Assembly (NCBI GenBank): GCA_904063045.1
Contig: CAJFCJ010000019.1
Location: 1-64,000 of the forward strand
Length of the DNA: 64,000 bases
Source of the DNA: Dimorphilus gyrociliatus
Lineage: Eukaryota > Animalia > Annelida
Direction: 5' to 3'
Shown here: one piece after another, positions 1-64,000 of the stretch
Layout: each line of letters starts with the position of its first letter
Position numbering within the stretch: the stretch's first letter is position 1
Notes under the pieces: generated by a model
The model's input: only the letters and a program-made list of their open reading frames with translations
Databases searched by the model: none
Told to the model about the DNA's origin: nothing
Position numbers and translations under genes: made by a program

Positions 1-18
1 AGTAAAATTTGTACTTAC

Positions 19-455
19 AATCCATGCTGGTTTGAAGTGGAACTTGTATGGCTCTTGGTTAAGTTCGAAGGAATTACCGCCCAATACTGAGGTAGTAACG
101 TTACCAACCAAACATTCGTCGAAAGTCGGCGTCGATTGATATTGCTTGACACATATTTGGAAGAAAGTTTCACATTCGGCTCTATTAGAGTTTCCTTCTC
201 CACTACAACTTAAGTTTGAAGCTGTTCTACCTTTATGGTTAGAGAAGGAGTCGATTTTTACTTCAAAATCGAGGTCGCATATCTAATTGAAAAAGTTTGA
301 AGAGTGATGAAGCAAATGATAATTTATCGTCAAGATTTTTCTCTTTAACAATACAAAACATTTTTAGCCTATTAAAAAGCAATAAGAGGCCAACTTACCA
401 CAGAAGAGATGAGGGTCGATAAAAAGACGAAGAGTGAACACTTCGACTTTATCAT
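19..455 (-). CDS. Delta/Serrate-family Notch ligand, first two coding exons (455-399, 282-19); the gene continues off the left edge
   Basis: Exon 1 MIKSKCSLFVFLSTLISSV (signal peptide) ends at a gtaagt donor. Exon 2 follows ttttcaattag and reads ICDLDFEVKIDSFSNHKGRTASNLSCSG..AECETFFQICVKQYQSTPTFDECLVGNVTTSVLGGNSFELNQEPYKFHFKPAWI, then gtaagt. This matches the MNNL/C2 domain of DSL ligands (C.TFF.VC.K.YQ...TPVLG.NSF...F.F.W), and both introns are phase 0. Delta versus Jagged cannot be decided without the DSL/EGF part. Confidence 0.88.
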
Positions 456-660
456 TTCGAATGACGATTATTTTTAAGCAGGCACCTGGGAGATGGACAG
501 CTGTTCAATTCGCATAAAAATATTTCATTATCCGTTATCCGAAAAACAAGTGTTGAGAATTTCAAAACAGGTGATTAGATTCTCTCCTCTTCTTATTCTT
601 TTCTTCTAGAGTGTAAATAAAAAACTCTTGAATATTTTTGATTCTTAGCAGAGAGACGTG

Positions 661-679
661 TATATATATATATATATAT
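661..679. repeat. (TA)n microsatellite
   Basis: Directly visible dinucleotide run. Confidence 0.9.
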
Positions 680-3600
680 CGGCGTAGTAAGGTATATATA
701 TATATAAATATAATTTTCTCGTAGAAAGAGGTCTTGAAAAAGCGTATAAAAGTTTCTATAATGCCGTAAGTTCGAGCACGTTCCACCCGGCGTTTAAAGA
801 TGAATAGTATCTCGCCAGACGGCACGCGCCTCTTTTATACTCCAGCGATAGATGGAGAATAATCGACACGCGCCAAGGCGGTGATTGGTTAGGGCGTTAC
901 TAGGGAACGGCTTTCGACCAATCAGATCATTTAATTTTTGTCTTATTCGCCGGGGCTCCAGTCGTTTGACCACCGGCTATTCTACTACGCTATTTACTAT
1001 CACTACTACTATACGGAGAGTTCTAGTATGAGAAGCAGCTGTTGCGGTTTTTCAGCGAAAGTGAACGTGCAGACAATCCAGATACGGAGAAAAGAAGACA
1101 AACTTAAGGATTAAAAGGGATCTTAGTGCTTTGAACCCAGCATCTCATGACTATTTAAATAAAATTAATTGATTATGACATATACATATCATTTATAACT
1201 TTCCAGTTCATTATTGAAATTGAAAATAAATTATTCCAAATGTAAAGTCCTTAATTAACAATATGCAAATATATTCATAAATAATATTTATATTACTATT
1301 ATTATTCATCGTTTTTGTTTTTCTTTTCTAAAAGACAAAAAAACCAATTGAAAGGATACTTTATAAATTTTTTGAACAATAAAATACAAAAGTAAATTAT
1401 GAAATCATCAATGGATTTTCGTCTTCAAAACCCATTGAATAATGAAGGATTAATATGAAATTTTGTTCGTTATCTCTTTTAATACTAAACATATGGTGCT
1501 TAACCTGCCTCCGTAAACGCGGAGGCGAACTGCTTATTCATAAAACACCTGTAGCTGTTTAATACATAAACATAATATGAATAATTTTTGTATATTATAT
1601 CCAGTATATGTATACTTTATAGCTTGTGAAATCAGTTAATAAGTAAAGATTTCCTTTATTCTTTTTACCCCTCTTAAAGATATTCGTTGTTTTTTATCTA
1701 TTCCCCTCTTATTACCAGACGTTGAGGAGACAAGACACAGATAGGCGTTTAACGCCGATAAAACAAAGAGCTTATCTAGGTTATTGACAGATGTAAATCT
1801 CGCATCTGCCACCGTTATCCGACTTCAAAAGATAGTCCGTCATTAACATTATAATAGAATTATACAGAAGATCCGAAGCTTTAAAGTTTACGATGTAGAT
1901 TTTAGAAAACAAAATAAAAACCATCTTTCTTTTTTTTTAAAAAAAAAAAGAGAGAAAGAAAGTTTCGTAACCTCCATTAAATTGGTTTTAATGAAAATTT
2001 CTTTTTTACCACAAATTTTCTACTTTGATTGACAGACACGACGTTTTCACTAAAGACCATAACGACTAATATAGTCACCTTTAATAATAATCATGAAAGG
2101 CACCACAGGCATTTTTTCGCGCCAAAAGTGTTCTACTATAAATTCTTGTCACCAATGATTAGTAGTCGAATGGGTCTAGGTGTTACAAATGGACTTTTAA
2201 AGTGTATTTATATAAGGTATACGGTTGTTTTCTATAAGTTAAACTTATGTGTGTATGTACTGTTGTATGTGTATAGATTCGTGCATAAACTTTTATACGG
2301 ATAAGGGGTTAAAAAAGACAGGGGGCCGAGTTAAAGCCTTTATATGTCAAACGCTCTGAGATGGACGTTTTGAATAGAAGAAGAATGATAGAAGACGCTG
2401 AGTGCTTGGGCAATTGTGAGCAGGTGTGCGAGCAGTCCGTGATTCTCGGATAATTCGTCAGTGGCGGGAGGTAGACGATATCGGGTTGACTGGAGCCGCC
2501 GCCGAAAGTCTTGTTTATCGAGAAGGACGAGCCAGATGAGCTTAATTGATGCATCAAAAGCGCCGCCGAAGGGATTGCCCCATTAGATCCGCCTTTAAAA
2601 GGAGCCAAGGCGCGTGCCTCGGCTTATACCAATATATTATCCATACAGAGTTTCTTGTCAGAACTTTTATCTCTCAATTCTTTTCTTCTCTTTTTCAAAA
2701 GATAGGACCCCTATTCAAAAATAAACTTGAACTTCTCTTCTTTTCCGTTTTTTCAAGTGTTTACACAATAGGTTGGATCCGGATAAATTTGTAAATAATT
2801 ATCATATCAGATACAGTTCAGAGCCGTTCTTTTTCTTGACAAACGAAGCATCCGACCAGTCATAACAAACCAATACGATAAGGGGCGTCCCGTCGACTGA
2901 CACGCCGCCTACAGATTACCCTCCAGCGTTATTTTTTTACGGCATCCCGATTTCGAATATAGATTATAGAATAACCTTGCAACCCGCTCTGTTGATTGTC
3001 GTCGAAATGAAGTAAAATATAGTATTGTCGACGAAAGAAAATGTCCCTATCAGCAAGACTGGCACGTGCGACTAATCGGCCGCCCTCTATAGATCAAAGG
3101 AAGCCAGAGGCGACAGACTTGGGCTTTGTTTCGATGTCATTAGCGCCTCAACTTTGATTAAAATAGCTTATTTTTAACATTGCAGACACATTGATTTTAA
3201 ACGCCTTCCGGTTGGCGACAAACCCGTTCGCGACTTAGCGAACAAATAGAGAAATTGGTAACTTCAATGCTAGCGACAGATGGTTGTAGAATTTTTCTTT
3301 CTGTTCAGTTTCGGCCTACAGACCCCAGCAGTCAAGACATTGTCTGACTCTTTTAGGTACTAGTTTATGGCCTTCCTTTATTTTATACATAAACGCATCT
3401 CGCGCCAGATTTTTATCGGTTCATTTGTCCGACAGGCCTGGGGACATATTGGTCGAACACCTGCGTCGAAAATTGTTCGGCCTAATTTGGTTGGGTCTGG
3501 GTGTCGACGTAGCCCCCTTCTCCACCATCATCCATTTAACCCCACCACCTACCTCTTTCTTTCAATTCATAAATCCCCACCCCCCCTCTTTCGACTCAAG

Positions 3601-5640
3601 AACTTTTTCGAAAGGTCCTAGATGCTTCGCCGACTACCCGCATTAAGTTTTCCTTTATTCCTTTTCTTCATACCCTCTTTTTATTCCAAATATTATTATC
3701 CTCTTTGGGTCCTTAGCCATCTCATTTACTTTTCTTATCCTGGCAACTCCTTAAGAAGGAAGCGAACGTTCAGGAGCGTAGTTGATGATCAGCCAGGGGA
3801 AGACCGGAAACTCTTTATAATGACCTACGCTCCGTAATAATTGCTCGTATAAACGATGGGTAGCATTGAAGGGGGGTCTAAGTGCTGGGAATCCGATTAA
3901 AAGTTGACGTCATCCGCCTTTCCCATTCGGCGTCATCGCCGTCCTGCCCCCAAACTCACTTGTAGCGCACTCGGCTTTTAGCCTTCCTACTATTCTATCA
4001 CGTGATGTCGAAGAACACCTGGCTTGCCTCGTGCTACTGTTTATTCAAGAATCTACGCGAATCTTATGTCGAGATAACCCGCACCCTTACACTCGCCACT
4101 AAGTCAACTAAATATTAGAAAAAAGGTCTACTTTTGGCGGGAAATTGGCACCTGCCGCGTGCCGCGGTATAGGCCAAATTGGCTCTTGACAAGGTCAACT
4201 TTATTATTGGATATGAAATGGAAATATATTCATTGATATTCACAGTTCATTTCGATTATAGTAGATTGTAAACTATTACATTTATAGGCCTACTACCACC
4301 CATCTCCCCAAATTGTGCTCCTCTTTCACCCCCTGCCCTTCGCCCATCGCCTAATCACTTTCGAATGCCAAACGCCGCTGGTTAATTGGTGTTTGCGTGC
4401 GTTACCGTTCCAATCTATTAAGTCAGAACATGGAAGAGTTAACCCTTATTCTTATTTCCTTCTAGACGCCACAATTGTTTACCTTAGCGAATAAATATTT
4501 GGTCTGTTGACGGAAACCGTCGAAACCCGACGTTTTCCCTCTTCAAAATCCTTTTTACATACACGAGAAGAGAGTCCGAGCTTTTTTTTTCTCCATTAAA
4601 TTTCCACCCACTAGTTCCTCCCCCTACCACCTATCGACCTTTTCTAGAAAAAGAAGGCGGACATGTAGAAAGCTGGCGAATTTTTCTACACCACTGCCCA
4701 TTTGATTGGCAAACGAGAAATAGGGGGGCTAGCGTCCGAGAAGCGTCCTAGAACAGGTGTTACAGGGATCGATTGCACCTGGCGCCCTTAGTTGGTCTTT
4801 TCTATTGAATCGTGCTTTGTCCACAGTGACCTTCTTTGTTTTGGGCCGTCCGATCGGCGTACGGCGGTCTTCTAGGGAGAAAGGTGATCGCGTCAAAAAA
4901 TTTACGGGCACCTGCTTCACATCTCGAGGGAACGACTAGAGCAAACTGGCAAACACGTGTCCAAAATCACTAAATTAACGCCAGATAGCACTCTAATTGC
5001 TCAGGCTCGTTCGAACATAGATTTTGCCCCGCCTTCCTCTTACTTCGTCTCCCTCCCCACTTCAATTTGATTATCTCTCAAGAATGGTAGGCCCTTATAG
5101 CCGTTGTTCGACAAAGGTATAACAGATAAGACGGCACGTGGCATTGTTTGCATAAGAGTTACGTTTATATTACATACGACCCTTACCGGCAGATTGTTTA
5201 TCAAAGTAATTCTCGAGTGCTGAATGTTGACCATCTAAGCACGTATCAATTCATTCTTCAATACGTCAACGTATATATTTGAATATTTATTTCTGTTCAA
5301 GAGACAATATTTGCAAACTCCTACAGAAAGAGAAATTGGCGGGGATTTTATTTGAAAGAGGGGACAATAAGAGTCAGCCGACGTCGAAAGTAAAAACGAA
5401 AGACAATTACAAATAACTACCGACAATGACAAAAGATGGCGCTCTCTCATAAAAAAAGAAAAAAAAATAAAACTTTTAACAACTAGGTTGCCCTCTATCG
5501 GTACGTAAACTTAATGTTATAACTCGATACGCAAATATTTGTAAAGTAGCAAGAGAAAAAAGCCCCAGTAAAAAGAAATATAACAACGATGGAAGCCGAT
5601 CGAATATTAAGTAAAAAAAATGATATTATATATTATGCTT

Positions 5641-5700
5641 TTCTCACGATAGCAAAGGAAATAGTCAATAATAGAAGCTTCTCTTGACTAAAGAATCTAC

Positions 5701-5733
<33 letters not shown>

Positions 5734-5969
5734 CAGAGAAAAAGAGAAAGAAAGAAATATATCCATGTAATAATCCTAACACTGAAACTATAGTTATTTT
5801 GAATCAATCATTACTTCAAGAGCATAATCGATTTAACTTATAACCGCCTACTATCAAAAAACATCACCTTATCAATGTGGGAAAGTGGCGATAAAAAAAA
5901 AAGATGAAATCGTACTAGGAAGAGATGATTTAATATTTACAATATATATTAACTAAGTATATGTATGTA

Positions 5970-6024
<55 letters not shown>

Positions 6025-7275
6025 TATTGAATTAATAAAAACTGAACATACCTTTTCCTCTCTATTGAATTGCAGTAATTAAGTGATAAAATTATCCGAA
6101 ATATGGGGAAATTATTGATATTTCTCTCTCTCTCTTTTCAAAAGTGAGAAATGTTGTGTTATAAACACAGAGAAACTTGTAAAAATTAAGAGAGAAAACC
6201 TCTCTCTCTCTATATATGTACAGTATATATATACACTTTTAGCGATAATGCTATTCCTCATGAGATTAAAAAGCCCGTTTAAAAATGTTTTTTGAAACTA
6301 TTTTAGTGTATTTTCCCACACTTGCTCAAGAATTATTAAAAAATGACATCATATAAAACTAGACAAGTGATTCATGGATTTGAATACATAAATAATCTGC
6401 TATAGTTAAGAACATAAGAGTAAATATAATGGCCTTTACTAGAGCCTTTTACTGTCTTCCCCCCTGCTCCCTCTCTTTATGTAAAATATGATTTTCTCAC
6501 GGACTGGCCTATTTGATCTTTTGACATAACTGAGTTGTATATATTATAAAAATGATAGAATCGTTTTTCTCACCATTCTTAGTTAACCCTCGTTTGACTC
6601 CTGCTCATGCGTGAAGGCTGATATGTTGTCTTCCTAAGAATTATTCTAGGGGTTGAAATGCTCAACACCGTAATAGAGAATTGAAAGAAATAGGCCTATT
6701 AAGAGAAAATTATTTTCCCATGACATTCCCTCTATATAAATATAAATATAAATATGTATATATGTATATATAACATATATAAATTTGCTTTCATTATCGT
6801 CTTACGCAATAATCTTATTTAAATATAATTTTCCAGGATGATGCTTAACTAATCGTTATCCTTATTAAGAGATAGAAGATTAACGGCTAATCGTATTTTT
6901 AAAAAAAACACAAATATCATAATCCACTATTAAAAAAACCACAAAAATGCGGAAAATATAAGACTCTATGTCTAAATATATATAAATATATACAGTATAT
7001 AGATATAAATATATTTATATTAGCGAAAATGCAGTTGTTCAAAAATTTTTCCCACGCTAAAACTTTTGAAATTTTTATCCGATAAATCATAACGACTTAA
7101 GAGATTTACAGCTGACGTAAAAGAAAAATATTGCAGTCGCCTATGGATTTGTTGAAATATTAACTACTATACATAATAAGCGTTAAGATAAGCCGCCTGA
7201 TTCATACTGCTTGAACGATACTTATCTGATAAAACGATGGGAACCAGAGACAATCGCACGCGACTATCGTGAGAA
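5641..7275. promoter_or_regulatory. Cluster of six CSL/Su(H)/RBPJ consensus sites (YGTGRGAA)
   Basis: Exact matches at 5641-5648(-), 5876-5883(+), 6313-6320(-), 6494-6501(-), 7049-7056(-) and 7268-7275(+). Another lies at 9063-9070. Confidence 0.6.
5973..6021. repeat. (TA)n microsatellite
   Basis: Directly visible dinucleotide run. Confidence 0.95.
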
Positions 7276-7919
7276 ATTAAATATTATATACATAGAGAAT
7301 ATATACAATATAATTATATATAGTATAGAAGATCTATATATTGCGGAGAATACTCTACTTTTCCTTCTATTTCGATAATGTACGTTTACAATATATGTCT
7401 GATTAGATATTACATGTAATATATTTCTTTAGATTACTTTTAATCTTGTCCATTAATTTTAAACAAATTGAATATTAAGACTATTTTACCACTGCAGTGA
7501 ATGTACTGCATAGTATACATGAGTAGCATACTCAACAAAGCTAAAGAAAATTGATCAGTTGCATACTTTTTATCATGCCAGCTGTTGCAAAATGCCTAGA
7601 GCGGAATACGTATACGTTTGTCAACCAAAACAGACAGCCGCAAAGGTTTGGGTTGCGGAAAAGTATCTCGTCTTAAATTGCGGTCGGATGGTAGAAAATT
7701 GTGCAGTGTAAATAAACTATTTTTGGATAGGAAATAGGGAAAAACTATAAAAATAATTAACAGCGTGCTCCTAGAAGAGAAATGATTGAGGAAGAGAGAT
7801 TTAGCAGAACGTAAAATTATTCAGAGACAAGAATAAAGAAGCGAGGAAATAGAGGGATGAATGAATTTCTATATGGATGAAAATCTTGAATAGCTGCATC
7901 GAGCACTAGAGCACTTTAT

Positions 7920-7923
<4 letters not shown>

Positions 7924-7962
<39 letters not shown>
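7924..7962. repeat. (TA)n microsatellite
   Basis: Directly visible dinucleotide run. Confidence 0.95.
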
Positions 7963-7966
<4 letters not shown>

Positions 7967-10900
7967 ACACGTGTACTATGTGCACATGTGTTGATATAAA
8001 TACACATACACATATATATATATATATATATATACTGTATACAGGCAGTTATATATATTTTATACATATACCTATATCACACATCCATACATCTATTCAC
8101 ACACCATAGATACGTCTATACAAAACGCTACATTTTCGTAAAATACATAAAAACAAAGTCAGAATTGAACTACTTGATATAGATTTTTCGCCATATTTCA
8201 TAAATCAGCCTATAGTTGTGCATAATTAATTAGGGGCATTAAAGTACAACCCCAATTAACAATAGAATTGTATAAAAAATACGAGAATACATTAAAAAAA
8301 ATCGTGCATGAACGGACTCACAAAGGGAATATTATCGACTATGCTACCCGTTCTATTGATCTTATGCACTTTAAACTTCTCTACCCTAGTACTTTGTGAA
8401 TCTCGACATTATGATCCATTGTTCTCAATTAACTGATGATAATTGTTTCTAGATTATATCGGGTTCATAATCGCTAATGAGGGACGCTTTAATGCCCCTA
8501 AGCCTAACTACAATAGTAATATCATTCTCTCGTTTTGTTTTACACGTACGTATGTACTAAAGCGTTGTTGATCGATATAGACGATATTATAATCCGAAGT
8601 CAGATTTGTTTCCCTCCGATCTATAAATCTGCAACTAAGGATTGCAAAGACGAAAAAGGGATAACAAAAGGTTGCAATGAATAGGATAAAAAATCGAGAG
8701 GAACGTTCCTGAAAGGTTTTAATTGCTTCTAATCAGATTACCTACCGCCCGTTACCTAGCAAGCCTTTTAGCAAATAACGACAAACTAAGTAGCTATAGA
8801 ATTTTTGTTTTTAAGACCGACTGCAACACACATTTTCCAACCGGCCGTTCCAAATGCCAACTGCAACCGTCTGCTCTATAAAACTATATTCTCCTTTTTC
8901 GCCCCCGCCTTGGCAACCCCTAGCTATTTTATCCTTCCTAGTAGTAGTTTTTATCACCCTTTACTCATTGGATAATTCGGAAAAGCGAGTAAATAAACCA
9001 CAGGCCGGAATGTACAAAAAAAAATGAGCCTATGACAAACAACTTTTTTGTTTGTTGAGTTCCGTGGGAATATTTTCCCGATTGTAATAAATAAAAAAAA
9101 ACTATTACAAACCTATGTATTGCAAAAATATTTCCTCTTTTTCCTCTTCAAGAAAACTACTCCTCTTAGTTTTCCTTAATATATTTCGTTACTGAACTTT
9201 CTTTTATTCCTTTAACTTCTTTCTTTCTTTTCCGTTTCTTCCTATCCTTCTTCTTCTTCTCCTTCTTCCTTCTCGCTTCTTTGCTTTGCTCGTTTGCTTG
9301 TCTATTATTTCTTGTGCACTTTTTCCACTCTAGTTTGTCGTTTCTAATGAGGGTTTAGGTTTAATATGGAGAAAAAGGTCCACCAAACAATGTTATATTT
9401 ACGAGATACACACTCGTAAAACTGGGATAACAAATTAAATACAATGTCTATTAATGCCTAAGTCTTCTTTTGACGGAAGAGAAGGAGTTCTCTATAGAAA
9501 GGCGGAAGATTTAAAAGTAGATTAAATGTTCTGGTACAATGATACACTGTTTCCTCTTCCTAGAGAAGAATGTATATTTAATCCGTCTCACGCTATGATT
9601 TGCAATGAACAGCGCGTCTACTCGACTACCGGTAGGCGGCGCTGCTTTACAGTAATTATCTTTTTTATCATACAATATCTCTTTCGATGTTTCATTACTA
9701 TTCATACGTTGGAAAACTTTAAATATTGGATTACGAAATCGACTCTTACAAGTAGTTACTGTTCAGGCATGCGCATACAGGCAATTATAAACCATGCTTC
9801 ATCAGCATTTTATTTTTATATGCTCATATATATATATATATATATATATATGCAATATATGTTCAGATACACTGTAAAACTGTTTCATGCATATACACGT
9901 GCATGTATGAGCTCGATGATCGATTTATCCTTCGAACCGGACGAGTTAATTAAGAAAACAATAAGGGAAAAAACCACCCTTTAAGACCGCCTGCTGAATT
10001 ACCTAGACAAATTTCGCGTTCGTATTAATTAAAAAGCTCGTTGAATTCGCTTTTTCATTAAATTTTAAGTTTCTATCCGGCAGCGTCCGGTAATTAATAA
10101 TTAAAATTGATTTATTAGTATAACCCTCAATTAGAGGAGAGTTACTTTTAAGACGATTACTGATTCTCCGCTAAACTACTGAGCTTATTGCGTGCATTTT
10201 TCATTGACGGAAACATTTTAGAACTAAAGGGAGCGAAAAAAAGCAAGAGAGAGAGAGAGAGAGATAGAGCGAAGCGAGTGCAAGTAAGAGAGAGCCTCGC
10301 CCCGGCCAGTTTACTTGGCAAACAAACGACGACAAACAACGACCATGTCATCGGTGTCCGTTTTTATTGACAATCCAACTATTCGATAAAATCCATAGAC
10401 AATCCTTTAGCAGGACCGAATGGAAATCTCTCTTGAATGTGAGATAGAAAGAAAAATGGTTAGCCGGAAGTTTTAAAGAATTTTAAAGCCGCAAAGAACC
10501 CCTACAGAGTTTACAAACATAACAACAAACAAATCAAACCCATTCCGTCCATTGACGTCAAACTCCGGCCCGTCTATAATTGTAAAATATATATAGATTT
10601 CACCTACAGCTAAAAAGAAATCCGTCTTGAATCCTACCACTGCTGTATAAACATATTAGAAAATATCCATAATCACGTGACAAACATCGTGAGCAAATAT
10701 ATATGTATATATATATATATATTCGAGGACAGACGGCTGTTCATAGACGGTTAAGAGATTAAAGAACGACACCTATCACGATCTTCCGTGTAACATGTTA
10801 AAGACTCGTGACAATTTATCTTCCTATCTTCGTTACTGGACAATTTTTCCCTGAACTTCCGGTTAAGGAAAAGTTTTAAAAATCTCATCTACCTATGTAA

Positions 10901-13900
10901 TATCTCCGCCCACACTGCCTAGGTAAAAAAAGAAAAAAGATTTTTTTTTATTTGCAGTTCGGACGGATTTTTTTTAATCAAACACAAATGTTTTCCACTG
11001 AGCTTCTTGCGTCATTGCAAGCAGGTATAAATCCTTGCTTTTTGTATATAAAGATTAGATATTTTCCAGACGCATTTTTTTTCCTTCCGCTAGGAATAAT
11101 CGAAATAATTCCACCCTCTTCTCCTACCACCCCTCTCATTTATTCATCTTTTTTACCTTTATCCCATTTTCTTTCTCTCCATCTAAATCTTTCCTTCCAT
11201 TCTTACTGTTTTCTTTGTTACAACGTGGCAAAATCTTCAAAGAGGATAGCTTTTAATAAACAAATAGGCAATCTATTTAACTATTTATGATAAGCTTATT
11301 CGACCCCGTAGGGCAAAATATACTATATAGCTTTTACATAGAGTAACGGAAGGGTAAGGGTGAAGCGGGACAGGTTTTTACGCCAAAAAAGGAACGCCAA
11401 GAGCAATAAAAGGATCGTTTTAAATAGAAGAAAAGAGTTTTTTCCCCCTTCCTCCCAATACCCCCTTCAACTTCCTTACCGTACATTAGAATTATCCGAT
11501 TAATTTTCAAGTCTCATAAAGGGAAAATATAATAAAAAATACATTATATGAATACGTTTTACATTCATATATAAATATTATACATAGCCCATAAATGAAT
11601 AAGGAATGTTAAGGATGAAACTTTTATTTACACATTTCGTTGGCGTCACGTAAAAAATCCATTGAGATTTTACAAATGAACCTATTAACAATCTTTAATT
11701 ATATACCACAAAATTGGCAATTTCAATGCCTATTAAAGGAGAAAAAGGGAATAAAATCAATGTCATAAAAATCGTATAGGATAATTAGTCGCAAACTTTT
11801 ATTCGTAAAGGTACAAAACGATTCCTCTTTCTGCGTAAATAGGGGATCCCTGATTCAATTCCAATACATCAAAGACCGCCCCTCTATGCTATTTATTTTC
11901 CTTTTCGAATTGCAGGCGTCCCACCGGTAATTGACTTATTCACCTTTTATTTGCAATGTATAATAATGATAATAATAATACTAATTTAAATAAATAATGA
12001 CAAAAGTATCTCCGACGAAAATCTCTCTTTTCCCGCATTCTAGAATATTTTATTTTCTCACCAGTTAAAGTGAAATAATTTACATTTTTTATTAAAAAAA
12101 TTCCTTATCTATTTATCTATTCAATTCTTTGGATTGTAAAAAAAAGAAGCGAAAAGTACGAAAATAGATAGATTTAATAATAAAAAAAATAACGATCGAT
12201 TCAAGTGCAAAATTCTTCTATATATATATATATATATATATATAATGTATACATTTCATTCTGAAATATCAATGAATTTTCTTCTCTACGTTATGATGTC
12301 TTCTTTCCCTCTCTCCTCCCCTTCCCTTAACCTTCTCTCTCTCTCTCTCTTCCTCTCCTGTTCTTTCTTTCTTATTATTACTCTGTACATTTGATAATTA
12401 TCGCTAGGCTTTTTTTTTGGCGGCTCAATCAAACAAATGATCAATCATTTCTACTTACTCTACCCCACCTTATCTATATACTTAAAGTATGCTAATAAAA
12501 GGTCCAAGACTAAGGTGGAAAAAAATGAAACATAAAAGGGACGTTAGACAAAATAGGAGGTAGGTTAAAATGAATGATGAAAAAAATTTATTGTTATCGG
12601 TCACGTCAAGGGTCTATCAAGATTCGCATGCAACATACTATTATGACTTTTATGGCCCTTTTTTCTAAGTTGTTGAAACGTTTAAAAGGTGGTAAAAGGA
12701 AGTGATCTGACAAGATGAAAATTAAAAGAAAATTTCTTAAGTATTGGTGTGAAAAATAACAGAGGGAAACTTGAAATATAGCTATATAGGTAGACGGCAA
12801 TAGGTTGTCATGTGCACCTGCTAATACTCTGGCTATTCTCTCTAACATTCCATTGCTCGCTAAACACGCGACGTCTATTGCCCTATTTTAAGCTATATAG
12901 CAACAAAACTCCCCTCTCCTCCCCCCCCCCGCTCACTCTGCTTGCCTAACCTACCCGCCTCTTTCTCTAAATTCCCGCCTTTAACCTTCCCCCTCTCCTT
13001 CTAGTATTTAATTCGCCTGTATAGCGTATTCGAATTAACCGTTTGGGGAAGTAAATATTGTAAGTTGTAGGTTACACGACCGATAGGACGCTATAGTTGA
13101 GACGTTTCATAATTTACATACCTACGTAATAAATTATATATACAGTAAATATATTTAGGCAACGATTCAATATAAATATGTGAACGGTAATTCAATATAC
13201 AAAAAAAATAAACCTCTATTGACGTGAATAAAAATATTTCGTTTAGCTGTTGAAAAATTGAGTAAGAGAGAAAGAAAAAGGCAGTGGCAGAGAAAAAAAA
13301 GACCAAAAGAAAGAAAGAAATATTGATAAACCCTTCAATGCAAACAAGGGTCCAAGGTTGTTTATTTTCTCTACGTCAAATATCGTGTATAATTAGGATG
13401 AAGAATGATGTTTTTAATAGATTATTTCCTTTAGTATTGTTTCTTTCCTTTCATCTCTTGAAGCTTTATAGCTTTGTTTCTTCAACCCTCTATATAATAG
13501 AGGTTGCCAAATTGATAAAAAAAGGCTCTTGTCTCATAAAACGTCGTAATTGAAACATTTTCATTCACCCTTATAATTCGATATAATTTATGGTATGCTT
13601 ACATTTCAAATAACCCTAATAGCCCTAATGACCTTTGACCCACTCTAACCTCCACAACATACGTGTATAAGACTACTACTCTGCAAGGCTAATTGCCCTT
13701 TTAATTATCCTAATTCTACTTTCTTGTTGTTAACGACCTGAAAAATCTATTATTTTCTCATTTTTCTCTTTCTACTTTATTATAGTCATAAATATCTTAA
13801 CAATTACAAATTGTAAAGTAAGAAAACGAGTGAAAGCAGTTAATTTATTTACGATAATCTTTAAATTATCTTCCTTTCGAATTTTCATTGAAAAAATAGG

Positions 13901-14341
13901 ACAATCTTATATTCAAGAGTTTTTTTGTTGTTGTCCTTCTCTACCGATAGATGGCGTATAAGTATGACTTAAAAAAAATCTTTTCCTTATCTATCAAGAA
14001 GCGGATGATAAAATAGAAGTGAGAAATTTTTATAAAATAAGCAAACAATAAAGCTATTAATCAATTTTAGATAGGTCAATAAATAGAACAAGTTAACAGT
14101 GGGAAAAGAAGGATAGCATAGATAAAGTATTAGAATAGAAAATTTAGAGGAAAGAAAAGAATATGAATGCAAAAATATGGTATATAATCAACGGTAAAGA
14201 ACTTGAAATCAATAAAAGTACAGTATTATGATGAATATAAAGCTAATTAATTAGATAAGATTATACTACTTTTCTGATTAAAGTTAATAAAGAATTTTTG
14301 TTTTAAATAATCAATCTTTTGTCTGTTAAACAGTATGTCTC

Positions 14342-14345
<4 letters not shown>

Positions 14346-14401
<56 letters not shown>
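14346..14401. repeat. Compound (TA)n(GA)n microsatellite
   Basis: Directly visible; the TA run switches to GA at about 14374. Confidence 0.95.
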
Positions 14402-14403
<2 letters not shown>

Positions 14404-15664
14404 AAGACAAAGAGGAAACACAATCATATACATTTTAATAACATTCTAATTTCTACATGAGATTATTTCGATAATTAAAGTGTACATGTTATATTTTTCA
14501 TTGGCTTTCTCTTCCGCCCCTCCCACCCCTTATAAATATTTAATATGTATTTAGAAGTTCGTCTAATAAATGTATCATTATCATCACTGCCACCACCGCC
14601 GCCACCACAACCAAAAATCATTGCTAATACACTAATATTACCTTTATTCTCTAGTATCTTATAATTATTTCTCTCTCTCTCTCTCTATCTTCAATATAGA
14701 GTATTTATATATATATTGTACTATTTATATCTATTTTTAACTATAATCTTGAAATAATAACATATTCTCATTATTCTTTATTACTTACTTAGGTTAACGA
14801 AAAAATGTCATATTTACTTGATTAAACTTCATTATCATTTTGTGTTCAAAATGCTTATTGAACAAGGAAAAAAATATTAGTATGTGAATTAATATCGTAC
14901 TATATTAATTACTTTTATTTAAACTAATAAATATGTAATAAAATTTAAAATATTAAAGGTTAATTAATACTTATGTTCAATCTCTTTTGTTTAATTCTTT
15001 TTAATGGAAAAAAAGGAAAGATCATAAATTGTTAATTAATTCATTTATTGTTAAATAATATTATGAGTAATTCTACTCAATTAAATATAATTTTTAAATT
15101 TAATATTTAGGGTCTAGTTGAGAGGTTTTCTATATAATTTTCATTTTATAAATTCTATATAGTCTTTTGACAAATAAGAAGTTATCTACTTTTTTTTTTC
15201 GATTTTTTGTTATCCTCTATTTATTACGGCGTTGAATAGTACTTTATATATTTAAACAATCAGAATAATGTATTTATATATGATATTAAATTTGGATTAT
15301 CTTTGTTGTAAATTACTTGTAGTAATGTTAGCTCTATTAAAATTTATATTTTACTTTCATTAAATGACGTATGTAGTGCTTTTATTACTCATAGCCGGAA
15401 ATTGCGATATGCCATTTAATTTTTTAAGCCATTAAACATATTATCACGTGAGAATTTTGGATTTATATTATTGATTTCTGTTATATTTGATTTTCGAAAT
15501 GCGCGCCTTTCTTCTCTGCTAAACTTTCCTTGACCTTTATTTATATTCTTCCGCCTTCTTTTAATAATCTCTTTAATATATTTTCATACTTAATATTTTA
15601 CAATTTTAACAACTAGTTCAATTCTTTTTCCAGTCGTAGAGTTAAGCTATATATTTTCTCGTAA

Positions 15665-15695
15665 CCGGAAGTCGGTCCTACGTCGCCGCCATCTT
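15665..15695 (+). promoter_or_regulatory. CNOT3 promoter/5' region with ETS (CCGGAAGT) and YY1-type (CGCCATCTT) motifs
   Basis: CCGGAAGT at 15665-15672 and CGCCATCTT at 15687-15695, about 130 nt upstream of the ATG. This is a typical housekeeping-promoter combination. Confidence 0.5.
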
Positions 15696-15822
15696 GATAT
15701 TTATCAACCAGCGTTTGTATGTGTGATTTTTTAAAATCGAATACCGTAAAGTTACATACAATAATATTTCAATTTCAGAGTTTTATAATGAATATAACCC
15801 AATTGGACTTTGGAACATAAAG

Positions 15823-18341
<2,519 letters not shown>

Positions 18342-21300
18342 ATATAAGTCCTTTCTACCCCCTTCCTCTTCTAAAAAATAAACCGCAGTCATCAACTTTA
18401 TTAAGCGTTTAAAAATTAGACTGTTATATTTTTTCCGTATGAAAATATTTGATGTACTGATGTTAAAACATTTCAGACATAAAGACGTTTTAAGCAGGAA
18501 AAAATACAAATAATTGCAAAACAAATCAAGTTGTTAAAGGCTAAACAAAGTTGATCTTCTCAGATCACAACTAGAAGAAGGAATCGAAGTAGTAAAGCCA
18601 ATTAGTTAAAAAAGTTAAAGAATTGCTCAATTCCAGAAGAAATTATCATAATCTCTGCTGTGAGATAGATATGTATATGCAATATATATACATATAATGA
18701 TATATTTATTTTTTTTTTTCATTAAATTTACTTGATCCTACTAAAATATATATATTTTTTAAACTTTTCCCCTCCTCCCTCCTTTATAAGCAAAAGAGAA
18801 AAAGATTAAAAAAAAAGAAAAATTTGACTGTTTAGAAAGTTAACATTTTCTAAATCGTAACTGCCCGTTTTTTTTTTTTTTTTTATCTATTAATTTGTAA
18901 ATATCTTTTATGTAATTTTGCAACAATAATCTATCTACTCAAAAATCTTGTTGGCTTTTATTTGATTGTTTATATGGTGATTACAAAAGTGTAAAATTTA
19001 ACTGGCAGATGGCGTTTCTTTTTTTTTCTTTTTTTTTTTTTTTTACAAGTTATCGCTCAAACTATACTGCCTAAGTTATTATTTTCCTATTAAAATAAAA
19101 TGAATAGCAGCTCTAAATGCTTAATGGTAATAGAGTAGTTTATGTCTATTAAGCTAATTTGAAGTAATGGTCAAGATCTCTATTCATAAAGAATCAAGAC
19201 ACTTTATTCGATTAAATAGAGTCGCTAGTCGTTGATCTTATCCCCGCTGTTGCCGGAGTTTTTGGCTATATTGAGATCTAATTCACCTATTTCATCTTTC
19301 TTGACTCAGATTGGGTAATTTCTTTTCGTATTTACTGGACTTTGATCTCCCTCAATCAAAAAGCATTTAATTGGAGTCGCTCTGAGTACGCGGTTAGTCG
19401 TGTTCAAGATCCTACTTACAAATTGATTTTTTTGTCAAGTAACCCCCTGAACCTTTTTCAAATCTGATACCCTGTGTGAGGAAAACTGAAATATTTTGAG
19501 ATCCTCAATTAGAGGATTGACATGAGTGGCTAGCAAAGAGGGCTTGAGTTGGATTTTAAGGGTTCGATATACACATTCTTGCATAGCTTGAGCTCAAGCA
19601 TTCCCATTTGAATAATACGGCATGAAAGTATATCACATACTGATCCACTAGTAGTGAATAACTCTGGTCAGTGCCTATTGTTCACTTAACATCTTTCCTA
19701 TAGGGATCATCTATTCAGTCCAACTTAAAGTGATTTGGATGCATCCTAAAAATACTACGGATTTCCTCTACTAAGCTTGATGGGAATATATTGTAATTTG
19801 GAAAGCTATTAAAGCTATCTTTCACTTTTCCATCAAATATAAACTTAATAGTCTTCTTATTAGAGTTCTTATTTGTACGACGTAGAAGGTACCACTTTAC
19901 GTTCATCCTATTTTCTCTATTATTCACTTTGATTAAATGATATGCTTTCTTATCTCTAAATATTTGATCACATTCAAATATTTTCAATGAATGAAGTAAT
20001 TCTTCTATTATATTGCCATATTTGATTCTCCATCTACGATAAATGAATGAAACGTAGTATGGGTGATTCTTTAACTCTAGTATTGCCAGTTGGATTTGGT
20101 TTATTTTTTATTTATTTAATTTTGTTTCATTGTATGGGAGAAGGGCTGTCAAAACGACTAATAAACACAACTCCATACTCTTCCTCGTACAGGAAAATTA
20201 GTACATTTAGCCCTGAGATTATGATGCTTAATATAACTCTTTATTATTTTGCATATGAACGAACAGAGACATGGAACAACATAAAAGAAACGAGGTTGAT
20301 TAAAAGGATTGATAGATATTGCTCGGTAAGCTCTAAGAAATATTTATTCTTGTGAGTGACTCGATGAAAATTTTTGCAGTTGAGTATTTCCTTCCTCCTT
20401 TAAAAGATACTTAGAAGAAGATAATTATCAGTTTCACAGTTGAATGTTATTTTTAGAACGTATACAACTTTAGTCCATGTTAATTGCCTGAATTTACTCG
20501 CTTTTTTTTTCCTCCCCTTATTCCTCTCTCTCTCTCTCTTAATATAGCTTGTTTAAAAAGAGCCGCACGTCTCTATAAATAATATTCAGGGTCATAAAGA
20601 GCAATTCTCCTCCTGCAAATCAAATAGGAATTCTTATCTGAGTAATAGGTCGAAACCGCCGTAAATTCGGCGATAGTATCTAAAGGCTTGGAAGAAGACC
20701 CTGGCACAAAATTGGTGGAAAATAACATGATTCATAAGATTCTATATATAAAAGGGTAAGAGCGGTTAACTTCGTTGTTAAATACACACGGGACATGTTA
20801 TTAAACGCCATCTTACGGTGGATGAAAGGATATGATGTATTTTAGGGAAAGTGCATATTTCAAGTGTCATTTACTACCTGGCTAGTAAAGATACAACAAC
20901 TAAAAGTTACACAAAATCGTAGAGAATAATCTGAAAGAAAACCTTCGAGACAACCGGTGTACTTCCTTGCCTTTCAAGTAGATTTCATACATTCGGCGAC
21001 GTGGAGCATGACTAGGAGCGATATTTGATTATTATATGGATCTTGATGGATTGGATTTGTCAAAAAATGTTCTCCCGGATTTTTATTATACCCTTTTACC
21101 AAAGTAATGAGCGCCGAAAAAATATAAGATGGGTCTCCCGTAGCGTTTCCTCTCTAGTTTGCCCAATTCGTTAAGGGCGTTTGTAGGAAATGCTGTCGCG
21201 GCTATCCGCGAATATTATAGAGAGTTGGCGTTTGTTTACAGAAGATGATTGGTCATAAATTTTCCTTCAAGCCAAAGTTAATATATTTTTCCTACAGCTT

Positions 21301-22819
21301 TTGACTGTTGAAATGTGGCAGGGAAGAAGGGATTTACAGACTGACTATTTTCCTTCAACTTATGCAGCTCATTCGATTTAATCAATCTTTCATTCTGACT
21401 GAGACAGCCAACAGAGAAAAAAATGATAGATTCATCCGCCTTTGTTATATTGGTACCGCTGCTCATAAGTAATTTGTCAAAATTTGACACGGGGCGCTCA
21501 GAGGGGCTAATTGAGTGGGGACCATTAACAAGTAATGAAGATAATCACCTTTTGTCTGTTTTCCCTTTCATTTTCTTATCAGCCGTTTCAGCTCCACTTC
21601 CAGGAGATATTGTTTACAAAGACCGGGCTAGAGGGAGGGTGGGGGCGTGGAGCAAAAGAGGAAAGTCGTCTTTACCCAGTTAAATCATTCCCTAACATTA
21701 TATTTTTTGCACGTCTGCATCCGAAAGGCGCTCAATATTTTAAATAGTCGAATTAGTGTCGTTCACTATTCATACCAATTTAAGGAAGGATAAGAAAAAC
21801 CTAATAAAAAACCAAGAAGTCTACAATTTCTATTTATCTTCTCATTGAGCTCATTTAGAAGCAGCAAATCAAAAGGAGCCATCTGTAGTTGCCCTTTATT
21901 AAGAGACAGAAAGAGAAAAAAAAGGGGTGGGGGAGGGGGGGGGGAAATGAAGAAAAAGACAAGTTTAGCAATCACGAACTGTTTGACATATCGAGTATCA
22001 GTTTTTCCTTAGCACTTTATCCAAAAAGGAAAAGGGAAATTCTATCACTAATCGTTAATTAATGCGTAATTTTTAGATCAAAACCTGTTAAAATACCCAG
22101 GAAGAAAGAGCCGGAAGAATAATAAAATAGGACTAGAATTATCACCCTATCCGTGTTGAAACTCACTACATTGTTATTTGTATACGATGAGGTTTTTTAT
22201 ATGTTTGTAATATAGAAATGAGTTGTTTTTTATGTAATAAATAATAAATAAACATATAATATACCTTTTATAATGTATTGAATATATCACTATTTTTAAT
22301 AGTACCCAAATGGGATCTATTGCTGCCTCTTTTTATCTGACCGATAACGCTTGGAGATATGTATTTCTCCTATGAATATTATATGGAAAACTCTCATTTT
22401 TTATATGAAAAACAAAGGAAGAAGATTTTCTCTTTGCTATTTCTTTTATTAATCTTCCAACATAATTTTTTTTGCCTTATTTGTTTCATAAAAGATTTCT
22501 AGCCTAACAAGCGTCGACATTCTCGATTCGCAGAGTGGGAAGGGGTATAGAGGGCGAGATGAGGTAAGATAGGAAAGGGCAAAAAAGTCACGGAGAGTTT
22601 GTTATAGACAAAGGAAACAACTGTAGAATGGGGTGGAAAGGGGAGGGGAAGGTGGTGGGGAAGGGGAGATTGTGGATTGAAGAAGGGAATATTATAGGGG
22701 TTTCTAAATATGAGGGTTCTATTGTTGAGCGAAGAGGGAAGCAATAGACGCATAATGATTAAGTAAATAGAGATTTATGAAAGAATTAAGGAGTCCAGTC
22801 CTCTATTTGTTTATTATTA

Positions 22820-23958
22820 CTATTTGCACTCTTCCTCTTCATCTTCACATTCCTGGTGATCGTTTCTTTCTGAGAGGGCGCTTATTTCGGAGGCCATACT
22901 CAAATCCGTATTCTTTGACCTATTTGACCTTCTCTTAATTTTTCTTTTAAAGTAACATAGCAAAGACGTTCTTAATCTGCTATTAAATAATCCGTACACA
23001 ATCGGGTTACTAACAGATGAAGTGAGCAGTAAAAGAAGGAATAATATAGATTCAATATATTGTTCTTCGTTTGTTGGAGTTTGTTTAGTAACGTGCGTGC
23101 AGAAATAAGGTAACGTTTGCAGGGTGTATAGGATGAGAACAACGCAGACGATCCTAATCGCCTTTACACGGTAGAATTTAAACTGACAGCTTGGCTGACC
23201 AGTGACGTCTCCTCGAAACGGATTTTTGGTGTCTCTGTCAGCTCGGTTACGAGCCGCCTTCAGAACGAACGCATAGAAGAAGAAGAAAAAAGTGGAGGGT
23301 AGTAAATAACCAATGCTAACAAAAGTAGCGCTAGAATATATGTTATTTTTGCTTTTATTACTAATAAAAACAAGTAATTACAGAAGAATATTTACCTGTA
23401 TAAAAGGTGATAGATCCCATAAAAATCGATGGTTAGGTGACATATGCAAAATCTTTTATCTACTCCAGGTTCGTAGCTTTTCGATAGAAAGAACGCAGCT
23501 CCACCGAATGTTATCGATAACGTCCAAACGCCTAGAGCCGCGAATGACGCCTTTTTAACGGTTGCACAAGTCTTGTAAGCTGTGCCTTTGCCAATGAAAG
23601 CGTAACGGTCAGCTGCTATGCAGGCGACGCCCCAAATATTGGATATAACAAGGGTATTTTCCAGTATCATGAGAACGCTGCAAATTCTGTTGCAATTGAG
23701 CTCAGCAGTAGGAAGAAAGGCGGCAAAAACGATGGGCAATAGTAAAATTGAAGAGAAGAGACCAGTTAATGAGTTATTCAATATCAGTATGTAATTTGCT
23801 CTTATCCTTCTCTTATTCACATGGACTATTATGTAGATTAGAAGTGAATTTAATATAAGCGAAGGGATCAATATAATTGAAGCAAATGAAAGAATTATAA
23901 TATTCCTCCTGTAATTTGTTGTGGCCGTTGCATTTTGAATCATTTCTGTTGTCTCCAT
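22820..23958 (-). CDS. Class A (rhodopsin-like) GPCR, orphan, about 357 aa (exons 23958-23396 and 23330-22820)
   Basis: Seven hydrophobic segments, ADRY at the end of TM3, cysteines at the TM3 start and in ECL2, and SNPIVY (NPxxY) in TM7. A 65-nt GT-AG phase-2 intron joins the ORF-track fragment to a second exon that the track misses. The first ATG is at 23958 (the track starts at an upstream TTG). Confidence 0.9.
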
Positions 23959-24480
23959 TCGTCCTCCGTCGTTGTCCTTAGCCAAACTGTTTCGTAATAA
24001 CTAGACGGCGGCGTTCACGTGACCCGCTTTCTTAGCGAATAGCCTTAGCCCGTCACCACAGTTTGCCTAGGCCTAGCAATTATTTTTTCGGTCTACTTCT
24101 CCCTTTCTCCCCTCACAACCCTCCTACCTCCCCCTCCCTCCTCTCCCAAGATCGTTAGAAAGAAAAACCATTTGCTATCAAACTAAATTTGTTTTGGGTG
24201 AAACAGGGAATACTCGTCCATATTATGACAGCTAATATATATAGTATCTTAAATTAACTAATAACTTTTAGACGCAAGCGTCATTTCAGAGTTGGAGGAA
24301 AAAGGAAAATATTCGACGAAGCGTTTCATTCGATTTTCTCTCGCAAAGATTGCTTTTTTTCGTTAATCGCGACGATTTTCGATTAATTCGTCCAGCACGG
24401 GTCAGTTGAGCTATTGGCGGCTAATCTTTGCCTAAGGATCTTCAAGTAAGCTCAACTGGCCTTAGTGCATAGATAAATTA

Positions 24481-24483
<3 letters not shown>

Positions 24484-24520
<37 letters not shown>
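24484..24520. repeat. (TA)n microsatellite
   Basis: Directly visible dinucleotide run. Confidence 0.95.
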
Positions 24521-24522
<2 letters not shown>

Positions 24523-25482
24523 ATGTATATGGCATATGATCCTTTTTAACTTTTCTGTCACTAAGTCCTCTTATATCATCATTTAATAAATAATATTCAA
24601 TTATTATTAACTTTTGTCATGCTTATCTCCAGTCCAATCTCCAATTTACTCTTCAACCTTGTGCCCCCTCCGTCTCTTTCTCCCATTCTTTCCTCACTCT
24701 TCTACTATCTGTGTGCTCTATTTCCTTATAAAATAAAATAACTTTGCTTAAAGAGGTCGAAAAGAAGGATTATAGACTGTTTGCAAGAAAAAACTCTTTT
24801 TTTGTTAATTACTTTTACTTGGCTTCGTTAGGCATGCTCCAGGAAACTAGCAGGTGTAAAGTGCTGCCATTTGTAAAGTGTCCCTCCATTTATTTAACAG
24901 AGCATACATTTATACAAAATGACGTATATACTGTATATATACAGTATATTGCATATATATATATATAGAATATGTACTAATATTTATATGTTATTATAAG
25001 TCTCTTCTTTCATCCTTCTCTTTCTTTTTTTAGCAATTAAAAAGTCGATTACTTATACTTTATACACAAACCTACAATTTATCTTATTATCCTTCATATA
25101 GGAATAAAAATACTCCCTTTCGAACTTATGTTCATTACATTAACCTTTAGATTTTCTTCTGTCAACTTATCTTATCATTGCATTAAATTGATCATAGAGA
25201 TTTTGTTTGTTTTGTTGTCTTTATGTACTTGTAATAATTAAATAATAATACTGTATCAAACATATGATTCCTGGGACCATGCAATACACATAATGCATAT
25301 AAAAGAGGACAAATGATAACAGGGAGACAACTAATCCTTATAGAAACATTTATACTGTACGTAAAGATTGTTAAATGTCTGTTTTTCGTTCACTTTATAT
25401 ACATGTACATGTACATCAATATTTATATATTGTAATATTCATATTTTTAAATATATAATATATTCATATAAACAAACAAGTC

Positions 25483-28400
25483 TTACTTTTCTTGAGGTGA
25501 TGTAAGGGCGTCAAACTCTTCAAAACTCAATGTAGCCAAATTTGATAAGCGATGTTTTACTCTTACACCTGAATCCTCGCTATTTTCTGTATTATCATCT
25601 TCGGAAGAACTATGAGCTAAAACTTTTTGACTTGCAGAATTGTTTGATATCCTAGTCTGTCTTTCTCCTCTTCTAGACGGTATTTTTGGAGGAGGAGCAA
25701 GAGGCTTAGGTATATTCAAAGTTGTTGGAGGCGTGGAGACATTGCCATTGGCGTCTGTCTTGTGACAGCAGATATTATTCTCAACGTCTAAAACAGGTGA
25801 GATTTCGGAAAATTCCGAGGAAGACATATCCCTGTGTCCACTATCCGGAGAAATATCAGAATTTCTTGCAGACTTATCAAGAAGAGAATTTTGAATTGTT
25901 GTATCTTCGATATCGTGAGGCCATGTTGTTGGCATTATAACCTCTTCACTCATTGGCGTAGTACGATCGGGTGTGACAGGCGATAACTGTTAACAAGAAA
26001 AACGTATTTAATTACTTGAATGCATTCGGAGAAGTTATTATTGAGAATTACCAAATTTAAATTTGATGAGTTATTTGTTGACGGTGACAAGGCCTCTACG
26101 CAGTCGGCTGGTAGATAGGCTTCTAATTGTTTTAACCGACCCACAAGGGCATTTATGTGGCACAGTAGCTCTCTATTTTGCAGAAGTAATTGATGAGTCC
26201 TAGCCTGTAAATAGTATAAACGATCGTTAGAAATGGCGCTAATTCAGTTTGAGAAGCATTCAGCAACCTGAGCTTCGCTCCTAGCTTTACTCTCAGCGTT
26301 TAATTGCTCCTTAAGTAAATTCGACTGAGCTACTGCAATTTCTGTGTGTTGAACTTGTTGTTCGAATTGTTGTTGGAGGAGTTGTAATTGGTGATAGGAG
26401 CTCAGAGGTACCAAATCAGCAGAGGTAGGTGACGATATAGTTCCTAAAGACGGCTCCTTTTTAGTCATATTCGTTAAAATAGTATGGGCTTTGGCAGCTG
26501 CCTCAGGAGCCGATAAATGGCACGGAGTATTCTTGTTAGAAGTAGAATGCTTAGAACAACGTAAGGGCGTCGAACCGATTGAGGAAGAAGACTTTTCTTC
26601 AATTTTTATGGCTGCCGGTGAACTAACGCTCCCTGCAAAATAAATTATCAATTCCATAAACGTTCCGTTTCCACTTCAGCTTTAAAAGAAAAAAAATATA
26701 AGTAATCTCATACTAGGCACTCGGTTAGATTTCGTTTGCTTCTCTTCCACTTCTTCGTCATCTGTCTTCTCGCTGTCTGCATCGTTGGCTTTCTCTGTTT
26801 TCGCTTGTTGTGCGACTGTTAGCTTGTGGCAAACTTCGAATGCTTGGCCGACTGTCCTAACAATACGCATAGCTTCCGCCTGTCGAGGAACAACGTCATG
26901 AAAAATATAGGCAAGTATATAAACATTTTTTTCGTCAGAGGCTCTTTACTCACTTTTTTATAGGCCTTAAACACGTTACATTTGAAGACGTTCGTGGCTC
27001 CATCTCTCGCAATATAGCTAAATATTTTTAGGTCTTGAGAATCGTGTGACACGTAGAATATTCTATAATGAGAAATTAACTCATAATGATGAATCTAAGA
27101 CGGTCAATTTAATAAACTTAATGATCATTTTCTACCTATAAATTGGATTATGCATGATACAAAGTCTCTGTTCATCCCATCCCCAGTATTGTTTCTATAT
27201 TTAGACAAAAAGCAAAAGAAATTATGTCTCTTTCATTAACTTCCGTATAGAGAAAATTAATAAATTACCTTCATCTTCTTCCTTAAGATGACTCTTACTC
27301 CCTCCGTAGAGACGGTAAATGTAACCTTCCTCTTCTTAATAGCTTTCGCCTTAAATTCATACTGATGAAAGGAAAGAAACTAAGGTAAATAATACAAGTA
27401 AAAAAAAGAGAACAAATTAATAAAATGCAAAGAGTTAAATATATCCAGATAAAGGGATTTAGGAACAACTTGTAATTAAATGGACCAGAACGGCAGATGG
27501 GGTTAAAGAAGATTTCTAATATTTAAAAAAAGCGCCACCTACCATCTAGATTATAAAAACTAACAATTGAGTTACTGGCTGTAATGACGGATTTCGGCAA
27601 TCATCAATCGTTTTATTAAAAAAAGTAGGGAATTAAGTACGTAAATAATTGATAAGATTCGAAAGGCGAATACGAAAATAGAATTGAAGATGAGGAACGG
27701 AAAAAGGGGTTAAAAGGGAGAAAGAGTGAGAGAGAGATAGATAGATTGAGAATAAAATGGAAAAAAGGGGAAAAAAAGAGACCATTTTCTCTGTAACAGT
27801 TTTGTCCCTTAGGGCTAAAAATAATTTTTCATATTTCCTATCATCCTTAAGCCCCAACTTGGCAAATAGGTGAAATCGTATCGGTCAGAGACAAACATGG
27901 TTTGTTTTAGTTCGCTCACACAAATGAACAAGGAAAAAAGATAGGTTTGTTTTCCTTTTAGGACTCACATAAGGAAAATATTCAGGTGGTCTATAATAAG
28001 GTTGTTATTGTTGGGCTTGTTAAGTATAGATTTTTATTTAGTTGGCGAAATTGGCGGGGCGAAGAGAGTAAACTGAGAATCGACGCCTCTTATCTTCTAC
28101 AGTAAACCCAGTTTGGAAGTGTATACTGACAAGTTGATGAAAGTTTGTTTACGCTTTTTACCCGGAGGTTATGCGAGATATTTTGTAGCGAATTCTCGTT
28201 TATGTGAATTTCTTGTTTTTTAATGTCAATGTAGGAGTAATGAGAAAGTAGGAGGGATGAGATATCTAAACGAACCGTCAAGAAGGCGGCGATGGAAGAA
28301 GGTTGGAAAAAAGGGAGGGTCGGGAGTGGAAAAAAGTGCATTAGGGAAGTTTGACAAGGCGTGAAGGCAACGTAAACGGGTGTCGGTTTTCATTGCGCTT

Positions 28401-31400
28401 TAAACCGTTACACGACTTACAAGAGTAATCCATTAACAAACGCCAATAACTCCCCTACAAAACGTCGAATCCGATTAGGAGGGGAAATTTACAAAATAAA
28501 TATTAGTAACGTCAGGCAACGATATAGGCCAATTCATTGCCTATGCCCGAAAGTAGCACCTATATCGCCTTATCTGTACATTGTCTTTTCTACTTGATAA
28601 AGTTTCAACCATGCCTGAAAAGAGAGAAATTCGGCAAACGGCACTTTGTAAACTAATACAGCAATGATGTCTCGCCGGACAGGAAAATCTGCATTAGAAA
28701 GAAGGCACAGACGCGAAAAAATTACGTTAGACTAACGCTGCTTCGCTTAATTTACAAGGCGTTTCTCGTCTAGCGTCTCTTTTGCACTGACGGTAAGGAA
28801 TTTTACCTAAAATCCTGTCTAATAGTCATCTCGGCCAGTTGAAAGGGAATAACGTAGTTCGTTCGATGTGAATTTGGCACGCGACGTTTCTATATATTCT
28901 GTAATCCGAATTGGCGTTAGACGCCTCAATCGAGTCTTTATTAACTCTATATAAAAAATCGATAATGGGACGCCGAATGAATGAAGTAAGAATTCTACGT
29001 ATATACGTATATAGACGAAATTGTTGTAAACGAGGGACTATTGCATTTATGCTTAATCCATCATCAATTCTACTCTTCTTTCCTCATTTTATTCAGCGTC
29101 TTTCGCGTGCGTATATATTATGTAATCAGGCCAGACCGAAATCCGGCGGGAACCGAGCAGCATCCGACCGCTCTTGAATTATGCAGGTTTTTTTCTCGCT
29201 AGAAAGGAAAGAGGGCTAAATGGGTAGAAGGGAAGGGAAACTGGAAAGAAAAAATAAAGAACTTATAAAAGGGAAAGCACTTTCAAAGGGGGCACGAAGC
29301 GACCATCAAAGCGCCATAATACAGCTAGCTTTCGCTAATTTTATCTTAGCATCCTCCAGCGGCGCCGTGAACGTAAACCGTACAACAGCAATTGCCATCG
29401 TTTGCAGTCGGTGCGCTGTTTGTGGCAGCGAAGAAATCAAAGTGGAAAAAATAAAGAGAAAAAGATTTTTTAGGCCTATTCCGGAAAAAATGTTTGATAT
29501 ATTGTACGTTACAAACATTAGGACGTATAGTAAAGTAGTAAATATACATTTTGCTATATTCTATATCAAAGGCTATTTGAAATCGGTTAGTGATAAAGGG
29601 ACTAGTACAGAGTGAACGAGGAAAATAGAGAAAGAGAAGAAGGTTTCTTTCATTGGATTTGTTGGAAGGAATGGAAAACGATCGGACTCTCTCTCTCTAG
29701 GCAAATACGTAGGCCTACAGGGGAAATAAAGCGTAAAACACACGAGCATAAAAAAATAAAAGAAAGCGAAGCATCAACGACGGAATAAATAGTAGAAAAA
29801 ACAGAAGAGCTAAGGAAGGGGGTGGGACTGTTTGGGGGGCGTCTAATACCAGGTAAAGTGTATATTTAATGAGGGAATAGATTCTTCACAGTTGGTGGTC
29901 GGTTTAATATTAAGATTTACGAGGGAAGATGTTGTTTATCGCGATTAGTATGCTGTCAACTATAATTAGCCTTCATTTACATAGATTCTTATAATAGTAA
30001 ATAATGATCTCCGACCGCGTATTTTCATACTCGATGAAAAATAATTGCGTAAGCCTATCTATATATATATTATGCCCATGTTTACAAAGATATTTCTATT
30101 TATAATCAACTATACCTCCTGTTGTGAATCAACCACCTACTCTCTTTCAACAATATCTACTTTCAATTAATCGAGAAATTACAACCTTGTCAACTACATT
30201 ATAGCCATGTCTACATATCTATATATCCTTTTTTTTCCCTAATTTGACCTATTTGTACGCAAAACTTTGATTTTTAATTATCAATATTAAAGCTCATTTG
30301 TATTTAAAACCTCAATTTTTAATCATTTACCCTTATTACTATCCTCTATCGCGTCAAAATCACATGTTATTTATTAATTAGTAATGTAATTTGATTTATA
30401 CAGACGTAAATGTAGTTGTATCGGTCATAGTCTAGTCGGTAAAAGCTCTGCTATTAATCACTTTAAAAAAAAAACCATCGATTTTTCTTAATAGGTTTTA
30501 CACTACATTTATTTTTCATGAACTTGAAAAAAATGTATCGTCGATTACTCGGACACAGAGATGTATAGAGATAAATACACACGTGTCCGTTTTATCGTTA
30601 ATAATCTAGTTAGCTTATTAATCTATCAATTTAATGATATAAAAAGGTAAATTAATAAAAAACATCATTTTTTTCCCTTCTTCGTAATTTAACGCCCCTC
30701 TACTTTGTACGAGTTTTTTACTTATATTAATCTGCTGGAAAGAGGATTAAAGAGAAAAAAGAGAAGGGAGCTTGCGGGAGAGAGAATGAAGAGATAGAGA
30801 AAGACATAAAGAAAGAAAGAAGAGAGGGAGATAGAGAGAGATAGAAAAACGTAGTAATAGTTTATATAAACTATTGATAAGCCGATAAAAAAGGATACAG
30901 ATGTAGGGGGAAAAAAAATATTTAAAAATAATTCCTATTTGTCTATGATGTGTATATTATATTAATAGAAAGAGTGAGATAACTGGTAGAAATTCATAGT
31001 TAATTATATCGATAAGTTCTATTGTGGCTTTTAAGTATACACACTATACATCTCTGAAATATTTTTTCTCAACCGTAACTTTCCGCTATCTCTATGTATT
31101 CCTTTTGTACGCATTCTTTCTACATCTAAGGAATTGATAAAAGAAAGAAGCCCTTACCCTTATTCTCCTCATGGCGGCTACAATTTCTATTCGGCTAGTA
31201 GGTCGTGGAACATCCAAAGTACCAATATACTGCAAAGGAAAAAGTATTATTAATAAATTGATAGCATGAAGTAATTAAACAAGAAATTTGTGTACATCCT
31301 ACTTGTATATTGCTTGGAAACCCTAGAGCTTAAACGATGCCTCTAGGATAGTATGAGAAAAAAGTCTATCATATCTAGTGGAATATATATATATAGTCGA

Positions 31401-33033
31401 AATATCCTCCTAATACATCTCGTTATACGAGAATTTCATTTAGTTTAAGTCGGTAAATAGAAGAAATTGAGAATTTTTGTGCAATAAAGATATAACTCTT
31501 ATACATATATATTATGTAGAGTATTGTAAATATTGTATATTTATGGAAAGATGGCAAGGCTGTTGGGAAAAATACGTTTTCCCTTCTCATTCCGTGACCG
31601 GTTTATTAAAGCGATTGTCTGTAATTCGACTTTGGCACTCGCTCTTCCTCATACCATACTCCTATTTCACTAACCTTTACTTTTCCCTCTCAGACACTTA
31701 GATATAGAGGAAGAGACTGTTAAATTGCCGGAGGTGTAAAATCAACTCGCTAAAAAATTTATGGACTTGAAAATTTTTTTTTGTCGTTAATTTTATGAAC
31801 GTGACGCCGGCGTCTTTTTACTTTATTTGAAATAAAAAAAAAGCAAATTTTAATAGGACCGAGCCGCCGTTTGGAAAACGATAGGCTTCGTTTTATTGAT
31901 TTTTCCTTTCGTTCTCTCCTCTTTCCTTCTCTCGCTCTTTTTTTCCATTTCTTTCTCTCTCTCAGCCTCTCTACCCTATGCTCTCTTACTTTCCACTTTC
32001 TCTCTCTTTTTTGCCTCTCTTACTCATGCTCTCGCTCTTCACAGTCTCAAATCAGTAGAGCATGAAGAACTAACAAATTTCAGCACGATCAACATTCATC
32101 TTAAATATAGAGCGTTTGTCAATTGACAAAGAAGGCTTTTGGCAGATCGGATGAGAAAGTAGGCCTATATGGTTTGGGAAAAAAAAGAGAGCGGTATGGT
32201 CTAGAAAATTGAGAGATAGAAAAGAGGACGAAAGAAAATGAAGAGGAAGCGATAACTTGCTAGTGGAACAAACGAGTCGTGTTCGTAATTAGGCGAATAC
32301 GAGTACCAGACACGCCACTTCAGAACTAACTGATCAAATTTTCTACGTCTGCTACTACCATTCTCTGGGCCGTGATCTGTTTGTAATTTTCCTTCGTTTT
32401 ATTTATCTATATAAGTTTGGAGAGGCTTTCGCGGTAATCAATTTTTGTTTCTAGCTCTCAGCGCTTATGGACAGATGACGGTTTGCTTCTATATTTTTTT
32501 CTTTTCCTTTACCCGATTCATTAATCTATTCATCCATATTAATCAATCAATTTATATATTCACATCCTTCTTTCTATTCTATGGATTATTTTTCAACTCA
32601 TAGCCCCATATCTTCTATCTGTCTTTCAGTCTCACTCTTTCGCTTTTTCGTTCTTTTCTCTCTTTCCTTCTTTCTCTCTCTTTCTTTTACAATTACATAT
32701 ATATATATATATATTTACACGTTTCGTACCGTCACTTTTATCTAATAACGAAATGATAAATGATAATTTGTATTTACCTTAGCTTGGAACGTAATTCCAT
32801 GTTGGAAGGCTTCCTCTGTGGAATAATGTTCTTTTGTTCATTAGAATGCATTAAATAAAATAGAAAAAAACACTGATCGAGATACTATAGGTGAATGTTT
32901 CAAAGATGAGAGAGAAAGGTGAGATGAATCGATATATTCCACAATTATATAATCTTTTACCTGAATGTAGAGGTATCCTTGAGTCATATCCATCGTCCGA
33001 GACTAGATCGTATTGTTGCTTTCGCGTTGGCAT
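25483..33033 (-). CDS. NOS1AP: NOS1AP/CAPON-like PTB-domain adaptor, about 543 aa (exons 33033-32961, 32815-32778, 31229-31158, 27361-27269, 27194-27136, 27062-26954, 26879-26714, 26632-26268, 26204-26052, 25986-25483)
   Basis: [67 protein letters not shown].., [40 protein letters not shown] and the coiled coil [17 protein letters not shown] closely match the CAPON family. The exon 7/8 and 9/10 junctions are less certain. Confidence 0.93.
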
Positions 33034-33673
33034 TATCAACAGTCTTCAGTCGTAAAACATCTTCGTTAGCAAAATTAAGCCTACAATTTTGACAGGTTCG
33101 TCTCCCAATTTCGGAGTATTAAAATGTCAAATCCGATATAATTCGATGACATGAAAAAGTGTGTAAACAAGATAAAAAATAGAGAGTACGCAGGAGAGAC
33201 GCCTGAAACGACGCGCAGAAGCGAAATGTCGATTTCTTATTTTCGTGTAGTGAAGAGAGCAAACGAACCCGTCTGCTAGATAGTCACGTGATTTATGAAA
33301 TGTCGGCCTACGTGTTTGCAGATCGATTCCGATTTCTTTCTATTTCCTTATTTTTTTCCCGCAGTGGTCGTTTGATTTATAGCCGTTTCTGATTTCTAGA
33401 CACTATGTAATTCGATTGTTTGTTGGCCAACGTAATTATGAGCCGCTTATTTAAACAAGCAATAAATTTTTAAAAGGACAGCGCCATCTATTAGGGAAAG
33501 TGTTGTGACAAACTAAATAAAAAATGACCAGTCAAAGACATAAAAAGCAAAAAATGGGCGTTGAGAAGAGGAAATAAAAGAAAATTCAATTTCAGGACGA
33601 ATTCCTTCGTGAATCAGCCCCATAATGATAAATTGTCCTCGAACAACAACAGTAAAAAAGCATAAATCTTCTA

Positions 33674-36124
33674 TCATACTTTCTTTTGGTTGTCGATTTC
33701 GAGCGTTTTCTTGTTTTTTTTCTCGTCCTCTAAAACCCTTCCAACATTTTTTAAAGAGGCCTCCAGAGCGTCGATTATATCGCATAACGACCAATAAAGA
33801 TTAACTGGCGTTGACGTTTGGCAATGAGAAGTGATCTTTTCAAGGCCAAGATTTAGACATAAATCGACAGATTTGATTAAACATCCAAATTGCGTAATAT
33901 CTGGTTCAAAAGAATTCAAGTATCTAGTGCTTTTAGAACATTTATTTATTCTATAGGAATTTGAAAAGTTTAGTGGAATCGGATGAACCCAACAACCATC
34001 AACTAATCGTTGGAAGGCGATATTCGTCAATTTCAAATTATTAACAACCACTAATTTCCGGTGGCATTTGCGAATGAACTTAGCCAGATTAATTAGCATC
34101 TCAATCCATTGCGAATTTTCTATTATAATTCTACCTTGTTTCCTGCTGTCCGTTTCCTTTACTAAAACTATGTCCATAGTTAGAATTTCCATCGTCTCTC
34201 GATTTCCAATAAACTTTGTTACTAATGCAAAAGGTAGAAAATCGTATGATTCTTCCAATTGTAGTAGGCCTATTAATTTAGGTATAAGGAGATGATTGTC
34301 GCTGTCATCTGTAAATAGATAACTTAGAATAGCCGCTTCTTTGAAGACATCCACAATCGCCAAAGCTCCCTTGACATTTTTCTCGTACAACTTTATAGCT
34401 ACTACGTCTCTTTCATTAGACGTCTTTTTAGGTAGGGAATCTGGAATTTTGTAGTTACTATAATAACCCCCAATTATAACAGAGTGCTTGCCGACTCCTA
34501 CTACGGAATCAGTAAATTCAATCGATTCCACGTCGGTGAACTTCAAAAGGGGTAAAGTCCCTAGAAAACCAGTTGTTGGTCTTTCAATATCGATCAGCTT
34601 ATGCATATTACCCATGTACTCCTTCCTAATGTATTCCATCGATCGTTGTCGCCTGGCAATTTGTGGTACGGAAATTTCGTTCTTCCGCCGAGAAGCGTAC
34701 GAGGCTTTTCTATTTAGTTCCTCAATTAATGTTCTCAGTTGGCGTAGAGCGTCCTCTTTTATATCCTCCTCATTTCTTCTGTCAAATGGTTCGACTTGTT
34801 CCCCATTTACCTTATTTGGTAATGGAAGTAACGGAGAAACATGCTTAGTTGGACGCTTTTTAATCGACTTTCCATCGATTACTTTAGCCGATCTCGTATT
34901 ATCCTTGAGCATCTCATTGGTAAACCCTTCAGTACTTTTGACTCTGTTCAAATTCCATTTATGTTTGCCAACATCGGACGTGTAAGTGTATTGTCCCTTA
35001 ATAACCTTTTGAATAATGTCATCTTCCGTTCCCAGCACTTCAATGAGTTTTTCATTTAAATCAAACATATCAATTCTCTTAGCATGAGTCTGCTTTTCTG
35101 CTTTCCTAAACCAAAAATTGGTAAGATAAGGGGGTAGTGTCTCATTGAAACCCTTGTCTGTAATAAAAAAGGGTAGGTGCTGCCTAGAGCATATACGCCT
35201 ATTCTTGTTGCTTGTTATAAACGATAATGGAAATTGTACAGGAAAATTCCTATAAGAGTCTTCTAAGCCTGACTGTAAATTAGTTGATATAGTGATTCCT
35301 TTTTGATTTTCATTCGTTAATGAATTTAAGACTGGGGATACTTCTCCAAGCTTTCTAAAGGCTTTTTCAGAGGATAAGCACTTACTATCTCCCTTTTGTT
35401 TCCAGTTGCTTTTGTCAATTAAGGGTAGATTTGCTTCTATTTCTTTCGACCGCTTTCCATTCTGCAATTCTAGAAAATTTTCCCTTTCAATTTTACTTTC
35501 TAATACCGCCTCTTTTTCTGCTTCTACGACGTTCCTCTTTTCTAATGCGATTACACTGTCAGATCCTAATGCGGTTTTCTTTTGCTTTTGTTCTTCGCCA
35601 ATCTTATTATTCAGCTGCGATTCACTTTTTTTTGCAATTCTCTCATCGCTTATAAGTTCTCTACTATTACTTTTATTCACTGATCTTTTCCCGCTTTGCT
35701 TAACTATTCTCGGTGGTGCGGGAAGCTCGTCAAGGGGCAATTCTTCTAAAGTTGATATAATATCATCCTCTAATCTTAGGTTCCTTCCTGGATTAGGTGT
35801 TATTCGTTCAACTCCTTCAGGCTCTTCACTTAATTGGATTATTTCCTCCGAATCTAAATATCGACGACAAGGGCAACAACCGCAGGACTTTCTTCTCGCC
35901 CTTTTGTTGAAAGAGCTCGTAATCTTTACACTAGAAGTTTTACGAGTTGAAAATATAGGCTGAAAGCTGCCATTAGTTTTATTAATAATTTTCAACTCGG
36001 CATAGTCGTTGTTAATATTCCTAGAATTAGTTGAAATACGTTTACAGCGAATTGATTGACTCTTAGCCCTATAGCGTATATTTTTGGCAAGGGACCTTCT
36101 GTTTGCACTAGACCACCCTTCCAT
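33674..36124 (-). CDS. Intronless 816-aa protein with a C-terminal degenerate protein-kinase-like (pseudokinase) domain
   Basis: Long uninterrupted ORF from an ATG. Kinase landmarks occur in order: VGVGKHSV (Gly loop), VVAIK, KEAAIL (alphaC Glu), PKLIG, VVVNNLKLTNI (in place of HRDLKxxN) and LNFS (in place of DFG). Confidence 0.75.
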   Translation of the reverse strand: MEGWSSANRRSLAKNIRYRAKSQSIRCKRISTNSRNINNDYAELKIINKTNGSFQPIFSTRKTSSVKITSSFNKRARRKSCGCCPCRRYLDSEEIIQLSEEPEGVERITPNPGRNLRLEDDIISTLEELPLDELPAPPRIVKQSGKRSVNKSNSRELISDERIAKKSESQLNNKIGEEQKQKKTALGSDSVIALEKRNVVEAEKEAVLESKIERENFLELQNGKRSKEIEANLPLIDKSNWKQKGDSKCLSSEKAFRKLGEVSPVLNSLTNENQKGITISTNLQSGLEDSYRNFPVQFPLSFITSNKNRRICSRQHLPFFITDKGFNETLPPYLTNFWFRKAEKQTHAKRIDMFDLNEKLIEVLGTEDDIIQKVIKGQYTYTSDVGKHKWNLNRVKSTEGFTNEMLKDNTRSAKVIDGKSIKKRPTKHVSPLLPLPNKVNGEQVEPFDRRNEEDIKEDALRQLRTLIEELNRKASYASRRKNEISVPQIARRQRSMEYIRKEYMGNMHKLIDIERPTTGFLGTLPLLKFTDVESIEFTDSVVGVGKHSVIIGGYYSNYKIPDSLPKKTSNERDVVAIKLYEKNVKGALAIVDVFKEAAILSYLFTDDSDNHLLIPKLIGLLQLEESYDFLPFALVTKFIGNRETMEILTMDIVLVKETDSRKQGRIIIENSQWIEMLINLAKFIRKCHRKLVVVNNLKLTNIAFQRLVDGCWVHPIPLNFSNSYRINKCSKSTRYLNSFEPDITQFGCLIKSVDLCLNLGLEKITSHCQTSTPVNLYWSLCDIIDALEASLKNVGRVLEDEKKNKKTLEIDNQKKV

Positions 36125-36553
36125 AAATTAGCTAATCTTAAGGCTGAAATGAATAATAAATTCAAATAATATGCTCTGACGAGACAAATTATTTAAAGAT
36201 TTATATTACTTGTTCAGCCTATGATGAAAACTATTTGACAGCCAGATGGCACTTAAAAAAAATAGTTCTATGGCCGACTTTTAATTTTCTATTAATATTT
36301 TCTAAAGCAGTAACCCCTGTTAGAGGTTTTAAAATAATAACAAAATTTTAATAAAACAAAATTATTATGAAATTATGTTATTTGTAAATGTTGAGCAATT
36401 GGAATTTTATCGCGTATTAATTTTTATCTGCTGACGTCTTTCCATTCTTTTCGCACTACTTCCGACGGCATTGTAGCCATAGGAGGTTGATTATCGTAAA
36501 ATACGGTAATCTAGCAAGTTTTCGACTTTTACTGTCTGTGTTTACTGTTCACA

Positions 36554-37018
36554 ATTCCACCGAGGCAGGAGAGTAGCCGTTGGGCCAGGGTAAGTTTTTG
36601 TATATTATGTTAAATCTAACCACTCCTAAATGGTGTGCCCATGCTGAAAATGTAGATTAAGCTAAAAAAAGGCATTTTAAAAAAATATTCTCTTATCAAC
36701 TATTAAAAATCATGTCAGAATTTAACATGTATCAATTTCAATAAAACTGGGCTTAAGCAACCTTGAAATTCGACATGAATAGTTCTGCCATGCTGACAGA
36801 ATACACGTGATTCGAATCACGTGATGTCTGGTATTCTGAAACCAGCAAACAGAATCGATATTACCTTATAAAAAATTATATAAACTTCTCTTTTAAATTT
36901 TCAACAGGGAGGTTTCTCAGGTTTCAGCAGATCTGTGTATAACAAGTGTCCGGAAGGAGGGGCACTCTACAGGCTAAAGTTCGATTACAACGCCGAACCT
37001 CCTTGGGATCCCAGCTGA
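36554..37018 (+). other. Non-AUG (ATT/AUU)-initiated spliced uORF (uCC) of ODC, 48 codons, exons 36554-36589 and 36908-37018
   Basis: ACA-ATT-C start context. The peptide is IPPRQESSRWAR|GGFSGFSRSVYNKCPEGGALYRLKFDYNAEPPWDPS*. A phase-0 intron (gtaagt at 36590 to ttttcaacag at 36907) keeps it in frame. The stop lies 67 nt before the ODC ATG, and I see no ATG in the spliced leader. Confidence 0.88.
36804..36823. promoter_or_regulatory. Perfect 20-bp palindrome with two CACGTG E-boxes in ODC intron 1
   Basis: CACGTGATTCGAATCACGTG is its own reverse complement and lies in the 5'-UTR intron 36590-36907. Confidence 0.65.
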
Positions 37019-37085
37019 TATTTGCTAAGGGTTCAAGACTTCAGAATTTATTATAATTACGTGTTTATTAAAGTATCTTAACAAG

Positions 37086-38342
37086 ATGAAGTGTAACTAT
37101 ATGACCGATGTACAAATCGTTGACGATGTCGAAGAGGTAATCGCAGAGAAAATGAAGAATGATAGTGAAGATGCATTCTTCGTTGCTGACTTGAGCGACG
37201 TTGTTAGAAAACTGGACAAGTGGAAGAGACTACTACCACGAGTTGATCCGCACTATGCCGTTAAATGTAACGATGATATATCTATCTTGTCCATGATGGT
37301 GTCTTTGGGCATGGGATTCGATTGCGCCTCCAAAGCTGAAATTGAAAGAATTATAGGCCTAAATGTTGATCCATCCAGAATTATATATGCTAACCCTTGT
37401 AAGCAAAATTCTCACATCAGAATGGCTGCAAAGAATGGCGTATCTTTGACCACATTTGACAATGAAGAAGAATTGTATAAAATTGCAAAGGTTCATCCAG
37501 AGTGTCAACTGGTTCTTAGAATTCTACCTCCCGATGACATAAAAGCGCAATGTCAGTTAGGGATGAAGTACGGAGCTCATCCCAAAAATTGGGAACAATT
37601 ACTCTTGAAGGCCAAAGAGTTAAAATTGAACGTTGTAGGCGTATCTTTCCACGTTGGTAGTGGCTGTTATGAGGCTAAGGCCTTCTCAGCTGCTGTCCGA
37701 ATGGCTCATGACGCTTTTTGCCTGGCAAAAACTCTTGGTTTTGAATTCAATCTACTAGATATTGGCGGAGGCTTTCCTGGGCATGTAGGAGCACCAATAA
37801 CTTTTGAAGAAATTGTTTCAGACCTAAAGCCTACTCTTGATGAACTCTTTCCAGAAGAAAGTGGAATTAGAATAATTGCCGAACCTGGACGCTATTTTGT
37901 AGCATCTGCCCTTACTTTGGTTGTCAACGTGATTGCTAAACGAGAAACAGAAAATGAACAGGGAGAAAAGTCCATAATGTACTATGTCAACGATGGCGTT
38001 TATGGATCATTTAATTGTCTACTCTATGACCATGCTGTAGTAACTCCAGAATTTAAACAAGATTACACGGGTATCAAACATGACTCAAGTGTTTGGGGTC
38101 CAACATGTGATGGCTTAGATTGTCTTAACGAACGTATTCGCTTACCAGAACTTTTCGTTGGTGACTGGCTTGTATACAAAAATATGGGAGCTTATACTAT
38201 GTGCGCTGCATCAAACTTTAATGGAATGCCTAAACCCAACTTATTCTACGTTGTCCTTAATGGAATATACAAGAAACTAAAAAATCCAACTCTGGTTGAT
38301 AATCTTTCACCTCGTACTCCTCTAATTGCTGTCAAAGCTTAA
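37086..38342 (+). CDS. ODC1: Ornithine decarboxylase (418 aa, single coding exon), catalytic residues intact
   Basis: PHYAVKCN (PLP Lys), GFDCAS, FHVGSG, LDIGGGFPG, IAEPGRY, VNDGVYGSFN, WGPTCDGLD (catalytic Cys) and MGAYT. Confidence 0.97.
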   Translation: MKCNYMTDVQIVDDVEEVIAEKMKNDSEDAFFVADLSDVVRKLDKWKRLLPRVDPHYAVKCNDDISILSMMVSLGMGFDCASKAEIERIIGLNVDPSRIIYANPCKQNSHIRMAAKNGVSLTTFDNEEELYKIAKVHPECQLVLRILPPDDIKAQCQLGMKYGAHPKNWEQLLLKAKELKLNVVGVSFHVGSGCYEAKAFSAAVRMAHDAFCLAKTLGFEFNLLDIGGGFPGHVGAPITFEEIVSDLKPTLDELFPEESGIRIIAEPGRYFVASALTLVVNVIAKRETENEQGEKSIMYYVNDGVYGSFNCLLYDHAVVTPEFKQDYTGIKHDSSVWGPTCDGLDCLNERIRLPELFVGDWLVYKNMGAYTMCAASNFNGMPKPNLFYVVLNGIYKKLKNPTLVDNLSPRTPLIAVKA

Positions 38343-38748
38343 ATAATTGTAAATTTTGGTTTGCCTAATTCTTAACCTACTTTTAAATATGCACGTTACA
38401 TATCTATATATATTTTGAAATATATATATACGTATATGATAAGAATTAAAAGAAATTGATTATTTAGTTAAAACAATAAATGACAGTGTTACTCTTTTTT
38501 AAGTAAAAACTAATAGTTTGTATATTTCCGAAAGTATACATTGCTAAAGCAATTGTGTAAAATTGCATAAGAACACATTCAGCAATAAGCGCGACACAGA
38601 AGAGCATGCACATCTATCCAGCAGTTAAGAATAAATAGTAAAATATTCGAAAAATAAACTGTGTCTTAGCATATATTGTTTATAATTAAAAGGCTCTAAT
38701 TACACTTTCAGGAAAATCAACAGCACCAATTTAATAATATTCCTTTTT

Positions 38749-41700
38749 TTAAAAACTCGAACCGTCGCTACTATCATAATCGGCTCGACCATAGCGTTGC
38801 TTATGAATATGCTCAAGCTTCTTTCTAGCCTGTTCCAACTCTTTTTCTTTGACTATTATGTCTTGCTGGGCCATTATTAATTGGGCCATACCGTCAACTC
38901 GACTACTGGAAATATGAACGCTGCTGGTTTCGCAGGTCCATTCGGAATTTTGTGATCTAGCCGCTTGTACGAGATTGTCTGTAGCTCTCTTCACAGCATT
39001 ACCAACCTCTTGAAGACGTTTCATGGCGGTTGAATGTAAGTCTGATTTGACACGGCATGCTAATAATAACTGCGCAGTTGACGAAGCCACAGCTCTGGCT
39101 GCTGATGTCAGATGAGCTTCAGAGCCGGAACCAGCGACAAGGGCCTGAGCTGCCTCGCATAGCCTATGGGCAGCATCGGCTACCATCTTTGCAGCTGATT
39201 GAAGACCTCGTGACCACTGTCCAGTTTCTTCAACCTCGTCACCTGTATCCTGCATGCGCCCTTGACCCACTAATTCCTTCTGAGCAAAGGTCGCTGCCTT
39301 TATCAGTGCTGATGTTGCCTCTATAATGCTTCTAGCGGCCGATAAAATTTGTTCGTCAAATGTCATCGATTCGTCGACGACCTAAAAAGGGAGAAATTAC
39401 CAGTAATGGAGGATAGGAGAGGGTAAGTGGGGAAGTGGGAAAAGGGAGTCTCAAAAAAGGAGGATAACGAGGAAACGAATCGAATTGTCGCTCGCTCGAA
39501 ACGCTACAGGACATGTTCGATACTTGGTGATGTGATAGAGAAACCACCAAATATACCAAACATATCAAGAGGCGTTAAGAAGACTTTGTTAGACTAAAGC
39601 AAGCATTGTATAATTAAGTTATAAAAAAATATATGATAGGTGGCGCGCAGTATGTAGATAAGGTATAGGTAAGTATAAAGTAACAGAAAGGAAGGGACCG
39701 GCGGGGGTTGGGAAAAGGGCAGAAAGCAGTTCATACCTTCGTCTGTTCTCTAGGTTTCAATTGACAAAGCTTTTTTGCTGCCATCTCAATGGCGTTCGAA
39801 GCATTCTGTAACTCATTCTCTGCAACAGTAATTGGATCATCTGGATCTACCCAATCGGAACCTGTTCGGTGAAGAATTAAATAGAAACATAGCGTCTCTG
39901 ATTCGCCCTAGTCAAACATTTCATAAATAAAAACAATTAAAAAAGAAACCACATTAATGCTATTGCTAAATATCGATGACGTGCTAAAAAGTAAAAGAAA
40001 ACAGAGACATCTTTTCGTTCAAAGTGTACAAAAATAAGAGTAAACAACATCTCCAAATACAACAGAGTTTTTATGAGAAACCTGAAAGAGCCATTCTTCT
40101 ATCATCTGGCCCTGAAGTTTTTTGTTTTATTATTTTATTATTTATTTGTTAATGTTATTATTATTTTTATTATTCTCTGACATTAGTGATTAAATCTTAA
40201 TGTTCAGATTGTTTAGGTAAACCATGTTTAGTTGATGCTATGTAAATTTTTTACCGACCTTGAATGGTTTCGGCAGCAGTTACTATTTCAGTTATTGAAC
40301 TGGCAACTCGTTTTGACGTTTCCGCTAGCTGTTTCCTTGGTTCTATGACGCCTGGTTGCTGTAAGACCACGTCCAAGACGGTCAATAATTTGTGATAACT
40401 TTCGGCGCAATTTTTAGCTGCTCTTAACGCTCTTTCCCTTGATTCGCTATCGGAGGCAGAATTGGCCGCGCCCTTAGCTCCTTTTAGGACGTCTATAATT
40501 GCTTTTCTCCCTGCGTTCGCTGCTTCGATAACGTCGGATTGTAAACCGGAATTGCCTGCGGCTACGGCTTTCGCTGTCGCTGATGTAATAGGGCGTGTTA
40601 ACCTTATGAGTTGGTCTGGCGAAATTCTTTGCTCAACGTGCTGAGCTGAAGCGAAATTACGTAATTCAGTTTCAATTGCTGCTTGAGTTGCCTCCAAAGC
40701 TCTAGTTCCTCTGGCTGCTTTATTTTCTACAGTTTTTACAGTCTTTAAAAGTTGGGTTATATTTTCAATCATTTGCTTGGCAGAGTCTTTAAGATATCCA
40801 ACACTTTGTGTGTTTTCATTTCGTCCCACTGCTTGTTTAGTCGCTGATACCAACTCTGATAAGGCAGTCGCTACATCCTTTATGGCATGTAAGAGAAGAG
40901 CTTGTGCTTCCGGTTGGTCGGCACCAAGCGCTGCTGCTCCCCTTTTTACGCAATCCGCTAATTTTGAAATTGTTGTAACTGCTGCTCTTGCGGCATCAGC
41001 AAGTTGTTGCTGTTCGCCTCCAACGCTTCCTACCAATAATTTGGTGTCATCAACGAGCATTCTCGCTGTACGAAGTATGGCATCTCTTTCAGTTTTGAAA
41101 GTTTCACCACCCTTGTCTGGAGCTAAAGTGCCGGCTGTTGCAAACATAATGGTAGTGTCCAAATCGGCGATTAGGCCCGAAACTGTACTAGCTGCATGTA
41201 TACAAGCTTCAGTTCCCCTGGCACCTACCCTCAATTCCCTTAGAACCCTGCCAACTCGTTCAGCAACGACCCTAACGTGCTTGGAGAGCTCGTTTTTGGC
41301 TAGTTGGTCACTGGTATGCGCCGTCACGTTGCCGCCAGCCTGCACAAGATCAATACAAGCAGTTCCTAACTGTTGTATTGCTGATCTTAGGGAAATGGCG
41401 TTTTGTTGACTAGAGCTAGTGGCTACTGCTCCTCGAGATTCTTGGGCTAAAGCAGTAAAATCTCGAGTTATTGAATGGACCAAACCTCCTAAATCCTGAA
41501 CATTTCCATTTACTGTCTTTGCATTCATATCATGTGCACTTCGAACAATAGCTTGTACGAGGTGAACCATTGATGTTTGAAATTGTGCAAAGCTGATATT
41601 TTCACCAACTGCTAAAGGCTCTTCCGTTCTGGATATAGCTTTAGCTATCTGCTCTATCAAGGATGAAACGTGACCGTAAGAAGAGGCTGTATTTTGCAGT

Positions 41701-44700
41701 GTGTCCATCAGATCTGTTATGGACTCATTTAAGTTCTTTGCCGAATCATCGATCGCTTCGTGGAACTCAAGAGGCGCATTAGCGTTACCGCCACACTCTT
41801 TAACTGTTTGGGCCAATTGTAAAGTACTCTCGACTACAGTTTTTGTCTCCTCCATCAATTGATAATATTCTTTTGAAGATTTGGCAGATACGGTCGTACA
41901 AGCTTGGACCAATGACCTAACAAGGTCTGCAACCGCTGCTAATTCATGACCTATTTGCTCAGGGTGATTGTGACCGGCTATCGCAGTAGATCTGACTTTA
42001 TCAGATAGCACTTTTGTGGTCCTTAGCATTAATTCGTCATTCTTTGAACGACTGCCTAGTCGTGGTCTTTCAGCGTTCGATACCGAATAGGCGTCGAGTT
42101 GTCGTAAAGCTCCACAAATTGCATCAATTGCCATGGCACTTTCTACTTGACCTGGAGCACTATCTTTCATTGATGTCATAAGATCCTTGAGAGAGTTTGA
42201 GACTTTACTACTCTGATTGGAATAGGGTTGAAACATCTCTGATTTCAACTCGGTCACTGCTAATTCTTTTGCGGCAACAACCAAATAACAAGCTTCGTCC
42301 AAAAGAGATGACGCTGCTGTTATAATAGGTTTTTGGACGGTTTCAGCATTTTTGGAAATTTTAGCACTTCGTGAAGTAAATAGTGGAGAATCGGCATAGG
42401 TCATTAATTGACTAACAGATCTGATCAAAGGTTCCGCTGCATTCGCACATAGATCACGATTTTCTTTAGTTGCTTTTGCGTCTAATTTCTTAATAGCTTT
42501 TACCAAACTTGCAGTAGCATTAGCGACATCTTTCGCCGATTGCACAAAATGTCTCTTCGCAACTGGATCAGAAGTCCTTTCAGACGCCTCTCTACACAAG
42601 GTACAAACTGTAGACGTATGTTTCGCAACATCGGTAGCCGCTGTTAATATCTGAAAAAGGTATTAAATTAGTTACTTTTCTAACTTTACAATTTAAATAT
42701 GCCTCTAAAATAGAAACATTACAAATTGAAGAAATAAACCAATCGAGAATAGTTAGATTAAAACTTATATAAAAGATCAGCACTTAAAATAGTAAAAATT
42801 TGCTCTTCTTAAAATACTATCGTGACCAATAAAGCTAGTAGCTTTTATATAAATAAAAACAATTTTAAAAAGTGAATTTTCCAATGCGATTCATGTTGGA
42901 ACAGATCAAGATAGAAAGCAATTGAATAGTCGTAACAATAATAATCATGATAAATATTATTTTAAAAAAATGATAATATATAATTGCGAGTTATAGTAAT
43001 AGTAATAATAATAATAATAATAGTAGAGAGAGAATTAGGAAAAGAATTGAATCATTTTTATGCTGACACATACCAACGCTCGTAGATCCTGTAAGCATAT
43101 TAAATAACTCTTTTTTTATAAATATCTCGAGGAAAAGGGCTATTTAATAATAATATATGAAATATTCTATTTCACAATAAAAATTGAGGTAAGAGTAGTT
43201 GAGCTCACCTGCTGCTGTGTAACACGTGCCGGACTGCAAAGGAGTTCACAGGCCTGTTGGATCGAATACGCCGATCTGGATAAATGGGCTTGATCAATAA
43301 TACCCCGTTTGCCGGGGGTCGATGACGGATCGGAGACAGCTAATATGTAAGCTGAGTGGGCAGCCAGTTCAGTAATGCTACAAATCGTTCCAGCGACACC
43401 TCGAATAGCTGCGCAAAAGTTTTCTGCTTCCCTACCATTAGCCGTTTTTGGTACAGACGACATATAACTACAAAGAGCTGATGCATATTCTCTCATTATG
43501 TGATCTAGGCACTCAAAATAAGTTGTATCTTTGAGTGGTTCACTTGGAGAGTCTAATAAATTCCTAGCCATATTTAAACGACTAAGAGCAGCATCGCATT
43601 CCTGCTGACCTGGGTGGGCGGCTGATTGTCTAACGGTGGTTATTAAACCACTAACGGATTCTGTAACAGCTCTGGCCGCCTGCATTAGTTGATTCTTTAT
43701 ATTAGGTGCGTTTGGTCTTGTCATAACTGATCGACCGGCTTGAAGTAGTCTTGATGAAGTGTTTCCTACTCCTCTAATGCCAGCGATTATATCTCTTTGG
43801 TGTTCTGCATCATCAACTGTACCCGCAACCATTATTCCTGCATTTGCTAGACCCTCATAAGCAGCGCTAAATCTCTTGGCTGAATTGGGTAAATCCTTGG
43901 TTGGAGCATATCTAGCTGAAGAGACTACGTCTGACGCAGCCTTATTAAGGGTGTTTGCTGAAGAATCTAGTTGTTTTTGTAATTCGGCTGTTTGGACTTT
44001 ACTCCTAGTAACCTTTCTACCAGTTAGCCGCTTTTCAATAACACATACTTGCTCAAGGGCCGTTTGCACATCTCTTAAACCAGGTAAGGAATTTACACAA
44101 TCTTCAAGAGCATGGTGTACATTACCAGCTGCTAATTTTAATCGATCGATCTTGGAACCATTCTTTGCTTCCTCAAGTAATTGACACGTTTCTTGTAGTA
44201 TAATTAACGCTTTATCAAGCATTTCATCACCTGAAAAAAAAATTTAATAAAGTTCTGTGATGGGAAGAAAATAGATAAGTCATACAAGTTTGTCTATCAG
44301 GTGCAGTTGCTGCAACTTCTCTTGCTGCCCGACAGAATCTACTCAATTCAGCAACGGAATCACGAGCAGATGAGCCGACGTGACTCTCGTTATTTTGCGA
44401 AGCCGCTGATAATAACTGAGCTATGGAACTGGCAACGGCCTTGGAGGCGTCAGCTAAAAGTTCGTTGGCTTCCTCATCGTTCTCTCTTGGTAAAGGCCGA
44501 AGAGCACCTGAGAAAATAAAACGGGACGTTATTGCTACAAATAAAAGAATTCTAATACAAACTTTGAGATGCCGCAATCTTAGTACCCTGTAAATCCGAT
44601 CTTAAAGAATAGAGGGTATTTAATGCCGCTTGAATTTCATCTGACACAAGACGAGGGAGTCCTGTATGAGCTGTAAGAGCAGCTTGTAACTCGGCTAATG

Positions 44701-47700
44701 CTTGCGATAAAGCGGAAGCAGCTCCTGTTAGACTAAGCGCTGAGCTTTCATTTGTAATAGTAGGTACCGATGAATTAGCACAATCAACCAGATTATTACC
44801 CTCTTCAAGGAGCAATCTGGAAGAATTAATCAAGGGATAATCATTCGATGGCGAGAGAGCTGTCTGTTGAAGAGCTTTCACAACGTCCGGAATGGAACTT
44901 TTACTAACGATCGAACATTGTCGGGCCAAAGCCTGATGGACGGAAGCATTACTTTGACTGCGGCTAGAGACCCGAGCAGCATTGCATAATTGAGCCAATG
45001 AATCAGCAGCATTACGAGCAGCAATCTCCAATCTTCTCAATGATCTTTTTGAAACACCTATATTTGCCACTGTTGTAGCTGTTCTAACATCCTCTGCGGC
45101 TGTCCTCAATTTACGTTGGTGTTCATTATTCTCTGGATTTAAAGCGCAGCCCTTGGCAGCCTCCACCATTCTGGCAGTTGCATCGGCTAACTGCTTAGCC
45201 GCTCCTAATAACTTGCGCTGTTCATCACCGTTGTTATCCGCCTCAGCGTCCGTTTTTAGAGCTGTTACTAGCTGTGACGTAGCCTTGGCCAATAATTGAG
45301 CTTGTCTTAAAGTCTCATTTTGATTCCTACCAACACTCTCATGTAATTTTTCAGACGCGTTGAGAATCGTTTCAACGGTATCTGTTTCATCTTCACCACC
45401 ATCTGCACTAGCTCCTTGAATGTGATTCATTAAATCGTGCAAAGTTCTGATAACGTCCACACCAGCCTCATTCAACTCTGCTAGCTTGTGCTCGTCGACA
45501 TCGTTACATCTTTTCGAACAGTCTGTTAAAGTTATCACGTGATCTCCAACTCGACTTGTTGATATTTCTAACTGCTTGGCGCATTGAGGAGAGTGCATAG
45601 TTGGAGCGAGAACTTTAGTACAAGCTACCAAGTCGGAAGCAGCTAAAGCGCATTGTGTTGCATTCTTAACGATAGTATCACGGGAGTTCTGATCCTTGGT
45701 AGAATTAGATACCTCCTTAGCCCGTAAAACAAGATTCGAAGTGGCGTTGGCTACCGCCTTAGCAATATTCATTAACGTATCCTCATAGGCCTCCAAATGA
45801 TGTACCTCCGAATATTTCAAAACATCAGTTGTCGATTCACCAATACGTGATGTGGCTTCCACAACATTCTGACGTGGCTGTCGGGGATATAGACGATAAT
45901 AGAGGAGGAAAGAATAGAAAATGGTTGACCATTATGCAAGTATATCTAGTTATACTACAAAAGAAAGTATTGGACACTGGGAATAGGATATATAAAAAAT
46001 TATAGATAACGAAATATGAAGCAAAATAAGTTTGGTGAGGTGATCTCGGTTCGTATATATCAGGAGCTTGAGGAGAACACCAGGAAAACAAAAACAATAG
46101 ATATAGACTTGCTTACCTTACTTAAAGCCTCGTAATACTTAACAACAACAAAACAATCCATAATTATTATTTATGTCCATGTACCATTTTTTTTAAAAAT
46201 GGAAGGAAAAATTTTTTTTTTAGAACCTACATAATCTAAGTTAACCAATAAAAGTAAACGAGTACTGCAGGATAGCTGCTGTACTGGCTTACTGATGCGA
46301 TGTTGCTTATACAGCAAGCATGCCTGGCATAATTTAATGAAACAATTTACCCGTAGATGGCTCTTCCTCTCCCCCAGTCTGACTAAATCTAACCTCTCGC
46401 TCACTTTTTAACTACCTTTACAGAATTTTTCTATCTAGACCTTGTTATCGAAATATTTTGCTTATACCCGATCATTATCTACATCTATGAGTACTTAAGA
46501 TATTCAAAGGATTTCTTATAAAATTAGAATAAGACCTTTTTAAATGAAAAATTTTAAAAATTCCACTAAATTTTTTTCTGATGTAGTATTTTCAATATAA
46601 AGAAGGAGCGAATAGTGATAGATAGTTATTATTCATAAAATGCACTTACCTCATCCGTTCCGGGCTGGGCTATCTTTAGCAAATCCGTAAAAGCGTCAGC
46701 TAGATTTTGAGCGGCGGATAATAATTTATCACCTTTCTCTTGATTATCATTCAAGGCAGCTATCGATTGTGCCCCACTACTCATCATTCTTACATTCGAC
46801 AATATGGTATTAATAGCCTCGCCCAATTTAGAATCATCTCTTGGTCTTTCACTATAAGCGCGCAATATCCTAGCTGTTGCTGCTGATATGGCGCTCATAC
46901 TTGCATGTATCTTTTGCTTAGACATTTCCAATTCTTCTCTCTTCCAGGCCAAAGATGCTTTATCATTTCCAATTTGTGGTATCTCGGCTCGCTGTCCGAG
47001 TTGCTGGCGGGCATCCTGTACCGCTCTTAATCCTAGATTAATAGTGCCCAGTAAGGCTCTTTGAGCTGCCGTTGTGACAACATTTTCGTCATCATATTCA
47101 CCGTCGGCAACACCGAAATTTGATATATGAACTCGTCGATGTTCTGTTTGATGTTGAGCTCCCGCCAATTGACCATGTTGGGCACTTTGTAATTGTTGGG
47201 CTGAACCAATAACGACAGGTTTGGCAACAGATGATAAGTCAGTATGCTGTTGTGTTGAATTCTGTTGTATGATCGTAGCTGATGACGGTGCAACTTCATC
47301 TTCGGCAATTACGACTGATACATCGCTATCATCTCCTGCGTAATCACCGTCTTTCTTCTTACGTATTATTATGTTTATATAGCCATTTATCAGATTAGCT
47401 ATCTTTTCACCTTCTTGAGTTTGAACAATATAGGGGTCAGCATAGTCACCAAAGTCTAGCATAAATCCGTGAGGAGTTCTTGCGTAATTTTTGACATGTT
47501 CCAAAGGCCAAGATTCTATCATTTCCTTAGTTTTTCCGTCCATTCTTAATACGGCATCTCTGGTAACACCGATAAGAATGGGTCTTAGCTTATTTTTTCC
47601 TTTCTGTTTCTCTTTAACTAAGAAGAAGGTTACACCGTAGGTCTTCAAAGAACGTGCCTCTTGAACATATTTACATTTCGCTTCTAACTCAGTTAGACCT

Positions 47701-49188
47701 CGGGCCTTCTTATGCTCAGCGAATACCTTCTTATCTGCATTTTTTGCTTTCACATATTCTTTAGGAAGAAAGTCCTTTAGTGAACTCCCAGAACGGGAAG
47801 GCTTTTCAGCTATACTATCTCCGAATTGGATCTGGCATTGTAGACCACCGAAGCGAAGAGCCTGTTCTGCGGTAACAGGATGTGCGCTCTTGATAATAGA
47901 ATCTCTTGTCTGAACGTATAATAAATTCAGCTGTATGGGATCGCGAACGTCAATGTTACGATCCGAGAAGAATAGTTTACGCTTAAGTAAAAGTGTTTCG
48001 TTATCGCCAACGCCCTGTTCTCTGAGTGTTTGATCGGATTCCAGCCAAGGAACTTCGTCTTCTGTTTGTAACTTTTTCTTCATCTTATCCAGCTTTTCCT
48101 GATCCCTTGCTATACTCTGCATATAAAGAAAATATATATACATACATCCCGCACATGTGGTGTAGATTTATGAATACAGTACACTGTATATAAAATCTAT
48201 CATATCGCCCACAGAAGCATTTAATTATTTATAAGATAATCTATTTAAAGTATTAATTAACATGAATTTTATAAACTTTTTGTATTAGACTGCGGCCAAT
48301 TGTAATAAATTAAAAATTACGTAATTGTTTAGGCAGTTAAATGCTTAGATCAACTATAAAAACTCGGTACTGTTATTTGATACGTAGAACAACAGAAGGA
48401 CGGGTGTGTTCGTATATTCGCTTAAATTACGAGATATTTTCTTATACCAGTACAAGTGAATTGTTTCTCTTTCTTTTTATTTTTTTTTCTCTTTTCATTC
48501 ATTCCCCTTTTCTGTCTATCATTCCCTCTTTTATTTTATCTCCCAAAACAGAGCAATCTAGGTAATTACAAAGCAAACAATGTGTTCAGCTTACAAACTC
48601 AACAAACCTGTCCTTTTCGTAGACTCATGAATTTATCTAGTTCCTCGTCTTTTAATTCACGAACAAGAGAATATTCATCGTGGTTTGCAATTCCAATTTT
48701 GGTGCATATCGGGACCATTAGATTTTGTACAGTTAATGTATCGTTCACTTTTAAACATTTTACACTTCCATCCAACATTCGAACTCTTAATAGGCGTATT
48801 TTACAGCGATAGTGAATATCATCCTGTTAGAAAAAAGAGAGAGAGAGATGAAAGAGAGGAAGTTTATAATTAATATAATTAATGAAAACGATTGCCATTT
48901 TTATATTGCTATAAAAAAATAATCGTTTTAATTCGTCCTTACCCCATTTCGCAACATATAATAGTCCAAATTACGTGAAGGATCTAACCATATTCCTTTC
49001 TTTTCGTCATCGTCCGGTAAAAACAGACCATAATCCTGGGCATTGATTTGTACATTCTGGGGCACTTGTCTGTTTACAGTCATACAGGCATCAATAACTT
49101 CGGTCGATGGATCGAATTTTAGAGTTGTATCTGCTATAACTTTGTTTTCTGCCCCAAGAATGTAAACTTTTAGCGATAAGGTCGCCAT
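38749..49188 (-). CDS. TLN: Talin, full length, about 2545 aa (exons 49188-48943, 48823-48608, 48116-46650, 45877-44563, 44507-44286, 44230-43209, 42650-40259, 39861-39737, 39381-38749)
   Basis: MATLSLKV F0 start, FERM head (RKLFFSDRNIDVRDPIQLNLLYVQ, KTYGVTFFLVKEK, LDFGDY), Ala-rich helical rod bundles, DWVDPDDP..AENEL, and the I/LWEQ domain FDEQILSAARSI. The summed exon length is close to vertebrate talin. The exon 4 donor at 44562 was chosen over 44586 by homology. Confidence 0.97.
43074..43088 (-). other. Candidate 15-nt talin microexon (DLRAL)
   Basis: atatgcttacag|GATCTACGAGCGTTG|gtatgt, inside a phase-0 intron (43208-42651). It preserves frame and contains no stop. Confidence 0.55.
46117..46137 (-). 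other. Candidate 21-nt talin microexon (YYEALSK)
   Basis: ttgttttgttgttgttaag|TATTACGAGGCTTTAAGTAAG|gtaagc, inside a phase-0 intron (46649-45878). It preserves frame and contains no stop. Confidence 0.5.
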
Positions 49189-49538
49189 GTCGGTGGTCTG
49201 TAAGGAATGATGCCGCCTCAATTGAATTACTTATATATAATAAATATTAATAACATTTTAGCATATCAGCTATTACTAATTCAGTTCCGTGGATAAATTA
49301 CATCGGATTTAGTAAACAACAAGCTCAATTCAATTAAAACAGACTAATTGAGGAGAGCCGATAGTTTTTCCAAAAAAGACTTACAATCAAATGTGAAATT
49401 GATTGAAAATCGCCGGCTGATCATTTACATAATTGCTAAAAGATCTTTAAGAATTTATATACAGGCTAAACATTGCAAAATAAATAATAACATAGATTAA
49501 CCTACCGAATGGATACAAAAATCCACCCTAACTTCCCT

Positions 49539-49599
49539 AAGATGGCGAGCTCTACTACTTTTAGAGTCAAGGAAATACCCTAAAAAGTCGCGCATGCGC
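49539..49599 (-). promoter_or_regulatory. Talin promoter motifs: YY1-type CGCCATCTT (minus strand, 49547-49539) and NRF1-type GCGCATGCGC (49590-49599)
   Basis: Exact motif matches about 350-410 nt upstream of the talin ATG. Confidence 0.5.
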
Positions 49600-49970
49600 A
49601 ATAATCCTAACGGAATCCCCCCTCCCACATGATAGATGGCGCATGCTGTTATCCATATCCGTATCGAGAAGTCTTATTTTTATCTCATCGTCCAAGTAAC
49701 ACACACCAATCTTTATATTGTAGCAGAAAGAAATCTTTATATTTTATTGATTTATCTTATTCAAATATATATTTAGTATATTTGGTAATTATGTTACTTT
49801 TTAAGTACTTTTATTATATAGTTATTACTTTAAAGAAAATATCGAATAAAGGCAATATTTAAAAAAGATTTTTTAACAAATTTATTCATATTAATATTGA
49901 CTCAAGTGAATATAATTAGGGAAACAAATGTAACTAATTAACAAAATACGTAAATTATTACTATTGAGTA

Positions 49971-51662
49971 TTATTTGGTTGCTAATATTATATCCCTTTT
50001 TGAGCTTTTCCCCATGCTTATGTATTCACATTTAGAAAAGCCAGCTTGGTAGATCATATCGAAATATTCACTTTTCGTCCTCTCTCTTCCCTTGTGTAAA
50101 GCCATCATACCCATATCGTAGAGAACGACATCTGTTGGTCCGCTCTTATCGTCTCGAAGAATTTTTTCCAAAATAAGAACAGATTGACCTATAAAAAGAT
50201 TATAAAAATTTTCAACTAGGTGACCGTATTAAAAGTTCACCTTCTTTTAGACAACCATGGAGATTAGACAGTAGTTTGCGTCCCATTTGATCTCCAAAAT
50301 CTACAAGAACGTGACTTAATATGTAGATTGCAGCTTCTGGAATTGTTGATTTATCGAAGAAATCACCTAAAGATAGAAAGAAAAAATTATTAAACTAGTA
50401 CCATAAGATAAATATTTGAAAAGTAATATGGGCAAAATAGACAAATGAACTAAAAATAGATTTATATACTGTATATAGAAGGAAAGAAAATAGTTATTCT
50501 TTTAAAAGCGTACCCGATTGAAATTTTAGGTTCGTCGAAGGTTGATCAGATTTTGTAGTGCAATTTATTGGAAAAGACTTGTCGAATACGACAAATTTTG
50601 TTGATGGATATTTCTTTGCAAGACATTTTGCTAATGTTCCATTTCCACCACCAATATCGCAGCAGACATCGATATTCTTTAGGAGATTCTGAACTCTAGG
50701 GTTCTGTAAAATAGCTTTAGCATCCATACTTGTCATCTTACTCATTACTGTGCCAAACTTTCTTGTGATCGTTTCTTGATTATTCACTTCTTTTACTTCG
50801 ACAAGTTTAAGCATACCTTTATCATCAAATATGCTATCGTTCGATTCTCCTGTTTTTGTTTTTTTATTTTTTCATTAGCTTATGAATATTTATGATATGT
50901 AAAATAGAGCGTTCAATTTTATATTTTTACACACCTCGGGAAAAATTGTATGCCAAGCGACCGAATGCTCTATAAAGCACTGGCATGAAATGGAAAAGGT
51001 CATTGAAAGGAAGCTTATTATCCTTCAATAAATGACCAGAGACTGTATTCTTATAGGTTGAAGCGTCTGTTTGTGAAGAGAATTGTGTCATATTAATTGG
51101 TTCATATTAGCTAGGTCACACTCTTTAAAAAATGAACTTTATCAATACTCACTTGTCTTTTTCAAAACTTTTAAGGATACACAAGCATTCAACAACCTTG
51201 AAACATTGCTCACCAATTCGTCTCTGTGCTTGTACTTTACTGAACACTCCAGACGGTCAGCAACCTCCCACGCAGCTAACTCTCCATCGCCAATAATATC
51301 GTTAATCTTCAAAACGACTGCAGTATGTACAATTTGACTATTCTGAAAGCCATTGAATAGATCTTGCAGACCCATGGCCGCATCAATCATATCTTTTCCA
51401 AAAGGCATAGGACCTCCAGCGTTAAAGTTCTTATTTCCTATTGGAACTTCTTCCTATTATTAATTGAACAAGAAGAATCAATAATACGCATAAAAACGAA
51501 CATAATAAAATAGAACAATCTTGTTTCACTGAAAATTCAGAAGAAAATAGAGAAACAATCAAAACTACGACACAAAATATATAAAAACAAATATCTTACC
51601 GGCATTTCTCCTTCGTTATTTTCTTGAGAGTCGACAATTTTAGTGCTATCTGTTGGAGCCAT
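49971..51662 (-). CDS. SAM-dependent class II O-methyltransferase (ASMT/plant COMT-like), about 391 aa (exons 51662-51600, 51453-51153, 51066-50935, 50849-50514, 50366-50241, 50188-49971)
   Basis: N-terminal dimerisation region (GFQNSQIVHTAVVLKINDII..RLLNACVSL), motif I CCDIGGGNG, FVVFD, GDFF, ILSHVLVDF, and GRERTKSEYFDMIYQAGF. Six in-frame GT-AG exons. Confidence 0.9.
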
Positions 51663-53580
51663 TTTTCCCTCGGTTTTAAAAAACTGAATGGTTTTAAAAA
51701 GCCAAGCAGAGCTTTTTATGCGGTAATGGTGATTGTTGATTGGTTAACAAAAATGTATATAAAACTATAAAGGTATCTTTTTTCAAGTACAAAACTCTAT
51801 GGTATATTTAGTATATTCCTTAAATTTAGGTCTTTTTTTTTCTTTTTTTTTATCCTCTAATAAGACACAAAAACATAAAAAATTGGCCAAAAGGAATTAA
51901 AGCCGTCAAAATTAAGAAACTGTTTTATGACTAATATAATTTTATATGTAATCTCATTTTATCTTGAAATTGTTTTACAGAAGAAAAAAAAAGAAATGTC
52001 TAAACTTTGACAGATGAATTGGCTGGGATTTTCTTTTCAAGTTATGTAATACTTGTTAAAAAAGTATGCCTTTTTGCCTTAATCTTCTCACGGTACTTAA
52101 TTGCAAATATATATATATATATATATAAAGGATAATAATGTATAAATTGATACACATTAATCCAAATTTAGATAAAGGGGTGTGTCACTATCTTAAAAAA
52201 AATAATAAAAAAAACCTTTTCTCAATGCTTAATAAAACAGGTTAAGTACATTCTCATCTTAGTTTCTTTCTTTTCTTTTATTGAGAATCTTATTATTAGC
52301 TATTGCTACTTCTCTTTAAATGTATTTTTCATCATTTATGATATTTTTTATTATTTATTAATTTAACTTATACTTTTTTATATAATAATTAGAATATTAT
52401 AAATATAGACTTCGTCTATTTATAACTTTAATAGGAGGTATGTTTTATTTTACAAAAAGTACAGCTTTTTTTTTTAATTATAAGCATAAATTGACAGATT
52501 GGTGTTAGGCAGCTAAGTTCTACTAAGAACAAATAGCGTCCTAAAAGTAGTATTCAAAGTCTGTCTTCCCCCAATAACCTTTAAATTTTTCGAATGAATC
52601 GAAAGTTGTAGGAGGCAAGGAAAGCGATACATATGTATTAGTGTAATACTTTAATATATATTAAAGTACTTAAAGATAGATAGACTGGTTCAAGCAAACT
52701 AGTTTTTAACCTGGCTCTATATTTCTTTTAGTTTCATTTTTTTTAGTTATAAAAAACAAAAGAACGGTTAAGTTGCAGTCAAATATACAGTATATGTTTT
52801 TGCTCTAGTTTCCGAAAATTTTTATTTTTTCGGATATTTTGCAATTCTTATTCCGAGTAGTAAAGTTCAAATTGTACCATTCGCTGTCCACGCGATGATG
52901 TTAATGAATATTCATCTGTTTTCATTTTCGGAAGCAACTTCCTTTTATACTTCCCATGTGTATGAGCCAAAACAATATTGCCGTAGATGTAAAAACTACT
53001 TCCGATAGCTTTCGTTTGACTTGCTGATAGTTACGCATAAGAAATTAGAGACGACTACTGTCTTCCCTTTTTTTCTTAAACATTGTTTATAAAGATATGT
53101 GTAGTCAATTAGTTTTCAATACCAACCCACTAAACTGTCGGACTTATTTAAGGCCTTAAATTAAGTTTTATGTTCAAGGTTTTTCTATTACGTAAAAGTG
53201 AAATGTACGAATAAGCATATTTCGCATACAAATCAAAAAAAAAAAAAGAATAACTCTATAGATTAATTTTATTAGGGTTTTTTGTTAAAAAACAAAATAA
53301 AAACAGTGACCTTTTAAAATACTCTTCGAACCTATTTGAAAATAGAAAGAGAGCACTTTAATAATTTATCAAAATAGTTAAAAATAGTCTATAAAAAAAG
53401 TTCTCTTCTATTAAAATAAGATATATACATTTTTTTTTGCATAGATCTGCAAAAATTCTAATGAAACAAGTAATAGAATTAATACAAGTTTCAATTATTT
53501 TCTTTTTTTTTTTACCAATTTACTTTGACATTATTCAAACAAACAAAAAATGCCCTTTTAACAACAATACAGAAAAAAAG

Positions 53581-53640
53581 AATAATAAGAGGTTAAATAT
53601 ACAATGAAAGAATAACTGGGTAAGTATTTTGTTTTTATAT
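53581..53640 (+). repeat. Copy A of a diverged ~60-bp direct duplication ending in a splice donor; probable non-coding 5' exon
   Basis: aataataagaggttaaatatacaatgaaagaataactgg|gtaagtattttgtttttatat resembles 56281-56340. Confidence 0.55.
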
Positions 53641-55284
53641 TTTCTTATGTCTTCTATTCAGATTTCTTAGAGTGTTTTTTTTATATACGTAGCTCTTTTT
53701 TTTATTATTTAAGGGTATACGTTTAATTGTTTAATTCTAGACTGTAAATGATCGTAGGAGTAAGACGAGATTTAGATATATATTTATATATTTATATATA
53801 TATATATATATAATCTCTAGGAAAAATGTCCTTTTGGAAGACTTCTAGGCTAACAAGAAAATAAGAACATCTGCTAAATTTGAATTTATCCTTGTACTTT
53901 ACAGTTTTAAAGAGAGACATGCATTCATATTTTTCATTATTATTATTATCTTTAATAAATCTATCTATATGAATACTTTTTTTTACTAGGATGATATAAT
54001 CATTTCAATTTGTAATAGTCCAATTTTTTCATTATTTCTTTCATCTCTATTTCATAATGCTTATTCAAACATTTTCAAAGTTTTCCATTTAATTCAATTC
54101 AAGTAAAAAGTAGATACTGAATAAGAAATGAAATTGGCTCTTCTATATGAAAAACAATTCAGTGAGGGGGAGAAAAAAATTCCATTCTAACCTTTATGAT
54201 TTTGAACTTGTTACAGTTTACTTATTTAAGCATACTAAAAACTAGGGCAAAGAGTGTACAGATATCAATTTTTTAATAAAAATTCTATAATTAGAATATT
54301 ATAACAATGGTCGGTATTTTTTTTTAATTAAGTAATATTGATCATATAAAATAGAAATGATAGAAAGTGTTTGTCAGAATTAAACAAGTTCAAGGTTATT
54401 AAAAGGGAGCGAAGATCAATAAGAAAAGGTTGAATAGAACATTTCAATATTCCTGCAAATGGAAAAAAAATGTTGAATAAATTATATGAGTCAATATGTT
54501 AAAAATAGTTTAGTTTGATGGAAAAAGAAAACGGAAATAGAATAGGTAAATTTTGAAATAATTCTATAGATTCTATTCTAAATATAAAGTTGATTTTCAG
54601 AATGAAATTATTTAATGAATTGAATGAAAAAAATTGATTAGATTGATTTTTTTAATGTTTTTTCTTTTCTAGTAGAAAAATGTAGAAAGTTCTGATTAAG
54701 TTAGAATTCATTGGGAAAAGGAAACGATTGTATAAATTGGTTAAATATAGAAAATATTCCCTTTAATATGATAAAATTTTAATTTGTAATTGAACAACCT
54801 ACAAATAGAATTCCTTGATTTTAAAACTTCTTCTCAGAATAGGTTTTGGCCTGTAATGATACTCTTCGATGAAGTAAACTATTTGTCAATCAATATAATT
54901 ATGCAACCATCCGTTGAAAAGGACCAGGAAATTGGTGACAGTATTCAAATGAGGATAAAAAAGAGAATATACACCCCCAAAGAACTTTAAAGAGCAAATG
55001 AAAAAAGGTGTATTTAGATTGCATTGTATAAGATAAAATGAGATAAGAAACAAATAGATAAAATAAAATTTGTACTTGAAGTCATTCAATCACGTAAAAC
55101 ATGGTTTATTTAATTATTTAACATCTTTTTATTTAAAAATTCTTGTGGTTAGAGATAATAATAGTGAAAAATCAAGATAAATCATTTTGTAATAAGGCTA
55201 AAAAAAGTAGTTTTATATATTATAAAAGGTTTTCATTGGAATATAAAATTCAATATATATGTTAAGTCCATTAATGTCATTTTC

Positions 55285-55323
<39 letters not shown>
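55285..55323. repeat. (CT)n microsatellite
   Basis: Directly visible, with one interruption. Confidence 0.9.
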
Positions 55324-55328
<5 letters not shown>

Positions 55329-56280
55329 CTCTCCTATCCCATTTTCCAAACCTTCTCCAAAAATAGATGTTAAACATTTAAATATTTCCAAGTAAAATGC
55401 TTGCTCCAAAATTTGATAACTGAATCGATGTAAAACTATTTATAAAATTACAGATATCAATGATACTGTAAAGTTTTATAAATATCTATCTATAAAAAAA
55501 CAAATATATACACTCAAATATAGATTCAAAACATAGATACATAAATACATACAATGTACTATGTTTTCTTCTTTTATACATTAGCAAAAAAATTGCTGCA
55601 TAACTAGATTCTTGTCTGTTATTTTTAGAAAGATTTCATCTATTTTTATATTTAATAGATGGGTATGTTCTCTTTTACGAAAGATACATATTTGTCTTTT
55701 AATTATAGAAGTAGACAGATTTGTGTTAAGCTGAAATCCTATTATACTGAACTAGCAGACAGAAAAGAGTGAGATATAGAATATATATATATATAATTTA
55801 TATGTGCTATATGTCTCTTTTCTACATCAGAAAAAGTCTAAAATGTTTCAAATCAAACAATAGTAAAAAATTAGAGTGGTCTTTGGCGTCGAGAATAGTT
55901 TGCTTAATTAATTGAATGTACTGTTATTTTTGAATTAAATAAAAAGGATTGTAAAATATTAGTTTGTAATATTTTATTCATATAATAAAATTATTTAAAT
56001 AAATATTAAAATATCTCCTTTTATTTAATATGAAATTCCTTCACTAATAACATTAACAACGTATTAGTCATAATCCCGGGAGTGTTTTGACTATTGAACA
56101 GATGCTTTTTATAGATGAATAAAACGTGGGGGTATAAACGGGGTCGGGTGGGGATTTCCCTAACACTGAATAATCTTGGTAGGGCGCCATCTTTTGGGTC
56201 CAAACACCTTGGTAATTACAATGACCGTCTCTACACAATAATAGATTCTTCAATACTTAAATCAATCATGCGTAAAAACA

Positions 56281-56340
56281 TAATAAGAGGTTAGAAATAC
56301 AAAATCGTAAGAATATCTGGGTAAGTATTTGTTTTTATCT
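56281..56340 (+). repeat. Copy B of the ~60-bp duplication; probable non-coding 5' exon of the LRR gene
   Basis: taataagaggttagaaatacaaaatcgtaagaatatctgg|gtaagtatttgtttttatct. A YY1-type CGCCATCTT lies at 56185-56193 just upstream. Confidence 0.55.
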
Positions 56341-57742
56341 TCACAATTCGTCTCTTTTTTTAGGTTTTTCCACTGTTTTTTTTTAATTAAAAGGCCTAGA
56401 TGATAAAAAGCAAAGTCTATGAATTAGCCATAGTAAGGATAAATAAACAAACACAATAGGAAATAAAACAGATCCAGGATATGATCACCTCTATCGTTAT
56501 GATTAGAAGGGAAGAAAAAAATTAACAGATAGATAGCTAGACGAATAGATACACAGGTAGAAGAAGAGAGTTATAGACAGAGCGAAGGGGAGAGAGAGAG
56601 AGAGAGAGAGAGAGATACAGACGCAGAGACAGACATACTTATGATAGACAGATAGACAGACAGAGAAAATAGGAAGGGATGAGAGTAAGAAAAACAAATA
56701 TAATAAACAAATCCGTTTTGTACTAGAACAATATTTTTTTAAGGTGCCTGTAAAGTTATAACAATCACTTACAACGTATTATATTTGATACGTTTTAACA
56801 ACTAGGGAAAAAGAATATATCTTGATAAGGTTGTTCAACGTATTTCTAAACTAGCTTTTGGCTCTTATTGCTCATACGTGATGATGCATTATTCTGAGGT
56901 AACATAAGAGCAGTATTTCATTTTATTATACCTTACTGTAACATTATAGAAGAAAAAAATTGGTTATAAATATGATATTTTGAAATTTATAAGGGGATAT
57001 TATCGATCTATAGTATAAAAATTCTGTTTAATATAGTATATATGTATAGTCGTATATATTTTATATAGCTAGATTTTATTCTACGTAAGGTAAATATTAC
57101 ATTTGAGTTCAGTTAAGAGAGAGATCTGACCTTTTACGAATGAATCAAGAACACCTACGAAGTTATTGATATGTTATCAAAAGTATTAATTTTTTTTAAA
57201 TATTCAACTTAATCGTTAAAGGATGTTTAATTTATTTTATCTATAAAATCATAATTTCATTATTAAACGAGAAGGCAAAGGGAATAGAGAAGAAAGAGTA
57301 GAATAAAATTTTATATAGCAGAATATACTAATATATAAAATATATATATATATTTAATACTTCTAAGCCTTGTAAATATTTTCCCCTCTCTCTCTTCCCT
57401 CCTGCTCAACTCTTTTATTGACACGATTTCAACCAAAAGAGAAAATTTATTTGAATAAAAAAATATTGAAATTGTAGCAGGCCGATATTTTTTCTGTATT
57501 TAGGTTAGGCATTCGGTATTTCTTTTGAATTTTTTATCAATGTTCAACAATTTGAAAATAACGTATTTTCTTAGGTTATTAATTTATATAATGTCTTTTT
57601 TTTTTACCTTGAACAGGTTAAATATTTTATGGTACTTATCGAAGAGAGGAATGCTTTGATAGTCTAAAGAAGGGAGCAGATTTTTAAATAAAAAACATAA
57701 AAGAAACAAAGATTTTCTAAAAATCTGGTTTATTCAAGAAGA

Positions 57743-60397
57743 ATGCTATTCATCTTATTAAATATAATCTGGTTATTAGCATGCTTCAATAACGGAGAAT
57801 TTAAAACTATTCCATGCCCTATTAAAGATAATCCGGGCTGTATTTGTAAGGATGAAAATGGTATAAAAGAAATTGACTGCTTTAAAATTGGATTAAGTAA
57901 GATACCAATTTTTGTTCAGAATGGACAATCCTATGATCTATTGAAAATTGAAAAGAACTCAATTACAACAATACAATCGGATGCCTTTAATAACTTAAGA
58001 GTTGCAGAAATACTTATTAATGAAGAACGGTTAAATTCTATTGATAATAACGCTTTTGCTAATTTACCTGATTTAAAGAAATTACAAATAATCGTTTCGA
58101 ATGTTCAATTCTCCAAAGATGTTTTCAATATCATTTCCCTTACGGATTTAATTTTATCAGGATTTACAATACAAAATGGTCAACTTCCCGATAAAGCTTT
58201 AAACGATTTACCAAATCTAAGGAACTTAAAGCTAGAAAATTTTGGATTAAAATCTATAAGAGAAGGGGAATTACCGATTAACTATAAAACTGCATTGGAG
58301 AAACTGTCGTTAATCAATAACAAACTTACAGATTTTGCAATTTACGGCAAAGCTGGCAATCTTAAAGAATTATATTTGAAAGGTAACGAAATCTCTAGAA
58401 TTGAATCGAATAGTTTAACAAATCTACGTAGACTTGAAATTTTGGATTTAACTGAAAACCGAATAACAAATGTAGCAGCAGGATCATTTGATGCACTTGT
58501 AAATTTGCAAAGGCTTGTATTAGTTGACACAACCTTTAGTACTAATCAACTTACTGAAATCAGTAAGTTAAAAAATCTACGGGAATTAGACTTATCTGGA
58601 AATAAAGGCTTAAATTCATTAAAGGATAATCTCTTTATAGAAGTTACTAAATTGAGAAAGTTGTTTTTAAGCAATTGCGATATTAAAGAATTAAAATTTA
58701 AACATCTAAAAGGGACAGAAGGTTCATTAATTGAACTACGAATGGATGATAATAAGAAACTAAACTCAATCGAAAAAGAAACATTTGGAAGACATTCTAA
58801 AATTGAAATATTATCATTTCAAAAGTGTAATCTTGCCGGTTCATTAACGGAAGCACACTTTGAATCTATAAAACTTTCATTAAAAGAGTTAAATTTTAAA
58901 GACACGCCCTTACTGCCTAAAGATCTACGAATGGTTAAACCACTCATCTCTTTGGAGAAAATAATACTGGAAAATATAGACGTTGGCGAAATAGAAGATA
59001 ACTTGTTCCTAAATTCGCAAGTAAAGGAATTATCTTTAAAGAATAATCCGTTAAAGAAAGTTAATCAAAATACGTTCGCTGGTTTAAGCGATACATTGGC
59101 GATCTTACATTTAGAACAAACGCAAGTAAGCACAATTAGCTCTTGCGTCTTTAGAAATTTCAACAAACTAGATCATTTGAGTTTATCCAGTCTAGACTGC
59201 GATTGTCGTCTGAAATGGTTGCATAGATGGGTTCGAAATCACAATGATCCTATTTACGGTTTGTGGACTTGCAAATCTCCTACTTCCCTCGTTGGACAAA
59301 TGTTTCGAGATTTAGAAGAAAATGACCTTGTTTGTTCTGGAGGAATTGAAGAAGACAAGTGCGAACCTATTGTAATACCATCGACATTATCACCAAATCA
59401 GTCAGCTTTTAATCGTTTCAATCTAACGAAATTGAACGATTCGAATCTTAAAGCAAAATGGATATTAGGTTCTTTATACGAGCCTTCCAGTATAGAATCA
59501 TTCGCAATTGATTATTCGTCAATTACAAAAGTTAAGGAGCAATCTACTGAAAAGGAAAACATTGGCGCTAAGATTGAAATAAAACCAATTGAACCCGATA
59601 AACGGGAACAAATCATTGAAAATTTAAAAGAAAACACAGAATATGTTGTCTGCATCCAGTTAAAAATAAAAGGAAAGGATGAATATAGTAATAAAATGTG
59701 TGCGAGTGCTATTACGTCATCAGGGAAGCAAATTTCGAATTCTAGTAGCTCGGCGGTTAGCATTGCACTTGGAGTTGTTTTTGGAATCCTGGCCGTCATT
59801 CTAATTATAGCATTAATTGTATTCATTCTTTACAAAAAGAGATTTAGTAAAAAGAATGATCAGCATACATATGACAAACCAATTACGGAGAGTAATCCCG
59901 ATATTCCTCGTTTAGGTCGGGATTCGAAAAGATACGCAAAGTCACCAAGATCTAAATCGACCGCAAATTCTACTACCAATCTTATTCCATCTATATCCTC
60001 TATTTCACAATATCCCCATTCGATGTTGGATGATCTCACACCATTTGAAAGAGATAGAATAATATCAATACTTAGTCGGCCTGAGAGCGTCGCTTCAAGT
60101 CAATATCACTTAATGTCTCCAGATGAACGAGATAGACTTATCAATAAACTAACACATTCTGGTGTTAGCGGCTATAGCGGCTTTAGCTCTCATAGTAGAG
60201 ACTCAGGCGTTACAATGAATACTTCAGGTGCTACTGGTCCTAAATTACCGCCAAGACCCCCAAATTTAGAAGGATATTTAAACCCATTGGAAATGATGTA
60301 CGATCCTAAATTATATACGGAAGAAAACATCTACTGCGAAATTTCTAATCCAAAGAATGATTCAAAATCACCTCCACCACCCCAAGGTATTAAGTAA
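57743..60397 (+). CDS. Type I membrane LRR protein (signal peptide, LRRNT, about 17 LRRs, LRRCT, FN3-like domain, TM, cytoplasmic tail), 884 aa
   Basis: CP......C.C LRRNT, repeated LxxLxLxxN, LDCDCRLKWL..WTCKSP..L LRRCT, FN3-like stretch (W....F.IDY..IENLKENTEYVVCI), TM IALGVVFGILAVILIIALIVFILY then KKR. Single coding exon, with a likely acceptor at 57616. Confidence 0.92.
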   Translation: MLFILLNIIWLLACFNNGEFKTIPCPIKDNPGCICKDENGIKEIDCFKIGLSKIPIFVQNGQSYDLLKIEKNSITTIQSDAFNNLRVAEILINEERLNSIDNNAFANLPDLKKLQIIVSNVQFSKDVFNIISLTDLILSGFTIQNGQLPDKALNDLPNLRNLKLENFGLKSIREGELPINYKTALEKLSLINNKLTDFAIYGKAGNLKELYLKGNEISRIESNSLTNLRRLEILDLTENRITNVAAGSFDALVNLQRLVLVDTTFSTNQLTEISKLKNLRELDLSGNKGLNSLKDNLFIEVTKLRKLFLSNCDIKELKFKHLKGTEGSLIELRMDDNKKLNSIEKETFGRHSKIEILSFQKCNLAGSLTEAHFESIKLSLKELNFKDTPLLPKDLRMVKPLISLEKIILENIDVGEIEDNLFLNSQVKELSLKNNPLKKVNQNTFAGLSDTLAILHLEQTQVSTISSCVFRNFNKLDHLSLSSLDCDCRLKWLHRWVRNHNDPIYGLWTCKSPTSLVGQMFRDLEENDLVCSGGIEEDKCEPIVIPSTLSPNQSAFNRFNLTKLNDSNLKAKWILGSLYEPSSIESFAIDYSSITKVKEQSTEKENIGAKIEIKPIEPDKREQIIENLKENTEYVVCIQLKIKGKDEYSNKMCASAITSSGKQISNSSSSAVSIALGVVFGILAVILIIALIVFILYKKRFSKKNDQHTYDKPITESNPDIPRLGRDSKRYAKSPRSKSTANSTTNLIPSISSISQYPHSMLDDLTPFERDRIISILSRPESVASSQYHLMSPDERDRLINKLTHSGVSGYSGFSSHSRDSGVTMNTSGATGPKLPPRPPNLEGYLNPLEMMYDPKLYTEENIYCEISNPKNDSKSPPPPQGIK

Positions 60398-61096
60398 CAA
60401 CAATTAAAGGCTTAAACGAAAGTTATTCAGTTCCTTTCATTTTATATTCTTCCAAACAGATAATTACGAAGCAACGGTTTTCAAAGAATCTTACATATAG
60501 GACACAAACATCGAAACGAAAAAAAGGCAGACGAACTAGGCTTAATATGTTACGAATTTGTCTTTCGCCCTATTCGTTTTTTTTTGTGATTTATGCTTCT
60601 TCTTCTTCTTCTTTGTTTTATTTTATTTTATTTTTTGTTCCTCTGAGATTTATTATTCAATTGAATAAACAACATATCAGTTTTAACTTTCAAACTTTCG
60701 CGCCATTTATTCTCTGCACCCCTTGTACATCGTAAAATGAACATGCAATAGATGTCACTAGCAGTCAGAATAGAAATAGGGCAAGAAGCTTGCCAGTAAA
60801 ATAAAGATATCTGTAAAATTTTGAATGTAAACTTCGCAACTTTAAGTGCAATCAATGTTAATTTTGTCATAAATAACAATAACATTAGAACCATCTTGAA
60901 AAGGTTTGTCGATTTGCCACCATTTTGCTATTATAAGACTACTTACTCAGCTAGAATAAAAAATAAATGCTAAGTATGTGTTGTTAAAAGCAAATACTAA
61001 AAACATATTTGAATATTTGATCAATATTTGTAAATCATATATTCTAATTATAGTATTCTTCTAAAAACCTCCATACAGAGAATATACAATAAAAAA

Positions 61097-61925
61097 ATGG
61101 CAAAGAAAAAATTTGCAGTATCGGCAGAAGGTCGCGAAGGAGCTCTTGCTCACGAAGAAGTCAAATTGGTTAAAAAGAGATTAAAGGTAATATTTGGGGG
61201 GAGAAATCAAGTTCAGATCACTGATTTATATATACATATATATATATATAAAAGAAAGAAAGCGTTAGAAAAGTAAATAGAAAGCAAAAAGGAAAGAGAA
61301 TTATTTAATCTATTACATACATATCTAGACATATATCAATATATAGTTAAAACAATTCAAATATAACACTAATATCTAATAAATTCTTTTAGAAATTATG
61401 TTGTTGCGGAGGAGGATGGATTGTTGCTACAGTACTTCTGCTGCTGGTTGGTATACTACTACTGGTATACTTCACTAAATATTGGAATGATGAGACAACT
61501 AAGAAAAGGTTAGCCTCATTATCATTCCTAGTCTTTCGTTTTTCTTATATGTTTAATTAGTTAATTAACATTAATTATTCTTTATACTTTTTGACAGAAT
61601 TTTTGCTTATTTGGGTTTAGCGTTATTACTTGCCGGAATAGTAACGGGAGTGGTCAGTGGTATTCTTTGTGGTCTTGTTTATCATGTTCTGAAATATAGC
61701 GATAGAAAATGGACTGCTAAGGTAACCTTCAATTTTTTAGTGTGTGTGTTTTTTTCTCTTGTTTTCCTTTCTTTTTGTTTTTTTGCTTTAAACTACTTAT
61801 TGTATTGTCAAAAATAAAAATAAAAAAACACATTTTATCTTCTCTTACAGACAGAGGGGAATAAAAATCGTAAGAAGTACAAATTTGGTGAAGCTCCTTA
61901 TCCTCAACAGCCTACAGAGGAGTAA
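61097..61925 (+). CDS. Small two-transmembrane protein of unknown family, 134 aa (exons 61097-61186, 61393-61508, 61598-61721, 61851-61925); possible extra exon 61999-62056
   Basis: AAAATGG start and four GT-AG exons with matching phases (0, 2, 0). Sequence: MAKKKFAV..KKRLK|KLCCCGGGWIVATVLLLLVGILLLVYFTKYWNDETTKKR|IFAYLGLALLLAGIVTGVVSGILCGLVYHVLKYSDRKWTAK|TEGNKNRKKYKFGEAPYPQQPTEE*. Confidence 0.78.
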
Positions 61926-64000
61926 GTGCAAAAAATTACAATTGAAATTCAGCCTTGCTGCCGGCTATGATATAATGTGTATTTTTTTTAAGTACTAGGG
62001 AGGAGACGAAGTTTGTTGGTCAAGTTCAACCAGAGGATGTAAAAATAGAAAGTTGAAGGTCGTTGTGAGGCTTATTGAAAGTAAATTCTCTAGCCCCTTT
62101 GCAGCATTGAAGAAGTTTTAAATGTTTACAAATCGCTTTATATCAATGAAATGTATCTCTTTTTTCTTCGATTGCTTGCAAAGCCGATTAAATCATCCTT
62201 TCGCTACTTAATTAGAAGTTTTTCATTTATTTGCTCTAAATATCTATCTACATGTGCCGCTTAATTCGTGTCCTCTTTCTCGGAAATGAAATAGAAAGCT
62301 TTTCAATTACCTCACAAAGTCCACAACTACTCCTACTTTTAACTCGTTTCTATTTACTATGAAACTATAAACGCTATTCCACTATCTCATCGTTCAAGTT
62401 TTCATTTAAATTACTTATAACAGTGTATTTCTTTTCTTTATATTTGTTGTGATCTTTTTTCAAACTAATACTACTAAAACAAAAAACAAAGAGAAAATTT
62501 CGGGCTATTTTCTATTATTTCTGGAATCTAAACAACAATATCTATAAAAGGATATTCTTTTTATACCTTTTTATTTGCGTTTTATTTGCTTTTTTAGTTG
62601 TTTTATACAGATATTTACTAATGCAGACCTTTGAATTGTTACATTTTTTGCAATAAATCCATAGTTAAAGCTGTGTACACCTAATTTTCGGCTATTTACC
62701 GGTTAATTAGTTGACGCTAATTGAATAGGGTCAATCTGTCAATTAAGTTTGAAGGAAAAGTGAAGGTTATGATAGATATAAAAGCCATCTTGTGGCTCCA
62801 TCTACTGATATTCCATTGTTCAAGCGAAAAGTTCACTGTAGGGGGGGGTGGAGAGGTGAAGAAGAAAGAAAGAGAATTTTTTTATCTATATAACTATATA
62901 TATTAAATAATCAGCTAAGGAACGACATATGGTTTTTTTGTTGTTGTAAATTTATATCAATTTACAAAGGGGGTTCAATAAGATTGAGATTTTATTCTTC
63001 TCAGCTACTTATCTATATACAAAAACAAAAAACTCCTTTGAAGTAGTCAGTAATAAGCTTACGCAATTGAATTAGCGCTTTAGTGGGACATTGTTAGCCC
63101 TTTTTGACTCATACAGGTCCCTAACTGCCATCACCGGGTGACAAGTAGCCTGTTAATTAACTAAAGGCTAATTAGGTCTTTATTTATAAAAAAAAAGAAG
63201 AAAAAAGACGGAATTTTTTCTTTTTTTGAGCTCTGAACGAAAAAAGAAAGGATGAAAGGAGGAAGAGAGATAAAAAGAATAATAAAAAATAAAGTTTTAC
63301 AGGTATTCGGAAATAAGATAGAATCGATGAAATCAAAGGGAAAAATTGAAGCGAGTGGAAAAAAATCGTATTGGGAACTTTTTTTCAAAACCGGTTTCCT
63401 CTTTCTCAAACGACACCTGGTTCATTATGCATGACACGTTAAAACTACCAACGATTTGTTTGCCCAAAACGACGCTTATACAATTATACGATAATTATAA
63501 GCATATAAATCGATTGTGTCGTGACCGAAGTAAACTTTTGACAGAATGTTCGATTGAGGAGCATATAGGGAGAGCTAATGATTTTCGCTTTTCCTTGTGT
63601 ATTGTAAAGTTTTCTAGAAGCGTCTTACATAGAATAGAAGCAGGAAGAGAGTGATATAACGTATACATTATAAAAATTGTCCGGACGTCGCGATCGTGAC
63701 GGTAGTCGATTAGAATATTTGACGAGTATGTCCCAAAAAAAAAACTACTGATAGATTGACAGTTTTATTACGATTGTTCAATTATTCGTTTTCCGTTTGC
63801 GTGCCATTTGTATAGGAAGTATTTTATGTTTAACTATTAATAGTGAGAATAGGTATACAGTTTCCCCTCCCCCCTACTAGAATAAGTGAAAAGGCAAAAG
63901 ATTACTTATGAAAAACAATGACAGCTTCTTGAAAAATTTATCGAACTAGAATAAATACGACAGACTGTATGCGTATGCATTATAAAATGCAAATAACGCG

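What the first reader, a model, noticed from the sequence alone, without database searches (positions are those of the whole stretch)
36554..37085. Hidden AUU-initiated, intron-split uORF ending in AEPPWDPS*: a polyamine-sensing translational switch on a catalytically intact ODC
Seen: an ATT in good context (A at -3) at 36554 opens 12 codons (IPPRQESSRWAR). A phase-0 intron joins them to 36 more codons ending FDYNAEPPWDPS-stop, 67 nt before the ODC ATG, and the spliced leader has no AUG. Established: animal ODC homologs, notably vertebrate antizyme inhibitor AZIN1, carry a conserved non-AUG uORF (uCC) that starts at AUU and ends in a PPW motif. High polyamines inhibit eIF5A, ribosomes pause at PPW, and queuing boosts AUU initiation and represses the main ORF. 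Inference: the same feedback acts here on an enzyme that keeps its PLP Lys and catalytic Cys, so product-level feedback would be directly on polyamine synthesis. The class of element is known; this instance is invisible to AUG-based and unspliced ORF calling.
Basis: partly seen in the sequence, partly recalled or inferred. Interest (0 to 1): 0.82.

Follow-up and report, generated by a model that had tools for sequence, protein, structure and literature searches.

The report
Polyamine-sensing upstream reading frame on ODC
The leader of this animal's only ornithine decarboxylase gene carries a real, spliced, AUG-less upstream reading frame ending in PPWDPS, a clear new member of a polyamine-sensing class described in 2008, so it is well supported but not a new kind of element.

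Summary

- **Sequence.** ATT at 36554 (A at -3) opens 12 codons. A GT..AG intron (36590-36907) follows, then 36 codons ending PPWDPS-stop at 37018, 67 nt before the ODC ATG at 37086.
- **Splicing.** RNA contigs from three public runs show exactly this junction and reach back to 36466. The AUU is therefore inside the mRNA, and the roughly 310-nt spliced leader has no AUG.
- **Conservation.** A relative with 83% ODC identity keeps the frame. Ten of 15 differences fall at third codon positions (dN 0.05, dS 0.42). The frame is the best-conserved segment of the locus.
- **Family.** Homologous frames sit upstream of ODC in abalone, amphioxus, acorn worm, feather star, leech and two unnamed transcripts. 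They share the start (CA.A-ATT-CC) and the C-terminal block. Where both halves could be read (five sequences) they also share the length, 47-50 codons. In most genomic loci the intron lies just before GG.
- **Genome context.** The genome has one ODC, one such motif, an antizyme gene with the classic +1 frameshift site, and eIF5A.

This is the upstream conserved coding region (uCC) of Ivanov et al. 2008, which was already reported on ODC homologs of six animal phyla. Polyamine sensing here is inferred by homology, not shown. One side observation is unexplained: the nucleotides just after the stop (UAUUUGCU) are conserved across phyla.

The parts
36412..36437 (+). Putative core promoter: a TATA-like TATTAA (36415-36420) and a CRE-like TGACGT (36432-36437), both conserved in the relative L001
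   Evidence: Alignment with L001. Transcript contigs begin 30-50 nt downstream (L004). The role is inferred only.
36466..36589 (+). Leader exon 1. 36466 is the 5' end of the longest RNA contig; the true start is probably 36445-36466.
   Evidence: table 8 (X1 record 2; X5 record 9 covers 36481-36573). The metatranscriptome contig L004 begins at the equivalent of 36469.
36489..36511 (+). Conserved 8-10 bp hairpin in the leader, about 45 nt upstream of the AUU
   Evidence: It is predicted in the window, L001 and L004. A U/C change keeps the pairing as G-U or G-C. There is no Rfam match. Function unknown.
36554..36556 (+). AUU start codon of the uCC, in the context cACAAUUCC
   Evidence: CA.AATTCC.C is invariant in 7 sequences from several phyla. 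It is the only near-cognate codon conserved in position. In L004 an in-frame TGA lies 6 codons upstream.
36554..36589 (+). uCC codons 1-12
   Evidence: The peptide differs from L001 and L004 by one conservative change, plus synonymous changes.
36590..36907 (+). Phase-0 GT..AG intron of 318 nt that splits the uCC
   Evidence: The junction is seen in RNA contigs of X1 and X2 and in a loose end of X5. L004 is the spliced mRNA form in a relative. An intron lies directly before GG (a single G in Helobdella) in Haliotis, Branchiostoma and Helobdella, where the upstream acceptor sequence was read. In Ptychodera the same position is inferred from the translated upstream frame only.
36804..36823 (.). 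Two CACGTG E-boxes 14 nt apart, inside a conserved island of the intron
   Evidence: L001 has the same spacing and position. This is a side observation, not part of the translational switch.
36908..37018 (+). uCC codons 13-48 plus the TGA stop. PPW is 36998-37006.
   Evidence: E30, W33 and P35 of exon 2 are invariant across 10 sequences.
37019..37032 (+). Post-stop block beginning TATTTGCTAA, conserved as nucleotide sequence
   Evidence: Nine of 10 sequences across phyla keep (T/C)AT(T/C)TGCT. Unexplained.
37019..37085 (+). 67-nt spacer between the uCC stop and the ODC AUG, in a different reading frame
   Evidence: It is only 49% identical to L001 beyond the first 14 nt.
37086..38342 (+). Ornithine decarboxylase CDS: 418 aa, no intron, PLP lysine and catalytic cysteine present
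   Evidence: It is the only ODC in the genome.

Best explanation
This is the upstream conserved coding region (uCC) of an invertebrate ornithine decarboxylase mRNA, a member of the animal ODC-homolog uCC family.

Shown here:
- The mRNA starts at or before 36466.
- It is spliced 36589/36908.
- Its roughly 310-nt leader has no AUG.
- The 48-codon frame from AUU 36554 to UGA 37018 is under purifying selection as a peptide.
- It is homologous to uCCs upstream of ODC in five named phyla.

Inferred from the AZIN1 work:
- The AUU is a weak start, so at low polyamine most scanning ribosomes pass it and translate ODC.
- At high polyamine, eIF5A function is impaired and the few ribosomes on the uCC pause at Pro-Pro-Trp (codons 43-45, 126 nt after the AUU).
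- Ribosomes queue back to the AUU, which raises initiation there and blocks access to the ODC AUG.

The product of the pathway would thus lower synthesis of its first enzyme. This would act in parallel with the antizyme frameshift sensor that the same genome encodes.
For: - Junction and 5' extent.
- AUG-free leader: (0.14% of shuffles).
- Coding constraint: window versus L001 differences by codon position are 3/2/10 (P 0.0085). dN is 0.046 and dS 0.42, against ODC dN 0.095.
- The uCC is 89-90% identical at nucleotide level. ODC CDS is 79%, the intron 54% and the spacer 49%.
- The upstream leader shows no third-position bias: 9/4/6.
- Cross-phylum homologs share the PEG...L(D/N).N.E-PPW-(D/E)-P-(S/N)-stop block.
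- The AUU context is invariant, and total length is 47-50 codons in the five sequences where both halves could be read.
- The motif is unique in the genome and ODC is single-copy.
- eIF5A and an antizyme with the ...GPLWCS-UGA +1 site are present.
- Family description and mechanism: PMC2811004 section 6, PMC9082881, PMC8705083, PMC11058473.
Against: - No ribosome profiling, reporter or polyamine data exist for this organism. Initiation at the AUU, pausing at PPW and polyamine dependence are all by analogy.
- CUG codons lie 3 and 6 codons upstream in frame in the window, so the exact start is not proven.
- Synonymous divergence in the uCC (0.42) is well below that of ODC (1.6). Some conservation is therefore at RNA level and not explained by the peptide.
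- In Ptychodera and Anneissia the motif is APW and PEW. A strict PPW is not required for the frame to persist.
- The RNA evidence is from assembled contigs, which cannot give transcript starts or abundances.
Confidence: 0.82

Rival explanations
1. The conserved frame is translated and regulatory, but initiation is at another near-cognate codon (CUG at 36545 or 36536 in the window, UUG in the relatives) and not at the AUU.
For: In-frame CTG or TTG lies 3 codons upstream of the ATT in the window, L001 and L004.
Against: Those codons sit in poor context (T at -3, T at +4). They change identity between relatives and are absent at that position in L006, L007, Ptychodera and Anneissia. The ATT and its context are invariant.
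Confidence: 0.07
2. The conservation reflects an RNA element (a structure or a protein-binding site) in the leader, and the open frame is incidental and untranslated.
For: Synonymous divergence is low in the uCC. The Ser codon AGC and the post-stop UAUUUGCU are invariant. The neighbouring non-coding leader is 78% identical.
Against: Third-position bias is specific to the frame. Across phyla the amino acids are kept while the codons for E, P and P vary. The frame, length and stop position are preserved through a conserved phase-0 intron. There is no Rfam match.
Confidence: 0.05
3. The 48-residue product acts as a free micropeptide, with a function of its own, and not in cis on the ribosome that makes it.
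For: The peptide is under purifying selection along most of its length.
Against: Conservation is concentrated in the last 12 residues next to the stop. The frame is always linked to ODC, uses a weak start and sits in an AUG-free leader. This is the signature of cis-acting nascent-peptide uORFs, and for AZIN1 the effect is in cis (PMC2811004).
Confidence: 0.03

Closest known systems
uCC of vertebrate antizyme inhibitor 1 (AZIN1) mRNA (Ivanov et al. 2008, 2018)
   Same: Both are AUG-less frames in the leader of an ODC homolog. Both start at AUU in good context and have adjacent prolines followed by Trp near the C-terminus, with Pro-Ser as the last two residues. The proposed logic is also the same: pause at PPW, queue back to the AUU.
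   Different: The main ORF here is a catalytically competent ODC, not the inactive inhibitor. I could not align the two directly, because no AZIN1 leader was fetched and the primary papers are not held. Function here is untested.
uCCs of invertebrate and non-mammalian ODC mRNAs (animals of six phyla, PMC2811004)
   Same: This is the group the element belongs to. The start context, length, PEG and L-D-x-N-x-E-PPW-D-P-S blocks and intron position match the Haliotis, Branchiostoma, Ptychodera, Anneissia and Helobdella loci fetched here.
   Different: Exon 2 is three residues longer, with a GFS repeat after GG.
Fungal ODC uCCs (Pezizomycotina, Basidiomycota, Zygomycota)
   Same: They are non-AUG conserved frames with adjacent prolines upstream of ODC.
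   Different: They are thought to have arisen independently. Their lengths are 22-100 codons and they share no sequence similarity (PMC2811004).
Antizyme +1 frameshift sensor
   Same: It is also a polyamine-sensing translational device of the same pathway. It is present in this genome, with the site ...GPLWCS-UGA followed by DAPH in the +1 frame.
   Different: It works by recoding inside the main ORF and acts on the ODC protein, not on ODC mRNA translation.
AdoMetDC uORFs (mammalian MAGDIS; the plant small uORF ending Pro-Ser)
   Same: They are cis-acting nascent-peptide uORFs that respond to polyamines. The plant one ends with the same Pro-Ser (PMC2811004).
   Different: They start at AUG, are much shorter, sit on a different gene and stall at termination.

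Membership tests
Animal ODC-homolog uCC (Ivanov, Loughran and Atkins 2008) | Lies in the 5' leader of an mRNA encoding an ODC homolog | tested here: met
   RNA contigs join 36466-36589 and 36908 onward to the ODC ORF. ODC identity.
Animal ODC-homolog uCC (Ivanov, Loughran and Atkins 2008) | No AUG start, with a conserved in-frame near-cognate codon (mostly AUU) in good context | tested here: met
   No ATG in the spliced leader. ATT has A at -3, and CA.AATTCC.C is invariant in 7 sequences.
Animal ODC-homolog uCC (Ivanov, Loughran and Atkins 2008) | Two adjacent prolines near the C-terminus, with Pro-Ser as the last two residues | tested here: met
   The frame ends E-P-P-W-D-P-S-stop, the feature stated in PMC2811004 section 6.
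Animal ODC-homolog uCC (Ivanov, Loughran and Atkins 2008) | Amino-acid conservation, strongest near the C-terminus, among orthologous leaders | tested here: met
   dN/dS is about 0.11 with third-position bias against L001 and L004. Alignment A2 of 10 sequences covers five named phyla.
Animal ODC-homolog uCC (Ivanov, Loughran and Atkins 2008) | Direct sequence homology to the experimentally studied AZIN1 uCC | not tested
   No vertebrate AZIN1 leader was available as a tool-given sequence. The primary papers (PMC2481320, PMC5916843) are not held. The nearest chordate compared is the amphioxus ODC uCC.
Animal ODC-homolog uCC (Ivanov, Loughran and Atkins 2008) | Polyamine-dependent repression of the main ORF that needs the AUU and the C-terminal peptide | not testable with these tools
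   This needs reporters or profiling. Only the components are shown: eIF5A genes and antizyme.
Catalytically active eukaryotic ODC (group IV PLP decarboxylase) | PLP-binding lysine (mouse K69) and catalytic cysteine (mouse C360) in conserved motifs; closer to ODC than to AZIN | tested here: met
   YAVKCN and GPTCDGLD align to mouse ODC 7odc. E is 1.2e-135 for ODC against 9.8e-93 for AZIN1. Pfam PF02784 and PF00278 match. Activity itself was not assayed.

The most novel reading that the evidence does not exclude
The uCC sensor has an RNA-level component next to its stop codon that the peptide model does not explain. The last Ser codon is AGC in all nine members that end in Ser. The 8-10 nt after the stop read (U/C)AU(U/C)UGCU in nine of ten sequences, from this organism to mollusc, amphioxus, acorn worm and feather star. 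The rest of the spacer is unalignable even between close relatives. It could set termination or recycling efficiency, contact the paused ribosome's mRNA channel, or control reinitiation at the ODC AUG. I could not read the primary papers, so it may already be described.
Probability: 0.3. Interest if true: 0.5.

Novelty: new member of a known kind. Interest (0 to 1): 0.3.

Why it matters
Gene callers never report this regulatory frame, because it has no AUG and is split by an intron. Here the whole device is documented with transcript and comparative evidence, in a compact 78-Mb animal genome that has one ODC, one antizyme and eIF5A. That makes a clean system for testing how polyamines gate their own synthesis. 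The comparison also yields usable family rules:
- the start context CA.A-AUU-CC;
- a length of 47-50 codons in the five sequences where both halves could be read;
- an intron just before GG;
- natural PPW-to-APW and PPW-to-PEW variants;
- a conserved post-stop block.

The class itself has been known since 2008.

Tried and rejected
- The primary papers (PNAS 2008, Mol Cell 2018) are not held. The family definition therefore rests on a review and later papers.
- Naming the organism failed. ODC and talin searches give no close named relative: at most 63% and 48% identity, with top named hits mostly lophotrochozoan or deuterostome. The run names are coded. Earlier scan notes held nothing relevant.
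- A plain PPW scan missed the uCC in Ptychodera and Anneissia. A scan for the start motif and the PEG block then found them, with APW and PEW.
- Exon 1 of the Haliotis, Branchiostoma and Helobdella uCCs was not located.
- A +1 frameshift reading of the post-stop block was considered and dropped, because the +1 stop is not kept in amphioxus.
- Rfam gave no match on the leader.
- Exons were searched and aligned by reference. Joining was done only inside local scripts for translation, ATG counting and substitution counts.

Full report
**Observation**

- ATT at 36554 has A at -3 and C at +4.
- Twelve codons run to 36589, where a strong donor (AGG|GTAAGT) begins.
- An acceptor AG at 36906-36907 opens a second part of 36 codons ending ...NAEPPWDPS, with TGA at 37016-37018.
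- The Pro-Pro-Trp codons are 36998-37006.
- The next ATG on the spliced leader is the ODC start at 37086, 67 nt further on and in another frame.

The downstream ORF (37086-38342, 418 aa, no intron) is an ornithine decarboxylase.
- It matches Pfam PF02784 and PF00278.
- The best solved relative is mouse ODC (E 1.2e-135), well ahead of antizyme inhibitor 1 (9.8e-93).
- The PLP lysine in YAVKCN and the catalytic cysteine in GPTCDGLD are kept.

**Transcript evidence**

One run search and one read-laying run were available.
- Assembled RNA contigs from a coral metatranscriptome (X1) and a marine metatranscriptome (X2) come from two studies. Both carry a joint that skips 318 nt with GT..AG ends at 36588/36907, which is the same cut as 36589/36908.
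- A third run (X5, identical in sequence to the window) has a contig that ends at 36907. Its overhang is the last 14 letters of exon 1.
- No alternative acceptor appeared.
- The X1 contig covers 36466-36588 and 36907-38394 in one piece.
- These are contigs, so they give neither true 5' ends nor abundances.
- A conserved TATTAA (36415-36420) and TGACGT (36432-36437) lie just upstream and fit a start near 36445-36466.
- From 36455 on, the spliced leader of 313 nt has no ATG. Only 0.14% of shuffles of the same letters lack one.

**Is the frame constrained as a coding sequence?**

The protein word search found an ODC 83% identical to this one (P0002). Its genomic contig L001 is syntenic: the same upstream gene, then ODC, then talin. 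A second relative, L004, is a metatranscriptome contig that is already spliced at exactly the predicted junction.

- In L001 the frame, the ATT, the donor, the acceptor and the stop are all in place.
- Between the window and L001 the uCC has 15 nucleotide differences, distributed 3/2/10 over codon positions. The probability of 10 or more at position 3 is 0.0085.
- Nine codons change synonymously and five change the amino acid.
- dN is 0.046 and dS 0.42, against dN 0.095 and dS 1.6 for ODC itself.
- As a control, the non-coding leader upstream of the ATT shows no such bias (9/4/6).
- By segment, the uCC is the most conserved part of the locus at 89-90% identity. The ODC CDS is 79%, the 5' leader 78%, the intron 54% and the stop-to-AUG spacer 49%.
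- The low dS shows that part of the constraint acts on the RNA itself.

**Membership in the known family**

I fetched ODC loci or transcripts from more distant animals and scanned their upstream regions.

- Seven sequences carry a homologous frame upstream of ODC: two unnamed transcripts (L006, L007) and genomic loci of Haliotis, Branchiostoma, Ptychodera, Anneissia and Helobdella.
- Alignment A2 shows invariant E, W and P in the terminal block. It also shows near-invariant P-E-G, D, N, P-P and S.
- The start region CA.A-ATT-CC.C is invariant in all seven sequences where exon 1 could be read.
- The ATT is the only near-cognate codon conserved in position. In L004 an in-frame TGA lies six codons upstream of it.
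- Total length is 47-50 codons in the five sequences where both halves could be read: the window, L006, L007, Ptychodera and Anneissia.
- In the genomic loci of Haliotis and Branchiostoma, and in the window and L001, an acceptor lies directly before the GG that opens the second part. Helobdella has one before a single G. For Ptychodera the same position is inferred from the translated upstream frame. The split of the frame is therefore old and not a peculiarity of this genome.
- The published description says that animal uCCs of six phyla have two adjacent prolines near the end and finish with Pro-Ser. It also says that most start at a conserved AUU in good context and that most lack AUG (PMC2811004 section 6). 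Every structural feature is met.
- Direct comparison with the AZIN1 uCC itself was not possible. No AZIN1 leader was available as a tool-given sequence and the two primary papers are not held.

**Mechanism**

What is shown is the anatomy and the selection on the peptide. The mechanism is carried over from AZIN1.
- The AUU is a weak start, so most scanning ribosomes pass it.
- High polyamine interferes with eIF5A, and ribosomes translating the uCC pause at PPW.
- The queue that forms behind them raises initiation at the AUU and shuts off the main ORF (PMC9082881, PMC8705083, PMC11058473).
- Here the first Pro codon lies 126 nt after the AUU, room for about four ribosomes. The narrow length range where it could be measured fits a spacing constraint, but that is inference.

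The genome (78 Mb in 349 contigs) supplies the parts needed.
- It has a single ODC.
- It has a single occurrence of the E-P-P-W-(D/N)-P...stop pattern, with none in the control.
- It has eIF5A genes.
- It has an antizyme gene with the classic site ...GPLWCS-TGA followed by DAPH in the +1 frame.

Two polyamine sensors therefore converge on ODC in this animal, one on its translation and one on its protein.

**Rivals**

- Initiation at the CTG or TTG three codons upstream cannot be excluded for this lineage. Those codons are in poor context and are not conserved.
- A purely RNA-level element is contradicted by the codon-position bias. It is also contradicted by the cross-phylum retention of amino acids with varied Glu and Pro codons.
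- A trans-acting micropeptide does not fit the C-terminal concentration of conservation or the obligatory linkage to ODC.

**Novelty**

The class is known, and its published range already includes ODC mRNAs of invertebrates. Feedback 'directly on a catalytically intact ODC' is the ancestral state, not a new twist. This is a new, very well supported member.

The organism could not be named. The closest named ODCs are 55-60% identical and are mostly lophotrochozoan or deuterostome. The talin search was uninformative because of the tool's length limits. I cannot say whether its phylum is among the six.

**Things worth keeping from the comparison**

1. The nucleotides around the stop are conserved as RNA. 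The final Ser codon is AGC in nine of nine members ending in Ser. The 8-10 nt after the stop read (T/C)AT(T/C)TGCT in nine of ten sequences, across the window lineage, mollusc, amphioxus, hemichordate and crinoid. The remainder of the spacer is unalignable. I have no tested explanation.
2. PPW is naturally APW in Ptychodera and PEW in Anneissia. This bears on how strictly the pause motif is needed.
3. The intron that splits the uCC contains two CACGTG E-boxes 14 nt apart. They lie inside a conserved island shared with L001. From my own knowledge, this recalls the two Myc/Max boxes of mammalian ODC1 intron 1.
4. A conserved hairpin lies at 36489-36511 in the leader.

- The joined two-exon frame was used only inside local scripts. 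All searches and tool alignments used single exons or natural transcripts by reference.

Noticed in passing
window 37013-37032; L001 5425-5444; L006 213-230; L007 219-236; L008 8725-8742; L016 9499-9514; L009 9599-9614; L017 7539-7554: The last Ser codon is AGC in 9 of 9 members ending in Ser. The post-stop (T/C)AT(T/C)TGCT is conserved in 9 of 10 uCC loci across phyla, while the rest of the spacer is unalignable. This is RNA-level conservation with no tested explanation.
   Followed up: partly
window 36760-36830 (E-boxes at 36804-36809 and 36818-36823); L001 5168-5240: Two CACGTG E-boxes 14 nt apart sit in a conserved island of the uCC-splitting intron. They recall the Myc/Max boxes of mammalian ODC1 intron 1. 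Amphioxus has two CACGTG 691 and 839 nt upstream of its uCC exon 2; Ptychodera has none nearby.
   Followed up: partly
L009 9503-9604 (Ptychodera); L017 7452-7544 (Anneissia): These are natural variants of the pause motif: E-A-P-W in the acorn worm and E-P-E-W in the feather star. The start motif, PEG block and D-P-S-stop are otherwise intact.
   Followed up: partly
G000:C2, locus L013, minus strand (match at C2:1080762-1080941): An antizyme gene has the classic +1 frameshift site: ORF1 ends ...GSGPLWCS-TGA and the +1 frame continues DAPH... Pfam PF02784 is not involved here; the match is to PF02100 at 34 bits.
   Followed up: partly
window 36489-36511: A conserved leader hairpin (GATTATCG, loop, CGGTAATC) is kept in L001 and L004, with a one-sided change that preserves pairing. 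A possible second helix lies at 36458-36486.
   Followed up: partly
window 36124-36466: A short region of about 340 bp separates the ODC transcript from a divergent 816-aa ORF (33674-36124, minus strand). That ORF has no Pfam match and is conserved as an 813-aa ORF in L001. The region holds the conserved TATTAA and TGACGT, so it is a likely bidirectional promoter.
   Followed up: no
window, whole: CACGTG occurs 15 times in the 64-kb window, against 3.3 expected from shuffles.
   Followed up: no
window 37085 and 37052: RNA contigs of X1 and X2 read C instead of G at -1 of the ODC AUG, and X2 reads C at 37052. None of the differences listed away from contig ends falls in the uCC, though one unlisted difference lies in the exon-1 stretch covered by each of the X1 and X2 contigs.
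   Followed up: no
window 36561-36936: A contig of run X5 runs unspliced through the whole intron. This is pre-mRNA, retained intron or DNA carry-over. Retention would end the frame after 8 more codons and add upstream AUGs.
   Followed up: no
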